Positions 1-64,000 of a stretch of 64,000 nucleotides of DNA are shown one piece after another. The first letter of the stretch is position 1. Each line of letters begins with the position of its first letter. The notes beneath the pieces are model-generated. The model saw only the letters and a list, made by a program, of their open reading frames with translations, searched no databases and was not told the origin of the DNA. The position numbers and the translations under genes are program-made. The stretch covers positions 1 to 64,000 of the forward strand of contig JAFCCL010000006.1 of NCBI GenBank assembly GCA_017610205.1. Reading direction: 5' to 3'. Origin of the DNA: Candidatus Iainarchaeum sp. Lineage in GTDB: Archaea; Iainarchaeota; Iainarchaeia; Iainarchaeales; GCA-2688035.

Positions 1-176
1 ATAAAAAAAACTCCAACCAGAAGCCATAATAGGACTATTCTACAAAAATATAGTAGGCGAATAGATGACACGTTCAAGAGAATCCCTAAAACGAAATAAT
101 ATCAGGATACCACATGTTTTTTCCTCAAACAAAAACTTAATAAACTACTTTGTATAATTATTACTTTAATAAAAGC

Positions 177-200
177 CCCGCCATTGCTTGCAGTGGCGGG
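177..200 (+). promoter_or_regulatory. GC-rich hairpin in the 5' leader of the NYN-domain gene
   Basis: CCCGCCATTGC-TT-GCAGTGGCGGG is an 11-nt inverted repeat (one G-U pair) in very AT-rich intergenic DNA, 43 nt upstream of ATG 244. Confidence 0.6.
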
Positions 201-243
201 TTCTCTCATTTATTTTTAATAGCTTTGTCATACTCTTTATTTA

Positions 244-874
244 ATGGCTATTCAAAAACTAATTTTGTTTGTTGACTGCAGTAACTTCTATCATGTACTG
301 AAAGAAATTGGTGTTAACCCAAATTCGATTAACTGCAATAATTTTTTTGAAAAAATTTGTCGGAGAAAAAATCCAACCGTGAGGTTTTACGATGCATTGA
401 AAACAAAAGAACACGGAATGCGGCAACAATCAAACCAACAGCATTTTCATGCAGAGCTTAAAAAAAATCCCAATTTAACTTTACACTTTGGAAGATTGCA
501 GGCCAACAGAAATCTTGACAAAGAAAACATAACATCAGTTCTTAGTCAGTTAGGCTTTTGTGAAAAATGTAAGAAGAAGATCAAGGATTTTTTTGATTGC
601 TTTGGGTCTTTATAAAAAACACAGGGAAAAAGGAGTGGATGTTAGAATTGCTATTGATCTAATGTGTCTTTCGCAGGAAAAAGACGGTTATGAAGTCGCA
701 ATTCTGTTATCAGGCGATGCTGATTTAGCTCCTGCAGTTCACCATGTTGTTTCAAAAGAAAACAAAAAAATCATAAACGCTTATTTTTGGGCAAACAGTG
801 GAAAAGAATTAAGAGACGCATGCAGTTCTTGTTTTTTGATAAAATCTGAAACATTGAAAGATTGCATAAAATGA
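244..874 (+). pseudogene. NYN (LabA/DUF88, PIN-like) ribonuclease, frameshifted
   Basis: ORF 244-615 has the N-terminal LFVDxSNFYH motif; overlapping ORF 560-874 has EKGVDV and LLSGDADLAP. Removing one T from the T7 run at 588-594 fuses them (KDFLIALGLYKKHREKGVDV). Confidence 0.85.
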
Positions 875-896
875 TTTGAAAGGAAGTGAAATCATA

Positions 897-1298
897 ATGC
901 TTGAAGATTTTGTCCAATCAAATGAATTGCAGGCAAAAATTTTGCCAGTTCCTGTAAAAGCGACTGCAATCAAATGCATGCTTTTCAAATGCGATAATGA
1001 AGACGTTTTGGCAGTGTATTTTGCGTCAAAAGAAATTGACCCAAAAAAGCTTGCCGCAGCCGTTGAAGCAAAAGAAGCAAAACCTGTTGCATTGGAGGAA
1101 GCAGAGGAAATAACAGGTTATGACTTAGAATTCATTCCGCCAATTTCAATTTATGGAATAAAAGTTGTTGTTGATTCAAAGCTTAAAATTGCCGAAAAGA
1201 TAAAATGCCTAATAAACCCTGAGCAGGTTCTTGAAATAACTCCAAAGGAAATCCTTGAAGCAAACGAGGGTGCGGTTGAATCAGACATAACAATTTGA
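897..1298 (+). CDS. YbaK/EbsC-like aminoacyl-tRNA deacylase domain protein
   Basis: EEAEEITGYxxxxIPPI...VVVD and LEITPKEI motifs; ATG 897 follows a GGAAGTG RBS. Confidence 0.7.
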   Translation: MLEDFVQSNELQAKILPVPVKATAIKCMLFKCDNEDVLAVYFASKEIDPKKLAAAVEAKEAKPVALEEAEEITGYDLEFIPPISIYGIKVVVDSKLKIAEKIKCLINPEQVLEITPKEILEANEGAVESDITI

Positions 1299-1328
1299 TT
1301 TTTAAAAACAATCCCCTATTGTTACAGT

Positions 1329-1997
1329 ATGCTTCTTGACTTGCACGTTCACAGCAAATACAGCGAAGATAGCATTGCAAAGCCGTCTGATTTGGTTCAA
1401 AAGGCAGCAAAAAAAGGATTTGGATTTGCTACAACAGAGCACAATAATTGCAGCAGCTGGTCAGAATTCAAAAAACTTGGCAAAAAGTTTAATGTGCCAA
1501 TTGTTTTGGGAACAGAAATAAAGGCCTACAAGGGAGAAAAGCTTTTGGGAGATTTGCTTTGCCTTTTCCTAAAAAAACCTGTTGAAACAAATGATTTTTT
1601 TGAGGCTGTTGAACTAACACACGAACAGGGCGGAATTGCTGTTCCGGCTCATCCCTTTGACCTTATGAGAAAGCCCTTTCTAAGAGGCTGGGGAGACGAG
1701 CTTCAAAGACTTAAAAAACATCTTGACGCCTTAGAGGTTTTTAATAGCAGGACAATTGTGAAAAAATTCAACAGCAGGGCAAAAAAGTTTGCAAAAGAAA
1801 ACAAAATGCCAATGGTATGCGGTTCAGATGCCCACACTCTAAAAGAGTTGGGCAATTCTCTTACCGAAGTTAAAGCAAAAAATCTTGACCAGGCAAAGGC
1901 AGAAATTTTAGCCGGAAGAACAAGGCTTCACTGTCACAAGTCAAGCCTTTTTGTGCACAGTCATTCAACAATGGCAAGAATTGGATTAAAGAAATGA
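1329..1997 (+). CDS. PHP-domain metal-dependent phosphoesterase
   Basis: DLHVHSKYSED, TEHN, GTEI, AHPFD, EVFNSR and GSDAH motifs. Confidence 0.9.
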   Translation: MLLDLHVHSKYSEDSIAKPSDLVQKAAKKGFGFATTEHNNCSSWSEFKKLGKKFNVPIVLGTEIKAYKGEKLLGDLLCLFLKKPVETNDFFEAVELTHEQGGIAVPAHPFDLMRKPFLRGWGDELQRLKKHLDALEVFNSRTIVKKFNSRAKKFAKENKMPMVCGSDAHTLKELGNSLTEVKAKNLDQAKAEILAGRTRLHCHKSSLFVHSHSTMARIGLKK

Positions 1998-2032
1998 GAT
2001 ATTTTTTATTTTTAAAAAACGAGGTGAAAAAA

Positions 2033-2356
2033 ATGATTTCTTTTCAGGACTGGCAAAAGGCAGAATTAAGGGTTGCAAAAATCATTGCAGCTGAGGACAT
2101 TGAGGGAAAAGACAAGCTCTACAAAATACAAATTGATTTGGGTTCAGAGCAAAGGCAAATTATTGCAGGCCTAAAACCATTTTACAAAAAAGAAGAACTG
2201 CGTGGCAAAAGCATTATTGTTGTTGCAAACCTTGAACCTGCAAAAATTGCAGGGTTTGAAAGTCAGGCAATGCTTTTAGCAGCCGAAGATTCAGAAGGCA
2301 AGTACAAGCTTGTTTCAATTGACGATTCTGTTGAAGCTGGAACAGCTGTAGAATAA
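2033..2356 (+). CDS. tRNA-binding OB-fold protein (Trbp111/CsaA/MetRS C-terminal-like)
   Basis: ELRVAKIIAAE..DKLYKIQIDLG..RQIIAGL..NLEPAKIAGFESQAMLLAA; GAGGTG RBS before ATG 2033. Confidence 0.9.
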   Translation: MISFQDWQKAELRVAKIIAAEDIEGKDKLYKIQIDLGSEQRQIIAGLKPFYKKEELRGKSIIVVANLEPAKIAGFESQAMLLAAEDSEGKYKLVSIDDSVEAGTAVE

Positions 2357-2397
2357 AACAAAACCAATTACTTACTGCAATACAATAAGCTTTCAGA

Positions 2398-3549
2398 TTA
2401 AAACAGCAGGCTTGTAATATATGGCAGGGCAATTACTGTTCCGATTAGGCTGCCAATGTTTGCAAAGGCAGTAATCATTAAAATTTTTGTAACCTTGTTG
2501 TGGGTCATTTCCATAATTCCGTTCATTTTAGGCAATTGCTCAAAGTCAACAACCTTTGGCGGTCGCGTTTTCAATTCAACAAGTCCTGCAACCCATCCTG
2601 CGGCAAAAGCAGGGTGCAGTGAAGTAAATGGTGCGGAAATAAATGCTGCCAAAATTGACAAAGGATGTGCTCTTGCAAGTGCTGCACCCAAGGCTGAAAG
2701 CACTCCGTTAATTAAGAACCACATTACAATTATGTCAAGTGCTATGTCAACTCCTTTTGCATAAATTCCAAATCCGAGAACGGCAATAAAAACTACCGGA
2801 ACAAGGTATTTCAAAAAACCAATCCATTTTCTTTTTTTCTTAACAGTAAGCAATGGTCTTAGGTCTCTTGGTTTGTCAAGATATTTTTTAATTCCCTCCA
2901 AATGCCCTGCTCCAACAACTGCGACAATTTTTTTTGCCTTTATTCCCATAATTTTGTTTGCAATAAATACGTCTCTTTCGTCAACCAAAACTTTTTTTAT
3001 TGAAGGAAGTTCTTTGCCAAGCTGCTGCATCAATGCATTTAGCATGTCCTTTTCTTTGAGTTTTTCAACTGTTTTTGCATCAAGCTTTTGTCCAAATCCA
3101 AAAAATCCTCCAAGAATGCTGTAACCCATTTTTGCCTTTTCAACAATTCCCATTCTGTTCAGTGCTCGTTTAAGTGTAATCTTTACATCCCTGTCAAGAA
3201 GTGCTATTGGAAGCTTTTTTCCAGCAGCAATATTTACAGCCTGCAGCATTTCACTTCCTGGCTTTACTCCGAGGTTATCTCCGATTTGCCTTTGCAGGTT
3301 TGACAAAAGAATGTTTAAAAGAAACAGGTATGTTTTTCCGTCTTTGATTATTTGTTCCAAATTCGTCTGCTGCCATTTGTTTCCCTGCTTTAGCTGGTGC
3401 AGTCTTTGCAGGTCAAGTTCTATTCCAACAACATCTGGCATTTCATTTTCAATGGTTTGTCTGACAAGCTCTATGCTTTCCTTGCTTACGTGAGCAGTTC
3501 CAACAAGTATAATTTCCTTTCCAAAAGCATTTATTTTTTCAACAAACAA
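2398..3549 (-). CDS. TraB/PrgY family protein (pheromone-shutdown-like)
   Basis: LVGTAHVS, PDVVGIELD, PGSEM, LLDRD, LVDERD and VVGAGHLEGI motifs plus C-terminal TM helices. Confidence 0.9.
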   Translation of the reverse strand: MFVEKINAFGKEIILVGTAHVSKESIELVRQTIENEMPDVVGIELDLQRLHQLKQGNKWQQTNLEQIIKDGKTYLFLLNILLSNLQRQIGDNLGVKPGSEMLQAVNIAAGKKLPIALLDRDVKITLKRALNRMGIVEKAKMGYSILGGFFGFGQKLDAKTVEKLKEKDMLNALMQQLGKELPSIKKVLVDERDVFIANKIMGIKAKKIVAVVGAGHLEGIKKYLDKPRDLRPLLTVKKKRKWIGFLKYLVPVVFIAVLGFGIYAKGVDIALDIIVMWFLINGVLSALGAALARAHPLSILAAFISAPFTSLHPAFAAGWVAGLVELKTRPPKVVDFEQLPKMNGIMEMTHNKVTKILMITAFANIGSLIGTVIALPYITSLLF

Positions 3550-3627
3550 GCTAAATCACTAGATTAAAGAGAAAGAAAAGGTTTAATTAAAAATGGGTTT
3601 GCATAGTATTATCCCTAAGGTGTAATA

Positions 3628-3801
3628 ATGGCAAATAAACTGAGCAAAAAACTGTTGGATGTCCTGGTTTGCCCCAAATGCAAGGGGAATTTAAAGTATG
3701 AACAGGCAAAATCGCGCCTTACCTGCAAGAAATGCAATCTCTCCTACCGCGTGGAAGAAGGAATTCCAATAATGCTTATAGAAGAAGCGGAAAAAATTTA
3801 A
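3628..3801 (+). CDS. Trm112 family protein (57 aa; not in the ORF track)
   Basis: Translates as MANKLSKKLLDVLVCPKCKGNLKYEQAKSRLTCKKCNLSYRVEEGIPIMLIEEAEKI, matching the LLDxLxCPxCK...YxVxxGIPxML signature. Confidence 0.9.
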   Translation: MANKLSKKLLDVLVCPKCKGNLKYEQAKSRLTCKKCNLSYRVEEGIPIMLIEEAEKI

Positions 3802-3805
3802 TAGA

Positions 3806-5515
3806 TTATTCCGCGCTCTTTTTAACAAATTCTAAAAATAGTTCGTCGGGGTGCAATGGTCTGCTTGTTAGTTCCGGATGGTATTGTGTTGCCATCATAA
3901 ACTTGTGTTTTGGCATTTCAAGAATTTGCATAATTGGAACCTTTGGAGCTTTGCCGCTGAACACTATGCCCTTTTCTTCAAATTGTTTAATGTAATCAGG
4001 ATTGCATTCAAACCTATGCCTAAACCTGCGCCTTATCTTTTTTGCATTGCTGTGAAGCTTTGAAGCAATTGTTCCGCCAATAACTTCAACATCTCTGCCA
4101 CCCAAGCGCATGTTTCCGCCCAATCCCTCTATTTTTCTTTGCTCTGGAAGAAGGCATACTACCGGATTTCCTGTTTTTGAATCAAACTCTGTACTGTTTG
4201 CGTCTTTTAAGTTCAAAACATTTCTTGCAAATTCAATCAATGCAATCTGGAATCCAAGACAAAGTCCAAGGTATGGAATATTATTTTCACGGCAGTATTT
4301 TGCCATAGCAATTTTGCCTTCAACACCTCTTGTTCCAAATCCACCTGGAACAATTACTCCGTTAACTCCCTTCATTTGCTTTTTTAGCAAATCTTTTTTT
4401 CCTTCAAGTCCTGTTGTGTCAATCCATTTTGCTTTTACAGGCTTGTTAAGCTTAAAGCTGCAGTGTTCAAGTGCTTTTAGTATACTGATATAGGCGTCTG
4501 AAGAACCGGTGTATTTTCCGGCAATTGCAATTAAAACAGGTTTTGCCTTTCCCTGCATGCTTGTTTTCTTTGTCCACTCTTTTAAGGCAGTGTTTCCATT
4601 TGCCTTAAATTTCTTTTCAATTTTTAATTCTTTTAAGACTGCTTCATCAAACCCTTTTTTTCTTAGAACCAATGGCAGACCATAAATGTTGCTTACGTCA
4701 TGCACTCCAAAAACGTTTTCTTTTGCAATGTTAATGTAAAGGCTCATTTTTTCTCTAATACTTTCTTTCAACTTGGTTTGACTCCTGCAAACAATTATTC
4801 CTGGCTGAATTCCCATTGCAAGCAGTCTCTTAATGCCAAGCTGTGCAGCCTTGCTTTTCTGCTCTCCTAATGAATTTGGCTCAAGGATGTAAGTGATGTT
4901 AATAAAGCAAACATTTTCTGTGCCTTCCTCATACTTTAATTCCCTCAAAGCTTCTAATGCAAACATGTTTTCATAATCGCCAACAGTTCCGCCAATTTCT
5001 ATTGGAATTACGTCTGCCTTTGTTTCCATTGCAAGCTTTCTTAGTACAAGTTTTATTTCGCCTGTAACGTGGGGAATGAATTGAACGTCCCTGCCCAAAT
5101 ACTTTCCAGTCCGCTCTTTTTCAATAATTCTTTGATAAATCTTTCCGCTTGTAACAAAGTTTTCTCCCCTCAAATTCTTGTCCAAAGCCCTTTCGTAGGT
5201 TCCCAAATCCAAATCGGTTTCGCTTCCATCATCAAGTACAAACACCTCTCCGTGCCTAAACGGGTTTAGGGTTCCTGAGTCAACATTCAAATAGGCCTCT
5301 AGCTTGATTGGCTCTACCTTCATTCCTCTGTCATTCAATAGTTTGCACAAACTGCTTGAAATTGTTCCCTTGCCAACCCCGCTTATTACAGAGCCTGTTA
5401 CTACAACATATTTTGTTTTGCCTGGCTTGTAACCTTTTGGTAAAGGTGTATAAAATTCGCCGCTAGAAGTGGACGCAATTTCGCTCAAAATGTCCTGACC
5501 CTTCATCTCCCCCAA
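3806..5515 (-). CDS. pyrG: CTP synthase
   Basis: VTGSVISGVGKG, NPFRHGEVFV, EIGGTVGD, PGGFGTRG, GLCLG and QYHPE motifs. Confidence 0.97.
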   Translation of the reverse strand: MGEMKGQDILSEIASTSSGEFYTPLPKGYKPGKTKYVVVTGSVISGVGKGTISSSLCKLLNDRGMKVEPIKLEAYLNVDSGTLNPFRHGEVFVLDDGSETDLDLGTYERALDKNLRGENFVTSGKIYQRIIEKERTGKYLGRDVQFIPHVTGEIKLVLRKLAMETKADVIPIEIGGTVGDYENMFALEALRELKYEEGTENVCFINITYILEPNSLGEQKSKAAQLGIKRLLAMGIQPGIIVCRSQTKLKESIREKMSLYINIAKENVFGVHDVSNIYGLPLVLRKKGFDEAVLKELKIEKKFKANGNTALKEWTKKTSMQGKAKPVLIAIAGKYTGSSDAYISILKALEHCSFKLNKPVKAKWIDTTGLEGKKDLLKKQMKGVNGVIVPGGFGTRGVEGKIAMAKYCRENNIPYLGLCLGFQIALIEFARNVLNLKDANSTEFDSKTGNPVVCLLPEQRKIEGLGGNMRLGGRDVEVIGGTIASKLHSNAKKIRRRFRHRFECNPDYIKQFEEKGIVFSGKAPKVPIMQILEMPKHKFMMATQYHPELTSRPLHPDELFLEFVKKSAE

Positions 5516-5558
5516 CCAAAAACAATAGGGTGTTTACATTTAAAAGCTTAATCCGCCA

Positions 5559-5742
5559 TGGGGCGTAGAAGATTTGAACTCCTGCCGCAGCGTCGTTCGA
5601 ACCAATTCGAACTGTTTTTCACGATTTTCGCAAACCTTCATGCAAAGCAAAGCTTTGCGTGACCATGCAAAACTTTTGGTTTTGCCAGGTTTTCTAAAAG
5701 GTTTCCCGAACGCTGAATCCTACCAGACTAGACTAACGCCCC
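5559..5742 (-). tRNA. tRNA-Pro(CGG) with a 111-nt intron at canonical position 37/38 (intron 5594-5704)
   Basis: Acceptor stem GGGGCGT/ACGCCCC+A, anticodon stem CAGCG/CGCTG, loop TT-CGG-G|A, T-arm AGGAG-TTCAAAT-CTTCT. Perfect BHB: TTCG/CGAA central helix, bulges GGA and CGA, AACC/GGTT helix. Confidence 0.93.
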
Positions 5743-5786
5743 TTTTGTAAAAAGATTAACAATAATAATCATTTAAATATGAGTTA

Positions 5787-6947
5787 ATGCCTTATTGTCT
5801 TGTTATGGATTTGATTGGCGAAGCGATTTTGAGGGCAAAGGAAACAATGATGCTTTGTTCTACTCAGCATGGGACATTTGCATCAGGTGGAAAAGATGGA
5901 TATGACAGTGTCTTTGCAAGGGATTCAATGATTGGCTTGCTTGGAACAAGCTGTTATGATGAAGAACACGAATTTAAATCACAGTTTGCAATAACCCTGA
6001 ATACGCTTGCAAAAAACCAAAGCAAGCACGGTCAGATTCCAAACTGTGTTGACCTGTTTAGCAAAAGACCAAAACAGGTTACGTTTGCAACAATGGACAG
6101 CACGCTATGGTATCTTCTTGGGCTGAAATTTTATACTAAAAATTACAAGGATACAAAACTTTTTTCAAGGCACAAAAATCATGTGAAAAGGGCTTTTGCC
6201 TGGCTTGGCTGCCAGGATGCAGGAGAAGACTTTTTGCCTGAACAATTGCCAACAAGTGACTGGCAGGATGCCTTTCCCCACAAATATGGCCATACAATTA
6301 ACTCAATTGCGCTTTACTTTGCAGCATTAAAACTTTACGGGCAAAAAAATGAACTGAAAAATATACTAAAAGCTTCTTCCGGAAAAACTCCTCCCAAAAT
6401 TCAAATGTTTAACAGAAAATCCGGGTATTTTTTTCCATGGGTGTGGAAGAATCACGATGGAGACATAGAGCAGGAAACCTGGTTTGATGCGTTGGGAAAT
6501 TGTCTTGCAATTTGCGGTGGCTTTGCTTTCAAAAAGCAGGCAAAAACCATTATTGATTTTATTGAAAAGAATAAAATCAACAAGCCCTATCCAATGAGGT
6601 CAATTTATCCTACAATAAAAAGAGGAGACAAGGAATGGCATAGTTATTTTTCAAAATGTCTTGCAGAATCACCGCATCAATATTTAAATGGCGGAATCTG
6701 GCCGTTCATAGGCGGTTTTTATGTTGCAACGCTTGTGAAAGCGCATGAATTTGAAAAAGCTGAAGAAAACCTTGAGCTTTTGGCAAAAGCAAACAAACTT
6801 GGTGTAAAATACAAATGGGAATTCAACGAATGGATTAATCCAATAGACAAAAAGGCGTCTGGAAGCAGTTATCATGCATGGAGTGCGGGCGCATTTCTTT
6901 TTGCTGTTAAGGCTCTTGAACAGAAACAGTTACCTGTTCTTGACTAA
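5787..6947 (+). CDS. (alpha/alpha)6 glycoside hydrolase, GH100/amylo-alpha-1,6-glucosidase-like
   Basis: YxxVFARDS, GQIP, DSTLWY, YLNGGIWPFIGG, EFNEW and AWSA motifs; true start may be ATG 5805. Confidence 0.8.
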   Translation: MPYCLVMDLIGEAILRAKETMMLCSTQHGTFASGGKDGYDSVFARDSMIGLLGTSCYDEEHEFKSQFAITLNTLAKNQSKHGQIPNCVDLFSKRPKQVTFATMDSTLWYLLGLKFYTKNYKDTKLFSRHKNHVKRAFAWLGCQDAGEDFLPEQLPTSDWQDAFPHKYGHTINSIALYFAALKLYGQKNELKNILKASSGKTPPKIQMFNRKSGYFFPWVWKNHDGDIEQETWFDALGNCLAICGGFAFKKQAKTIIDFIEKNKINKPYPMRSIYPTIKRGDKEWHSYFSKCLAESPHQYLNGGIWPFIGGFYVATLVKAHEFEKAEENLELLAKANKLGVKYKWEFNEWINPIDKKASGSSYHAWSAGAFLFAVKALEQKQLPVLD

Positions 6948-8091
6948 AGCTTTTCAAGTCAAGCTTTTTTTCAATCAGGTCATTTATGTCCTTTGATGTT
7001 TTAATGTAATCAAAGTTTTTTACTGCGTGAGCTCTTGCATTCTCACCCATCTTTTTCATAAGGTCATCTTCTGTAAGCATTCTGTACAAATATTTTGCCA
7101 GGTCGTCTACGTCTGCCCTGTAAGCCATGGTTTTTGGTTCGTCAAACTGAATCTTCTGCTTTTTTTCAAAACCCATCCACTTGTAAGCCCATTCTTCCTC
7201 AAGCTTTATTTCTTCGCCAATCTTTGCAAGGAATCCTGTTTCGTTATGGATAATTGTGTCCTTCATTCCCATTGCATCAATTGAAAGAACAGGCTTTCCG
7301 CAGGCCATTGCCTCCACCTGAATCATTCCAAAGCCCTCGATCCTGCTTGGAGCTGCATAAATGTCGCACGCATTAATCAAATAGCACATAAATTCCCTTG
7401 ACAATGCCCCATCCAGGAAGTCAACTTTTTGTTTCATGTCCAATTCCTTCATTATCTCAATTTCTTTTTTACAATGATACATTGGCTTTCCTTTTTCCCA
7501 GGTCTTTCCAATGTATTTCCATTTTGGAAAGTCACCGTTAATTTTTCCAAGCGCTTGCAAAACTTCCTGAAATCCTTTGCTTGTAGTGTCTCCGCCTGAT
7601 GTCAAAATCATTTTTTCATCCGGTTTTACTCCAAGCATTTTTCTAACTTCAACAATTCGCGGGTCACTCTTTGGAATAGACCTCATTTGATTAGTATCAA
7701 TTCCAATAGGCATTGGATAAATGTTCTTGTTTCTTACTCCGTCCCTGTAATACATTTCCTTAACCCAATTGCTTGTGGTAAGGATTAAGGGTAGGGAATT
7801 AAGCAATTCGTAGTAGTTTGCAACCCAGCCGTCTGCATTAAGCCATGGAACTGGCTGAATTCCATATTCAAGTGGATGTTCAATGATTCGAGGAGCATCT
7901 GCCCAGTAACCTATTCCAATTGCGACATCTGGTTTGAAGGTTTTGTAAAGAAGTTCTTTCTCTGCAACTGCTCCTCTGTCGCATGGTGCAACTTCCTGTC
8001 CGTCTTTAAGCAGTCCTCTGTAAAGCATTTCTCCCTGAATGCTTATACCGTCAAGTTCCGGTGGGTAAGGATAAAATACCACTGATTTCAT
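6907..8091 (-). CDS. GT4 family glycosyltransferase
   Basis: KGF...CDIYAAPSRIEGFGMIQVEAMACGKPV and ETGFL motifs. Confidence 0.9.
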   Translation of the reverse strand: MKSVVFYPYPPELDGISIQGEMLYRGLLKDGQEVAPCDRGAVAEKELLYKTFKPDVAIGIGYWADAPRIIEHPLEYGIQPVPWLNADGWVANYYELLNSLPLILTTSNWVKEMYYRDGVRNKNIYPMPIGIDTNQMRSIPKSDPRIVEVRKMLGVKPDEKMILTSGGDTTSKGFQEVLQALGKINGDFPKWKYIGKTWEKGKPMYHCKKEIEIMKELDMKQKVDFLDGALSREFMCYLINACDIYAAPSRIEGFGMIQVEAMACGKPVLSIDAMGMKDTIIHNETGFLAKIGEEIKLEEEWAYKWMGFEKKQKIQFDEPKTMAYRADVDDLAKYLYRMLTEDDLMKKMGENARAHAVKNFDYIKTSKDINDLIEKKLDLKSFSQEQVTVSVQEP

Positions 8092-8692
8092 GTTGCGTCA
8101 CTTTGAAACTCTCGAGTGCGTGTATACTGCGCTCTTCGAAGCTTCCATTACTAAATTGATAGGTGAAAGTGATTAATAAGCGTTTCGATTGCGCAATTCG
8201 CGCGGTCAAGCGCGTGTTAACGTCGGCGTCGCGCTCGTTCGCGACGCAGTAGAAGCCGTCGCGCGCTTTCTTGTAACAGAAGAAGAAAACTTTCTTCGCG
8301 CGCAGCTCGCCGCTTGCAATCATTGCGCACACTGCGCGGTGGACTTCTTTGTGTCTGTTGTGTCCGTACTCGCCGTTTGCTCCATGGGTGAACACGTAAT
8401 CGAATTCGCTGTTGAGCTTCAGTTGCTTTATCATCGCACACACGCGTTCCTTAACTTCTTCAAGCGATTTAAGCTTTTGTTCAGGGTGCTCGTCTTCCAA
8501 ATCGCTGATTGCACACTTTGCTCCAAGCTTTTTGCAGACTTTCCTGAACTTTGGTGCCCGGTCCTTGTCGTTTTTGCGGCAAAGGCTTAAAATAGTCCAG
8601 TACCATTTTGGGTGCATTAAAATAGTGCCACCACACCAGATTGTTTCGTCATCAGGGTGTGCCACTATAACAAGTGCTTTTATCATACTCAA
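8051..8692 (-). CDS. PIG-L/LmbE family deacetylase
   Basis: IVAHPDDETIWCGG and THGANGEYGHNRH motifs. Confidence 0.9.
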   Translation of the reverse strand: MSMIKALVIVAHPDDETIWCGGTILMHPKWYWTILSLCRKNDKDRAPKFRKVCKKLGAKCAISDLEDEHPEQKLKSLEEVKERVCAMIKQLKLNSEFDYVFTHGANGEYGHNRHKEVHRAVCAMIASGELRAKKVFFFCYKKARDGFYCVANERDADVNTRLTARIAQSKRLLITFTYQFSNGSFEERSIHALESFKVTQHEISGILSLPTGT

Positions 8693-8746
8693 AATAAGGT
8701 GGGCAAAAAGTTAAATACCAATTCAGCCCTATAACTGTTGTTTGCA

Positions 8747-9694
8747 ATGAAAAAACCAAGGCTTTTCTCTGTAGGGGATTTGAATATGGATATTTTTCAA
8801 GAGCTTTCTGAAAAATCGGTTTTTGGAGAAGAACACCTTCTAAATAATCTGGCTTTTTCAATTGGCGGTTGTGCAGCAAACTTTTCAGTTATTGCTGCAA
8901 AAACAGGCTTAAAACCGGTTCTTATAAGTATTTTGGGAAAGGACTTTACCGCTCCCTTCCTTAAAAAGGAACTATCCAACGCAGGGGTTAAAACTCTTTT
9001 GCTCAAAAGCAATAAGATGAATTCATTTTCAATATTTTTGATTAGAAAGGATGGGGAAAGGGCAATTGAATCAGTAAAGAATTGCTTTAATGAGGTTACC
9101 TCGAAAAAGTTTGCAAAACTGTTGCTGCCAAAAGTCAGGCAGGGGGATATTGTTTCTTTTGGAGGTTTTTATAATCTTGAAAATCTAAGAACTGGTTTTG
9201 CTTCCTTTCTAAAAAAGCTTAAGAAAAAGGGAGCTATTGTTACATTTGACACTTCATTTGACCCTTGGAAAAAATGGACAATCGATTCTTTCCTTCCATT
9301 TATTGATTACTTGTTTGTAAGCCAGAATGAATTGCTGCATATTGCAAAAGGCAGAACTACTGAGCAAAGAATCAACACTCTTTTTAGGAAAGGTGCGTGT
9401 GTAGTGATTCTAAAACAGGGAAGTAAAGGCGCATCCTTGTTTGTAAAAGGCTCAAAGTCACAAAAGTTTAAAGCAATTAAGGCAAAGGCCATTAACACAA
9501 CAGGTGCCGGTGACGCTTTCAACACAGGTTTTGTGTTTGGTCTAATGCACGGATGGCCACTTGAGAGCTGCATGCTTTCAGCAAACTTTATTGCTGCAGA
9601 GAGTGTTAAAGTGCACGGTCTTGCTGCACCAAGTGCCAAAGCTGTGAAACGATTTGTTGCGATGAACAACAAGTCAGTGGTTGCAAGGAGATGA
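8747..9694 (+). CDS. PfkB/ribokinase family carbohydrate kinase
   Basis: VGDLNMD, GGCAAN, KQGSKG and NTTGAGDAFNTGF motifs. Confidence 0.92.
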   Translation: MKKPRLFSVGDLNMDIFQELSEKSVFGEEHLLNNLAFSIGGCAANFSVIAAKTGLKPVLISILGKDFTAPFLKKELSNAGVKTLLLKSNKMNSFSIFLIRKDGERAIESVKNCFNEVTSKKFAKLLLPKVRQGDIVSFGGFYNLENLRTGFASFLKKLKKKGAIVTFDTSFDPWKKWTIDSFLPFIDYLFVSQNELLHIAKGRTTEQRINTLFRKGACVVILKQGSKGASLFVKGSKSQKFKAIKAKAINTTGAGDAFNTGFVFGLMHGWPLESCMLSANFIAAESVKVHGLAAPSAKAVKRFVAMNNKSVVARR

Positions 9695-9767
9695 ACGGGC
9701 TTTCGCAGAAAAATAGAATTGAATGGCGTTTGCTTTCTTTAAATAGTTTTCCCAGCACATTTTTTTT

Positions 9768-10529
9768 ATGTTTTACCTTATTGGAATTGGTTTGAAACCA
9801 GGGCATTTAACCCTTGAGGCAAAGGAAGCAATTGCCAAATGCAGTCGCGTGTTTTTGGATACTTATACTTCTGATTACAGTGAAGGCAAGATTGAGGAGC
9901 TAAAGCAATTGCTGGGAAAGGAAATAATTTCTTTGGACAGAAAGGGAATTGAGGATGGTTTTGAGCTTGTTCTCAGGCAGGCAAAGACCGAGGGTGAGGA
10001 TGTTGCCTTGCTTGTTTTTGGCAATGCCTTGAGTGCCACAACTCACATTCAGCTTTTGCTTGATGCAAAAAAACTTGGGCTTAAGGCAATTGCTTTGCCT
10101 GGAATTTCAATTTTTGATTTTGTTGGCTCTACTGGCTTGGACCAGTATCGTTTTGGTCGTGCCTGTACTATTGTTGCTCCAAAAGAAAATTATGCGCCCG
10201 AATCTTTTTATGATGTGATTGAATCAAATTTCAATGCAGGAATGCATACTTTTTGCCTTTTGGATATTGCTGCTGAAAAAGATTACAAGATGACTGTTGC
10301 AGAGGCTTTGTCAATTCTTGCAAAGATTGAAAAAAAGAAATGCAATGATATTTTACAAAAGGCAACCTTGGTTGGATTGTATGCCTTGGGTGGAAAAAAG
10401 CAGATGGTTAAGTCAGGTGATTTGGAGAAAATGCAGAGGAGCAGTTTTGCTTTGTTTCCCCAGTCTCTTGTAATTGCTGCTTCCCTAACTGACAAAGAAA
10501 AAGAGGCTTTGGGTAAATTGAATACCTGA
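9768..10529 (+). CDS. dph5: diphthine synthase
   Basis: FYLIGIGL, YTS, ATTH, GLDQYRFGR and HTFCLLDI motifs. Confidence 0.93.
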   Translation: MFYLIGIGLKPGHLTLEAKEAIAKCSRVFLDTYTSDYSEGKIEELKQLLGKEIISLDRKGIEDGFELVLRQAKTEGEDVALLVFGNALSATTHIQLLLDAKKLGLKAIALPGISIFDFVGSTGLDQYRFGRACTIVAPKENYAPESFYDVIESNFNAGMHTFCLLDIAAEKDYKMTVAEALSILAKIEKKKCNDILQKATLVGLYALGGKKQMVKSGDLEKMQRSSFALFPQSLVIAASLTDKEKEALGKLNT

Positions 10530-10554
10530 AAGGAAATTGTTTTTGGTGAATTAA

Positions 10555-10860
10555 ATGAGTAAAAAGAAAGAGGGGTCTGAATCTGTTGCTGAAAGGGCTG
10601 CAAAATACAGGAAGCTTACGGAAGCAGCTTTGCTAAAGGTTTCAGTAAAAGCATTTGCTGGAACAAGAGATTTTGCAAGGGCAAAAGACTTTATTTCAAT
10701 GGCCGAAAACTATTTGAATGATGGAAGGCATTTTGAGCAAAAAGGCGACAGTGCTTTGGCTCTTGCTGCTTTTTCTTATGCTCATGCATGGCTTGATGCA
10801 GGTGTCCGCGCAGGCTTTTTGGGCGGAAAAGGCGACAACAGGCTTTTTACTTTGCCTTGA
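10555..10860 (+). CDS. DUF357 family protein
   Basis: MAENYLNDGRHF...ALAAFSYAHAWLDAG motif; usual neighbour of dph5. Confidence 0.85.
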   Translation: MSKKKEGSESVAERAAKYRKLTEAALLKVSVKAFAGTRDFARAKDFISMAENYLNDGRHFEQKGDSALALAAFSYAHAWLDAGVRAGFLGGKGDNRLFTLP

Positions 10861-10906
10861 ATTTTGCAAATAATTAATAATTACCTTAAACAATAATACT
10901 ATTGTT

Positions 10907-11923
10907 ATGGCTAAGGTTGATTGGAAGAAAGTCGATTTAGAGACCTTTTTTGATGTGAATATAACTGGGAAATGTAATTTTCGATGTAAGTTTTGTACTA
11001 CAAAGTCGGAGAAACTTCCGAAGAAGCACATGGAGTTGCAGGAATTTAAGTGCCTGATTTTGGAAATTAAAAAGCTTTCAAAGCAGAATAAAAAGAACTA
11101 TGGAATTTGTGTTGCTGGTGGTGAGCCCTTTCTTAATCCAAATGCTGTTGAAATGATTGCCTTTGCAGTAAAACATTTGGGAAGAAGAAATGTTGAAGTA
11201 ACAACCAATCTTTCAAAATTTCCCCTGGATAAAAAAAAGGCAAAAGAGCTAATGCTAAAGATGGGGCGTCCAAAAATAAATTTTTCAATTGACAGGGAGC
11301 ATTTAAAATTTGGTAAGAGAATGCCTGAACGAATTAGGTCTGCCTGTATTGCTGCAAAAGAGTTGGCTGTTAAGGTTCATATAATAAATGTCACACAGAA
11401 TAAATATCAACAAGCACATCCTTGGCCAAAAGAAGTTGTACACATAATTCCTACATCCTTAAAAAAGAAAGCAGATATTAGGCTCGAACAATATTCTCAA
11501 TCGCAATTAAAACCTATTTAGGATTATCTGGAAAAAGCAGCTGCTGGCAAAAAATCGTTTTTTCCTGCGTATACAGTTTTAGAGTTTCCAATTCCAATGT
11601 TTGAAGAGTTTTCAGTTCCAATAAAATTGGGGTTTGCTCCTGGTGGAAAAGTTTATTTAGGAAATACACCAGATGCATTGCACTTTCCTCAACTTTCTGT
11701 TGGAAACTGGAGGCGAGAATCTTTGCAGAATGTTGTGAAGGTTAACGTTCCCTTTAAGAGAAATTTTCTAAAAAACTGGTTTGGTTATACAAGGAGAAGC
11801 CAAAAACTCAATCCCCCAAAATGGGGTTCGTTTGATATGCCCAACAAGAAAAAACAACAGTTTTTTGCCAAGGCTGCTTTGCGTCAATTCAAGCGGCAAA
11901 GGAAAAGGAGAACTGGCAGATAA
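10907..11923 (+). pseudogene. radical SAM protein interrupted by an in-frame TAG (11519-11521)
   Basis: CNFRCKFC, GGEPF and TTN motifs. The frame stays open after the TAG into ORF 11597-11923 (same frame), giving 338 codons. Confidence 0.75.
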
Positions 11924-11972
11924 TGTTTCCTATCGCAAGTTTTATTAATCAAAAAAGTCTATTATTATCTGA

Positions 11973-12461
11973 TTGCTTATGGGCATTTATAACGGAAAAA
12001 GACCAAGTCTTAAATTCGATTTTGGTTTTGACTGGAACAAAGTCAAGTATCCTATTCTTGGAATTTCTGCTGTAATATTTGTTATTGCGGTAACATTTTT
12101 GCTTATTTTGCCTGCTTTGGAACCCAAGGCAATTTCTTTAGAGCTTGCTCCAAATCCCTTGGATTTGAAGGATGAAAGGACAAGCTTTTTGATTGTGTCA
12201 ATTAACAATGTAACAGGTGCAACGGCTGAAAACGTTGTTATTTCTGTTGAAACAGAGGCAAGCGATGCCATTTCAATCTTTCCTGCAACAAGGAAAATTC
12301 CGACCCTGGGCAAGGGTGAGAAAAGGACACTGAACCCGTTTGCAATAAGTCCAAATCCTGCTTCGCCTGTTTACAGCGGAACCTATTTCCTTACAATTTC
12401 CACAGAAATAAATGGGCAGGTCTTCTCAGAACAGATTGCCTTTGAATTAAAAGCAGTATAA
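11973..12461 (+). CDS. membrane-anchored hypothetical protein with an Ig-like domain
   Basis: One N-terminal TM helix followed by a beta-rich domain (..NVTGATAENVVI..GTYFLTI). Confidence 0.6.
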   Translation: MLMGIYNGKRPSLKFDFGFDWNKVKYPILGISAVIFVIAVTFLLILPALEPKAISLELAPNPLDLKDERTSFLIVSINNVTGATAENVVISVETEASDAISIFPATRKIPTLGKGEKRTLNPFAISPNPASPVYSGTYFLTISTEINGQVFSEQIAFELKAV

Positions 12462-12476
12462 AATAGGTTTTAGTTT

Positions 12477-12917
12477 ATGAAACAAAGGACTTGGGAACAG
12501 TATTACTCAGACATAACAAAACTCACCGAACGCCTTGGTGTTTACAGGCCTGACATAATTGTGCCAAGTATGCTTGGTGGTCTTATACCAGGAGCAATAA
12601 TGGCAAAACAGCTTGGTATAAAGGATATAAGGCCAATAGATATAGAGCGTGAAGGTAATGTTCGGCGTTTAGTTTATGATGTGCATGGAAGCATTGCAGG
12701 TAAAAAAGTTTTGCTTGTTGAAGATGATTTGCCTACAGGAAAGGGTCCGGCAGTTGTTAAAAAAATATTTGAAGAAAGGGGTGCTGAAGTAAAAATTGCA
12801 TCTGTTTATGTTTGTTCAGTTAGCAAGCCGATTGTTGATTTCTATTCTTCTGTTTGCAAAAATTTACCCGACTATCCCTGGAAAAAATTTCATGCAGGAA
12901 ACAGGCTAAGAAAATAA
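12477..12917 (+). CDS. type I phosphoribosyltransferase
   Basis: GGLIPG, VLLVEDDLPTG PRPP-binding loop, C-terminal YPW. Confidence 0.85.
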   Translation: MKQRTWEQYYSDITKLTERLGVYRPDIIVPSMLGGLIPGAIMAKQLGIKDIRPIDIEREGNVRRLVYDVHGSIAGKKVLLVEDDLPTGKGPAVVKKIFEERGAEVKIASVYVCSVSKPIVDFYSSVCKNLPDYPWKKFHAGNRLRK

Positions 12918-12926
12918 TGTTTTTTT

Positions 12927-13199
12927 TTAGAATTCAATTGAAAATTCTTTAAATTTTTTTGTTTCCTTTCGCCATTCAACTTTTACTTCTTCAACGTTTC
13001 CAAGGCAAGGTCCTTTTTTTAGAATTTCTATAAGCAGTTCAAGATTTTCTTTACTTCCCTGTGCCACAATTTCCACTTTTTCGCCTGGAACATTTTTCAC
13101 AAAACCATTTAATCCAAGTTTTCTTGCCTTTTGCACGGTAAAATACCTGAATCCAACACCATGAACCCTTCCAAAAACCAAAGCATTTATTTCTGCCAT
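12927..13199 (-). CDS. acyP: acylphosphatase
   Basis: VFGRVHGVGFR and GFVKN motifs. Confidence 0.92.
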   Translation of the reverse strand: MAEINALVFGRVHGVGFRYFTVQKARKLGLNGFVKNVPGEKVEIVAQGSKENLELLIEILKKGPCLGNVEEVKVEWRKETKKFKEFSIEF

Positions 13200-13272
13200 T
13201 TAACCATTAAACTTATTAATATAAACTTTATATTCTTTCCTTAATCAGTTATTTGAAACAGAGGACTTTTTT

Positions 13273-13830
13273 ATGACCTTAAAAGAGATAAGATTGCATG
13301 GAAGAGGTGGACAGGGCGCAGTAACAAGCACTCAGGTTCTTGCAATTGCCGCATTTCACGATGGAAAATACAGCCAGGCGTTTCCAAATTTTGGGGTTGA
13401 AAGAACAGGAGCGCCTGTTGAAAGTTATGTGAGAATTGACGAAAAGCCTGTAAATCTAAGGCAGCATGTTTACGATCCAGATTATGTGATTGTGCTTGAC
13501 ACCTCGCTTATTGATGACGTTGACGTGACAAAAGGTCTGCAAAAAAACGGAATTGTAATTGTAAACAGCGACAAAAATGCCGCAGAGCTTAAGAAAAAGC
13601 TTGGAAATTTTAACATTCATTCAATTAACATTACCAAAATTGCATTGGACATAATTGGCAAGCCATTTGTAAACATTGCCTCGCTTGGAGCCTTCTGTGC
13701 CTTAAGCAAGGAAGTTTCATTGGAAGCATTGAACAAGGCAATTGATGAATTGTTTACTGCAAAAGGAAAGGCTGCAGTGGCAGAGCTGAACAAAAAGGCG
13801 GCAAAAGCAGTTGCCGAAGTATGCAAGTGA
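13273..13830 (+). CDS. porG: pyruvate/2-oxoacid:ferredoxin oxidoreductase gamma subunit
   Basis: EIRLHGRGGQGAVT and FPNFGVERTGAPV motifs. Confidence 0.93.
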   Translation: MTLKEIRLHGRGGQGAVTSTQVLAIAAFHDGKYSQAFPNFGVERTGAPVESYVRIDEKPVNLRQHVYDPDYVIVLDTSLIDDVDVTKGLQKNGIVIVNSDKNAAELKKKLGNFNIHSINITKIALDIIGKPFVNIASLGAFCALSKEVSLEALNKAIDELFTAKGKAAVAELNKKAAKAVAEVCK

Positions 13831-13835
13831 TTTTT

Positions 13836-14132
13836 ATGGCAAAGGTTACAGTAAAAAAGAAAAAAGAGAAATTTACTCCAGGTGCAGTTGTTACAGAACC
13901 TGCAAGCAGCCTGAAAAACAAGACAGGTGACTGGCGAACTTTCAGACCAATAATTAATCAGGAAAAATGCATCAAGTGCTATTTATGCTGGCAGTACTGC
14001 CCTGATTCAGCAATAAGAATTGACGAAAAAACAGGAAAGGTTTATGTTGATTACACCTATTGCAAGGGCTGCCTTATCTGCATGCACCAATGCCCTGCAA
14101 AGGCAATAACCAAAGAGGTTGAAAAGAAATGA
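13836..14132 (+). CDS. porD: pyruvate/2-oxoacid:ferredoxin oxidoreductase delta subunit (2x[4Fe-4S])
   Basis: KTGDWRTFRP, CIKCYLCWQYCP and CKGCLICMHQCP motifs. Confidence 0.93.
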   Translation: MAKVTVKKKKEKFTPGAVVTEPASSLKNKTGDWRTFRPIINQEKCIKCYLCWQYCPDSAIRIDEKTGKVYVDYTYCKGCLICMHQCPAKAITKEVEKK

Positions 14133-15274
14133 CAAAAAAAGTTGAAGAAGCTTCACTGGCAATTGCTACCGCCGTAAAATTATCTCGGGTGCAAGTTTGT
14201 CCAATGTATCCAATTACTCCTTCAACTCATGTGCCTGAAAAAATTGCTGAATACATTGCGAATGGAGAGTTTGATGCAACGCTTATTGATGTTGAGTCAG
14301 AGCATAGTGCAGCTTCAGCATTTCTTGGTTCTGTTGCTACTGGGTGCCGAACTTTTACAGCAACAGCAAGCCAGGGCCTTGCATTAATGTACGAAATTTT
14401 GCCAATCATAAGCGGAATGAGGTTTCCTGGAGTAATGGCTGTGGCAAACCGTGCTCTAAGTGCTCCAATAAGCATTTGGAATGACCACAGCGATGCAGTA
14501 AGCACAAGAGACCAGGGCTGGATTCAATTATGGGTTGAAAGCAGCCAGGAAGCGCTTGATACAATAATTCAGGGCTTTTTGATAAGCGAAGACAGCAAAG
14601 TGCAGTTGCCGTTAATGGTTAATTTTGACGGATTTACCTTATCTCATGTGTTTGAACCAGTTGACATACCATCACAGGCAGAAGTTGACAAATTCCTGCC
14701 AAAATTCAAACCTGTTTTCAAACTTGATGTAAAAAAGCCAATGACCTTTGGGCCAATAGGCTTTCCTGACTCCTTTATGCATTTCAAAAAACAACAACAG
14801 AACGCAATGATAAATGCACTTGAAGTGGTAAAAAAGGCAAATTCTTCCTTCAAAAAATCTTTTGGACGTTCTTATGGTGACGGGCTGCTTGACCTTTACA
14901 AAATGACGGGTGCAGAATATGCGGTAATTGGGATGGGAACATTATGCGGAACTGCAAAGGTTGCAATTGACAAGCTTAGAAAAGAAGGCAAAAAAGTTGG
15001 CTTGATTAGAATAAGATGTCTGAGGCCTTTTCCTGAAAAAGAACTGCAGAACGCAATCAAAAACCTCAAAGCAGTTGCAGTGCTTGACAGGCATATTTCT
15101 TTAGGTCAGGAAGGTCCTTTGTTTACTGACATCAGAAGCGCAATCTACTGCAATGACATTACAATCAACAGCTATATTGCAGGACTTGGAGGAATGGACA
15201 TAACAGTATCGCATTTTGAAAAGGTTTTCAAAGATTTGGCTCAGGGAAAGCAAAAAGGAGAGTGGCTTTTTTGA
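14129..15274 (+). CDS. porA: pyruvate/2-oxoacid:ferredoxin oxidoreductase alpha subunit
   Basis: [28 protein letters not shown] and RPFP motifs. Confidence 0.95.
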
Positions 15275-17325
15275 CTGAAAAAATGGTTAAAGGCCTGGCA
15301 AAGGAAAGGCTGATTAAAGGGCTTCCTTACAAAGAATACTTTGTTTCAGGCCACAGAGCATGTGCTGGATGCGGAGAAGCACTGATGATAAGGCATGTTG
15401 TAAAGGCAGCCGGCCCAAACACAATTGCAGTAATGGCAACAGGCTGCATGGAGGTTATTTCAACACCGTACCCTGAAACATCCTGGGCAATTCCCTGGAT
15501 TCACGGAGCCTTTGAAAACAATTCGGCAATTGCTTCAGGCATTGACGTTGCATTAAAAAAGCAGGGCAAAAGGGATAAAACAAATTTGCTTGTTTTTGGC
15601 GGTGACGGGGCAAGCTTTGACATTGGCTTTGGCGCACTAAGCGGAGCACTTGAAAGGGGCGACAAATTCACCTATGTTTGCACCGACAATGAAGCTTATA
15701 TGAATTGCCTTGCGTTTGACTCACTGATAATGACAAAAGATGGCCTGAAAAAAATTACTGATATTGAAGTAGGGGATTTGGTTTATGCTTTAAGCCAAAA
15801 GAGCCATAAACTTGTTTTGAAAAAGTGCACAGGTGTTTTCGACAATGGCAAAAAAAGGGTTTTTGAAATAAATACCTATTCGCAAACTATAAAAGCAACC
15901 GGAAACCACCCCTTCCTGGTTTTGAAGAGAAATGGAAGGGGAAAACAAAGTGAGCTTGTTTGGAAAAAAGTCGATGAATTGCGGCCAGGAGACAAGGTTG
16001 TTGCCCTTAAGCAAGGATTGGATGGAAAGCCCTATACCTTTCCAAAAATACAATTGTCCAAAAAGGGAGATTATAAAGTGAACAAAATCAGGGCGGTAAA
16101 AATCCCAAAAAAGTCTTCAGTGAATTTAATGAAACTGCTTGGATTGTATGTTGGAGACGGATGGACAAGGGTTGTAAAAGCAGAGCTCGGCTTTGCAGTG
16201 CCGCTTGGCAATAAGGCAAGAAAGCCTGCAAAACAACTAATTAAGAGCGTGTTTGGTGTTGGCTCAATAAGGGAAACGAAGAACGAAGTCTTTCTGGATT
16301 CCATAAATGCTGTTAAGTTCATTGACTCTCTTGGTTTTGGCAAAGGGGCAAAAAACAAGCTTATTCCAGCCTGGGTGTTTTCACTTCCCTTTAACGAGAA
16401 GAAAGCCTTTGTTGAAGGATTACTGCTCTCTGATGGTTACAAAACAGGCAACAGTTTCAGGTATGTTTCTGCCAGCAAAGAGCTGCTTAGGACTTTAAGG
16501 TTACTATTGCAGACAATGAACATTCGCGCTGGCAAAATCCATCAGCAATCTAAGAGCAAGGGGACAATGGTTGTTTACAGGAACCTAAAAAAGACTTCAA
16601 CTTACGGGTATGTATGTTTCAGCTTAAAGAAAGGGGCGAGCCAGAAATACAAATCCCAAAACAAATACCGGGATTTCCTTTACGGGAACAAAAACTTTGA
16701 GATGAAAGTGATAAAGTCAATAAAAAGGAAGCAAGTTGAGCCAACCCTTGACTTGCGGGTTGAAGGAGAGCACAATTTTATTGCAAACGGAATTGTTGTC
16801 CACAATACTGGAATTCAGAGAAGCGGTGGCACTCCATTGTATGCAAGCACTACAACAAGCCCTGCCGGCTCAAAGGTTTGTGGAAAGCAGGAGCCAAAAA
16901 AACCATTGCCGTTTATTGTTGCCTCACACGGCATAAAATATGTTGCCACCGCAACGCCTGTAAACATTTTTGATTTGCATAAAAAGGTCAAAAAGGCTTT
17001 GGCAACGCCCCATACCTCTTACATTCACGCATTCAGCGTTTGCCCTGTTGGCTGGTATACCAAACCAGAGGCAACAATTGAAATTGCAAAGCTTGCAGTA
17101 AACACAAGGGTTTTCCCATTGTATGAAATAGAAGACGGAGTCCTTACATTTACTCAAAGAATTGAAAAAGAAAAGGCAACACCAGTGCTTGATTACCTCA
17201 AAGTTCAGGGGCGCTTTAAGCACTTAAAGCCAGAACAGGTCAAAAAGATTCAGGAATATGTTGACACAAGATACGATTTCCTTTTAGGAATTGAAGGAAA
17301 AAAAGCTTTTGACTGTTTGTTCTAA
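15262..17325 (+). CDS. porB: pyruvate/2-oxoacid:ferredoxin oxidoreductase beta subunit, intein-containing
   Basis: [30 protein letters not shown] (split by the intein) and CPVGW motifs. Confidence 0.93.
15706..16806 (+). mobile_element. intein with LAGLIDADG homing endonuclease (367 aa) in porB
   Basis: Starts [10 protein letters not shown] (block A); TGNHPF (block B); LLGLYVGDG and [10 protein letters not shown] (LAGLIDADG blocks); [16 protein letters not shown] ends before Thr+1. Confidence 0.95.
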
Positions 17326-17657
17326 TTTCTTTTTTGTTTTGCCTCATCAGCTTTTAGTTTTTCCATCTGATTTATGATTTTTCCTATCAAGTTTCTGGCT
17401 TGATAGTGAGTTCCCTGTCTGATATTACTTCTTGTAAGTTTTGAAAGTTTTTCCAAAGCCATTTTTAACTCAGGTTTTTTCATGCTAAAAACAGATTCTT
17501 TAACAATGCCTATATTTCTTAAAAGACTTTGTTCAGGACCAGTAAAATGGTCCTTCTTAGCTGTTTCACCACGTACTTTTTGCCCGCTTCTGCTTCTTCC
17601 ACTTGCTCCAGCTGTTCTATTCAATCTTGATTTGTAAGATGACCTATTATGTTTCAT
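17322..17657 (-). CDS. basic orphan hypothetical protein
   Basis: 111-aa ORF with a GGAG RBS and an Arg/Lys/Ser-rich N-terminus; fills the gap between porB and the nitroreductase. Confidence 0.6.
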
Positions 17658-17706
17658 TTCAAAAAATCTCCTGAACTAATTATGTTCTTTTGATTTATTA
17701 ATATTC

Positions 17707-18282
17707 TCAAAACCTGTCCTTGTGCAGCACTTCTTTTAGGCTTCTTTTTGGAACGTGCAGTTCGCCTTTTTTGTCAATCCAGTAATCCAGGTTTTTGGTT
17801 GCTTTTTCAACAACTGGCTTTTCCGCAGGAAAGCCCAATGCAACAACAAGGGAAACATTAAACTCGTTTGGAATTCCAAGAACGCCCTTAATGCGTTCCC
17901 TTTCAATTGCTCCCTGAATGCAGCTTCCAACTCCTTTCTCCCAGGCAGTTAGGACAATTGCCTCTGCTGCAATTCCGACATCCATTCCAATATACTTTTC
18001 ATCAGACTTTTCCTTGTTTGCAAGGATTGCAATAAATGCCTTTGGCTCCTCTCCCTCTTTTCTTCCCTTTTGCTTTACAACACCGCCAAAGCAGACAGCT
18101 TCATTCATTCTTTGCACTTGTTCCCCCCCATTTACAATTACAAAGTCAAGTGGCTGCGTGTTTCTTGCAGTAGGACTCAATCTTGCTGCGTTAACGCAAT
18201 TTTTAAGCAGGGAAAAAGGAACCGGTTTCATCTGAAACCTTCTAATAGTGTGCCTTTTCAGAATATTTGAATAACTGCCCAT
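17707..18282 (-). CDS. nitroreductase family protein
   Basis: RHTIRRF, AARLSPTARNTQP, GVGSC, ALGFP and VPKR motifs. Confidence 0.9.
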   Translation of the reverse strand: MGSYSNILKRHTIRRFQMKPVPFSLLKNCVNAARLSPTARNTQPLDFVIVNGGEQVQRMNEAVCFGGVVKQKGRKEGEEPKAFIAILANKEKSDEKYIGMDVGIAAEAIVLTAWEKGVGSCIQGAIERERIKGVLGIPNEFNVSLVVALGFPAEKPVVEKATKNLDYWIDKKGELHVPKRSLKEVLHKDRF

Positions 18283-18349
18283 AAGTATATTCTTTTATAA
18301 GAAAAAGTTAATAATCTAAATGATTGTTTATTTATTGGAGGTAATTGCT

Positions 18350-18757
18350 ATGGCAGACCAGAAAAAAGAAGAAGAGGAAATTGAAGATGACCTTGACGAA
18401 GACGAGGAAATAGACGATGAGGAAATTGATGGCAATGAAGGGGTTGACGACAGTGATGTGCCAGAAGAGGAAAAAGTAGTTGAAGAGCAGCAGGAAAAGG
18501 ATATTGCAGAAAAGGAAACAGACGACATCTACAACAGGGAAGAAAGGAAAGAACAGCTTAAAGAGGATGAAATAAGCCCTGCGGAAGCTGGATTTATGCA
18601 AGGGCACGAAGACTACAAAGAAGGAACTTGTAATACCTGCGGAAAACAAATTGACCCGGAAAAAACCGTTGAAAAAGAGGTTAATGGCAAGCTTTTGACA
18701 TTTTGCTCGGAAAAATGCGCCGAGTTTTTTGAGAGAAGAAAAGCAGGCCTTCGCTGA
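18350..18757 (+). CDS. highly acidic protein with a C-terminal TRASH/YHS-like metal-binding motif
   Basis: Poly-D/E N-terminus, EISPAEAGFMQG, CNTCG...FCSEKC. Confidence 0.75.
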   Translation: MADQKKEEEEIEDDLDEDEEIDDEEIDGNEGVDDSDVPEEEKVVEEQQEKDIAEKETDDIYNREERKEQLKEDEISPAEAGFMQGHEDYKEGTCNTCGKQIDPEKTVEKEVNGKLLTFCSEKCAEFFERRKAGLR

Positions 18758-18766
18758 ATACTCCAC

Positions 18767-19777
18767 GTGATTGTATTGGAAAACCAGAAAATTGCAGAAA
18801 TTTTCTACAAAATTGCAGACTTGCTTGAAATTCAAGGAGTAAAATGGAAGCCACGTGCTTACAGGGCTGCGGCAAGCGCAATTGAATCAATGCCAACACC
18901 TGTTGAAGAAATTTATCAACAAGACGGGTTAAAGGCACTGGATGAAATTCCTGGTGTTGGAGAACACATTTCAAAAAAAATTGAAGAGCTTGTAAAAACA
19001 GGCAGGTTGTGTTATTTTGAAAAGCTCAAAAAAAGTTCTCCAGTAAGCCCTGCATTGCTTGATACCATTCCAGGTCTTGGTCCAAAAAAACTCAAGTCCT
19101 TGTATGAAAAGCTTGCAATATCAACATTGCAGGATTTAAAAAAAGCCGCTAAAAAACACCAGATTAGCAAAATCGCAGGCTTTGCTGAAAAAAGCGAGCA
19201 GGAAATTTTAAAAGCTCTTGAAAAAAACGGAGTGAAAAGCGACAGACTTCCTTTTTCCACCGCTCTGCCAATTGCAAACAAACTTGTGGCGGCAATTAAA
19301 AAAACCCATTCAGTTGAAAAAGTTGAAACTGCAGGGAGCTTTCGGAGAAAGAAGCCAACTATTGGAGACCTTGACATTCTTGTTTCCTCAAAAAAACCGG
19401 CAATTGTTGCAAAAGCAATTGTTTCAATGCCAACTGTAAAAAAGGTTCTTGCTTCAGGCGAAAAAAAGACAAGCATTGTGTTGAAAAATGATTTGCAGGT
19501 TGATTTTAGAGTTGTAAAAAAAGAGCAGTGGGGTTCTGCATTGCAATACTTTACAGGAAGCAAGAATCATTCAATTGCCTTAAGGAAAATTGCGATAAAA
19601 AAAGGGTTCAAGCTAAACGAGTATGGTGTATTTGATAAAGCTGGAAGAGTTGTTGCAAGCAAAACAGAGAAAGATGTTTACAATGCACTTGGAATGGATT
19701 ACATCCTGCCAGAACTTCGTGAAAACAAGGGCGAAATAGAAGCAGCAATTAAATCCTTTGATAAAAGAAAAAACTAA
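18767..19777 (+). CDS. polX: DNA polymerase family X (no fused PHP domain)
   Basis: RAYRAAA, HhH motifs IPGVG/IPGLG, AGSFRR, GDLDILV, VDFR, YFTGSK and LNEYG motifs. Confidence 0.93.
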   Translation: MIVLENQKIAEIFYKIADLLEIQGVKWKPRAYRAAASAIESMPTPVEEIYQQDGLKALDEIPGVGEHISKKIEELVKTGRLCYFEKLKKSSPVSPALLDTIPGLGPKKLKSLYEKLAISTLQDLKKAAKKHQISKIAGFAEKSEQEILKALEKNGVKSDRLPFSTALPIANKLVAAIKKTHSVEKVETAGSFRRKKPTIGDLDILVSSKKPAIVAKAIVSMPTVKKVLASGEKKTSIVLKNDLQVDFRVVKKEQWGSALQYFTGSKNHSIALRKIAIKKGFKLNEYGVFDKAGRVVASKTEKDVYNALGMDYILPELRENKGEIEAAIKSFDKRKN

Positions 19778-19802
19778 TCTATTAAAGAAAAAACCAACAA
19801 GT

Positions 19803-20936
19803 TCACTTGTATTCTTTTTCAAGAATTGCAATAATGTTGGTTTTGAATTTTTTTGCATGCTGCCTTGGAATGCTTCCGGCTGCCGCAGGAGCATGCCCTC
19901 CGGCATTGCTGTTTGGAATTCCTTTAATGGCTTCAGTAAGCAAATCATTTACTTTTACTTTGCAGTCCTGCCTTCTTGCACTAAACCTCACCCTGCCTTT
20001 TGGCAAAAACTGCAAAAGTATAATTGTTTTGTGCGGACGCATTTCACTTATTTCGTTTATCACATAGCTTTTGATGTTTTCATACCTTGCCTTTATTGCG
20101 TAAAAGTAAAGTTCAATTTCTGGAAACTGTTTGGCTTTTTCAGCAAAACCTTCAACAAGCCTGTCTTTTTCTTTTGTGAATTCATTAAGTAACTTGTGAA
20201 ATTTACTTTCAAGCACATCCGAAGGGTGCTTTGCATCAAAAAATTCCCAGTACAATTCAGGAATCTTTTTGTTTGCAACAACTTCAACTGAAGCAATCAG
20301 GTCAAGGAACCTGTAAAGCCATGTCATTGAAACATTTCTTTTCTTAATTGTCTTTTTTACAAAAGGTTGCCATGCATCAAGGCTCATGTCGCCCAAAATT
20401 CCAATGCATGCAAGCCAGTCAAGGTCTGAAATATCAGTAACCTTGTTGAATAGGTCAAAGGCAAATTTGCTTGCAACGTAAGCGCTTGGCTTTTTTTTTG
20501 TAAAAAATTGAGCCTTAAGGAAAACGATTTTTTTACTATTCAAATCCTTGTACAGTTTGTGATGGTCAATCACAAGACATTTTTCAAAAGAGCATTTTTC
20601 AGCCAATGAATGTAGTGAGCTGTCAATTCCAAGGTCAACGACCAAAAGCTTGTTTGCCTTTTTCTTTTTTATCTGGGCAACAGCTTTCCTTTCCTGTTTA
20701 ATGTTTCCATATTCATAAGGCAATACAACAACAGGCTTGCGTCCTGTAAGCCTTTCAATAGCTTTTCCAGCAATCAAAGCAGAACACAATCCGTCTGCAT
20801 CGCTATGGTGGATAATGGCAATTTTGTCATTTTTTGAAAGTTCTGTGCAAAATTCCTTAAATTTCTTTTCAAGTGCTGCTTTGCTTGCCATAATCATGTT
20901 AATAACGTGATGCAAAAATTTAATAATGAGAATCAA
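19803..20936 (-). CDS. DHH/DHHA1 family phosphoesterase (RecJ-like)
   Basis: HHSDADG, VVDLG, IDHH, GILGD, SARR and GGHAPAAAG motifs; true start probably 20891 or 20897. Confidence 0.9.
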   Translation of the reverse strand: MILIIKFLHHVINMIMASKAALEKKFKEFCTELSKNDKIAIIHHSDADGLCSALIAGKAIERLTGRKPVVVLPYEYGNIKQERKAVAQIKKKKANKLLVVDLGIDSSLHSLAEKCSFEKCLVIDHHKLYKDLNSKKIVFLKAQFFTKKKPSAYVASKFAFDLFNKVTDISDLDWLACIGILGDMSLDAWQPFVKKTIKKRNVSMTWLYRFLDLIASVEVVANKKIPELYWEFFDAKHPSDVLESKFHKLLNEFTKEKDRLVEGFAEKAKQFPEIELYFYAIKARYENIKSYVINEISEMRPHKTIILLQFLPKGRVRFSARRQDCKVKVNDLLTEAIKGIPNSNAGGHAPAAAGSIPRQHAKKFKTNIIAILEKEYK

Positions 20937-20974
20937 TCTAATATTGCAAAGAAACCACGGAGGCAGTGAACAAA

Positions 20975-21139
20975 ATGGGTTATGAGCATGAAAATAGCAG
21001 AGGGCAAAAATATTTTTTGCATCAAAGAGGGAAACTTTTTTTCTTCAGTAAGAAAAGTGAGGATGGCATTGAATTTCCTGAAGGATTTATAGTTGTTGAA
21101 AATCAGCGAACAGGCCTTCCAATGCTAAAAAGGAAATAA
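20975..21139 (+). CDS. small conserved-type hypothetical protein (54 aa; not in the ORF track)
   Basis: GGAGG RBS; MGYEHENSRGQKYFLHQRGKLFFFSKKSEDGIEFPEGFIVVENQRTGLPMLKRK resembles a small NSxGxxYxLH...VENxRTGLPxLK family recalled from CPR/DPANN genomes. Confidence 0.75.
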   Translation: MGYEHENSRGQKYFLHQRGKLFFFSKKSEDGIEFPEGFIVVENQRTGLPMLKRK

Positions 21140-21164
21140 TTTCAATTTTTGGAGAGGTGTTTTT

Positions 21165-22955
21165 ATGAAATATAATACAAAACAATTAAGCAAAGAGGTT
21201 GCCTACTACAAAAAAGCGCTTTCAAAAAATCTTGGCAAGGGCAAAACATGCCTTGTTGAACTAAGGCTTGAAAACGAAAAAGCCTTTTTTTCACTTGCTC
21301 CTTTAAGCAGGGCAATTGATTCACTTGAAGCAGACATGAGCGTTTTTGTTACGCAAAAAGAAAGTAAAATGTTAAAAACATTGAACAAAACCTGGAGCCT
21401 TTACAGAGTGCTTGAACACGGCAAGCTAAATAAACAAACAAAAGCACTTGATGCCTTTATCAAAAGCGTGGAAAAAAAGACTAAAAGCAATTATTTTTCA
21501 AAACTCTTCAAAGCACCAGATTTATACATAACTGCTAGCTCTGATGGCTTTATTGCAGATGGAAAAAAACTTTCCTTCAAAACAGGGTGGAGAAAAAAAA
21601 GACTTTGGAAAGAGCTTCTTCAAACAGCCGGAAAAATTCTTGTGCAAGGATACGGTGCCAAAAAAGAAGAGCGTGTTTCAATAGGATTTGAGCTCTTGCC
21701 GAAGGCAAAAGACCTTAAACTTCCTTTGGACGATTACCTTGACAGCTTTTCAATCGCATATTCTTTTGCCTTGAAGGCCGCAAAGCTTTGCAAGAGTGTT
21801 TCACTTGGTTCTGCGACTTCAAGAAAAAGCCAGCTTGAGCCAATGGACCAAATTGACGATTTTGCAGTAACAATTGCTGGTTGTGAATATGAAAAAAGTA
21901 TTAATGAGCCATGGTTTAAGGCTTTTAAAAAACTGAGTCCTTTTATTGGTGCAGACAAACTTAAAACAACAAATATTTCTTTTGGCGTTTCAGGCCAGGG
22001 CTATGGCGGAAAGCATTTCTTTGGAATGAAAATTGGTTATCCTACTCCAAACAAAAAGGCAAGGTGGCAAAGTCCTGGAGCAATGTTCCTAAAGCCTTGG
22101 TGGTATGAACAAACAAGGATTGATCCAAGGCCTGCAAAAAAAAGGCTTGCAATTACAAGCACTTTGCCACTGGAAAATTATGTAAGGACCTGCAACATAA
22201 ACTTTTTTGCTTTGAGGAAACGGGATGAAAAAATTAGAGCCGAAATCAAGAAATGCGTTAAGATTTTTGCCATTGGAAAGAAATTAAAGCAGGGTCAAAC
22301 AAATCTTGAGCTTGACACAGCGCACTTGTATTCTGGAAAAAGCCCAATTTTATGCTCTGATATAGAGGTAAACCCAAAAGTTCCTCATGAGGCCAAAAAA
22401 GCCTTTAAGATGAAGGAAGCCGGAAGATATGGAAATTTTCCAGGTGGCGAGGTTTTTTTTACACCTCACAAGATAGACGGTACTTTTGTTGGTGATGTTG
22501 TAATAAATGTTGACAAAAGCTATGTCATTCCAAACAATCAGCCAATGGTTGTTTCAATAAAAAATGGTAGTTACAAACTTTTGAAGGCAAGTAAGTTAAT
22601 TGGTGACGCATTCAAAAAAAGAAAAAAGGAAAGCAAAAAAATGATTGATCTTTTTGAAAAAAACAAAAGCATGCCTGCAAAGGCAATCAAAGGTCTTAGA
22701 AAAAACTTTGACAGAGTTGGAGAATTTGCTGTAAATACCAATCCAAAGGCAAGGTTGTCAAGGTATCTTATTGAAACAGAAAAGCTTGCCGGGATGATGC
22801 ATATTGCTCTGGGTTCTGGGTATGAGCCTGGAAGGGAAACAACCTATCATTGCGACATTGTAATTAATGTGCCAAGGCAAAAAATTGATTTGTGGGGAAT
22901 TGACAAAAAAGGAAAAGAACATTGGATAATAAGAAAAGGAAAGTTTGTGGTATGA
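21165..22955 (+). CDS. M29-like (thermophilic metalloprotease / aminopeptidase T) protein
   Basis: GNFPGGEVF, GEFAVNTNP, EKLAGMMHIALG and HCD motifs. Confidence 0.8.
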   Translation: MKYNTKQLSKEVAYYKKALSKNLGKGKTCLVELRLENEKAFFSLAPLSRAIDSLEADMSVFVTQKESKMLKTLNKTWSLYRVLEHGKLNKQTKALDAFIKSVEKKTKSNYFSKLFKAPDLYITASSDGFIADGKKLSFKTGWRKKRLWKELLQTAGKILVQGYGAKKEERVSIGFELLPKAKDLKLPLDDYLDSFSIAYSFALKAAKLCKSVSLGSATSRKSQLEPMDQIDDFAVTIAGCEYEKSINEPWFKAFKKLSPFIGADKLKTTNISFGVSGQGYGGKHFFGMKIGYPTPNKKARWQSPGAMFLKPWWYEQTRIDPRPAKKRLAITSTLPLENYVRTCNINFFALRKRDEKIRAEIKKCVKIFAIGKKLKQGQTNLELDTAHLYSGKSPILCSDIEVNPKVPHEAKKAFKMKEAGRYGNFPGGEVFFTPHKIDGTFVGDVVINVDKSYVIPNNQPMVVSIKNGSYKLLKASKLIGDAFKKRKKESKKMIDLFEKNKSMPAKAIKGLRKNFDRVGEFAVNTNPKARLSRYLIETEKLAGMMHIALGSGYEPGRETTYHCDIVINVPRQKIDLWGIDKKGKEHWIIRKGKFVV

Positions 22956-24031
22956 ACCCATTAAGTGAAAAAAACAAGACCCTGTTTAGTAACATTGAAG
23001 TAGATGCTGTTTTTCTCAGGACAAGGGAAGATCTTCCTGATTCAAATGTAAGTTATTTCACCGGCTTGACAAAACAGTTTCTTTCAAACCATGCTCTAAT
23101 CCTAAAACCAAAAGCAAAGCCCCTTCTTCTGAAATCAATTCTTGAACCAGCTGTAAAAATTCCTGCTCTCAGAGTAAAAAGAATTGATAGAAGAAAGCAA
23201 TTCAAAACTGTTTTGAAGAAAGAGTTGAAGGGCGTTAAAAAAATTGGTATAAATAAACCTCTTTACTCAAGTGCTTTCCTTCGCGAAATAAAAAAGATTG
23301 CCGATAAGAAAAAGCTTGTTGACGTTTCCAGTGCAATGGCTTCTCAACGTGCAACAAAGTCAATGTACGATGTTTTAAACATTGCTACTGCCTGCAAGAT
23401 TGTTGAGTCTGTTGCGGAAAAAATTCCAAGGTTTTTCAAAAAGGGCATGACCGAAAAACAGCTTGCTTTAAAGATTGAAATCCTTCTCAGAGAAAAAGGA
23501 GAAGACATTCTGCCCTTTCCTGTAATTGTTGCCTCTGGCAAAAACGCTGCCTTTCCACACCACGTTCCTTTGGACAAGAAAATAAAGAACGGGCTTGTGC
23601 TCTTTGACTTTGGCTGCTATTACAAGAATTACTGCAGTGACATTAGCAGAGTTTTTTCTGTTGGAAAACCAACCAAGAAACAGAAACAACTTTATGCCGG
23701 GGTCTTTGCAACAAAACAGTATTCTCAGGCTCTTGTAAAACCAGGCGTCGTCTGTGGCCAATTGTTTGACAAGGCAGACAAATTCCTTAAAAAACAAACA
23801 GGCATTAGTCTTATTCATGGCTTGGGCCACGGCCTTGGAGTTGACGCCCACGACTTTCCATCTGGATTTTTACACGGCAATAAGAAAAAGCTTGAACCAG
23901 GAATGGTTTTAACAGTTGAACCGGGAATTTATGGAAAATTTGGCGGCATTAGAATAGAGGACGATGTTGTTGTAACCTCTGCCGGATGCAAGCAGTTGAC
24001 AAAAGCACCAACCGAACTATTACTTCTTTAA
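22952..24031 (+). CDS. Xaa-Pro aminopeptidase/prolidase (M24)
   Basis: PHH, DFG, YCSDISR, HGLGHGLGVDAHD, TVEPGIY and GIRIEDD motifs. Confidence 0.92.
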   Translation: MNPLSEKNKTLFSNIEVDAVFLRTREDLPDSNVSYFTGLTKQFLSNHALILKPKAKPLLLKSILEPAVKIPALRVKRIDRRKQFKTVLKKELKGVKKIGINKPLYSSAFLREIKKIADKKKLVDVSSAMASQRATKSMYDVLNIATACKIVESVAEKIPRFFKKGMTEKQLALKIEILLREKGEDILPFPVIVASGKNAAFPHHVPLDKKIKNGLVLFDFGCYYKNYCSDISRVFSVGKPTKKQKQLYAGVFATKQYSQALVKPGVVCGQLFDKADKFLKKQTGISLIHGLGHGLGVDAHDFPSGFLHGNKKKLEPGMVLTVEPGIYGKFGGIRIEDDVVVTSAGCKQLTKAPTELLLL

Positions 24032-24946
24032 TTCGTTCCATAAAATTATTTGATAGCATAGCATTGCAGCAATTGCCTGACTTTTTCCAAATTTGTCAGG
24101 AATTACTTCTGACAGGCTAAAGCCAAGTATTTTTTTCTTTTGGCAGATTTCGTAAATCAAATCACGCAGGCTTTCCAAACTCATTCCAAAAGCAGTTGGA
24201 ACACCTGTTTCAACTCCCTGCATTAGGTCAAGGCAGTCAATGTCAATGTTCAGCCAGACTTTTTCTGATTCAATTGTTCCAATAATTTCTTTTGCCTGCT
24301 CTTGCATTGATTTTTTCCCAAAAAGCATATTTTCTTTCTTTATCCACTTTGGAAATTCTTGCTTTTTATAAAAAGCTTGTGGCATTGAAGGACAGTAAAA
24401 TATTTTTCCTGCCAGTCCTTGTTTTGAAACAAATTCCATTTCTTCTTCGTTAATCAAATCTCTTACTCCAATCCAAACCTGTTCAAAGCCCTTGTTAAAA
24501 ATTCTGTGTGCAACTGCTGCATGGCTTTCCTTTTTTCCGTTCCATTCTTCTCTTAGGTCAAGGTGGGCGTCAAAGTTTACAAAGCAGGCGTCTTTTGGAA
24601 CTGCGTTCAAAAGACCATTTACTGTGCTGTGGTCTCCGCCAAGTAGTACAAAGAACTTTCCTGCTTCCAAAGCTTTTTTTGCAAAGGTTTCTGTCTTCTC
24701 AATCATTTCTTTTGCATTCTTTGGCTTTATTATTCCAAAATTGTGAATTGGTGTTTGAAGAGTTTTCCCGGTCATTGGGTCCTCAATATCCATTTGAAGT
24801 GATGCCTTCATTATTGCTTCTGGTGCTTTGGCTGCTCCTTTGCCATAACTTGCATTTTCATCAAATGCCACTCCCAAAATACCGGCGTCACAATCCTCAA
24901 AGCTTGGGTTGCCTTTAATAAAAAACAAAGTGTTGTCCTTTTTCAT
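24020..24946 (-). CDS. speB: agmatinase (ureohydrolase family)
   Basis: GGDHS, DAHLD, SHA, GVR and DIDCLD motifs. Confidence 0.88.
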   Translation of the reverse strand: MKKDNTLFFIKGNPSFEDCDAGILGVAFDENASYGKGAAKAPEAIMKASLQMDIEDPMTGKTLQTPIHNFGIIKPKNAKEMIEKTETFAKKALEAGKFFVLLGGDHSTVNGLLNAVPKDACFVNFDAHLDLREEWNGKKESHAAVAHRIFNKGFEQVWIGVRDLINEEEMEFVSKQGLAGKIFYCPSMPQAFYKKQEFPKWIKKENMLFGKKSMQEQAKEIIGTIESEKVWLNIDIDCLDLMQGVETGVPTAFGMSLESLRDLIYEICQKKKILGFSLSEVIPDKFGKSQAIAAMLCYQIILWNELKK

Positions 24947-24986
24947 GCAATAATTTCTTTTCTAAAGCTTCTTTAAAAGCTTGCCC

Positions 24987-25259
24987 TTATTCATAAAAGC
25001 AGAAATATACCTGGGTTATTTCCTTATCATACCCTGTTGTAATAATATATTCTTTTTCAGTTATTTCCGTTGCCACTACTAGATTGTACCCCTCCATTGT
25101 TCCGCATTTTTCAGGAGAAATCTGGATTCCTTGTGCAACCTGCTTGGCTTCAAGGGCTTGTACAGACGCATTTAGCCCGGTTTGTTGTACTGCAAGCATT
25201 ACTGTCCATCCAAGCAGAAAAATCAGCAAAAGCCCCAAAATCATGTCACTCATTTGCAT
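24987..25259 (-). CDS. small secreted/membrane hypothetical protein
   Basis: 90-aa ORF with an N-terminal hydrophobic helix and two Cys. Confidence 0.55.
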   Translation of the reverse strand: MQMSDMILGLLLIFLLGWTVMLAVQQTGLNASVQALEAKQVAQGIQISPEKCGTMEGYNLVVATEITEKEYIITTGYDKEITQVYFCFYE

Positions 25260-25323
25260 AATACAAGATAACCCTTTTCAGGTATTTAAACCTTTTTTAT
25301 TGCTTTTGCTGCATTTCTTTTTC

Positions 25324-25713
25324 ATGGAAAAGGCAATGAAGGATTTTGTGGATTCTCTTTTTGAAAAGAGAAAGAAGTGCCCCTGGGCTAAGGGAAGGAC
25401 TTTTGCAAACCATAGGGTGGAATTGGAGAGCGAAGTTCAAGAGCTAAAAGAGGCAATTGAAAAAAACGATATTGAGAACATTAGGGAAGAGCTTGGTGAC
25501 GTTTTGGGGGATGCGCTTTTTATTGGAATGATTGCTGAAGAAAAGGGCCTTTTTACGATTAAGGATTCAATTGAGGAAGTCCACGAAAAGCTTAAGAGAA
25601 GAAGTCCATGGGTTTTTGGAAACGAAACTGTTTCAAGTGAGGAAGAGGCAATAAAGCGATGGAATGAAATAAAGGTTGAAGAAAAAAAGGCAAAAAATAA
25701 GCAAGAGTTTTAG
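25324..25713 (+). CDS. MazG-like nucleotide pyrophosphohydrolase
   Basis: CPW, EVQELKEAI, EELGD, KLKRRSPWVFG and WNEIK motifs. Confidence 0.9.
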   Translation: MEKAMKDFVDSLFEKRKKCPWAKGRTFANHRVELESEVQELKEAIEKNDIENIREELGDVLGDALFIGMIAEEKGLFTIKDSIEEVHEKLKRRSPWVFGNETVSSEEEAIKRWNEIKVEEKKAKNKQEF

Positions 25714-25890
25714 CATTAACTGATTTCATTTCTTTTAAATGCAAGGTTCTTGCTCTTAACTGATTCCAACCTTTTTGAATATCCAAACCTTTGGGAAATC
25801 TATTGCCAAAACGTACAATATGCTAATTGCCAGTACAATGAAAACAAGGATGGCTGGAAGTTTGGTGATGATTATTCCAAATATGGTTAG

Positions 25891-26504
25891 TTCGTGAGCG
25901 GAAAACCCATGCCTTTTAAGGCAGGGATGAAAGCAAGCCACAGCCTATTTCTCTTTTTCTTGGGTATTATTCCTCTAGCGCGGCGTGGCGCTGGCGCGCC
26001 ACTATAAGAACCGCGCTGGAAGTTTTTCAATAATGAAGCGTGATTTGGTTAGCGGAGCTTATAGCGTTTATGAATGTGTATATCCTTTAGAGTGGTGTCC
26101 TAAATATAGGTTTAACGTTTTGAGGAAAGAGTCCAGTAAGGTTGATATGGAGGCTATTTTGAAGCAGATAGCAGCAGAGCATGACAGGCATATAGAAGAG
26201 CTTGCTGTCATGCCCGAGCACGTGCATATTGTGGTGCGAGCAAAACCGAGCATGAATCTAAGTAAAGCAACACAGTTGTTGAAAGGCAGAAGTTCGTACG
26301 AGTTTTTTTGCAAGCACCCAAACATGCGTCTGAGATACAGAAAAGGGCATTTTTGGGCTCCAAGTACCTGCTATCTGACGACAGGTGTAGTAGATTTGGA
26401 TAGAACCAGAGCATATGTAAGAAATCAATCAGACATGCCCATCAAGCAACACTAGCAAACTGTGGCAACTAAGAAGCTCCGCACTTTAGTGCTAGGAGGT
26501 TCAC
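25891..26504 (+). mobile_element. IS200/IS605-family element, TnpA only (614 bp)
   Basis: Inserted 3' of TTAG and ends in GGTTCAC. Subterminal hairpins CCCATGCCTTTTAAGGCAGGG (left) and CTCCGCACTTTAGTGCTAGGAG (right); no TSD. Confidence 0.85.
26033..26455 (+). CDS. tnpA: Y1 (HUH) transposase
   Basis: WCPKYR, MPEHVH (HUH), LKGRSS, GHFW and catalytic YVRNQ motifs. Confidence 0.92.
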   Translation: MKRDLVSGAYSVYECVYPLEWCPKYRFNVLRKESSKVDMEAILKQIAAEHDRHIEELAVMPEHVHIVVRAKPSMNLSKATQLLKGRSSYEFFCKHPNMRLRYRKGHFWAPSTCYLTTGVVDLDRTRAYVRNQSDMPIKQH

Positions 26505-26608
26505 TTTCCATTAAATCTCATTAAAGGTATTAATCAAGTCGATAATAAACCCTTCGCTTTCGGCATTTTGTGTAAAAAGCTTAAAATAATTTCGCATACA
26601 CTTTTTTT

Positions 26609-26710
26609 ATGCAGCTTAAGCAGGCTCACAAAGAGATAATAGAAGCCATTGGCAGAAAGGACTTGTTAATGATAGTAGGCGAGTGCTATGTAGAGTGGCA
26701 TATAAAATAG
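26609..26710 (+). pseudogene. truncated 5' fragment of nucS (33 codons)
   Basis: MQLKQAHKEIIEAIGRKDLLMIVGECYVEW aligns with the NucS N-terminus MDLKQAQQQISEALNRKDLLLVVADMSVEY (33740). The upstream GCTTAAAAyAA..GCATA promoter motif is also shared. Confidence 0.8.
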
Positions 26711-26745
26711 TCGCTGTTATCTGGGATATTTGCTGTTAACCTTCA

Positions 26746-27129
26746 TTGGAGGATATGTTTATAAACAATACTATACATTTAATGTATAGTGTTATTGGGG
26801 TTGTTTGCTTAGCAAAATGGAAGAAGTTTGTAATTCCTTTAACTGCAACAGATTTACTGGATGTGAAGTTGGAAATAGAACGAAACAAGATAGTGAATTT
26901 TTCTTTGAATTACGGGACAAAGATTAGCGAGAGCTTTTTCGAAGTTTACAGGGGTGATACTGCGCATGACTTTTTGCACGAGCAAAGATATCGGATTATA
27001 CCAGAACCAACCCCTATTCCGACAATGGGAAAGGATTTGAATGACGTTTTTAATTTTTACTTGGACCAGATAAAAGAAAATTTTGCACGCTATAAAAGAT
27101 ATTACTTGGAAAGAATGAAAGGAAGGTGA
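26746..27129 (+). CDS. putative toxin, DUF6516/TumE-like (YRxDTAH..LH)
   Basis: EVYRGDTAHDFLHEQ motif; directly upstream of an HTH gene; start uncertain (probably near 26808). Confidence 0.55.
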   Translation: MEDMFINNTIHLMYSVIGVVCLAKWKKFVIPLTATDLLDVKLEIERNKIVNFSLNYGTKISESFFEVYRGDTAHDFLHEQRYRIIPEPTPIPTMGKDLNDVFNFYLDQIKENFARYKRYYLERMKGR

Positions 27130-27134
27130 GAAGC

Positions 27135-27521
27135 ATGAAGTATGAAATGACTGACGAAAGATTGGATGCAATCAAGGCCTATCTCAACAAGGTTTGGAAG
27201 CAGCCAAGCAGGTACCCTGATAAAGGAATGATTCTGAGCCTTTCCGACGAAGAAATAACGCAAGTGTTCACAAAGAAAAGGCTTGAATTGGTTAGGTTGA
27301 TTCAAAGCAAGAAATCAAAAAACGCTACAGCGCTAGCAAATCTGGCTGGCAGAAGGCTGAGTGCCGTCATCAGGGACTTGAAACTCTTGGAAAAATTCCA
27401 CATAGTTGAATTGGAAAAAAAGGGAAAAAACATTGTCCCAACAGTCACAAAAGAAATACTAATACTCCCATTAGTGAAACTCAAAACAAGGGCACTGGAA
27501 GAAATAAAGGCAACTACTTAA
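27135..27521 (+). CDS. HVO_A0114-like winged-HTH protein, putative antitoxin
   Basis: VFTKKRLELVRLI...LANLAGRRLSAVIRDLKLLEKFHIVELEKKGKNIVP. Confidence 0.75.
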   Translation: MKYEMTDERLDAIKAYLNKVWKQPSRYPDKGMILSLSDEEITQVFTKKRLELVRLIQSKKSKNATALANLAGRRLSAVIRDLKLLEKFHIVELEKKGKNIVPTVTKEILILPLVKLKTRALEEIKATT

Positions 27522-27602
27522 CCAGCCTATGGTTACCAATAGTACGGACAAAAAGCAGTTCTTGCGGAAAGTTTTTAAATAGAAATAGCATATAATTTAT
27601 GT

Positions 27603-27624
27603 AATTTCACAAAAAACTGAAATT
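27603..27624. promoter_or_regulatory. palindromic operator AATTTCA-N8-TGAAATT, candidate GbsR-type site
   Basis: Perfect 7-bp inverted repeat between a TATA-like TTTTTAAATA (~27572-27581) and the first island gene. Confidence 0.65.
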
Positions 27625-27646
27625 TGCGAAATCTGGAGGGGTTGAG

Positions 27647-27736
27647 ATGCTTGGTCGGTTAAGGAGTATAGGAGGTCGAATCTTTGAATGGTTGAGAACT
27701 GTCGTGTACGTAATCAAGCTCTGGCTTGGACTTTAG
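27647..27736 (+). CDS. 29-aa cationic amphipathic peptide (not in the ORF track)
   Basis: Strong RBS GGAGGGG 6 nt before the ATG; MLGRLRSIGGRIFEWLRTVVYVIKLWLGL. Confidence 0.6.
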   Translation: MLGRLRSIGGRIFEWLRTVVYVIKLWLGL

Positions 27737-27765
27737 TTTGCTTTAATTTTTTTATGTGAGTTAGA

Positions 27766-27963
27766 ATGGGTAAGCGTAATGCCAATAAGCCAATTGAAAA
27801 CGTTAATTGCCCAAAGTGCAGGCATCACAAAGTTTGGGCTTTACATCGGGAACAAAAGCGTTGCACGAAATGCGGCTACGAGTTTGTGCCAGAGCAAGAA
27901 CAAAATAAGGGCTTGCTTGGGTTTTTAGAAAATGAATTAGTTCGGAGGCTAAACAATGAGTAA
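27766..27963 (+). CDS. small zinc-ribbon protein
   Basis: CPKC...CTKC; the stop overlaps the start of the next gene. Confidence 0.6.
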   Translation: MGKRNANKPIENVNCPKCRHHKVWALHREQKRCTKCGYEFVPEQEQNKGLLGFLENELVRRLNNE

Positions 27964-28498
27964 AGTAAAAGAAATCAAAAACAGGTTCGTGAACCATGTT
28001 GCTTTGATTGGAAAACAGTGGGGGTTAGGTGAACCCGCTGGAAGAGTTTGGGGCCTGCTGTTGTTCGAAAACAGGTCTTTGACTCAAAGCGAAATCGCTG
28101 AAGAATGCAATTACAGCCTAAGCTTGGTCAGCCCAAGCTTAACCATCCTGGAAAAATGGGGATTGATTGCAGCAGTGGAAAAAAGAGGCAGAGAAAGACT
28201 CTATAAAGCGACAATGTCTTTTTTGGAAGCATTTGAAAAAATACTGCGAAACTTCATGGAATTTAACATCGAGCCAATCATAGAAATGCTTTCAGAAGCA
28301 AAAGACAAAGAAACAAAGAAAAGACTGCAAAAACTGTTAAGTGAATACAAAAAAACCTCGCTGTTATCAAAATTCTTCTTGGGTTTAATAAGAGCAAAGA
28401 AAACCCTAAGCCTAGAGCAATTAAAGAAAGTGCTTGGAGAAGGTGAATTGATTGCGCTTCAACGAAAAATATCAAAGAAAATGCCAACCATTCGATGA
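27956..28498 (+). CDS. GbsR/MarR-family transcriptional regulator
   Basis: GKQWGL..GRVWGLL...LTQSEIAEECNYSLSLVSPSLTILEKWGLI..GRERLYKA. Confidence 0.85.
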   Translation: MSKVKEIKNRFVNHVALIGKQWGLGEPAGRVWGLLLFENRSLTQSEIAEECNYSLSLVSPSLTILEKWGLIAAVEKRGRERLYKATMSFLEAFEKILRNFMEFNIEPIIEMLSEAKDKETKKRLQKLLSEYKKTSLLSKFFLGLIRAKKTLSLEQLKKVLGEGELIALQRKISKKMPTIR

Positions 28499-28630
28499 AA
28501 TCTACTGCTTTCTAGAGGCACAGGCAAAGCCAAAGGAAAGTAAGGACGCTATTGCAGCAAAGCTCTCCAATCACCTATTCGATAAAATAACACTTAGTAG
28601 TAGGTCGGAAAAAAAGTAATAGGCGATAGA

Positions 28631-30100
28631 ATGATGATTAAAGAAACCCAGTCAATCTGCCCCACTTGCCAAAAGCTGTTGCCGGCAAGAATAGTTGAAG
28701 AAGACAACAAGGTCTTCCTAGAGAAAACTTGCCCAACCCATGGCTTTTTTAGGGAAATCTATTGGTCGGATGCAAAACTGTTTAAGATATTTGACGAATT
28801 TCAGGAAATGGGTTTTACTCCAGAAAACCCCGCCACAAAAATTGAAAAGGGATGCCCATTCGACTGCGGTTTATGTAAGTTGCATGAATCCCAGACACTC
28901 CTCGCTAACATCGACGTAACCAACAGATGCAACCTTAGGTGCAGTTATTGTTTCGCAAACTCTGCAGTAAGCGGCTACTTGTACGAGCCAAGTTTTGGGG
29001 AAATAGAGAAAATGATGGATTTGCTGAGAGCCGAAAAACCATTCCCTGTTCTGGGAATCCAGTTCAGTGGAGGTGAGCCGTTGCTTAGAACCGATATCGT
29101 GGATTTAGTGAAAAAAGCAAGAGAAAAAGGTTTTACACAAGTACTTATTGCCACTAACGGAATTCAGATTGCAAAAAAATTAAAGCTCGCAAAGCAACTG
29201 CAAGACGCAGGCGTTACAACACTTTACATGAAATTCAATGGCCTGACCCCTGAAACAAACACAGAAAACCACGATTTTATTCCACAAATCCTTGAAAACT
29301 GTAGAAAAGCAGGCTTGCAAATAAGCTTGGTGCCAACAATTATAAAAGGATTCAACGACTATGAAGCATACGCAATAATTAAATTCGCTTTGAAGAACCT
29401 GGATATTGTTAGAGCGGTTAACTTTCAGCCAATTTCTTTCTGCGGGAGAATGCCCGCAAAAGAAAGGAACCAAAAAAGATTCACAATACCCTGTCTAATT
29501 AGTGCACTGGAAGAACAGTCAAACGGCACCATTCCAAGAAACGCTTTTTACCCAATTCCAACAGTTGTACCTCTCTCAAAACTGGCTGAGCAACTATCGA
29601 ACCAAAAGCAAGCAATCTTTTCAGCCCACCCACACTGTGGAGCGGCCACATACCTCTTTAAAGACGATGAAAAGGTCATTCCAATAACTGAATTCGTAAA
29701 CGTAACAGCATTAGTAAAACAAATCGGCGAATTATCCAAAGAAAAACAAAAAGGATTAGCGAAAAAAGTTCTAACAGTAAACAAACTGAGAAAAATCCTG
29801 AAAAAAAACATTATAAAAGAAAAAGCCCCAAAATACCTCAAATTAAACAAGCTATTGCTCGAATTGCTGACAGGAAACTTTAACACATTGCTAGAATTTC
29901 ATTTAAAAACACTTTTTGTTGGAGCAATGCACTTCCAAGACAAATACAACCTTGACGTAGCTAGACTAAAAAAATGCGTAATCCACTACGCCACGCCAGA
30001 CGGAAAAATAATCCCCTTCTGCGCATACAATAACCTGGGTTACAGAGAAAAAATCGAAAAAGCACACAGCAAAGAATTAAAACCGGGGACTTTAAAATGA
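28631..30100 (+). CDS. tes: tetraether lipid synthase (Tes/GDGT-MAS, MJ0619 family)-like radical SAM protein
   Basis: N-terminal CPTC..CPTH, CPFDCGLC, DVTNRCNLRCSYCFA, FSGGEP, NFQP, HPHCG and MHFQD..CVIHYATPDG.IIPFCAYN reproduce the full family architecture. Confidence 0.82.
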   Translation: MMIKETQSICPTCQKLLPARIVEEDNKVFLEKTCPTHGFFREIYWSDAKLFKIFDEFQEMGFTPENPATKIEKGCPFDCGLCKLHESQTLLANIDVTNRCNLRCSYCFANSAVSGYLYEPSFGEIEKMMDLLRAEKPFPVLGIQFSGGEPLLRTDIVDLVKKAREKGFTQVLIATNGIQIAKKLKLAKQLQDAGVTTLYMKFNGLTPETNTENHDFIPQILENCRKAGLQISLVPTIIKGFNDYEAYAIIKFALKNLDIVRAVNFQPISFCGRMPAKERNQKRFTIPCLISALEEQSNGTIPRNAFYPIPTVVPLSKLAEQLSNQKQAIFSAHPHCGAATYLFKDDEKVIPITEFVNVTALVKQIGELSKEKQKGLAKKVLTVNKLRKILKKNIIKEKAPKYLKLNKLLLELLTGNFNTLLEFHLKTLFVGAMHFQDKYNLDVARLKKCVIHYATPDGKIIPFCAYNNLGYREKIEKAHSKELKPGTLK

Positions 30101-31230
30101 AGGTGAACAAAGCCATGCAAGACATTTGGCAGAAACAAATAGACACCGGCCGGCTTTTAAAGCTCCCTAACAAATTAACAGGAAAGGTTGGAAAGATGAA
30201 AGAATTCAAGGAAACCTACAAGCTAGTACAAAAACTTTCTTCTGTGAACGGATTTGGAGTAAGCAGAGAACTATTGCACAGAACAATGTTTAACTCTGAA
30301 GCACTGCCACCCCTGGGAAAAGAGTATTGGTGGTTTCTATTCATCGGCCAAAACGGAGAAAAGCCAATCCAATTAATGTTCCTCGTTTTCAGAAAACACG
30401 GAAAAAGAATGTCGTTCAACGACAAAAGCATGGTGCTCAAAAGCCATGGCAAAAACAAGTTTCAGGCAGTTACTGCTTGCTGGGTATGGGATGGAAAAAA
30501 ACTGCATGACTTGGGCGACACCAACGCCACAACAACAATCAACTCCAAGAAAAAATCTTTGATTTCAAAAATTTCAAACCACAAAGCGGTTTTTAGAGGA
30601 AAATTTCCAAACTTTGAGCTGAAAATAGGAGACGCCATCAACCTGAACATGACCGAGTTAAAGCGAGTTGACAACAAAGACGCTTACGGCGTATTCTTCC
30701 CCCCCTTTGGCATGGGTTGGGTGAATGCGTTTTCAATAGCCAAAGGCACGGTTTTTGGAAAAGAATTTAAGGGAACAGCACACCTGCAAAAAGTTGTCGG
30801 CATTACAACATTTGGCTGTTTCAACTGGGGAAAAATATTTTTTCAGAAAGGCTCCTCGGTCTCCTTTTTCTGCGTTAAACCAGAAAAAAACTCAAAAAAG
30901 CTCTTTTACCAAGCCATCTCCTTTTACGACCACGAAACCAAAAAAGTCATCAAATTCAAAAGACCAAAGCTAAAAATATTGAAAAAAGAGGGCAAGAAAA
31001 AACCCGAATGGGTCATTACCGGCCGCGATAAAGACAAAGAACTCAAAATTGTGCTGGAAACTTACGCAGAAAAACAATTCACTATGAAAGACGGTGAATG
31101 GCAAGTCTACATCGAGTACGCTGTAACGGCAAAAGAATTCAGCTTAAAAACCAAAGACAGGAAAACCAGCCTGAATGGTTTGGGCAGGGGCGTTGGAAAT
31201 TTTGAAGACGCCTACGGGTTTGTGTTCTAA
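30097..31230 (+). CDS. tocopherol-cyclase/CrtC/AttH-like beta-barrel protein, paralogue 1
   Basis: Aromatic EYWWFLF, CWVWDG, GTAHLQKV, FNWG and GVGNFEDAYG motifs; colinear with the next gene. The fold call is inference. Confidence 0.55.
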   Translation: MKVNKAMQDIWQKQIDTGRLLKLPNKLTGKVGKMKEFKETYKLVQKLSSVNGFGVSRELLHRTMFNSEALPPLGKEYWWFLFIGQNGEKPIQLMFLVFRKHGKRMSFNDKSMVLKSHGKNKFQAVTACWVWDGKKLHDLGDTNATTTINSKKKSLISKISNHKAVFRGKFPNFELKIGDAINLNMTELKRVDNKDAYGVFFPPFGMGWVNAFSIAKGTVFGKEFKGTAHLQKVVGITTFGCFNWGKIFFQKGSSVSFFCVKPEKNSKKLFYQAISFYDHETKKVIKFKRPKLKILKKEGKKKPEWVITGRDKDKELKIVLETYAEKQFTMKDGEWQVYIEYAVTAKEFSLKTKDRKTSLNGLGRGVGNFEDAYGFVF

Positions 31231-31247
31231 AAAAATGGTGATTTATA

Positions 31248-32378
31248 TTGATTGAGACAAAGGTAAAAAAAATCAGCGAAAAAGAAAGAAACACCCTGTA
31301 CGAAAGAATCTGGGAAATCGATCTAAAGGATAAGAAACCTGGCACTTGGTGGTGGTGGTTTTGGATTTTCTTCATAGAAAACAAAGACAATCAAAGCAAA
31401 CCGCAACAGCTAATGGTGCTGTGGTCAACAAAAAATGACAGCAAAATCAAATGCAACGATCTTACCTTAAAATTAGACAACGAAATCAAGGTCCAAAAAA
31501 ACAAAAGCATTTTCAATGGTGCAGCAGCGGCATGGTACTTCGACGGGAAGAGAATGCACGAAGACTATATTCTGGAAAACTGTGACATAACCCTGAGCAA
31601 AAAACCATACGCCCTAGTTTCAGAATCAAAAAACAAGACGTTTTTCTGTGAAAAAAACAACAAGTTTGTAGTGCAAATTAACAAAGGCAAAAAAGAATTT
31701 GTTTTTAATTCAGAAATCGAAGCCAACAACGAATTTGTTGCCCCAACTCTTACCCAAAGCAATTACCTCAACGGCGCCTTTAGCTACAAAGTTCTTCGAA
31801 TGCCAAGACTGGATTTTAATGGTGTAATCAAAAGCCAAGGAAAACAACAAGGCATCAAGGGAACAGCATATTTCCAGCAAGTAGTTGTTAACACCCCCTT
31901 GTTTCCTTGGTATTGGGGAATATTCCATTTCAGGAACGGCAGCATAGTCTCCTACTTCAACCCGCACATTGGAACAGCAATGATAAAAGACAATCTGACA
32001 AAAGCATTACTCAGCAACGGCAACCTTTCACTAAAAAAAGGAATATACTTCTTCGACAAAAAAGCAAAGAAACTGCACCTGTTTAAAAAAATTAAAATCA
32101 AAAAACAGATAAATCAAAAAAACCAGCCAGTATTCAAAGTCAGCGGAGAAAACAAAGACACAAAAATTTCTTTTACCGTTGACTGCTACGCCGATGCATT
32201 CTGGAAATTCGAAAAAAAGTTTCTGGGGCTGGTTAAAATGCGATTAAAGTACAACGAGTACCCTGCCAAAATAACCCAATTCAACTTGCAGAACAAACAA
32301 GGCAAAACGCTGACATCACTAAAAGACTTGGGTGCAGGGATAGGCAATGCGGAACATTCGTGGGGGCTTTTGGCATGA
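31248..32378 (+). CDS. tocopherol-cyclase/CrtC/AttH-like beta-barrel protein, paralogue 2
   Basis: TWWWWFWIFF, AWYFDG, GTAYFQQV, PWYWG, YNEYP and GIGNAEHSWG motifs. Confidence 0.55.
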   Translation: MIETKVKKISEKERNTLYERIWEIDLKDKKPGTWWWWFWIFFIENKDNQSKPQQLMVLWSTKNDSKIKCNDLTLKLDNEIKVQKNKSIFNGAAAAWYFDGKRMHEDYILENCDITLSKKPYALVSESKNKTFFCEKNNKFVVQINKGKKEFVFNSEIEANNEFVAPTLTQSNYLNGAFSYKVLRMPRLDFNGVIKSQGKQQGIKGTAYFQQVVVNTPLFPWYWGIFHFRNGSIVSYFNPHIGTAMIKDNLTKALLSNGNLSLKKGIYFFDKKAKKLHLFKKIKIKKQINQKNQPVFKVSGENKDTKISFTVDCYADAFWKFEKKFLGLVKMRLKYNEYPAKITQFNLQNKQGKTLTSLKDLGAGIGNAEHSWGLLA

Positions 32379-33265
32379 CTGCAAAAAATAAAATAAAAGT
32401 GATTGCAAGAAAAATCAAAGACTTAATCGCACTAATGAGACCAAACGCCTGGTTTGTAACCGTTTTCTCCCTAAGCATTGGAGCAGTATTCGCCCTGCCC
32501 AATACCACCCTTACCACTGAAACAGGCTTAAAGTTTCTCTTCCTGTGCTTTGCTTTCGCTCCATTCATTGCAGGTGGCCTATACGCATTAAACGATGTCA
32601 ATGACAGAAAAGTGGACCAAAGAAACCCGGATAAAGCCCGCAGGCCAATTGCCAGCGGAAGAATAACCCCAATTCAAGGAATAATCTTTTCACTAATCTT
32701 ACTAACCGTTGGCTGTTTTTTGGCCCTGCAAATTTCCTTCATGCACCTTATTTTCGCTTTAATGCTAATTTTTTTGCAACTAATCTATTCAATGCCTCCA
32801 ATAAGATTAAAAGAAACATCAATCGACTTCTTGTTCTCAGGTCCATTAAACCACATGATTAGGTTTACAGCAGCATGGATTCTATTCAAACCAATTACCC
32901 AAATTCCACTGCTCTTACTAGCAAGCTTATTCACATTATACTGTGTTGCATACATTTACTACAAGCTAGTTGACAAAGAATTCACGCCAAAAAAATCGAT
33001 AGCAAGAAACAAAAACATACAAACACAACTAAACTACGCAACCGCAATAGGAATAGGCCTAATGTTCGCCTCAATCCTCCTGCTAAAAGAAGTAGACTTC
33101 GTTTTCATCGCATGCCCAACCTTTCTAACCTTAGCCCTCCTCACGCAAGCTGCCATACCCAGCATGAAAAAAATTGGGTTAATGCGCAGCCTCTTCTATG
33201 GATACGCGCCCTTCAGCCTAATGCTTGGAGTAGTAAGCCTATGGGTGCTAATAATAATGTTCTAA
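32375..33265 (+). CDS. UbiA-family prenyltransferase
   Basis: LMRP, NDVNDRKVD..NP.K..RPIASG and YSMPPIRLK motifs; about 8-9 TM helices. Confidence 0.9.
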   Translation: MTAKNKIKVIARKIKDLIALMRPNAWFVTVFSLSIGAVFALPNTTLTTETGLKFLFLCFAFAPFIAGGLYALNDVNDRKVDQRNPDKARRPIASGRITPIQGIIFSLILLTVGCFLALQISFMHLIFALMLIFLQLIYSMPPIRLKETSIDFLFSGPLNHMIRFTAAWILFKPITQIPLLLLASLFTLYCVAYIYYKLVDKEFTPKKSIARNKNIQTQLNYATAIGIGLMFASILLLKEVDFVFIACPTFLTLALLTQAAIPSMKKIGLMRSLFYGYAPFSLMLGVVSLWVLIIMF

Positions 33266-33284
33266 AACAAACGGAAGACTCAAA

Positions 33285-33590
33285 ATGACAACACCAAAAC
33301 CCATCCTAAAGGATTACTTAAATGACATTACGCAATCCCAATGGAACGCGTTCATACATGGCCGGTTAAAAATTTCAGATTACGTCAAACAAAACAAATT
33401 TTGGATCCAGTTATTTGGAAAAACACGCCAAATACGCAACGAAGTCAACAAGTACACACCAGAACAAATACTGCAAATGCTCAAACAGAACAGGGCAGAT
33501 CTATCAATAGGAGACGAGCAAAAAGCCATCAAACGAATACGTGAAGAATTAAACGTTACCCAAAAAATCCTAGAAGAATTCAAATTCTGA
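33285..33590 (+). CDS. hypothetical protein, last gene of the island operon
   Basis: 101-aa ORF, co-oriented, 19 nt after ubiA. Confidence 0.6.
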   Translation: MTTPKPILKDYLNDITQSQWNAFIHGRLKISDYVKQNKFWIQLFGKTRQIRNEVNKYTPEQILQMLKQNRADLSIGDEQKAIKRIREELNVTQKILEEFKF

Positions 33591-33624
33591 ACAAAAAAAA
33601 GAGAGCAGGCTTTCTCACCTGCTC
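33591..33624 (-). terminator. hairpin plus U-tract
   Basis: GAGCAGG-N8-CCTGCTC (33603-33624) followed on the minus strand by T8. Confidence 0.55.
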
Positions 33625-33739
33625 AACGCCACAGCTACAATCCGTTGCTTTTCGCGATTGAGTTCTTCTTCAAGCAGCTCATTGAGCTTGACTGACAACT
33701 CTGACAATGCTTAAAACAACATTGCATAAGTTTTCTATT

Positions 33740-34489
33740 ATGGATTTAAAGCAAGCCCAGCAGCAGATATCAGAGGCACTCAACAGGAAGGATTTGCTAC
33801 TTGTAGTGGCAGACATGTCTGTTGAATACTGGGGGCGGGCTGCTTCCAAATTGCCTCGTGGCAAGCGATTGCTTTTGATAAAGGGAGACAATTCCTTTGC
33901 AATTCATCAAAACAGGTTGTTGCGTCCAACAAATTATATGATGGGAGCAAGGATTGGATGTGAGCTAAAGGACGGTGCACTTTTGCTGAGTGCAAGAAAG
34001 ATTAAGCCAAAGGAAAGCATTGTTGCAACCCTTTACTCGATGGAGGGACTTCATTGCTATCCAATGAGGGAAAATTCTGACCTTCGCCTTTTTGGTTCTG
34101 AAAAGGAATTAAGCGACCAGTTAATGCAGGATTTGAGTTTTCTTGAACCTGGCTTAAAGCCTTTGAATCAGGAAGAGGTTTTTAGAAAAGGTGTTGTTGA
34201 CATTCTTGCAGAGGACTCTGAGGGAAGGCTTGTTGTAATTGAGTTGAAGAGAAGGCAGGCTGATTATAATGCAGTAATGCAATTGAAGAGGTATATGCAG
34301 CAGGTTGAAAAAATTAAGGGAAAGGAAACCCGTGGCTTGTTGCTTGCGCCTTCAATTGGAAAAAATGCCTACGAGCTTCTTCAAAGAAACGGCTGTGAAT
34401 TTTTTAATTTTGAGTTTGAGATAGGAAATCCTGTGGCAAAAATTAAGGGCTTGCGAAAAAAGCAGGAAACACTTGACAAATTTTTTTAG
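33740..34489 (+). CDS. nucS: endonuclease NucS/EndoMS
   Basis: VEYWGRAAS, LLIKGDNSFAIH, PTNY, SEKEL, VDILAED, VVIELKR and QLKRY motifs. Confidence 0.93.
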   Translation: MDLKQAQQQISEALNRKDLLLVVADMSVEYWGRAASKLPRGKRLLLIKGDNSFAIHQNRLLRPTNYMMGARIGCELKDGALLLSARKIKPKESIVATLYSMEGLHCYPMRENSDLRLFGSEKELSDQLMQDLSFLEPGLKPLNQEEVFRKGVVDILAEDSEGRLVVIELKRRQADYNAVMQLKRYMQQVEKIKGKETRGLLLAPSIGKNAYELLQRNGCEFFNFEFEIGNPVAKIKGLRKKQETLDKFF

Positions 34490-34540
34490 GCCTTTGCAAA
34501 AGGGTTAAATAGTTGTTTTACTAAAATTCTTTTGAATATT

Positions 34541-35020
34541 ATGAAAAGATACTTTCCAACAGGGAAAAGAGTGCGACGCTTTAGAATTGTGGAGCTTAAA
34601 CCTTCTGCGGATGTAGGAAAAGTACAAGAAAAACTTACTGGTTTAAAACCAAAACCAATTGTGTGGGAAAAATATCCTGCTTCCAGAGAAGCCCAGGGAT
34701 TGATTGCTTCAATTGGCAGGCATATTGGAAATCTTGCTTCTAACGCTGCCGAAGCCGACCTTGTTAAATTGCGTAAGGTTCCTGAATCTGAACAGGTTGG
34801 AGTTGCGCTTAGATTGGAAAAGATGGTGAATGGACTTTGGCCAAAGATAGTTGCTGAAACAGTTCCGGGAAACATAAATGCATATGCAAAGGGCATTGTG
34901 TTTTCTTACGTTATTGCAGGTACACTCTATGAAAAGGCAAGATTGTATCCTAAGGCGGCTGAAATGCTTGACAAAATAAATACTATTAATAGAATTTTGA
35001 GAGAGGCGCAAAACCCTTAA
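34541..35020 (+). CDS. basic-N-terminus orphan protein
   Basis: MKRYFPTGKRVRRFR... followed by a helical domain; own TATA-like upstream element. Confidence 0.6.
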   Translation: MKRYFPTGKRVRRFRIVELKPSADVGKVQEKLTGLKPKPIVWEKYPASREAQGLIASIGRHIGNLASNAAEADLVKLRKVPESEQVGVALRLEKMVNGLWPKIVAETVPGNINAYAKGIVFSYVIAGTLYEKARLYPKAAEMLDKINTINRILREAQNP

Positions 35021-36261
35021 AGCTTTTTCACAGGGTTCTTTTTTGTTATCCTAATTCTGTGAATTTTTGGACCTTTTACCTGAATTGCTTTTAGTGTAAA
35101 GTTGCCGACAGAAATTGTTTCATTTTGTTTTGGAATTCTGTCAAGTTTTTCAATCATAAAACCGCTTATTGTGGAAAACTTTGTGCTTTTCCATTTTGTT
35201 TTAAACATTTGATTTATTTCGTTTAATGAAGCCTTTCCGTCTGCTTCAAAGACTCCTTTGCCTTCTTCAACCACTCTTGGAGCCTCGCTTTCGTCAACTA
35301 TTTCACCAACTATTTCTTCAAGCAAATCTTCCAAGGTTACTATTCCAAGCATGCCTCCATAGTCATCAACCACTACAGCCATGTTGTTTCTTGTTTGCCG
35401 GAATTCTGCCAAAAGCTTGTCAATTTTTTTGGTTTGGTGTACAAAAAGCACAGCCCTTGCAAGTTTGCTTACTTTTGTTGCGGTTTTTCCTTCAGCAAGA
35501 TAATTCCATGCGTCTTTTACATAAAATATTCCTTCAATTTCATCAAGGTCTTTTTTGTAAACAGGAAGTCTGCTAAAAGGAGTTTCTGCAAGCAATTCGT
35601 TCACATCCTCCAAAGTTGCATCTTTTGAAATTCCTTTCACTTCGCTTCTTGGAGTCATTACATCTTCCACGCTTATATCATTGAATTTGAATATTCTGTG
35701 AATCATTTGTTTTTCAGTTTCATGAATTGCTCCAACCTCTGCTCCCATTGTAACCATTGTTTTAATGTCCTGCTCTGTCATAGGCTGCTCTTCAACCTTT
35801 CCAATTATTCTTATAATTATTTTTGTAAATCCATTCAGGAACCAAATGATTGGGCTTAGAATAATACTAAGCCATTTAATTGGCTTTATTACAAAGAGTG
35901 AGATTGCTTCGCTGTGCTGCACTGCAAGGCTTTTTGGCGTAATTTCTCCAAGTACAAGAATCAAAAAGGTCATTATTCCAACAGAAATGCTTATTGCAAA
36001 GTTTGCAAACATCTGCAAGGCAACAGTTGTTGCAATTGCTGCAGCTGCAATGTTTACAACATTGTTGCCGATTAGAATTGTTGTAAGCATCTTCTGAGGA
36101 TTTGCCTTGAATTCCTCAACAAGGATTGCCGATTTGTTTCTTTTTTTTACAAGTTGCCTTATTTTAATTCTGTCAACTGCAATAAGTGCTGTTTCTGTTC
36201 CGGAAAAAAATCCACTTAATGCAAGCAAAATTGCAAGGGTTATTATGTCAAGTTCTAACAT
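35017..36261 (-). CDS. hemolysin-family CNNM (DUF21)-CBS-CorC protein
   Basis: SGFFSGTETA, TILIGNN, GEITPK, VMTPR, SRLPVY and DDYGG..TLEDLLEEIVGEI motifs. Confidence 0.93.
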   Translation of the reverse strand: MLELDIITLAILLALSGFFSGTETALIAVDRIKIRQLVKKRNKSAILVEEFKANPQKMLTTILIGNNVVNIAAAAIATTVALQMFANFAISISVGIMTFLILVLGEITPKSLAVQHSEAISLFVIKPIKWLSIILSPIIWFLNGFTKIIIRIIGKVEEQPMTEQDIKTMVTMGAEVGAIHETEKQMIHRIFKFNDISVEDVMTPRSEVKGISKDATLEDVNELLAETPFSRLPVYKKDLDEIEGIFYVKDAWNYLAEGKTATKVSKLARAVLFVHQTKKIDKLLAEFRQTRNNMAVVVDDYGGMLGIVTLEDLLEEIVGEIVDESEAPRVVEEGKGVFEADGKASLNEINQMFKTKWKSTKFSTISGFMIEKLDRIPKQNETISVGNFTLKAIQVKGPKIHRIRITKKNPVKKL

Positions 36262-36299
36262 GCCAAGATTAACTCTTTTGCGGTTTTTAATTCTTGCTT

Positions 36300-37595
36300 T
36301 TACTTTTCTAAACGCCTTTTTCCCAAATAAACTGCCTTTTTTCCAAGTTCTTCCTCTATTCTGATAAGCTGGTTGTATTTTGCATTTCTTTCACTTCTTG
36401 CAGGGGCTCCAAGCTTGCTTTGCCCTGCATCAATTCCGACCAAGAAATCTGCAATAAAACTATCTTCTGTTTCACCGCTTCTGTGCGAAACAACAACTCC
36501 CCAGCCTGCTTTTTTGCTTTCTTTTGCGGCTTCAAGTGATTCTGAAATCGTTCCAATTTGGTTTATTTTAAGCAAAAGCGCATTGCAGCTTTTTTCTTCA
36601 ATTGCTTTTTCAATTTTTTTAGGATTTGTTACCAGCAAATCATCGCCAACAATTTGTACTTTGCTGCCAATTTTTGCAGTTAGTTCTTTCCAGCCCTGCC
36701 AGTCTTCTTCTGCCATTCCATCTTCCAAAGAATAAATGCTCCTATAAGTTCCTGTTAGTTCAGTGTAAAAATCAACAAGCTCGCCGGAAGAATATTCTTT
36801 TCCATAAAGTTTGTATTTTCCGTTTTCAAAAAATTCTGAGGATGCGCTGTCGATTGCAATGCTCATAATATCCTTATATCCTGCTTCTTCAATAGCTTTG
36901 CTTATCAAATCAAGCCTTTCCTGTGCACTGTTTACATTTGGGACAAAACCTCCTTCATCCCCCAAAAGCGTTGCCCCTGCTCCGAATTTTTTCTTAAGAA
37001 TTTTTTTTAGAGTATGATAAGTTTCAACCCCTGCCTTAAGCGCTTCACTGTAAGATACTGCGCCTGTGGCGGCAATCATTTGTTCCTGAATATCCTCTTC
37101 AAGCCCTGCATGCTTGCCTCCATTCATTACATTCATTTGCGGAACAGGCATTGTAACGCCCTTGTTTCCGCTTAATGAGGCGATGTATTCAAACAGATGC
37201 TGTCCTTTTGCAGCAGCCCCTGCCCTGCAGACAGCTATGCTTACGCCAAGAATTGCATTGACTCCCAATTTTTCCTTGTTTTCGGTTCCATCAAGTTTAA
37301 TCATTGCCTTGTCAATTTCTTCCTGTTTTGTGCAATCCATTCCCTCAATTAGTGGTGCAATTTTTTTGTTAACATTTGCAACTGCTTTAAGAACTCCTTT
37401 TCCGCCATAGGCGGTTTCGCCATCTCTTAATTCCAATGCCTCGTTTATTCCTGTGCTTGCTCCGCTTGGAACAATTCCACAAAACTGGCCTTGTTCTGTG
37501 TTTACATCTGCTTCAATAGTCGGGTTTCCCCTGCTGTCCAAAACCTGTCTTGCCCTGATTTTCCTGATTTTATTAGCCATATGCATTTCCTCCAA
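36300..37595 (-). CDS. eno: enolase
   Basis: DSRGNPT, PSGASTG, GDEGG, VGDDL, LLKINQIGT, SHRSGET and AKYNQL motifs. Confidence 0.97.
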   Translation of the reverse strand: MEEMHMANKIRKIRARQVLDSRGNPTIEADVNTEQGQFCGIVPSGASTGINEALELRDGETAYGGKGVLKAVANVNKKIAPLIEGMDCTKQEEIDKAMIKLDGTENKEKLGVNAILGVSIAVCRAGAAAKGQHLFEYIASLSGNKGVTMPVPQMNVMNGGKHAGLEEDIQEQMIAATGAVSYSEALKAGVETYHTLKKILKKKFGAGATLLGDEGGFVPNVNSAQERLDLISKAIEEAGYKDIMSIAIDSASSEFFENGKYKLYGKEYSSGELVDFYTELTGTYRSIYSLEDGMAEEDWQGWKELTAKIGSKVQIVGDDLLVTNPKKIEKAIEEKSCNALLLKINQIGTISESLEAAKESKKAGWGVVVSHRSGETEDSFIADFLVGIDAGQSKLGAPARSERNAKYNQLIRIEEELGKKAVYLGKRRLEK

Positions 37596-37671
37596 TTTTT
37601 TTTAAACAGTTTTAATAATTTATTTTAAACGATTTGGTATTTTTTTTTAAACAGTTTTGATAATTTATTTT
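37595..37671. repeat. ~31-bp direct repeat upstream of eno
   Basis: TTTTTTTTAAACAGTTTT(A/G)ATAATTTATTTT at 37596-37626 and 37641-37671. Confidence 0.8.
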
Positions 37672-37716
37672 TCATTCATTGTTTTGATAGATTGAAACAA
37701 ATAAGTCATTAAAAAG

Positions 37717-38142
37717 CTATTTGGACATTGACCTTTTTGGCCGCTTTACAGTCTTTTTTGCTGCCTTTTTTCTTGCGGTTCTTGCTTTTCTCAGTTCGCG
37801 CCCGATTTTTAATTTAAAATGCTGGTTTACATAATTTGAAAAAATTTTCCTGCATTGTTTTTTTGAAAGAGGCTTTCCAAGTTCTATACTGGTTTTAATT
37901 GCTCCTTCAACAAAAACATTTTCAATAGCCCTTAATTCATTCAAAATTTCGGTTTTGCTAAGTCCACTATAATTGATAATGTGAGCTGTTTCCTTCAATG
38001 CCCTTAGTGTAATTCCTGTATGTTTGCTTAAAATCCGTTCATATTGCTTCAAAGCCTGAATTTTTTCGGCGGACGACATTTTTTGATTTGCAACAATGCT
38101 TTCCAATACCCTAAATTCCTGTTCTATTATATCATAAACCAT
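37717..38142 (-). CDS. orphan protein with a basic C-terminal tail
   Basis: 141 aa ending RELRKARTARKKAAKKTVKRPKRSMSK. Confidence 0.6.
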   Translation of the reverse strand: MVYDIIEQEFRVLESIVANQKMSSAEKIQALKQYERILSKHTGITLRALKETAHIINYSGLSKTEILNELRAIENVFVEGAIKTSIELGKPLSKKQCRKIFSNYVNQHFKLKIGRELRKARTARKKAAKKTVKRPKRSMSK

Positions 38143-38216
38143 ATTCTACATTAAAAAAAAATGCATTCTTTTTTAAAAACAATTCTACAAACTATTTTAT
38201 ACTGGAGGTCTTTTTT

Positions 38217-39161
38217 TTGAAAAACAACGATTTGAAGATTTTTGCAGGGGGCAACAATCCAGAGCTTGCAAAGGAAATTGCTTCATACCTTAAATCTGAT
38301 TTGGGAAGGATTGATATAAAAAGGTTTAATGACGGAGAGCAATATGTTCGCTTTAGGGACAACATTAGGGGAACAGACCTTTTTCTTATACAGGGCACCT
38401 CCAAACCTGTTTCTGAAAATTTAATGGAATTGCTTATAATGATTGACGCTGCCAAAAGGTCAAGCGCTGAAAGGATTACTGCAGTAATTCCCTATTTTGG
38501 TTATGCAAGGCAGGACAGAAAAGCTGCTTCAAGAGAGCCAATAACTGCCAAGCTTGTTGCTGACCTTTTAACAAAAGCAGGAGCAAACCGTGTTATTACA
38601 ATGGATTTGCATTCAGACCAAATTCAGGGCTTTTTTGACGTGCCCTTGGACAATCTTACTGCAAGATTGAAACTAATGCAGTATGTTAAGGAAAAAAACC
38701 TTTCAGATTTGGTTGTTGTTGCACCTGATGCAGGAAGCGCAAAAAGCAGCACCAAGGTTTCAAAAGATTTGGGCACAGAGCTTGCAATTGTAAACAAGGC
38801 AAGGCCTGCTGCCGGTGTTGCCGAGTCAATTGGTGTAATTGGAAATGTAAACGGAAAAAATTGTGTAATGTTTGACGACATGATTGATACTGCCGGAACA
38901 ATTTGCGCTGCAGCAGACGCATTGAAAAAAGATGGCTGCAAATCTGTTTCTGTTTGTGCAACACACGGGCTTTTTTCAGGTCCGGCAATTGAAAGAATTG
39001 AAAAAAGCGGAATAGATTTTGTTGTTGTAACAGATTCAATTCCAGGAAATGGCAGAAGGAGTGAAAAGATAACGGTTTTGCCAGTGGCTGACCTTTTAGG
39101 CGAAGCAATTAAAAGAATTCACTTAAACGAATCAGTAAGCAATTTGTTTAACTGGAAATGA
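38217..39161 (+). CDS. prs: ribose-phosphate pyrophosphokinase
   Basis: FNDGE, PYFGYARQDRK, MDLH, APDAG and DDMIDTAGT motifs. Confidence 0.96.
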   Translation: MKNNDLKIFAGGNNPELAKEIASYLKSDLGRIDIKRFNDGEQYVRFRDNIRGTDLFLIQGTSKPVSENLMELLIMIDAAKRSSAERITAVIPYFGYARQDRKAASREPITAKLVADLLTKAGANRVITMDLHSDQIQGFFDVPLDNLTARLKLMQYVKEKNLSDLVVVAPDAGSAKSSTKVSKDLGTELAIVNKARPAAGVAESIGVIGNVNGKNCVMFDDMIDTAGTICAAADALKKDGCKSVSVCATHGLFSGPAIERIEKSGIDFVVVTDSIPGNGRRSEKITVLPVADLLGEAIKRIHLNESVSNLFNWK

Positions 39162-39167
39162 ATTTTT

Positions 39168-39437
39168 CTAAATTTCTTTTATTACTTCTTCATAGGTTTT
39201 GAAAAACTTTTTGAGTTTTTTTATCCTGAGAAAATAAAACTTTTCAGGCGGCTCATATTTTTGGCCTACTAGTTTCAAATCATACAATAGCTTTAAATGC
39301 CTTGAAGCCAGAGATTCACTCATGTTCAATTCTTTTGCGATTTCGTGAACAGACTTCCTTTTCTTTCCGCAGAGGATTTTCAAAATTTTCCTTCTAGACC
39401 TTGCCCTAATAGCTCTTGCTAATTTTTCATCAGACAC
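39168..39437 (-). CDS. ArsR-family transcriptional regulator
   Basis: SRRKILKIL..SVHEIAKEL..SESLASRHLKLL. Confidence 0.85.
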   Translation of the reverse strand: MSDEKLARAIRARSRRKILKILCGKKRKSVHEIAKELNMSESLASRHLKLLYDLKLVGQKYEPPEKFYFLRIKKLKKFFKTYEEVIKEI

Positions 39438-39604
39438 AAGTTATCACTAATATTCATGGAGGGTATTCTTTAAAGTCTTGCTGTAAAATATTTTACGTTT
39501 ATATTTTGTGTAATTTTCATTGCCCGTAATACTATTTAAACATTACGTAGTTGAACAATACTGAAACTATGAAATTTTCTGCATCTCCCGGAGGTGGTTA
39601 AAAA

Positions 39605-40021
39605 TTGAAAGTAAAGGATTTGTATCAAAAATTTTCAGAATGTACTGATCAGGTCAAAGAAACAGATTCAGTAGAAAAGATTATTGGGGTTTTGTTTAGA
39701 AACAAGGCAACAAGAACAGTTTTTGTAGTTGGTAACAAAGGCAAATTAATGGGTGTAATAAGGCTGCAAGAAATATTGGATGTTCTTGGAAAAGACCTTT
39801 CGCCACCGCTATTTTCTTTTACAAAAAAACAAAAAAAGACTACAGCGGTAGATATAATGATTTTGCCGACAGTTGTTCAGCTTGAAGACCCTATTGAAGA
39901 TGCTTTGACTGTAGCCATAAAATTTGGGTTGCAAGACATTCCTGTCTGCCATAAGGGAAAATTGGTTGGAGAATTGGATTGTTTTGAATTAATTTACGGT
40001 TTGAGCAAGCATGGTTCTTGA
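39605..40021 (+). CDS. CBS-domain pair protein
   Basis: VFVVGNKGKLMGVI, TAVDIM and IPVCHKGKLVGEL motifs; GGAGGTG RBS. Confidence 0.85.
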   Translation: MKVKDLYQKFSECTDQVKETDSVEKIIGVLFRNKATRTVFVVGNKGKLMGVIRLQEILDVLGKDLSPPLFSFTKKQKKTTAVDIMILPTVVQLEDPIEDALTVAIKFGLQDIPVCHKGKLVGELDCFELIYGLSKHGS

Positions 40022-40073
40022 GTAAAATTCAGGTTAAGGCAAGCAATAACCTTTTGCTTACAGGTTTGTTATA

Positions 40074-41783
40074 TCAGCTTGTTTTTTCTTTTAGATAAGT
40101 TATAAATTCATCCTGTAAATTTGATATTCTGTTTCTGTGTCCTGTTTCCAAAAAGTATGCAAGATGTTTTAGCAGAATGTTGGATCCGATAATTTCAGGC
40201 AAAACAACATAGTCTGCTTCATTTTTATACAATTTTAATGCATCTTTAAAGTTTTTTGCCTTGGCAATTGCAACTATTTCAGGATTTATTTTTTTTACTT
40301 TTCGCACTACCCCGGCTGCTGTTTCTGTGTCAGGAATTGTTAAAAGCAAAATCCTTGCCTTTGCAAGTCCTGTTTTTTGCCACATTTCTTCATTATCTGC
40401 CTCGCCATACGCTACCGGAATCTTTTTTTCTATAAGTTTTTGGACAATTTCTGAGTCATGATCGACTGCAATAATAGTATTTGTTTCTTTAAGTGCGGAT
40501 GTAATTTGTTGCCCTAATACGCCTACTCCTATTATTACTGTGTGCTTTTTGAACCGTTTTTTTGGAAGGTACTCTAACCTTTTTTCCTTTTCGCCAAATT
40601 TTTTCCTGCATATTTGGGGAAAAAAACGTTTTCCAATTTTGTTTAAAAAAGAGTAAATGCCTTTATTGTGTTCCATTAAGTAAGGTGTTGAAGCCATTGA
40701 AACAGTTATTACCAGAATACTTGCTGAAAACATTCCTGCTGAAAGCTGTCCTAGTCTGAATCCCTGATTGGCAAGAATAAATGAGAATTCACTTGCCTGT
40801 CCAAGTGCCAAACCGACAAACAAAGCGCTTTTGCTTTTTAGCCCTGAACCAAGTGAAATGAAAAAGTAGATAAGAGGGTTGATAAGGTAGACCACAAGGA
40901 ACATTAGCAGAAGAATTGCTACAGGAATCCCGAAAAACGAAAGGCTGACCTGCATTCCTAGTGAGACAAAAAATATTGTGGCAAAAAAGTCCCTAAAGCC
41001 GATTATTCTGCTGGATGCCTCCTGGCTGTAAGGCAGTGATGAAAGTGCCAGTCCGCCAATGAATGCCCCCACCACTATTGGAAAATTTAATAGGTCTGAC
41101 AAGTAAATAAATGCAAAGCAGCAGGAGAGAAGAATCAGATAAAAAAGCTCTGGTGTTTTATCAAAACGATTCAACAGCTTTGGTAGAATTTTTCTGTTAA
41201 GCAAGAAGGCAATGGATGCCAAAACCATAAAACTTAGAAAAAGGCTCCCTGCCCAGGAAAGTGAGAAAAGCATTTGTGGGGCTGCAAGAAGCGGCAGCAG
41301 CAGAATAGCCAAAGTGTCTTGGACCAGGGCAAAGCCAACAATAAGCCTTCCATGTAATGTGCTAATTTTATTCATGTTTGACAGTTGTTTGACAACAATT
41401 GCTGTGCTGCTGAAAGCTAAAATCAAGCCCAAGTAAAGTGATTCAATGAAACCAATGCCTACAAATTGCATTAGTCCCAGTACAATTCCTGTTGTGGCTA
41501 TAACCTGGGTAAGTGCTCCAATTATTATTGCATTTTTTAGTTTAAACAATTGGCTAAAATTTGACTGGATTCCGATAGTAAACAGGAGAAAAGCAACTCC
41601 TAATTCGGCTAAAATGGCAATTTCCACAGGGCTGGTTATCAGGGCTAGGCCCATTGGGCTGATGATTATGCCTGCAACAATGTAGGCGATGAGCAGTGGC
41701 TGCTTTAAGAGTTTGGCAACACAGCCCATCAAAGTTCCGGAAATTATTACAATTCCCAAATCCATCAAAAGAGTTAAGTCCAT
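40074..41783 (-). CDS. CPA2/Kef-type cation:proton antiporter with a TrkA-N domain
   Basis: KQP, ELGVAFLLF.IG, FSSTAIVVK, QD, RDFF..IFFV.LG, QASEF and C-terminal IIGVG..YGEA motifs. Confidence 0.92.
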   Translation of the reverse strand: MDLTLLMDLGIVIISGTLMGCVAKLLKQPLLIAYIVAGIIISPMGLALITSPVEIAILAELGVAFLLFTIGIQSNFSQLFKLKNAIIIGALTQVIATTGIVLGLMQFVGIGFIESLYLGLILAFSSTAIVVKQLSNMNKISTLHGRLIVGFALVQDTLAILLLPLLAAPQMLFSLSWAGSLFLSFMVLASIAFLLNRKILPKLLNRFDKTPELFYLILLSCCFAFIYLSDLLNFPIVVGAFIGGLALSSLPYSQEASSRIIGFRDFFATIFFVSLGMQVSLSFFGIPVAILLLMFLVVYLINPLIYFFISLGSGLKSKSALFVGLALGQASEFSFILANQGFRLGQLSAGMFSASILVITVSMASTPYLMEHNKGIYSFLNKIGKRFFPQICRKKFGEKEKRLEYLPKKRFKKHTVIIGVGVLGQQITSALKETNTIIAVDHDSEIVQKLIEKKIPVAYGEADNEEMWQKTGLAKARILLLTIPDTETAAGVVRKVKKINPEIVAIAKAKNFKDALKLYKNEADYVVLPEIIGSNILLKHLAYFLETGHRNRISNLQDEFITYLKEKTS

Positions 41784-42009
41784 TCAAATCAAATGCCGAA
41801 TGAGTTTTAATTAATATAATTATAAGAAGTATTTAAAGCATTGTACAAGTGGATAATTTAAATAAAGCATTGTACGGTTTGATAATTTAACGCATTTCGC
41901 AGTTGAACAATAATGAAACTAAAAAAGGTAGTTTGTTTTAAAAACCTTGTTAAGCTAATTTTTTTTAAGAGGATAATAAATTTGTTAATTTTTTTATTTG
42001 AGAAAATAC

Positions 42010-42688
42010 TGTGTGGTCTGAAAGACCCGCAGTCGTTATTTTTTTAACCTTGAATCTTTTTCTTTCTTCTATCGCGCGCGACACCGCTTGTGCAGTGCCC
42101 TTTAAATGGCGCGATAGGAGAAAAGATATAATGGTAGTTTTGAGTGGCGGTAGCTGTAAAAATCAAGGGGATACAAGAAACAACTGGGTTACGTTCATGT
42201 TCAAAACAAAGTGTGTGTTCCAGTGTTTTAGGAAGCAGTCGCATATTGATACTTGTATTGCTGCTTTTCGAGAGTTTGAAGCTCATGGCTTTGAGTTTGG
42301 TGAGATTGGTTTTGGTGGCAATCATGCACACTTTAGAGTGAATATTCCAAAGCGTTACAGTGTCGTGGTTGCTGAGATAATGTTGAAGTCCAGAAGCGCA
42401 AAAAGGATATTTGAGAATCATCCTGGTTTCAGGAAAAGGTATCCTCGTGGTTCTTTCTGGTCAGGATATGAGCATCATCAGTCTACAGGAGAGCAGAACA
42501 TGGAGCAGTCGGATGATTATATTAGAAGCCAGCAGGCACATCACAATGTGCAGGTTATAGATGACAGGCACGCACAGTTATCAGCGTTTTAAGCGCCGAG
42601 CGGGGGTACGGCAAGCCCGAACCCAAGTGAGGGCTTGACAGGGAAGCGAGGCGCAAGGGGGTTATAGGGCGCGCAGCCCCCCTATTCC
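42010..42688 (+). mobile_element. IS200/IS605-family element, TnpA only (ends approximate)
   Basis: Abrupt GC shift. A long hairpin TCTTCTATCGCGC...GCGCGATAGGAGA precedes tnpA and a GC-rich structured right end (..ATAGGGCGCGCAGCCCCCCTAT) follows it. Confidence 0.7.
42131..42592 (+). CDS. tnpA: Y1 (HUH) transposase
   Basis: FKTK, NHAH (HUH), LKSRSAK.IF..HP.FRKRYPRGSFWS and YIRSQ motifs. Confidence 0.85.
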   Translation: MVVLSGGSCKNQGDTRNNWVTFMFKTKCVFQCFRKQSHIDTCIAAFREFEAHGFEFGEIGFGGNHAHFRVNIPKRYSVVVAEIMLKSRSAKRIFENHPGFRKRYPRGSFWSGYEHHQSTGEQNMEQSDDYIRSQQAHHNVQVIDDRHAQLSAF

Positions 42689-42952
42689 ATTCCAAAGTAT
42701 GAAGGCCTTAAGAAATTATTCGATGAAAACCTTGAAAAAGATTAAGGCAAAAAAGACTATGGCAAGCAGTTTAGTATCAGAACCGGAAAGGTTTTGGCAA
42801 AACCTGACTGGATTGAAGCAATTTTCAAAGAAGAGGAAGACACACAAAAAGTTTTCTTGGAATATTTAAACCATCAAAGAAAAAGGCTTTTGGATGCAAA
42901 AGAAAAGTTTGGCAAATCAGAAATTCTTCCGGAAGAATTTGAAGCAAAGTAG
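42689..42952 (+). pseudogene. pckG: C-terminal remnant of GTP-dependent PEP carboxykinase
   Basis: IPKYEGLKKLFDENLEKD*GKKDYGKQFSIR...QRKRLLDAKEKFG..I.PEEF resembles the archaeal PEPCK C-terminus. It has an internal TAA (42743) and starts abruptly at the IS end. Confidence 0.65.
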
Positions 42953-43008
42953 GATTGCATTGGACAGCAAGGTTTTAATATCTCCTTGCCCTTACTTTAC
43001 TGGTTTTT

Positions 43009-43170
43009 ATGGCTAACAATCAAATGGTTGGAATGCTTTTGCTTGGTCTTGCAATAGGTAGTTTTATTCCAAGAACTCTGCCGGCACCAGGAGACGCACT
43101 CAATCCGCTAATGCCTTTTGCTGGCTTTATCTTTTTGGCGGTCGCAATAATTTTATTTGTCAAAGGCTAG
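43009..43170 (+). CDS. 53-aa two-TM membrane peptide (not in the ORF track)
   Basis: MANNQMVGMLLLGLAIGSFIPRTLPAPGDALNPLMPFAGFIFLAVAIILFVKG; TATA-like TTTTAATA ~30 nt upstream. Confidence 0.6.
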   Translation: MANNQMVGMLLLGLAIGSFIPRTLPAPGDALNPLMPFAGFIFLAVAIILFVKG

Positions 43171-43206
43171 TTCTTATTTGCCAAAGGCTAAGTCTTATTT
43201 GCCAAG
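43152..43206 (+). repeat. tandem ~22-bp repeat of the 3' end of the small membrane gene
   Basis: TTATTTG(T/C)CAAAGGCTA occurs twice, followed by a partial third copy. Confidence 0.7.
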
Positions 43207-43538
43207 ATTAATTTCATGACAATTGCCTTAAACCCCTTCGACAAAAGCGGATTTTTTTGCTTCACCATTTCACTTGTAAAAGTGCTAGAAAGCTTTTTAA
43301 ATGCCAAAAACCTATTACACTTGGAGATGGTTTGTTAATTATCAAGGCATCAATTTAAAACAAGCAACCGAAACAAACTCACCCTGTTTTAAGGGCAATA
43401 GAAAAAAAGGTTTTGGTTTGTACTCGGCCATCTCCAACCTAAAAGCACTTCTAATTCATATGTCTGAACTCTGTTCTTTTAAATTTCTTCAAAAAAAGCT
43501 AGATTTTTTTGTGGCTTACAATTTTTCCCTTGTTAAGT

Positions 43539-43919
43539 TCAAGCAATCCCAACTTCCTTTAAATGATTTTGTTCTTCTTCAATCAACTTTTCCAGAATTT
43601 GAATATATTCTGCGTTTTGCCCAGGCTTCTTCAAATGCACTAGCAAAGCGTTATCGTAAGCGATTTTTGCATTTGCAAATTCCAAAAAGTAAGTTCTGAG
43701 CTCAGGGTCCTGCCTGGACTTTATCATATCAGAGGCCTTTTCCAAATTAATTTTCCTAGACCTAACAGCATTTATGTATTTCCTGCGGAGCAATTCGTAG
43801 TTCATGAAAAATACCTGCCCTTTTCCTCTTTTCTGAAACCTTGTGGTAATTTCCTTAAATCTTATTCCCTGTCTTTTCCAAAAGGGGTTTATCCCAGAAC
43901 GCCTTCTATTATTTTTCAT
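43539..43919 (-). CDS. basic-N-terminus orphan protein
   Basis: MKNNRRRSGINPFWKRQG..., 126 aa. Confidence 0.6.
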   Translation of the reverse strand: MKNNRRRSGINPFWKRQGIRFKEITTRFQKRGKGQVFFMNYELLRRKYINAVRSRKINLEKASDMIKSRQDPELRTYFLEFANAKIAYDNALLVHLKKPGQNAEYIQILEKLIEEEQNHLKEVGIA

Positions 43920-43956
43920 ACTAAAACCTTGTTTTTCTTAATTTAAATAGATTGCG

Positions 43957-44633
43957 CTACTCTGCCTCAATCTTTCCGTTTCTCAATTCTTTTTCAGTGA
44001 AATCGGTTCTAAGCAATTTTCCTTTTCCAGGCGCAGATAACTGCTTCACACCAATGTTGACTTCTTTCAATTCTTTGGCATTAAAGCCAGCTAGTGCAAT
44101 TGAAAAATTACTAAATCTTGCTATAATTATCCATTTTAAGATTTCATCTTTAGTTTAATTGCACCTGCTTCTTTTCCTAATCTCGAAATCTTTGCGTTCA
44201 GTTTTTTAACTTTTTCACTGTTGGCATTCTCCAACTTTGATTGTTCTTTCACAAGGTAAACCTCTTCAAGGCGCATTTCCTTCATCTTTAAGTCGTACTG
44301 TTCGCTTTGTTTGAGAGCCCATTTGTCTTGCAAGTCCAATAACTCTACAATCTTTTCCAAGAGATAGCTCTCTTCTTGAAATGACTTCCTTAAGACTTTT
44401 AAGTGTGCCTTTTCTCCTTTCACTTGTTATTTTCGAATTGCCCAAAATTTCCAAAAGCCTTCTGGTTTGTTCTCCAAATGTTAGCACTTCCTCTCCAAAC
44501 CTGCGATATCCAATATGTCCTTCCATAACTCCTCTAACTTTTTTTTGTCTCTCCTGCTTCCAGTTTTACCAGAACCCTGAATGGGCTTATGTAAGTTTGC
44601 TGTTCCTAAAACTCTCAATTTTTTCTTTTTCAT
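43957..44633 (-). pseudogene. decayed coiled-coil orphan gene (multiple frameshifts)
   Basis: Successive protein-like pieces in shifting frames: MKKKKLRVLG..KKKLEELWKDILD, ORF 44266-44526, ORF 44136-44423, then KDEILKWIII..GKIEAE*. Confidence 0.45.
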
Positions 44634-44719
44634 TGATAAATTATTGCCTTTTACGTAATTTAAATCTTCTTTTTTTCAATGAATAGTCTTTTTAATTCAA
44701 TTATTTTATTCTATACACT

Positions 44720-45229
44720 ATGAGTGAAAAAGATAAATTGATTGAGGCAGCCTTGTTTATGACTCCGCAGGCTGTTAGTGTTTCAGACTTAATGGAGATT
44801 ATTTCCGAGTCAAATTACACTATGGCAAAGGGAATTGCTTTGAAGTTTATGAAGGAGTTTAATCAAAGGGATTCTTCTCTTCAAGTAGTGCTGGTTGAGG
44901 ACGCTTTTCAGATGGTTATAAAGCCTGCTTATGAGGAAAAAGTAAGGCATCTTGCACAGAAGGCAATGTTTCATCCTGGTTTAATGAAAACCCTTGCTTT
45001 GATTGCGTTCAAACAGCCTATTGCCCAAAGTCTTGTTGTAAAATACAGAAACAACAAGGCATATGACCACATTCACAAGCTTGTTGAAGAGGGTTTTGTT
45101 GCAAGGGAGCCAAAGGGAAGAAGCTATACTTTGAGAACCACTAAAAGGTTTTTGGAGTGCTTTGGAGAGGATGCAATAAAGCAAAAAAAGCTTTCTCCAC
45201 TTCCTGATCTTGTTGAAAATTTGGATTAG
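44720..45229 (+). CDS. scpB: SMC-Scp complex subunit ScpB
   Basis: IEAALF, KTLALIAFKQPI.QS and TTKRFLECFG motifs. Confidence 0.9.
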   Translation: MSEKDKLIEAALFMTPQAVSVSDLMEIISESNYTMAKGIALKFMKEFNQRDSSLQVVLVEDAFQMVIKPAYEEKVRHLAQKAMFHPGLMKTLALIAFKQPIAQSLVVKYRNNKAYDHIHKLVEEGFVAREPKGRSYTLRTTKRFLECFGEDAIKQKKLSPLPDLVENLD

Positions 45230-45244
45230 AATTAAATAAAGGAA

Positions 45245-45898
45245 TTAAAATTCTAATTTTCTTTGAAAAACTTTGTTTTCAATGTTCTTGCTTGTTGCCC
45301 AGCTTTTTCTTGCAAAGTCCGGCAATTTTTTGTTTTTTTTAACCCAGTTGTGCATAAAAGCAATTGTGTTGGGGTCGTGGGGGTACCCTGAACCTATGTT
45401 TCCATACTTTCTGCTGAGTTTTCTTATTGCCTTGTCTCTTTCAACCTTTGCAATTATTGAAGCAGCGCTTACAATTGGATAATTTATATCTGCCTTGTGT
45501 TCTGCCCTTATTTCTAATTTGAATGAAATGTATTTTTCAATCCTTTTTCCAAAGTTTTTTGCAATGGGGTCTGGTGAGTCAACAAATGCCACATCCGGCT
45601 TTTTTTTGAGACTGTTTAGCAGGTAACCTATTCTCATTGCCTCTATTTCGTTCAGGTTTTTTCTGTTGCGCAATGTGTCAATTTCCCCTGCCTTGATGTG
45701 AACAGAATTAAATTCGTGAAGTAACGCTGGCAATATTTTGTTCTGTCTGTTTCTTTCCTTTTCGTTTAATAGTTTGCTGTCTTTGACTCCGAGGTCAACA
45801 AGTTTTTCTTCGTGCTTTTTTTCAATACTTGCAATGCTTAAAACCATTGGTCCAAGGGCTGGCCCTCTTCCTGCTTCGTCAACGCCTGCAATCAGCAT
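45245..45898 (-). CDS. rnhB: ribonuclease HII
   Basis: GVDEAGRGP, DSK, KAD..YP.VSAASIIAKVERD and GSGYP motifs. Confidence 0.97.
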   Translation of the reverse strand: MLIAGVDEAGRGPALGPMVLSIASIEKKHEEKLVDLGVKDSKLLNEKERNRQNKILPALLHEFNSVHIKAGEIDTLRNRKNLNEIEAMRIGYLLNSLKKKPDVAFVDSPDPIAKNFGKRIEKYISFKLEIRAEHKADINYPIVSAASIIAKVERDKAIRKLSRKYGNIGSGYPHDPNTIAFMHNWVKKNKKLPDFARKSWATSKNIENKVFQRKLEF

Positions 45899-45908
45899 AT
45901 AAAAACCT

Positions 45909-46223
45909 TTATTTTCTTATTTTGTTCACGCCTCTGTTTACCAAATCAACGCTTTTGTCGCATTTTTCGCATTCTTCCAGCAAATCCATGCAACGCCTTT
46001 TGTTTTCAATAGCGTTGTTTATGTCTCCTGCTTCAGCGTCTTCTCTTCTAAGTGCATTGAATTTGGTGTGGAAGAATTCAACAAGATTTTTCAGTCCCTT
46101 TTGCACATTCTGCCTTTCAGGTTCGGAACTCCTCAACCTGCTTCTTCCCTTGCACAGCATGCAATGCCTTTTCAAAAAAGCAACTTTGTCGGAAACAAGC
46201 TCTTCATTTGTCAACTCAACCAT
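45909..46223 (-). CDS. hypothetical protein with two CxxC motifs
   Basis: CMLC and CEKC; co-oriented upstream of rnhB. Confidence 0.6.
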   Translation of the reverse strand: MVELTNEELVSDKVAFLKRHCMLCKGRSRLRSSEPERQNVQKGLKNLVEFFHTKFNALRREDAEAGDINNAIENKRRCMDLLEECEKCDKSVDLVNRGVNKIRK

Positions 46224-46249
46224 TTTAACCAGTAATATTATAGTAGTTG

Positions 46250-46690
46250 GTTATAAAAAAAGTTTCTGTTTTTTGTTCCGAAAGAATAAAATAGGGGTTT
46301 GAACTTATTAAGTAATACAAATGCCTAGAAAGCCAGCAAAAAAACCAAAAAGAAAACTAAGCGAAAGAATGCGAAACTGGAGAGCGTACAGAAGAGAGTC
46401 TGCTCCAGTCAGGAAACGACTTAAAGAACTTCGTAAAGGAGATAAAAAACTTAGGAGAGCAACTGATCTTGAAACAATGTTAAGGAGACTGGGAAATTAC
46501 GCCATTGCCGGGGAAGAACTGGCAAAGATTAAGAAAAAATATGGTTACAAATAATTCTTCTTCAACCCCTCAATGGTTTTGCAGGCATAAAAAGGTTTGA
46601 CTAATTAAGATGATTTAAGGATACGTCAAATTCAATATGTTAATATTATGCTTCCATTAAATTAAGTTATAAAAAAAGTTTCTGTTTTTT
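46250..46690. repeat. identical 25-bp direct repeats flanking an orphan gene
   Basis: GTTATAAAAAAAGTTTCTGTTTTTT at 46250-46274 and 46666-46690. Confidence 0.85.
46321..46554 (+). CDS. small very basic orphan protein
   Basis: MPRKPAKKPKRKLSERMRNWRAYRR..., 77 aa. Confidence 0.6.
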   Translation: MPRKPAKKPKRKLSERMRNWRAYRRESAPVRKRLKELRKGDKKLRRATDLETMLRRLGNYAIAGEELAKIKKKYGYK

Positions 46691-46806
46691 TCTGGTTCTA
46701 TATAAATCATTTATAAATTGAAGAAAAGCGTTCATATAATTGAGGTGATTTCATGAATGCTTTGTATCCAATAGAGCTTTCAGGTTTTTATAAGTTATGC
46801 ATTAAG

Positions 46807-48122
46807 CAGTAGATTCGCAAGTGCTTGATTGAGAGCTGTTTTTCGTGCTTTTCTGTTGATGTTGTTGTTGCGTGTTTTGAGTTTGTTAGAGTAGGTGTTT
46901 GTTGTAGTGTGCTGATAGCGTGCATGTTTGCTCCTGTTGTGTATGCTGATGTCTAGTGCATGTGTGTTGGGGTGTGTGTGGTTGCTATGTGTCTGTTCTG
47001 TTTGGGTTTGCAAGGCTTGTGGCAGCAAGCTTTTCGATAACTTTTTTGAATGTTGCAATTGTTGTTGTGGTAGTGTTTCTTGCGTTGTACCATGCGTTGT
47101 ACAGTAGGGATTCCATGTAGAAGTATAGCATTCTTACTGTGTTGTTTGTGGTGGTTGTCTTGGCTCTGAACCTTTTCTTTGACTTGTAGCCGGTTTCAAT
47201 GCTCCATCTCTTGCGGTACAGTTCTCTGAGGTAAAGAGTGTTGTCTGTTTAGATGTTTGTTGCAAAGCAGTATACTGGTCTTGGTTTGTTTGGTTCTTTG
47301 GTTTCACTGCGAGTCATGCCGAGGTTGAATGTTTGTTTTTCTTTCCTGCCGACAGCGTGTTGTATTACTATAGGTAGCTTGTTTTCGTTTTGTTTGATGG
47401 CTCGCTTGATTGCTTTGTCTCTTGGAACAGGCATCACAAACTTTGTTTTCAACAGCTTCAGTGCCTTAATGCATGCAACAGTGTAAAACGCTCTATCTAA
47501 CAGAATACAGGTGATTTGAGCGTGTTTTCTGGCAACCTGCATGAGCTCTTGTACTACTGTTGCTTTGCTGTCATCATCTACTGAGAGTTTTCTTACTGCA
47601 AGTGTTAGCCAGCAGTCACCCTCAACAATCTCCAGTGTCGCAAATTGGTGGCAGTAGTTTGTGCCTCTTTGCCTCTTTGTTCCTCTGACATTAGGATTGT
47701 TTTTGTCTCCGTAGTATAGGATGTCATGATAGTCAATGGCCATAGTGTAGCGTTTCTTTTCGTGTCCTTTCAACATTCTTTTTACTGTAGAGTTGAATGC
47801 TTTCCTAACAATCTTTCTGTTGGTTTGTTTGAGCCGTCTCAATAACGTGTCTGCTGAAGCAACCAGTGCATCAGAGCACTCTATTTTGAGCTGGTTGCTT
47901 GCTTCTTCTGCAGACAACTGGTTTACAAACATGTATAGCAACAGTCGGAATAACTGGCTAAGTTTGTGTTTGCTGTTGTATTTTTGGGTGTATCCCAAGG
48001 TGTTTGAAGAAAAAACGCCTAATAATACTGACCTGTTTCCCAGAAACAAGTATTTTATTTACTCTCCCCTAACAAATAAAACTATCGAGTCAGCTAATCA
48101 GAACCCACTTGCGGAAGTACTG
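46807..48122 (-). mobile_element. ISH3-type (IS4-like DDE) insertion sequence, 1316 bp
   Basis: Terminal inverted repeats CAGTAGATTCGCAAGTG / CAGTACTTCCGCAAGTG (14/17 match); no matching TSD. Confidence 0.85.
46985..48049 (-). pseudogene. ISH3-family transposase with a premature TAA (47249-47251)
   Basis: AIDYHDILYYG, GT.Y...FAT, LLDRAFY and FATN motifs; after the stop the same frame gives YRKRWSIETGY...LLYNAW. Confidence 0.85.
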
Positions 48123-48178
48123 GGCAGGAGGAAAGTAATTTATATAAGAAAGAACAAAATAAATCTAGAGGAATTGAA

Positions 48179-48400
48179 ATGGATACAAAATATAAAATCA
48201 TTTTCAAATCATTGTTTTTTTTTGTAGCTGTTGCAATTCTTACAGCAAGCTTTATTGTCACACTTTTTGAAGGAATTATAATGCAATTTAATGACCTTGA
48301 ATTTGACGCAATGGGTCTTTACATTGTTTCAATAATTGCCCTAATCGCAGCTTTGGCAGTAATGAAAAGGGCAAAACACATGCTTTGGACAGCTGCCTAA
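48179..48400 (+). CDS. small two-TM membrane protein
   Basis: 73 aa with two hydrophobic helices. Confidence 0.65.
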   Translation: MDTKYKIIFKSLFFFVAVAILTASFIVTLFEGIIMQFNDLEFDAMGLYIVSIIALIAALAVMKRAKHMLWTAA

Positions 48401-48456
48401 AACAGGAATCAAAAGCCATATTAATCACTTAACACCTATTTAAAACCAGTTTAAGC

Positions 48457-49980
48457 ATGAAGAAAAAAGGGCAGGCTGCAGCAGAATTGCTGATAATTCT
48501 GGCGGTTGCAATAGTTGTACTAATTGCAATCTACAGCTTTAGCTTTGAAGCAATAACAGATATTGGACAAGAACAAATTATTGAAACAGCACAAACAAGC
48601 GTGAAGGATTTGGCAAACGCTACAAACGACGTTTATGAGCAAGGAGTCGGGGCAAAAAAACGGGTTTTCTATCAGGTACCAGGAAATGTTGATGAAAGCA
48701 AAAGCGGAATTGAAGGAAATGCCTTTGTCCTGAACGTACTTAAATCAGATGTTTATGCTTCAGCAAACACCTGCCTTTTGGGAGAAATGCCTACAAGCAC
48801 AGGAGGGCACTTTGTATGGCTTACTGCACAGGAGCAATGTGTTTTTGTAGGAATTGAAAACCTTGAAATAAGCAAAACAAGCAGTTACATTACATTAAAC
48901 CAAAGCGATTCTGAAACAGACTCTGTAACCATAACAAACAATGGAGAAGAAACAGCAGACATTTTTCTTACAAGAAACTGGAGCCACACAGGAACAACAG
49001 ACCTTGACCTTGACATATATATATTCTCACTTAACGCAGGGCAATCGCAAACAGTGACATTGACATACTCTTCAAGCGCGAGTGCCTCTGGCAACTATAC
49101 CGGCAGCGTTTCAATTGATGCAGCCTTTGCATCAGGCAATGAAAGCAATTCACTGCCTGTTACTGCAGACGTGCTTGTTGCAGGCGGAGGTGAGATACTT
49201 GTTGTCTTTCCTGCAACAAGAACAAGTGACTATAATGCAGGCGAAACAGAGAATTATTCATTTCAGGTTTGCAACAACGGGGACAGCGCGTTAACTAATA
49301 TATCGTTTTCAGACAGCGGAAGAATTGCTGACTGGATTGACGCAGAATCAATTCCAATAATTGCCCTGCTTGCAGCAGGCAGTTGCGAAACAGTTTCTTA
49401 CACTTTGACTCACCATGGGTTACGACGCCTAGTGCCACTGATTGGCACGATTATTGCAACAGACGGCACCTACAGTGACAACCTTGCAATAACTGTTGTT
49501 ATTCCAGCAGCACCTCCAGAACCAACAGTAATTGCTTTTGATGTTTTCCCAAACAGTACCTGGGATGAAGGAAGTGGCTGGCTTGAAGACTGGACCCATT
49601 CAGGGGATGCATCTCTTAGAACAATCGGTAATCCACACAGTTTGCCAAGGCACCTTAGACTAAGAAGGGCAACAGGCTATGTCAAAAGACCTGTTGACCT
49701 GAGCAGCTACACAAATCCAAGAATTGAATTCTGGGCAAAAGCTATTAGCTGGGAATCTGGTGACGAAGCACATGTTTTGGTCAGCCACAATGATTCTGAC
49801 TGGCATACCCTAAAAACATGGGTTAACGGAGAGGATGATGGTGTATATCACTTCTATGAATTTAATTTAAATCCTTATACCTTGAGCAGTGAATTCTGGA
49901 TAGCATTTGATGCAGAAATGAACAATAAGAATGATTATTTCTATGTTGATGACGTAAATATTGTTGAAAGGACCCAGTAA
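48457..49980 (+). CDS. large pilin-like protein (class III signal peptide) with Ig-like and C-terminal lectin/MAM-like domains
   Basis: MKKKG|QAAAELL signal; Ig-like repeats (TITNNG, QVCNNG); C-terminal ..FYVDDVNI domain. Confidence 0.8.
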   Translation: MKKKGQAAAELLIILAVAIVVLIAIYSFSFEAITDIGQEQIIETAQTSVKDLANATNDVYEQGVGAKKRVFYQVPGNVDESKSGIEGNAFVLNVLKSDVYASANTCLLGEMPTSTGGHFVWLTAQEQCVFVGIENLEISKTSSYITLNQSDSETDSVTITNNGEETADIFLTRNWSHTGTTDLDLDIYIFSLNAGQSQTVTLTYSSSASASGNYTGSVSIDAAFASGNESNSLPVTADVLVAGGGEILVVFPATRTSDYNAGETENYSFQVCNNGDSALTNISFSDSGRIADWIDAESIPIIALLAAGSCETVSYTLTHHGLRRLVPLIGTIIATDGTYSDNLAITVVIPAAPPEPTVIAFDVFPNSTWDEGSGWLEDWTHSGDASLRTIGNPHSLPRHLRLRRATGYVKRPVDLSSYTNPRIEFWAKAISWESGDEAHVLVSHNDSDWHTLKTWVNGEDDGVYHFYEFNLNPYTLSSEFWIAFDAEMNNKNDYFYVDDVNIVERTQ

Positions 49981-49992
49981 CGGAAGGTTAAA

Positions 49993-50385
49993 ATGGATAT
50001 AAGGGCACAGGTTTCGGTTGAGTTCCTAATAGTTTTGATACTGCTCCTTGGACTGCTTTTGTTTTCGCTTGCTGTTTTTAGCGAAAAAAATGAAGGATTT
50101 ATTTTAAGCAAGGAAAATTACAAAGCAAGGCTTATTGCCAACCAGATTGCTGAAAAAGCAAACACAGTACTTACTTCAGGAAATGGAGCAGAAGTAAGTT
50201 TTAGGCTTAAGAAATTGGAGGGTTTTGAGCCAAGTGTTGCAGGAAATGCAGTAAGGGTTTCGTGGCGCGATAACTTTGTTGATTCGCCATTGCTAACTAA
50301 CGATGTAACAGTAAACAACCTTGCATTAGGAGAGGGAATAAAAATTAAAAATCAGAAGGGGGAGATTGTAATTGACTTTGCTTAA
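49993..50385 (+). CDS. minor pilin (class III signal peptide)
   Basis: RA|QVSVEFLIVL signal. Confidence 0.8.
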   Translation: MDIRAQVSVEFLIVLILLLGLLLFSLAVFSEKNEGFILSKENYKARLIANQIAEKANTVLTSGNGAEVSFRLKKLEGFEPSVAGNAVRVSWRDNFVDSPLLTNDVTVNNLALGEGIKIKNQKGEIVIDFA

Positions 50386-50878
50386 TAGAAATGGCCAGAT
50401 TTTTTCAATAGATTTAATGCTTGCCTCAATAATTTTTCTTCTAATACTAACAACCGCGACAATTTACAGCAACCATATTGCAAACAGGATTTATTTTTTG
50501 GAACAGGATGCAGAAATGAGACAGGCTGGCCAGCAGGCAGCCAATGGATTGGTTTTAACAGGAGGAAATCCTGCAAACTGGCAAAATCAGGGATTGAAAA
50601 ATGTTAATTCGATTGGAATTGCAAGCAGTGCAAACAATCTCAAAAAAAACAAAATGCAGCGGCTTTCCTCACTGGCTTCAAGCAATTACGAGGAAGTGAA
50701 AGACATTCTTGGAATTGCAAAATTTGATTTTAAAATTGATGTTATAAGCATGAAGGGTAATTTTGTGGTTGAAAGCTTTGGCGCAAGGCCTGAAAGCGAA
50801 AGCAGCATAGTAAGCATTAACAGGATTGCGTTTTATGACGGAAACAATGTTGTTGTAAGGCTGAAGGTGTTTAAATGA
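50372..50878 (+). CDS. minor pilin-like protein
   Basis: RNG|QIFSIDLM signal and LVLTGGNPANW motif. Confidence 0.8.
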   Translation: MTLLNRNGQIFSIDLMLASIIFLLILTTATIYSNHIANRIYFLEQDAEMRQAGQQAANGLVLTGGNPANWQNQGLKNVNSIGIASSANNLKKNKMQRLSSLASSNYEEVKDILGIAKFDFKIDVISMKGNFVVESFGARPESESSIVSINRIAFYDGNNVVVRLKVFK

Positions 50879-51327
50879 AACATGCAAAAAACGGAAAGGA
50901 AAAAGGATTTATAATTTCATTCGAAGCTATTATTGCATTGCTTGTTTTTGCAGTGCTTATTGGCACAAGCGTTTTTTATCTTGAACAGAGTGTGCCAGAG
51001 GCAAGAAACAGCCTGCTATTGAAAGAAACTGCATCCGATACCTTGACTGTTTTGGACAAAACAACTATTTTGCAGGATGCCATTGACAACAGAAGCAGTT
51101 TAGGCATAAATTCTTTTTTTGCAAGACTTCCATACAACAAATGCGCAGAAGTTATTATTTACAATGAATCAGACCTTAACACCGCAATCCTTAGTGTCTT
51201 AAGACAAGATTGTGAAAAAACATTTGACGAGCTTGCAACAGTTAAACGAGGCTTCTTTATTGAAAGTAACGGCAACCTTGACTTTTACATTGCAGAATTA
51301 AATATGTGGGTGAGGGAAACAGCATGA
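50875..51327 (+). CDS. minor pilin-like protein
   Basis: KG|FIISFEAIIAL signal. Confidence 0.8.
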   Translation: MKHAKNGKEKGFIISFEAIIALLVFAVLIGTSVFYLEQSVPEARNSLLLKETASDTLTVLDKTTILQDAIDNRSSLGINSFFARLPYNKCAEVIIYNESDLNTAILSVLRQDCEKTFDELATVKRGFFIESNGNLDFYIAELNMWVRETA

Positions 51328-52199
51328 GGAAGGGATTTGTGATTTCAATCAGCACCTTTCTGGTAATGATAACTGTGGTGTGGTTCAGTATTTTTTACAC
51401 AGGATTTATGCAAAACCAGGAAGCAGACATTTACAGCACTTATCCTATTGAAAAAGCCGGCTTTGTTGCAGATGACATAATATGGGATGTGAATCAAATC
51501 GTTGGCATTGGACAAAGTGTTGAAAGGAGAACAGATTTTATGAGGATTGAAATAAAGGACAAGCTTCCTGCAGATATAAACAAGCTGCAGCTGATTGACT
51601 ACAATGAATTTGTTGACATAAATTACAGTGAAAAACAAAATGCCTCAATTAACCTTGATTTTTCAAATTTGCTTGACGGAAAGGTTGAACTTCTTTTCAG
51701 CAACGGTCTTGTATACGAGCACCAATATTCAGGAGACCAGAACTTTTCCAAGTTTTACAGGAACGATGGCAGCGATACAGGTGTTTTTACCTACGACATA
51801 AATGTTTTTGTGCAAAATGCAAGATATGACAGTGGAGAATCCGAGGAATGGGACTGCGACAATGACGGAGATGTGAATGTGAATTTAAGGTATAGCGATA
51901 GCTATGGGGAAAGCGTTAATAGTTTTTGCCAACAGGATTCTGAAGAAGAGTATGAATATGAGTTTGAATTTGATAGTGTTGCAGGAAGCCTTGTTGTAAG
52001 TTTTGGAGATGTACAAGGCAATGAGAATTCACTAAAGATAAGGAATAATATCGGAAACCCAAATGTTGAAGTAGTTGTTTCAATCAGTGCAGAGCTTGCT
52101 TCTCCAACTGAAGAAGTTGTATGGTATTATGATGCAGACCTGAATTATGTGCAGGGGGCTGTTGAATTGAATAGAAAAATTGAATTGGGAAGAAGCTAA
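51324..52199 (+). CDS. minor pilin-like protein
   Basis: RKG|FVISIST signal and an acidic beta-rich body. Confidence 0.75.
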   Translation: MRKGFVISISTFLVMITVVWFSIFYTGFMQNQEADIYSTYPIEKAGFVADDIIWDVNQIVGIGQSVERRTDFMRIEIKDKLPADINKLQLIDYNEFVDINYSEKQNASINLDFSNLLDGKVELLFSNGLVYEHQYSGDQNFSKFYRNDGSDTGVFTYDINVFVQNARYDSGESEEWDCDNDGDVNVNLRYSDSYGESVNSFCQQDSEEEYEYEFEFDSVAGSLVVSFGDVQGNENSLKIRNNIGNPNVEVVVSISAELASPTEEVVWYYDADLNYVQGAVELNRKIELGRS

Positions 52200-52282
52200 T
52201 TATATTAGCCGGAATCACTTTTGTTGTTTATAATTAATTTCATTTTCGTTTCTTATAATTAGTTGTTATTTTTACTTTGCTT

Positions 52283-52372
52283 TTAGGGTGCTTTTTTCCG
52301 GTAGTTTTTCTTTTTTCCTTCAGGCTGGGCAAAAAGTGCAATAACTGCCAGCAGAAACAACAATTTTTTCAT
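52283..52372 (-). pseudogene. internally deleted paralogue of the 52495-53976 surface protein
   Basis: MKKLLFLLAVIALFAQ resembles MKKLLFLLVILVFFAQ (DNA identity also extends to the TTGAATG start context); it is joined directly to a basic tail. Confidence 0.7.
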
Positions 52373-52494
52373 TCAAGGATTACCTTTTTAAATGTCCATT
52401 CAATCATTATCTTTGAAATTGTTCTTTATATAAATAGTCTCTTATATACAAAATAGTTTTCCTAAGGCAAGACAGGAAAAATAGTTATTTTTGT

Positions 52495-53976
52495 TTATCT
52501 TTTTTTATTCTTAGAAATATACTTTTTGTATATTTTAATTTTTTCTTTCAGTTTTTTTTCAGCTTTAGTTTGTTTTCCAGATTCCTTTTCAGCTTTAAAT
52601 TGTTTTTTGTGTTCCTTTTCCTTTTCAATATTGACAATGGTTATAACCAGAGGTTCACCTTCTTCATAGCCAATAACTGCAGGCAATGGAACAGAATTTG
52701 CTTCAGGCTGTGAAATTAACAAAGGAACAGTGTATGAAAAAGTTGTTAGCTTCATTGCACCAACCTTTTCCAAAATAAATTCAGCTACGGAATCAAACTT
52801 TTTTACATTGATTTTTGTATCCTCAGATTTTTCTAAAAAAGTTTTGCCAAAAAACCTTGGAATTTTAACTGCTACCTTTGCATTCAACCAGTTTCTGTTA
52901 GTGTTGTTTTCAATTGTAACCATTACCGTTGTTTCAAAACTTGCTTCTCCTTTTTTTGTTACAACAAGACAGCATTTAACCGACTGTAAAACATTTGTTC
53001 TGGCAGCAAACTCCATTGCGTTTTCCCTCACCTCTGCTTTTAATCCGAGTTTGTCAAGAATCCAACCCACATCGTAATCGTTTGCTGTTCCCTCTGACTC
53101 GGCAGCAAAAAGCCTCACACGATCTTCATCTTCAACACCATCAACAAGAGTTTCAGAAGGCATTATTTTCATAGGGTACTTTCCGCCTGCAAAACGCTTT
53201 GTTGTAAAAAATATTCCTGCAAAAAGCAGAGCGACTAAAACAATAATTGCAATCGTTTGCAATAACTCAAAAGGAAACGGCGGAGGAGTTAAAGGCAGTG
53301 CATTCACAGAAAAATCTTTTATAAGCTTTGCGGATTCGGTGCCTGATAAGGTAGTTACCATAAGCTTATAATTTCCTATCGGCAAACTAGGGCCAAGCCT
53401 TGTTATTTCATTAATCCCACTTACAGCAATATTCTGCGAATTAGACCAAACAACTTCACCATCCTTTGTTATCTGCTCATGTAATTGAATAGGTGTTTCA
53501 TCAACATCGTTTGTCTTAATAGAATAAGCAAAGCCCAGCTGGCCTCCTTCATCCAGACCATCAAGTATAATTGCACCAAGCTGGGGCATCACAGGAACAA
53601 TTTTTCTCACTTCAATTGTCTTGTTTGCCAAAACATTTGCATCATTGCACTTTAATTCAATCAAAAAATTGTAAATGCCCTCAAGGTGGCTTGGCAAAAG
53701 CACATTTGCATTTCCAGATTTTGTCTCATCGCTATCGAGAAAAATATTATCACTGCCCTTGCTTACTTTTTCATTGTCAACCTCAATCCAATAGCTTACA
53801 TAGCCTGTACATGGCGGACCAGCCCTGTTTCCTGCATAATACACAAAATCAAGAGGAGCTCCTGCTTTTACAATAACAGGCATGTCCTCAATTTTTAGCT
53901 CGAGAATGTTTTCTTCAGCCACAGTAAGCTGGGCAAAAAAGACCAAAATAACCAGAAGGAACAACAATTTTTTCAT
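52495..53976 (-). CDS. signal-peptide surface/membrane protein (two Ig-like domains, TM, cytoplasmic domain, basic tail)
   Basis: Signal peptide, Pro linker, TM IAIIVLVALLFAGIFF; the Ig-like domains resemble those of the upstream gene. Confidence 0.7.
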   Translation of the reverse strand: MKKLLFLLVILVFFAQLTVAEENILELKIEDMPVIVKAGAPLDFVYYAGNRAGPPCTGYVSYWIEVDNEKVSKGSDNIFLDSDETKSGNANVLLPSHLEGIYNFLIELKCNDANVLANKTIEVRKIVPVMPQLGAIILDGLDEGGQLGFAYSIKTNDVDETPIQLHEQITKDGEVVWSNSQNIAVSGINEITRLGPSLPIGNYKLMVTTLSGTESAKLIKDFSVNALPLTPPPFPFELLQTIAIIVLVALLFAGIFFTTKRFAGGKYPMKIMPSETLVDGVEDEDRVRLFAAESEGTANDYDVGWILDKLGLKAEVRENAMEFAARTNVLQSVKCCLVVTKKGEASFETTVMVTIENNTNRNWLNAKVAVKIPRFFGKTFLEKSEDTKINVKKFDSVAEFILEKVGAMKLTTFSYTVPLLISQPEANSVPLPAVIGYEEGEPLVITIVNIEKEKEHKKQFKAEKESGKQTKAEKKLKEKIKIYKKYISKNKKR

Positions 53977-54101
53977 TCAACTTCTCCTTTTATTAAACAC
54001 TAGTATATAGAAGTCCTTTTTAGTATAAAATTGTTTTTACAAACCTAGCAAAAGAACAATCAGTACCCCCAAAAAAAGCACAATTTCAAAAAGTTTGTCA
54101 A

Positions 54102-55799
54102 TTACCCAAATTTAGGGCTGTTTTCCTTCATTGATTTGAGCTTTTTTGCCAAAACCAGCATTGCAATCACAGCAAGAATTGCCACTATTATCCATGGAAT
54201 AATTTCAAAAAATGTTGCAACAAGAGACTGGTCTGAAGGAGATGGTGGAGTTGACGGAAGCAGTCCTGCAGATGGCTTTATTTCAAAAGAATACATATCA
54301 GTATCTGTTTCACCCTGATAAACAGCATCTACTTCAAGCCGGTAGTTGCCTGGTTCCAACCCATAAACTTCTTCGGAAAATTTCTGCAGGATTTGAACAG
54401 CCACTGTTTGCTTCTTTTCCCAAACCAGCGAATCGTTTAAATAAAGCCGTTCATTAACAAGCACTGGCAAAACCGCGTCCTTGTTTGATTCAATTGTCAT
54501 TGAAAAAGACAATGGCTCTGCACCACCGCCTGGCAAAAGTGAAGTAATATCAATTCCGATTTTTGTCGGAACACCTTTTCCAACAGTTATTAGCCTTTCC
54601 ACTTCAACGTTTTCCTGCTCTTCCCTTGACAATTGCAGATGGAACTCATACAAGCCATCCATGTCTTCAAACAAAAGAAGGTTTGCATTGATTTCCCTTA
54701 TTTCACCAGATACAAGATAAACTGTTTCACTTCCACTTACAAATTTCACATCATCTTTTTCAAGCCAATATTCAATATATGCATTGTCATTTGAGTTTGT
54801 TCCATTTGTTATAAGATAGGTAAAATCAAGTTTCTCACCTGCTTCAACAGGGTCATCAATTCGGATAAGGATTATATTAAAATCATTTTCCAAAACAGCC
54901 CCTGGAAAAACGCCGCCTCCACCAGGAACAGGTGAAGGTGTTGGCGTTGGTCCAGGTCCTGGAGGAGTATATGTTGTTTGCACTATCAAACTGTTGTTGT
55001 CAGCGTAATCCGTTGCCTTCACATAATAGGTATGGCTTGTTAATCCGCTTCCAGAAAAGACATGGGAAAGGGCGAGCCCTGTCCTTAGCCAGCTTCCACT
55101 GTCTTCCTTAATATAATATGTTTCAATTCCTGTAAACGAATCCTGTCCGTTCCATAAAAGGGCAACATTGGAGCCGCTTTGTGCAGCCGAAATGCTTGTA
55201 ATTACAGGGGCTGTTGCATCATAATGTACAATCCTTTCAATGGGCAAACCACAATTATTCAAATCGTCAGCTGCATAAAAAACAACGTTGTTGTCAGCGT
55301 CAACCGCCAAACCTGTTTCAACATAGCTGCAGTAGAACTCTCCCCTAAATTCGACGCAGTCAGTACTGCCATTAAAGTCAGTGCTTGCAAGGCCATTTAG
55401 ATCTACTCTAGCACTGTAGTTGTTTACATCAGCAGTTGGGGTTTTGTTCAAGTCAAAAATGATTGTTGGATTACTGTTAATGTTTGCATCCTGAACAGGG
55501 TTTTCTATATTGATTAGAACGCCAACAGGCCATCCGTCTAAAATTGTTGCAATCCAACCAAGCTGGAGATAGTAGCTGCTTGAGGATACTTCACCGGCAA
55601 TTGGCTGCCCTGTTGTACTAATCATGCCATAAGAACTTGAGCCAGTTTCTTCACCACTTACTATAGCCAGTTGAATTGGGTTTATTTTGTAAGCTGTTGT
55701 AATCGAGGGGAGAAGTAAAAGAGTAAGGCAAAGAACAATCAGTGGCTTGAAGAAAAATTGCTTTTTAAAAAAAATGTTTGTTTTTTCATTTTCAGACAC
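54102..55799 (-). CDS. cell-surface protein with FN3/Ig-like domains and a C-terminal anchor
   Basis: Signal peptide, YDATAP..HTYYVKATDYADN, PTPTPSP..GGGG linker, C-terminal TM followed by KK. Confidence 0.75.
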   Translation of the reverse strand: MSENEKTNIFFKKQFFFKPLIVLCLTLLLLPSITTAYKINPIQLAIVSGEETGSSSYGMISTTGQPIAGEVSSSSYYLQLGWIATILDGWPVGVLINIENPVQDANINSNPTIIFDLNKTPTADVNNYSARVDLNGLASTDFNGSTDCVEFRGEFYCSYVETGLAVDADNNVVFYAADDLNNCGLPIERIVHYDATAPVITSISAAQSGSNVALLWNGQDSFTGIETYYIKEDSGSWLRTGLALSHVFSGSGLTSHTYYVKATDYADNNSLIVQTTYTPPGPGPTPTPSPVPGGGGVFPGAVLENDFNIILIRIDDPVEAGEKLDFTYLITNGTNSNDNAYIEYWLEKDDVKFVSGSETVYLVSGEIREINANLLLFEDMDGLYEFHLQLSREEQENVEVERLITVGKGVPTKIGIDITSLLPGGGAEPLSFSMTIESNKDAVLPVLVNERLYLNDSLVWEKKQTVAVQILQKFSEEVYGLEPGNYRLEVDAVYQGETDTDMYSFEIKPSAGLLPSTPPSPSDQSLVATFFEIIPWIIVAILAVIAMLVLAKKLKSMKENSPKFG

Positions 55800-56013
55800 A
55801 GGATTAGCCCCCCAACTTTCCTAAAAAATAATTTTTCAGCCCAAAATTTATACGGGCAATTATTTTTTCCCAGTATATTAAAGGCTTTTAAAATTTAAAA
55901 AGCCATTGTTATCAATATCTTGGATTACACCTGAATCCAATAAGAAAGACTTGTTTTAATTACATTTATTAATTAGAAAAGCGTTTTATTGGGTAGTGGA
56001 AAAGTGACTGGAA

Positions 56014-57921
56014 ATGACTGAAGAAAAGAAAGCACTAAAAGGCAATGAAAAGCAAATTGAGAAAAAAAAGAAAATGCAAGCAAAGTCAGTGGTAAAAAAA
56101 GAAGGCCTTTGGGCAAATAAGGTTGAAAACAAAATGCAGGGAGAAGAAATTGAAAAAAATGGCGGGATTGCCTTTTTGCAGACACCTATTGACAAGTTTG
56201 TAGGACTTATTAAAAGAAATGGTAAGATGTCGTTTAAGGCGCTTGCAAACCAACTTGGATGGAGTGTTGAAAGCGTTGAAAAAGTCGGACTTGTTTTGGA
56301 AAAAAGAGGCGTTGTTGACGTGCGCTATCCGGCACTTGTTACAGCAAAGCCAAATATTTCTTTTATAAAAGAGCTTCCTTCAATTCCAAGATACGAAATT
56401 AGGGGAACTTTGCTTGAAAAATACCGTTACATTATTGACTTTGTTCCTGCAACAATTGAAATCTACAAAGTAAAAGAAGAACAGCGGCCGGTTTACCACA
56501 TAGTCACTCCTTATGTTGGAGCATATACCCGTGCATTTTTTGAAGAACTAAAGGAGAATATTGCGGAACAGATTCCAATAGAGGCATCTGAAATAACAGA
56601 CAACAGAAAAGGATTTGAATTGAAAAAAAGATTTTTTATAATTGCAAGAAAAGAGCTTAAAAGCTACCTTGCAGAAAGTCAGCCAAGAATTGTTGACGTA
56701 CTTGCAGGACTTTTGCTGCATGCAATGTACGGACTTGGAGAACTGGAAATTTTACTTGGGGACAACAACCTTGAAGAAGTAGCAGTTAACAGTGCAAAAA
56801 CTCCGATTACAGTTTATCATCGAAAATATGGATGGATGGAAACAACTATTTTTATGCAGTCAGAAGACGATATATTCAATTACGCAGCCCAGATTGGAAG
56901 AAAGGTTGGCAGAAATATTAACACCCTGCACCCTATCCTAGATGCACATCTTGTTTCAGGAGACAGGGTTAGTGCCACACTCAGCCCGGTAAGCAGTTCA
57001 GGCAACACAATTACAATAAGAAGATTTGCAAGGCGCCCTTGGACAATAGTTGATTTTATTGGAAAAGTTCACACAATGAACATTGAAATGGCGTCATTGC
57101 TTTGGATGGCAATGCAGTATGAGATGAGCATTGTGATTGCAGGCGGAACAGCAAGTGGAAAAACAAGCTGTTTAAATGCATTGACTGCAATGATTCCTGC
57201 ATACCATAGGACTATTTCAATTGAAGATGTTAGGGAAATAATGCTGCCAAAATACATGCATTGGAACTGGGTTCCTTTAACCACAAGAAATCCAAACTCC
57301 GAAGGAATGGGAGAGGTTTCAATGCTTAACTTAATGCAGGCATCTCTTAGAATGCGACCTGACAGAATTATTCTTGGAGAAATCAGGAGAAAGAAGGAAG
57401 CAGAAGTATTGTTTGAGGCAATGCACACAGGCCACAGTGTTTACAGCACAATCCACGCAGACAACAGCCAGCAGGTTTTAAGAAGGCTGACAGAGCCTCC
57501 AATTTCACTGCCGCCTTTGGAAATTGAGGCAATAGACCTTGTTCTTGTGCAATACCGGGACAGGAAAAAAAATGTAAGAAGAACCTATGAAATAAGCGAA
57601 GTTGAAAGCGGTGTAAGTGGTGAACAGCTTGGAATAAACACTGTTTTCAAATGGGATCCGAGGACAGACGAATGGGAAACAGTAAATCCTGCAACCAAAT
57701 TTATAAGGCAGCTTAATCTGCACACAGGAATGACAGAGGATGAGATAACAAAAAGCCTTGAGTCAAGAGCAGCTGTGCTGAAATGGGCTGATGAAAACAA
57801 ACAGAACGAAATAGAGCAGGTTGGTAAAATAATGAAACTTTATTACAGTGAGCCAAAAATTATTGAAAAGGCTGTATTGGACAATGAAAACCCTGAAACA
57901 GTTCTTGGTGGTAAAACATGA
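56014..57921 (+). CDS. type IV pilus/type II secretion assembly ATPase (TadA/CpaF/VirB11-like)
   Basis: GGTASGKT (Walker A), SIEDVRE, LRMRPDRIILGEIR and TGH..STIHA motifs. Confidence 0.95.
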   Translation: MTEEKKALKGNEKQIEKKKKMQAKSVVKKEGLWANKVENKMQGEEIEKNGGIAFLQTPIDKFVGLIKRNGKMSFKALANQLGWSVESVEKVGLVLEKRGVVDVRYPALVTAKPNISFIKELPSIPRYEIRGTLLEKYRYIIDFVPATIEIYKVKEEQRPVYHIVTPYVGAYTRAFFEELKENIAEQIPIEASEITDNRKGFELKKRFFIIARKELKSYLAESQPRIVDVLAGLLLHAMYGLGELEILLGDNNLEEVAVNSAKTPITVYHRKYGWMETTIFMQSEDDIFNYAAQIGRKVGRNINTLHPILDAHLVSGDRVSATLSPVSSSGNTITIRRFARRPWTIVDFIGKVHTMNIEMASLLWMAMQYEMSIVIAGGTASGKTSCLNALTAMIPAYHRTISIEDVREIMLPKYMHWNWVPLTTRNPNSEGMGEVSMLNLMQASLRMRPDRIILGEIRRKKEAEVLFEAMHTGHSVYSTIHADNSQQVLRRLTEPPISLPPLEIEAIDLVLVQYRDRKKNVRRTYEISEVESGVSGEQLGINTVFKWDPRTDEWETVNPATKFIRQLNLHTGMTEDEITKSLESRAAVLKWADENKQNEIEQVGKIMKLYYSEPKIIEKAVLDNENPETVLGGKT

Positions 57922-58805
57922 GGGTAAAATTCATGCTTTTTTCAATTGAAAGAGCAAACAAGGTCAACAGGCATTTTGTTTGGATTGGAGAAAAACTAAA
58001 AACTATTTTTTCAAATTTCAAATATACTCTTATGCAGTCAGATCTTAAAATTTCTACTGAAAAATATTTAACAGCGGCATTTTTTAGCGCACTTGTATAC
58101 GGTTTGCTTTTCTTCGTGTTTATTTATGGATTGCAGTTTGCAAGAGACGGAACAGTTACTGCAGAAGGCAATATCATATCGTTTGTTGTAGGCCTTATGT
58201 TCTTTGTCATTTTCTTCATTCTGCACATAATCTACCCCGGAATTATGGCAAAACAGCATGCAACAGGAATTGACCAAAATCTTTTGTTTGCATTGAAAAG
58301 CATGATGATTCAGGTAAGCAGTGGAGTTTCATTGTTTGACTCAATGATAAACATAGGCAATGAAGATTACGGAATTGTAAGCAAAGAGTTTGCAGAATTG
58401 ACAAAAAAAATAAGTTCAGGAGAAGGCGAAGTAAAAGCCCTTGAAAAAATGGCTTTAAGCACAAAAAGCGATTATCTTAGAAAAACCACTTGGCAACTGT
58501 TAACATCTTTGAGAAGCGGAGCTTCTTTGGAGAGTGCCTTAAAATCAATTGTTGAAACACTTTCAAACAATCAGGCAAGGGCAATAAAAAATTATGCAGC
58601 TGAGTTAAATCTGTGGATTTTGGTTTATTTGCTTTTGGCAGTAGCTATTCCAACTATGGGAGTAACCTTTTTGGTTATTCTTTCCGCATTAGGCGGTGTA
58701 TCTATTGGACCAGAACTTATTATACTGATTGTATTGGGGGCATTTGCAATGCAAATTATTTTGATTGGATTTGTCAAAAACAGAATGCCAAAGGTGATTG
58801 CATGA
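57918..58805 (+). CDS. pilus assembly platform membrane protein (T2SS F/TadC-like)
   Basis: TM helices plus LLFALKSM..SSGVSL...SKEF; follows the ATPase. Confidence 0.88.
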   Translation: MRVKFMLFSIERANKVNRHFVWIGEKLKTIFSNFKYTLMQSDLKISTEKYLTAAFFSALVYGLLFFVFIYGLQFARDGTVTAEGNIISFVVGLMFFVIFFILHIIYPGIMAKQHATGIDQNLLFALKSMMIQVSSGVSLFDSMINIGNEDYGIVSKEFAELTKKISSGEGEVKALEKMALSTKSDYLRKTTWQLLTSLRSGASLESALKSIVETLSNNQARAIKNYAAELNLWILVYLLLAVAIPTMGVTFLVILSALGGVSIGPELIILIVLGAFAMQIILIGFVKNRMPKVIA

Positions 58806-59842
58806 GTAAAACAGCAAGTGGAACATATGAAAGGGTGTGCAAAACAGTCTGCGAAATTGTTCCACAGGAAAGAAGAGTTGCAAAAGTTTTTCCAAAGCTT
58901 AAGTATGCTGGCATAAAAGAAAATTTTGATGTCTGGATTGGAAAAAGAATGATTTTGGTTTTCTTTGCAGGAGTAATTGGATTTCTTTTGCCTTTGGCTC
59001 TTGGAAGATACTTTGCATTTCTTGACTTTTCAGCCTTTGTAATGCCTTTGTTTGAAGCAATAGGTCTTGGAATTGCTTTTGCACTTGCAGCAGTGCTTGC
59101 AGTTTACCTTCATCTTTATTACACAATTGAAGGCCGTGCTTCAATGGTTGAAGCAATTTTGCCTGACTTTTTGATGCTTGTAGCAAGCAATATTAGTGCA
59201 GGAATGACTCCTTTTTCAGCATTTAGGGAAGGTGCAAGGAAAGAATTTGGGCCTTTAAGTGAGGAAATAAAAATTGCTTCTGCAAAAAGCCTTGGAACAA
59301 AAAGCTTTGGACTAGCCCTAAAACAGCTTACAGTAAAAATAAATTCAAAGATTTTGAGGGAAACAGTTTCATTCTTTGCACAGTCTCTGAAAAGCGGAGG
59401 CAAGCTCTCAAAGCTTCTTGAAACAAGCGCCCTTGACTTAAGAAGGACACAGGAAATGAAAAAGGATTTGGCTTCAAGTACAAGAATGTATATAATGTTT
59501 GTTGCATTTGTAATAGTAATCGCAACCCCATTGCTTTTAGGAGTATCAATTCAATTCCTTGAAATGATTTCCACTGTACAGGGAGAGCAATTGTCACAGG
59601 GAAGCCAAGGAATTTCAAGCGTTACGTTTCTTTCATCAGAATTGAATGTAAAACCAGCCTTTATGCTAAACCTTTCCTATATTTTGCTTACTGGAAATGC
59701 AATTCTTGCATCGCTCTTTATAGGAGTTATTGGAGGCGGAAAGGCAAAAATGGGCTTAAGATATACTCCTGCAATTCTAATTTCCTCAATAATTGTGTTT
59801 GTTTTCCTTGAACAAATTCTTAATTCAATGTTTGGAATTTAA
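58802..59842 (+). CDS. pilus assembly platform membrane protein (T2SS F/TadC-like)
   Basis: LPDFLMLVASNISAGMTP..EFGPLSEEI and SGG.L..LL motifs. Confidence 0.9.
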   Translation: MSKTASGTYERVCKTVCEIVPQERRVAKVFPKLKYAGIKENFDVWIGKRMILVFFAGVIGFLLPLALGRYFAFLDFSAFVMPLFEAIGLGIAFALAAVLAVYLHLYYTIEGRASMVEAILPDFLMLVASNISAGMTPFSAFREGARKEFGPLSEEIKIASAKSLGTKSFGLALKQLTVKINSKILRETVSFFAQSLKSGGKLSKLLETSALDLRRTQEMKKDLASSTRMYIMFVAFVIVIATPLLLGVSIQFLEMISTVQGEQLSQGSQGISSVTFLSSELNVKPAFMLNLSYILLTGNAILASLFIGVIGGGKAKMGLRYTPAILISSIIVFVFLEQILNSMFGI

Positions 59843-60027
59843 ATTAATCAAACTTGCTCAAAAAGTAAGTATTTAGTTGGGTCTATCTTCAAGGCTCAGA
59901 AATGCGTTAAAACTGCCAAAATTGAAAAATAGCACTCAGTGACTAAATACGTACCTCAAAAAAAAGCTTTATATAGAAGAAAACACTAATTAAAACCAGT
60001 TTTATTAAATTAAACGGAGGGAAAAAG

Positions 60028-60486
60028 ATGAAGTTTAAAGGTCAAGGGACAACAGAATATCTGATAATCCTTGCAGTTATAATTGTAGTTGCATTGGTTG
60101 TTGTCGGCGTAATGGGCTGGTTTCCAGGACTTGGAACAGGCATTACAGAAAGCCAGAGCAAAGCATACTGGAAAAGCGCTTCGCCAATAGCAATAACCGA
60201 CTGGAAAATCACAGGAACTGCAGCAGATGCCACATTCTCTTTACAGAATCTGACAACCGACAAAATATCGGTTACTGAGATAACAATTGATGGCGCAGCA
60301 ATTGGATTGGCAGACGTCAACATTGCAGCAGGAGACACCAACGGAAGCGTTACAGGCTCAACAGGCATTGCATGCTCAAGCGGCTCAAGCTACCAATACA
60401 ATATATCAATAAGCTATGATGTTGTAGGCGGAATTTCAGGCAAGACCGAAACAGGGCAAAAGCCATTAGTTGGAAGCTGTCCATAA
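60028..60486 (+). CDS. probable major pilin (class III signal peptide)
   Basis: MKFKG|QGTTEYLIILAVIIVVALVVVGVMG; strong GGAGG RBS, own TATA and a downstream hairpin. Confidence 0.88.
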   Translation: MKFKGQGTTEYLIILAVIIVVALVVVGVMGWFPGLGTGITESQSKAYWKSASPIAITDWKITGTAADATFSLQNLTTDKISVTEITIDGAAIGLADVNIAAGDTNGSVTGSTGIACSSGSSYQYNISISYDVVGGISGKTETGQKPLVGSCP

Positions 60487-60505
60487 AAAAAAGTGTTTTA
60501 TTCAA

Positions 60506-60540
60506 TGGGAAGCATTGTACTTCCCACTATTTTTCATTTT
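60506..60540 (+). terminator. hairpin plus T-rich tract after the pilin
   Basis: TGGGAAG-CATTGTA-CTTCCCA followed by CTATTTTTCATTTT. Confidence 0.55.
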
Positions 60541-60563
60541 GTTAAATTTAAGTAGGCTATATT

Positions 60564-60860
60564 CTAAAATATTGAAAAACCCATAAAAATAAAGTAAGCA
60601 TAGAAAAACACCTGCGCAAGAATTAATGCAGACGAAGTAAAAATTGTCGACTTCCTGTTTTTTGAAAACCTTTTAACAAAATTCAGCAATAGTACAATAA
60701 GAAAAAGAATTAATGGAAGTGAAAGAATAAAAATGTTCAACACCCACTTTTCAGGAATTCCCCAAACAAACCAAGTTGAAATTATCTTGTAGGCAAAATT
60801 TACCCCAGGCAACACAGCCAGAAAAGAAATTACTATAAAGGCAAGGTTTAATTTTTTCAT
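60564..60860 (-). CDS. small three-TM membrane protein
   Basis: 98 aa with three hydrophobic segments. Confidence 0.6.
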   Translation of the reverse strand: MKKLNLAFIVISFLAVLPGVNFAYKIISTWFVWGIPEKWVLNIFILSLPLILFLIVLLLNFVKRFSKNRKSTIFTSSALILAQVFFYAYFIFMGFSIF

Positions 60861-60899
60861 TCAAAAAAAGAAAAGGAACAAAACCTATTTAATTGAAAT

Positions 60900-60918
60900 G
60901 CCTCAGTCCGCCCATCTT
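60900..60918 (-). repeat. copy of the 3' end of the C/D sRNA (19/19)
   Basis: GCCTCAGTCCGCCCATCTT is identical to 63251-63269. Confidence 0.9.
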
Positions 60919-60948
60919 ATTTGAAAGATGAAGATTTAATTCCATTTT

Positions 60949-61398
60949 TTAAGAGTTCTTGGATTTAACGATGTCTTTTGCTTTTTCAATGAATTTTTCC
61001 GCTTTGTCATATAACTCGCTTAGGTTTTCCTCAAACTTCACTCTTGTGACATTGTATTGAACTTCCTGTCTTAGTCCCCTCAACAAATCAAATAATGATA
61101 AGTCCTCTGAGCTGAGCATTCCTTTTTCGCTGAATTTTTCTTCCAGGTATTTCTGCAGGCAATAGTGGCTTTTCTCCTTTACTCCATGCAAATAAAGTAT
61201 TGCTCTTGCTGCATGAAAAGCCGCATTGTACATTGCTATTGCAGCCATCTCTTCCTTTTTAATGTTTATTAAATCAAAACTTTCATTCAGAAAAAATTCA
61301 GCTTGTGCAAGATCCTGCAATGCAAGCCTCTTGCTTTTAGTGGTTTTCTTGAGTAATCCTTTCTCAAAACAATCATCAACCTCAGTCAAGTTCTTCAC
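60949..61398 (-). CDS. HEPN-domain protein (MNT-HEPN module)
   Basis: YNAAFHAARAILY..G.KEKSHYC and R...QY motifs. Confidence 0.88.
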   Translation of the reverse strand: MKNLTEVDDCFEKGLLKKTTKSKRLALQDLAQAEFFLNESFDLINIKKEEMAAIAMYNAAFHAARAILYLHGVKEKSHYCLQKYLEEKFSEKGMLSSEDLSLFDLLRGLRQEVQYNVTRVKFEENLSELYDKAEKFIEKAKDIVKSKNS

Positions 61399-61939
61399 CT
61401 TCTAAGACAATTGATTTAGCCCTTATTTGCTGCAACAATTCTGTTTTCTCTTTTTCCATTAAATCAACTTTGCTTTTAGTCAACGTAATTAACTGCACAT
61501 CTCTTTTTAGCTGGTTACTCAGCTCTCTTTTGATTTGGCTTATTAAAAGCGAATCTGGCTTTTTTTTAAAATAAATTGCCAAATCAATATCACTGTCACC
61601 AGTCATTTTTCCGGTCGCAGCACTGCCAAACAAGTAAACGCCTAAAGGCCGTAACTTGACCAAGTTTTTAAATGGCCTGGTTATTGTGATTTCATGCACA
61701 AGAATAGTTCTCAGTATGCTTGTCGTTAGAGGATTATTATAATTCAGACTGAAAATTTTTCGGTTCTTTTGTTTTGCCACCACAACAATTTTTTTTAGTG
61801 CAAGCTTTGTCATTATTTTGTGAACAGTACTTGGAGCAAGACCTGTTTTTTCAGCAAGCTCTCGCAGATAGTATTTCTTATTCAAAAGAAGCTCTAATAG
61901 TCGAAATGTGCTTTCATTAAGAAAATCAATATTACCCAT
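61382..61939 (-). CDS. HTH-fused minimal nucleotidyltransferase (MNT antitoxin)
   Basis: YLRELAEKTGLAPSTV HTH and YLFGSAATG...DSDIDLAI motif. Confidence 0.9.
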   Translation of the reverse strand: MGNIDFLNESTFRLLELLLNKKYYLRELAEKTGLAPSTVHKIMTKLALKKIVVVAKQKNRKIFSLNYNNPLTTSILRTILVHEITITRPFKNLVKLRPLGVYLFGSAATGKMTGDSDIDLAIYFKKKPDSLLISQIKRELSNQLKRDVQLITLTKSKVDLMEKEKTELLQQIRAKSIVLEGEELD

Positions 61940-61950
61940 GTAATAATACC

Positions 61951-61974
61951 AAACGTTCATATATAAAAACGTTT
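61951..61974. promoter_or_regulatory. palindromic operator over the TATA of the MNT-HEPN operon
   Basis: AAACGTT-CATATATAAA-AACGTTT. Confidence 0.55.
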
Positions 61975-61996
61975 CGTTCACACAGAAAAACAATAA

Positions 61997-62015
61997 AGCC
62001 TCAGTCCACCCATCT
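61997..62015 (-). repeat. copy of the 3' end of the C/D sRNA (18/19)
   Basis: AGCCTCAGTCCACCCATCT versus AGCCTCAGTCCGCCCATCT at 63250-63268. Confidence 0.9.
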
Positions 62016-62057
62016 CTCTCGAAAAATGAAGAAAGACTTACAAGACCTTGAAAAGCA

Positions 62058-62288
62058 TTATTTTAGAAACTTAGCCAGTTCTTCAATGTCAAGGTTAGCT
62101 TGCCTTAGAATGGATTTCATTGTACCTGTTCTAATCACTTGTTTCAAAGGAATAATAACAGTAAGCTTTCTTCCGCTTGCAAATTTCCTGAGCTTTACAT
62201 GACTCCCCCTCTGCTTGACAGATTTAAAGCCAGCCTTCTCCAAAGCTTTAATTACTTCCTTTCCTGAAAGAACTGGAAACTTAGGCAC
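62058..62288 (-). CDS. hicA: HicA family mRNA interferase toxin
   Basis: SGKEVIKALEKAGF..QRGSHVKL..GTMKSILRQA. Confidence 0.92.
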   Translation of the reverse strand: MPKFPVLSGKEVIKALEKAGFKSVKQRGSHVKLRKFASGRKLTVIIPLKQVIRTGTMKSILRQANLDIEELAKFLK

Positions 62289-62490
62289 AGGCTTTCACTT
62301 CAAAAGTAGTGACAAAAGGAGCAATATCTGAAAGCTTTATGTCCTTCTTGTCTTCCAAATAGAGTTCAACAGCCTCTTTCAAATTAGCCAGAGCATCTTC
62401 TATTGAATTGCCTTGCGAAGCAACATCAAGCTCAGGGCACAAAGCAACATACTCGCCCTCTTCTTTACTAATTACTGCAGATAATCTCAA
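62281..62490 (-). CDS. hicB: HicB family antitoxin
   Basis: YVALCPELDVASQG.S.EDALANLKEAVELYLE. Confidence 0.92.
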   Translation of the reverse strand: MRLSAVISKEEGEYVALCPELDVASQGNSIEDALANLKEAVELYLEDKKDIKLSDIAPFVTTFEVKACA

Positions 62491-62631
62491 AATATCACCT
62501 AGTATATTTAATGGATAAACAGTATAAAAAAAGATTTGTTTCCCACCAATTTAACTCTAAAAATGAGCTCAGGCGTGCAATATGGTAGAAAGATAATATT
62601 TAATTGTTTAAGATGCATCATTCTGTTAAAG

Positions 62632-63231
62632 ATGACTCCGAAGAAAGCAATTAGAAAAAGAGAAGCTAGAGTAACACAAAATCTGAAAAAAACGCTTGCG
62701 AGATTAAGACCGAAGCTGAAACCTTTCTTAGCAAATCCAAAACCCATAACTGTCGAACAACTTCGAGCAGGCGACATACTATTTTTTAGGCCGAAATCTG
62801 ATTCAGCTATTATAAGAAAGTGCCTTGCATATGGACACCCGTTTTCGCACATGGCACTCTACATTGGAAATGGTAAAATGTTTAATTTGGCAAAAACCGC
62901 AAGACTGCCACTGGCCGAAACCGTGTTAGCAACTTATGGGGCACCCTTTGTTTTAAGACCGGAAATTACTAAGAGGCAAACAGAAAAAATTGCTGAAAAA
63001 GCAAAAGAGGCTGTTGGAGAAAAGCATAATAAAAAAGTAGAGAAGATGGTTCAGCTAAGCGAATTGACAAACATCGGATTCAAAAAAGCAAGAACCAAAG
63101 GATTCAACTGCACAAATGTAATATCATTTATTTTCTCAGAAGCAGGAATGGACGTGACACCAGGGGTGCATCCTCTAAGAGCCGGACCCTCACATTTCCT
63201 CCGAAACAAAAGACTCAGAAGAATAAACTAA
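62632..63231 (+). CDS. permuted papain-like NlpC/P60 (YiiX/YaeF-like) protein with basic termini
   Basis: LRAGDILFF, FSHMALYIGNG and FNCTNVI...AG motifs (His precedes Cys). Confidence 0.75.
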   Translation: MTPKKAIRKREARVTQNLKKTLARLRPKLKPFLANPKPITVEQLRAGDILFFRPKSDSAIIRKCLAYGHPFSHMALYIGNGKMFNLAKTARLPLAETVLATYGAPFVLRPEITKRQTEKIAEKAKEAVGEKHNKKVEKMVQLSELTNIGFKKARTKGFNCTNVISFIFSEAGMDVTPGVHPLRAGPSHFLRNKRLRRIN

Positions 63232-63250
63232 CCCAATAAAAATATTCACA

Positions 63251-63313
63251 GCCTCAGTCCGCCCATCTTTCTTCATTGCTTGCGCTCTGTGTCATCGTCA
63301 GTTCATCATCGGC
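63251..63313 (-). ncRNA. archaeal box C/D guide sRNA
   Basis: GCCG-ATGATGA(C)-ACTGACGATGACA-CAGA(D')-GCGCAAGCA-ATGAAGA(C')-AAGATGGGCGGA-CTGA(D)-GGC. Terminal GCC/GGC stem, 13- and 12-nt guides, TATA-like TTTAAAG ~25 nt upstream. Confidence 0.88.
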
Positions 63314-63421
63314 AATTAAATTGTACTGCGAATGGCTTTAAAGAATAGGTATTCTTACAATTTTAGAGGCTACCACGCCTCTCGGTTATCTTTTAAAGAA
63401 GTTTTAAACCCATTTTTTTTA

Positions 63422-64000
63422 ATGCTAACTGTAATGAAGTTTGGTGGTAGTATTCTTTCAAGCGAAAGCCAGCTTAAGCGGGTTACCCAAGTTGTTAAAA
63501 AGCGCAGGGAACGGGAAGATGTTTTGATTGTTGTCTCTGCATTGAAAGGGGTTACCAATTCTCTTATTGGGATTGCAAACAAGGCACTTGAAGGCAGCGA
63601 CTTCAAAGAAGAATTTGTAGCAGTAAAAAAACTGCATCTTGAAATGCTTTCAGGCATCAAAGCCAAGAATTATGTGAAAGAGACTGAGAAAGGGCTGCTT
63701 GAAGAGTTTTCTCTGCTTGAAAGGGCACTGCAGGGAATTTTGTGCCTTAAAGAGCTTTCTCCGAGAAGCCTTGATCTTGTGCAGACAGCGGGAGAGAGAC
63801 TATGTGTTTTGCTTCTATTCGCCTATCTTTTGGATGAAAACATTCAGGCAATTGCCTTTGACGGAAGAAAGCAGGGCATTGTAACAAACTCTGATTTTGG
63901 CAGAGCTAGGCCTTTGATGGATGAAACCAAAAAAAAGCTGGAAAAAACGAAGGGATTTGTACACAGCAATGTCCTGATTTTCCCAGGCTTTTTTGGAGTT
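63422..64000 (+). CDS. lysC: aspartate kinase (runs off the window end; not in the ORF track)
   Basis: MLTVMKFGGSIL...VVSALKGVTNSL...GERL...TNSDFGRA..PGFFG. Confidence 0.9.
   Translation, partial: MLTVMKFGGSILSSESQLKRVTQVVKKRREREDVLIVVSALKGVTNSLIGIANKALEGSDFKEEFVAVKKLHLEMLSGIKAKNYVKETEKGLLEEFSLLERALQGILCLKELSPRSLDLVQTAGERLCVLLLFAYLLDENIQAIAFDGRKQGIVTNSDFGRARPLMDETKKKLEKTKGFVHSNVLIFPGFFGV

Follow-up and report, generated by a model that had tools for sequence, protein, structure and literature searches.

The region considered here lies within a 64,000-nt window, namely positions 1 to 64,000 of the forward strand of contig JAFCCL010000006.1 from the Candidatus Iainarchaeum sp. assembly GCA_017610205.1. 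On the minus strand, at 63313-63251, it harbors an intact box C/D sRNA gene that reads, in order, GCC, box C (GATGATGA), a D' guide, CAGA, a GCGCAAGC hairpin, C' (AATGAAGA), a D guide, CTGA and GGC. Although the best Rfam match, sR2, reaches only 26 bits against a gathering score of 42, such families are lineage-specific, so this bears on family naming rather than on the class. Indeed, in an alignment of 22 homologues most box columns are at least 90% conserved, with some homologues carrying CCGA, CGGA or CAGA for box D; the terminal stem retains 4 predicted pairs with both sides changed in 1-6 of 22 sequences, and the hairpin pairs between D' and C' are changed on both sides in 2 and 6 of 22. 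The guides are 12-13 nt, and the D' box is CAGA in the window while relatives have CTGA. Less conclusively, the D' guide forms 11 of 11 Watson-Crick pairs with 16S rRNA in 5 of 6 SSU loci, and likewise in 3 of 6 LSU-flank loci. For the D guide no convincing target was found in 6 SSU or 6 LSU loci, nor in the window's own genome, which has no assembled rRNA.

The last 18 nt of the sRNA, AGATGGGYGGACTGAGGC, are found at 63251-63268, 61998-62015 and 60900-60917, all on the minus strand, whereas the expected number of occurrences in 100 shuffles is 0.00 (largest 0). The spacings of 1253 and 1098 bp agree with the sequence-only reading that first drew attention to the locus. That reading gave the middle copy as 18 of 19 nt; it is in fact 17 of 18 (C to T), or 17 of 19 if the preceding base is counted, while the last copy is 19 of 19 as claimed. 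Notably, both downstream copies are longer than had been noticed: about 27 further nt upstream, at 62016-62042 and 60918-60944, match a consensus shared by 48 cassette-side sites from 21 genomes and 8 families, giving sites of about 45 nt at 61998-62042 and 60900-60944. Across these sites the columns of this arm (consensus GTAAyTAA-nn-CTTCATCTTTCGGGyA) are 70-90% conserved, while the sequence further upstream is unalignable.

The repeats bound two cassettes. The first, at 62016-63250 (minus strand), forms a 1253-bp unit together with its core and ends in the arm at 62016-62042. It holds a HicA toxin homologue of 76 aa (62058-62288, minus strand; PF07927, 60.5 bits, E 1.6e-16), whose start is overlapped by 8 nt by a 69-aa HicB-like antitoxin candidate (62281-62490, minus strand) with only sub-threshold matches to DUF7387 (24.7 bits) and HicB_lk (17.3 bits). 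The gene assigned to NlpC/P60 in the sequence-only reading is a marginal call: the 231-aa ORF (62536-63231, plus strand) matches PF00877 at E 1.1e-4 and 22.6 bits against a cut-off of 23, and lies on the strand opposite to the sRNA. The second cassette, at 60918-61997 (minus strand), forms a 1098-bp unit with its core and ends in the arm at 60918-60944. It encodes a minimal nucleotidyltransferase (MNT) of the Polbeta/NTP_transf_2 type with an N-terminal winged helix (61382-61993, minus strand; PF18765 at 57.3 bits, PF01909 at 45.5 bits, and HTH_24), for which 203 aa is the longest ORF but the true start is probably the ATG near 61939, judging from a homologue in the related genome G004, and a 149-aa HEPN protein (60949-61398, minus strand; PF05168, 54.7 bits). 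Beyond the site at 60900-60944, the attR-like end of the array, lies the chromosomal flank, comprising a 98-aa membrane protein (60564-60860, minus strand) followed by a class III signal-peptide pilin (60028-60486, plus strand; the Pfam Class_IIIsignal match is weak).

The arrangement is not unique to this locus. The window's own genome contains six copies of the core: the three in the window, two flanking a Fic gene on another contig and one on a third. The core occurs in 29 of 41 relatives and in 96 of 196 genomes of the order, mostly once, as the sRNA itself, while arrays occur in 8 families, the largest having 11 copies (contig C54 of genome G162). We defined 42 units from 16 genomes, in which ORFs total 10804 aa co-oriented with the sRNA against 3037 aa opposite; by our tally by cluster, about 26 of the 42 hold TA, Fic or AbiE-type genes. 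The same cassettes (Fic, MNT-HEPN, GNAT-HicAB, GT2) sit at different loci, in different orders and in different families; the Fic cassette, for example, occurs in 7 contexts at 43-90% aa identity. Furthermore, cassette proteins are 86.5-91% identical between genomes G162 and G170, whose XerA is 64% identical.

In line with the sequence-only reading, which had proposed insertion of cassettes at the guide-RNA gene by a trans-acting recombinase, relatives do not have fixed gene content. At the syntenic locus the window has sRNA-[HicAB]-[MNT-HEPN]-flank, whereas G004 has sRNA-[MNT-HEPN]-[Fic]-flank, and the homology breaks fall at the cores. The second cassette of the window is 92% identical over 1042 bp to the first cassette of the G004 locus, with homology ending exactly at 60900; the flank, which resumes there, is 85% identical over 936 bp; and the hicBA part of the first cassette is 75-83% identical to cassettes at other loci of G002 and G004. 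An empty site also exists: in G161 the sRNA is directly followed by the flank that in its congener G162 lies beyond a 10-kb array. In addition, G002 lacks the units upstream, and G115 has PurE-sRNA, 2.6 kb and then ilvD, where the type represented by G112 and G113 has about 17.8 kb. In G004, a junction at a secondary site truncates a membrane-protein gene.

Strikingly, a tyrosine recombinase does sit next to a copy of the motif in relatives. Metagenome contig L119 carries the sRNA and, 52 nt later, a 414-aa protein with PF00589 at 75.9 bits. The same clade lies next to the core in three related genomes, about 50-65 nt after it: G113 (100% identity), G125 (62%) and, as a remnant, G128 (66%, a C-terminal fragment abutting the core); all other hits in 196 genomes are at most 42% identical. 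L119 overlaps a second metagenome contig, L118, over 3442 nt at 100% identity, and L118 ends in arm+core followed by ilvD. Although this join is across two separate contigs, it yields a conjugative-like element of about 17.8 kb with a shared 24-nt block at both ends, encoding a VirB4/TraG-like ATPase, a PrgI-like protein and an AbiE-like pair. The element's left-end motif, ATGATGAnAGACT, follows only 3 of 126 distinct cores, and is not part of the cassette site. The recombinase is an ordinary integrase of a conjugative-like integrative element rather than an integron integrase.

Taken together, we consider it likely that the 3' end of this conserved sRNA gene (most of the D guide, box D and the terminal stem, 18-24 nt) is the chromosomal attachment site (attB) of this integrase, with integration duplicating the core, leaving the sRNA whole and placing an element-derived arm before the distal copy. 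The units of 0.35-2.4 kb in the window and in 15 other genomes, which carry the same arm+core at their 3' end, their own promoter-like AT-rich 5' end and no integrase, would then be non-autonomous mini-elements that accumulate head-to-tail at the sRNA gene, and at secondary copies of the core such as the herA 3' end, and are reshuffled between loci, genomes and families. That this integrase clade moves the cassettes in trans, and that they arose from full elements by integrase-promoted internal deletion, is inferred without read data that could reveal circular junctions. The window's own genome (92% complete) has no member of the clade, its best hit being 37% identical and located beside tRNA-Arg; none of the array loci examined contains any tyrosine recombinase by tblastn; and none of the three integrase-bearing genomes shows a cassette array in its assembly. 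The point of strand exchange within the core is likewise inferred, as core variants (T7, GTT, GAA/GGA) give conflicting hints and the one secondary-site junction lies in the left part of the core.

It is possible, though unlikely, that the array is only wreckage, in which full-size elements integrated in tandem and were each whittled down by ordinary deletions to a TA module plus its attR, without the cassettes ever moving as units. Full elements do exist at this site, G128 keeps a truncated integrase abutting the core, and TA and AbiE genes are typical cargo that resists loss. However, the same cassette has the same left boundary, immediately after the core, in different loci, array positions and families (Fic in 7 contexts, GT2 in 2 families, and MNT-HEPN), no integrase fragment lies in any array locus examined, the left-end motif of the element is largely absent after the cores, and cassette proteins are more similar between families than XerA is. 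We regard it as more doubtful still that cassettes loop out and re-enter by homologous or microhomology recombination between the 18-45 nt repeats with no dedicated recombinase. Direct repeats of 45 nt would suffice in principle for Campbell-type excision and insertion, and the own genome lacks the cognate integrase, but this explains neither the conservation of the arm over 8 families, nor an integrase gene 50-65 nt from the core in independent genomes, nor a junction at a site sharing only about 2 nt with the core.

Two further readings appear very unlikely. Host XerA might act on the site, as with Xer-exploiting elements or the dif modules of Acinetobacter plasmids, since the consensus has a dif-like 11-6-11 layout (CTCCTCATCTT, TCGGGC, AAGATGGGCGG), dif being 11+6+11 (PMC8371274). 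The inverted repeat CATCTT/AAGATG with its 6-nt spacer appears in the consensus, 85% of cells pair against 36-60% in slid controls, and a XerA-like gene scoring 154-168 bits was the top PF00589 hit in 7 of the 10 genomes tested (G000, G015, G161, G162, G167, G170 and G122), being seen in G004, G001 and G003 only as weaker or partial matches of 96-106 bits. Nevertheless, the sRNA shares only the right arm and nothing of the spacer, no chromosomal look-alike site exists in the own genome, although the host dif is unknown, and a dedicated integrase clade is found at the site. Alternatively, the repeat could be mainly an RNA element (a 3' UTR, terminator or guide-mimic), since the arm resembles the target of the D guide and is complementary to the D-guide copy beside it, and the sites are co-oriented with most cassette genes and followed by T-rich sequence. 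The arm is complementary to the core in two registers, both exceeding slid controls, but no covariation is measurable because the core is invariant. An RNA role could exist in addition; however, presence and absence of whole units at the cores, an empty site and an integrase-bearing element with the same ends all require recombination at these sites. Other candidate recombinases found little support. Y1_Tnp (IS200/IS605 TnpA) is present in G000 (7 matches), G004 and G170 but was not found in G162 or G015; only three pairs of the own copies showed any DNA similarity, and the ends of the one pair inspected (89% over 702 bp) are unrelated to the arm. A serine recombinase was found in only 1 of 5 genomes, and viral contigs gave 0 exact matches to the 17-nt core.

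The closest parallel is with genomic islands and ICEs integrated in tandem at the 3' end of tRNA/tmRNA genes, including integrase-less, cis- or trans-mobilisable derivatives, where a tyrosine integrase likewise lies next to the att site, the 3' part of a small stable RNA gene is duplicated as direct repeats, the gene is restored and units, some keeping only att sites, accumulate head to tail. Here, by contrast, the target is a box C/D methylation-guide sRNA gene, and the non-autonomous units are very small, numerous (up to 10 in a row) and shared across families. A 2021 review of archaeal tyrosine recombinases lists tRNA genes, intergenic sites and protein-coding genes as attB, with 0 occurrences of "sRNA" or "non-coding RNA" in its main text (PMC8371274), and we found no description of an sRNA gene as an att site in the literature searched, supplements excepted. 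Repeated, rearranged copies of C/D sRNA sequence, including MITE-like sRNA elements, are known in Pyrobaculum (Lui et al., 2018, PMC6009581), but those are duplications of the sRNAs themselves, and the main text, with 0 occurrences of "integrat", describes no element inserting at an sRNA gene. dif modules offer another parallel, being apparently small recombinase-less modules, often TA, bounded by short 11-6-11 sites and moved by a recombinase encoded elsewhere; here, however, the sites are direct repeats on chromosomes, half of each is sRNA sequence and a dedicated integrase exists.

Arrays of small, mostly co-oriented cassettes, each ending in a conserved recombination site, rich in toxin-antitoxin genes and acetyltransferases, often lacking a nearby integrase and exchanged between lineages, are also known from integrons, including archaeal integrons and CALINs (Ghaly et al., 2022, PMC9668308), a study whose main text does not mention Iainarchaeota. 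Yet no IntI or attI is present here, cassettes appear to carry their own promoters, and the site is not attC-like: as single-stranded DNA, 10 of 10 sites fold no better than shuffles (z from -1.83 to +0.98), and no Rfam hit to the sites was found at E up to 10. More tentatively, Iainarchaeales may have evolved an integron-like gene-capture platform from an ordinary integrase/att system, with the guide-RNA gene in the part of attI, the 45-nt arm+core in the part of attC, and an integrase delivered by a conjugative element shuffling in trans a pool of promoter-bearing defence, TA and surface-modification cassettes exchanged across families. Such a route from a classical integrase system to cassette arrays bears on how integrons themselves may have begun, and the shared pool is of interest in DPANN archaea, whose small genomes and episymbiotic life make gene flow hard to study. 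The strict conservation of the apparently orphan D guide might then owe as much to its role as an att site as to RNA modification, raising the question of whether an RNA gene's sequence can be held constant by mobile elements that depend on it.

Interestingly, the 5' end of the same RNA gene may be a second such platform. A second, mirror-image repeat family (SITE2) may instead be a family of paralogous small RNA genes, and no integrase was found next to it; nonetheless, SITE2 duplicates the promoter and 5' end of the sRNA gene, for which pTN3-like integration into the 5' half of archaeal tRNA genes (PMC8371274) offers a possible parallel.

On the minus strand, the sequence from 63313 to 63251 reads as GCC, box C (GATGATGA), a 12-13 nt guide, CAGA, a GCGCAAGC hairpin, C' (AATGAAGA), a 12-nt guide, box D (CTGA) and GGC. 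The pattern AGATGGGYGGACTGAGGC occurs three times in the 64-kb window, at 63251, 61998 and 60900, all on the minus strand, whereas the expected number in 100 shuffles is 0.00; the middle copy is 17 of 18 and the last is 19 of 19. A Pfam search of the units between the copies returned HicA at 60.5 bits with a weak HicB-like partner, a marginal NlpC/P60-like ORF on the other strand (22.6 bits against a cut-off of 23), a wHTH-nucleotidyltransferase at 57.3 bits and HEPN at 54.7 bits.

Although the best Rfam match to the sRNA is sR2 at 26 bits, below the gathering score of 42, homologues exist across the order. In 22 aligned copies the guide columns are nearly constant and most box columns are at least 90% conserved, though some homologues carry substituted boxes; furthermore, the terminal stem and the small D'-C' hairpin keep pairing through changes on both sides. 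The D' guide pairs perfectly (11 of 11) with 16S rRNA at GTCATCGTCAG in 5 of 6 SSU loci of relatives, the window's own assembly holding no rRNA. In contrast, the D guide (63251-63262 in the window; GATGGGCG[G/A]A), the part that is repeated, has no convincing partner in 6 SSU or 6 LSU loci, nor was a complementary site found anywhere in the own genome, despite the guide being nearly invariant across the order; it is an apparently orphan guide that doubles as an att core. Interestingly, several related genomes hold two sRNA-like copies (loci L076:4753-4935 in G162, L079:4088-5158 in G122, L080:1-955 in G052 and L008:1332-1525 in G031), of which the upstream copy has a different terminal stem and 3' end. 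G162, G122 and G052 carry arrays in the loci examined (no array was mapped for G031), and in these three the array is attached to the downstream copy, which has lost box C. This may mean that the host keeps a working copy away from the att site.

The own genome has three more copies of the core, two flanking a wHTH-Fic gene just after herA on contig C1 and one on contig C19. The HerA-like ATPase ORF of 1032 aa (C1:1970-5068) itself seems, judged by eye only, to carry an intein, as the insert begins with C and ends with HN followed by C, with a homing-endonuclease-sized middle; a core copy preceded by a C'-box-like TGATGA lies 19 nt after its stop codon. Beyond this genome, the core occurs in 29 of 41 relatives at up to 2 mismatches and in 96 of 196 genomes of the order at up to 1 mismatch, most having one copy, the sRNA itself. 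Several genomes, however, have arrays: contig C54 of G162 has 11 copies over 9.6 kb, and G170, G167, G122, G052, G015, G001-G004 and others also have arrays. Reading the contexts shows two kinds of copy, the sRNA and a cassette-end site in which the core is preceded by a conserved arm. Indeed, 48 such sites from 21 genomes in 8 families align to TGTAAnTAAnnCTTCATCTTTCGGGTAAGATGGGCGGACTGAGGC, while the sequence further upstream does not align, such that the repeat is longer on the cassette side. In a public scan, record titles name the organisms Candidatus Iainarchaeum for 5 of the 8 stretches listed, which come from 4 different records.

Between consecutive cores we defined 42 units in 16 genomes, 347-2359 bp long, plus one of 5.4 kb. 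Their ORFs run with the sRNA for 10804 aa and against it for 3037 aa, of which 1538 aa lie in the 5.4-kb unit. Clustering and Pfam searches identified wHTH-Fic in 7 units and wHTH-MNT with HEPN in 5, as well as HicAB (alone or with a GNAT), DUF4258 with an MqsA/AbrB-like protein, RHH with PemK, RHH with PIN, an AbiEii-like pair, UPF0175 with a PIN-like protein, a family-2 glycosyltransferase, a methyltransferase, VIT1 with DUF211, and small secreted or membrane proteins. By our tally, based on 35 scanned representatives rather than every ORF, about 26 of the 42 are TA, Fic or AbiE-type. Non-coding units of about 80-100 nt, rich in internal inverted repeats and each ending in its own core copy, also recur immediately after the sRNA in several genomes, like miniature cassettes without a gene (loci L038:4024-4124, L040 (flipped) 3841-3941, L117:486-582, L132:212-291, L138 and L139); the three sources scanned whole (L006, L038 and L040) gave no Rfam hit at gathering. 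In genome G008 (locus L026:1040-1530), the sRNA core and the next core are each followed by the same promoter/5'UTR stretch of about 45 nt, after which two different small secreted-protein genes follow; the repeated block there is therefore longer than the core.

Multiple comparisons provide evidence that these units move. At the syntenic locus, the window and G004 share the ABC-F gene, the sRNA and the right flank (membrane protein and pilin), yet the window has [HicAB][MNT-HEPN] and G004 has [MNT-HEPN][Fic]; the MNT-HEPN homology (92% over 1042 bp) stops exactly at the last base of the core, 60900. The Fic cassette that sits in the sRNA array of G004 lies at the herA locus in the window's genome, and also occurs in arrays of G162, G170, G122, G167 and G052. 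Furthermore, G161 has the sRNA followed directly by the flank that in its congener G162 lies beyond the 10-kb array. In G004 one array is fused to a truncated membrane-protein gene at ...ACCAT(C)|GGCGGACTGAGG, the intact gene being in the window's genome, which looks like a secondary-site event. Between G162 and G170, which belong to different families, XerA is 64% identical while the shared cassette proteins are 91% (GT2) and 86.5% (Fic) identical, although this comparison rests on a single baseline gene. Contigs that start or end exactly at the sRNA core were also seen in G056 (contigs C30, C44 and C45; loci L085, L086 and L087), G112 (C25) and G171 (C89); in G056 two different downstream sequences follow the core, a chromosomal-looking one and one with an AbiE-like pair, as expected if the sampled population is polymorphic for an insertion.

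Nothing in or beside the arrays encodes a recombinase, insofar as tblastn with the four tyrosine recombinases of the own genome hit none of the array loci searched. The own genome's integrases sit beside tRNA genes; for example, those at C18:40153-41465 and C3:179013-180362, of about 400-455 aa with C-terminal zinc ribbons, lie directly beside tRNA-Arg and tRNA-Ser and mark ordinary tRNA-targeted integrated elements. Serine recombinases are nearly absent from the genomes searched. IS200/IS605 transposases are common, with two Y1 transposase genes in the window (26063-26428 and 42188-42532, both on the plus strand) out of 7 matches in the genome; the 42188 copy belongs to an element of about 700 bp, 89% identical to one on C16, with its own end hairpins. 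However, the ends of the one similar pair of copies inspected are unrelated to the arm, and no such transposase was found in G162.

A scan of metagenome contigs with the core gave 22 loci, on one of which (L119) an intact sRNA is followed 52 nt later by a 414-aa tyrosine integrase that scores 75.9 bits on PF00589 and has a SAM-like N-domain and a zinc ribbon. Searching the 196 genomes with this protein and comparing the hits with the core positions revealed a 100% identical integrase in G113, starting 52 nt from the core; one of 62% identity in G125, starting about 63 nt from the core after an intact sRNA with the same D guide; and, in G128, a C-terminal fragment of 66% identity abutting the core. 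All other hits were at most 42% identical, with none near a core; the tRNA-linked integrases of the own genome belong to the same broad family as this sRNA-linked clade (32-37% identity). L119 overlaps a second metagenome contig, L118, by 3442 nt at 100% identity, and L118 ends in an arm+core site followed by ilvD. The two contigs together describe an element of about 17.8 kb between direct repeats of 24 nt, which holds the integrase, a VirB4/TraG-like ATPase and a PrgI-like protein, an AbiE-like pair, an ABC transporter and an IS transposase. In support of this join, a congener, G115, has PurE and the sRNA and then only about 2.6 kb before ilvD. The element's distal arm fits the cassette consensus (the L089 row of the 48-site alignment).

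In our best reading, the sRNA 3' end is an attB and the arm is element-side att sequence. The cassettes keep arm+core at their 3' end and begin right after a core, which is what a small circle with one attP-like site would give on insertion. We therefore read them as non-autonomous derivatives moved in trans by this integrase clade, in which case arrays without the integrase would be comparable to integron cassette clusters that lack an integrase. This last step is inferred, as the window's genome lacks the integrase (best hit 37% identical), no genome showed both integrase and array, and no excision products were seen, in the absence of sequencing reads. The arm is complementary to the core in two registers, with 85% and 81% of cells paired against 31-62% in slid controls, although the invariant core allows no covariation test. 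As ssDNA the sites do not fold better than shuffles, and the site therefore looks like a duplex binding site rather than an attC-like hairpin.

The system works like tRNA-gene islands with tandem accretion and, in outcome, like an integron. It does not qualify as an integron, having no IntI and no attC, but has the properties required of an integrase-mediated integrative element; relative to the known islands at tRNA genes, it differs in that the gene proposed as the attachment site encodes an sRNA. A review of archaeal tyrosine recombinases (PMC8371274) names tRNA genes, intergenic sites and protein-coding genes as targets and never mentions sRNA in its main text, while the archaeal integron paper (Ghaly et al. 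2022, PMC9668308) does not mention Iainarchaeota in its main text. The Pyrobaculum sRNA study (Lui et al. 2018, PMC6009581) describes sRNA duplication and MITE-like copies rather than integration, and further literature searches, which did not extend to supplements, found nothing closer.

Interestingly, a second repeat family, which we term SITE2, duplicates the promoter and 5' end of the same sRNA. It consists of a copy of this stretch (GCCGATGATGATCTGAC, variably complete), then AATTAGCCTGATGTGYTCAGGGTAATATAC (a 9-bp hairpin) and then a T-run, and lies in the own genome at C10:64868-64897 and 65684-65713 (just beyond the window end), C12:2260, C17:41100 and 41915, and C19:44024, as well as in loci L107 (5 copies), L108 and L109 of G004. 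At 3 or fewer mismatches it was found in 4 of 41 relatives, all in one genus (g1), and no Rfam family matches. The copies bound small units (PIN-RHH, RelE-like pairs, a 208-aa gene, and the aspartokinase-like gene at 63332-64813) and are mostly convergent with the genes; the same 208-aa gene lies between SITE2 copies on C17 of the own genome and between SITE2 and the sRNA in G003. SITE2 could be a paralogous small RNA family, or it could represent the att sites of elements entering the 5' half of the sRNA gene, as pTN3-type integrases do at tRNA genes.
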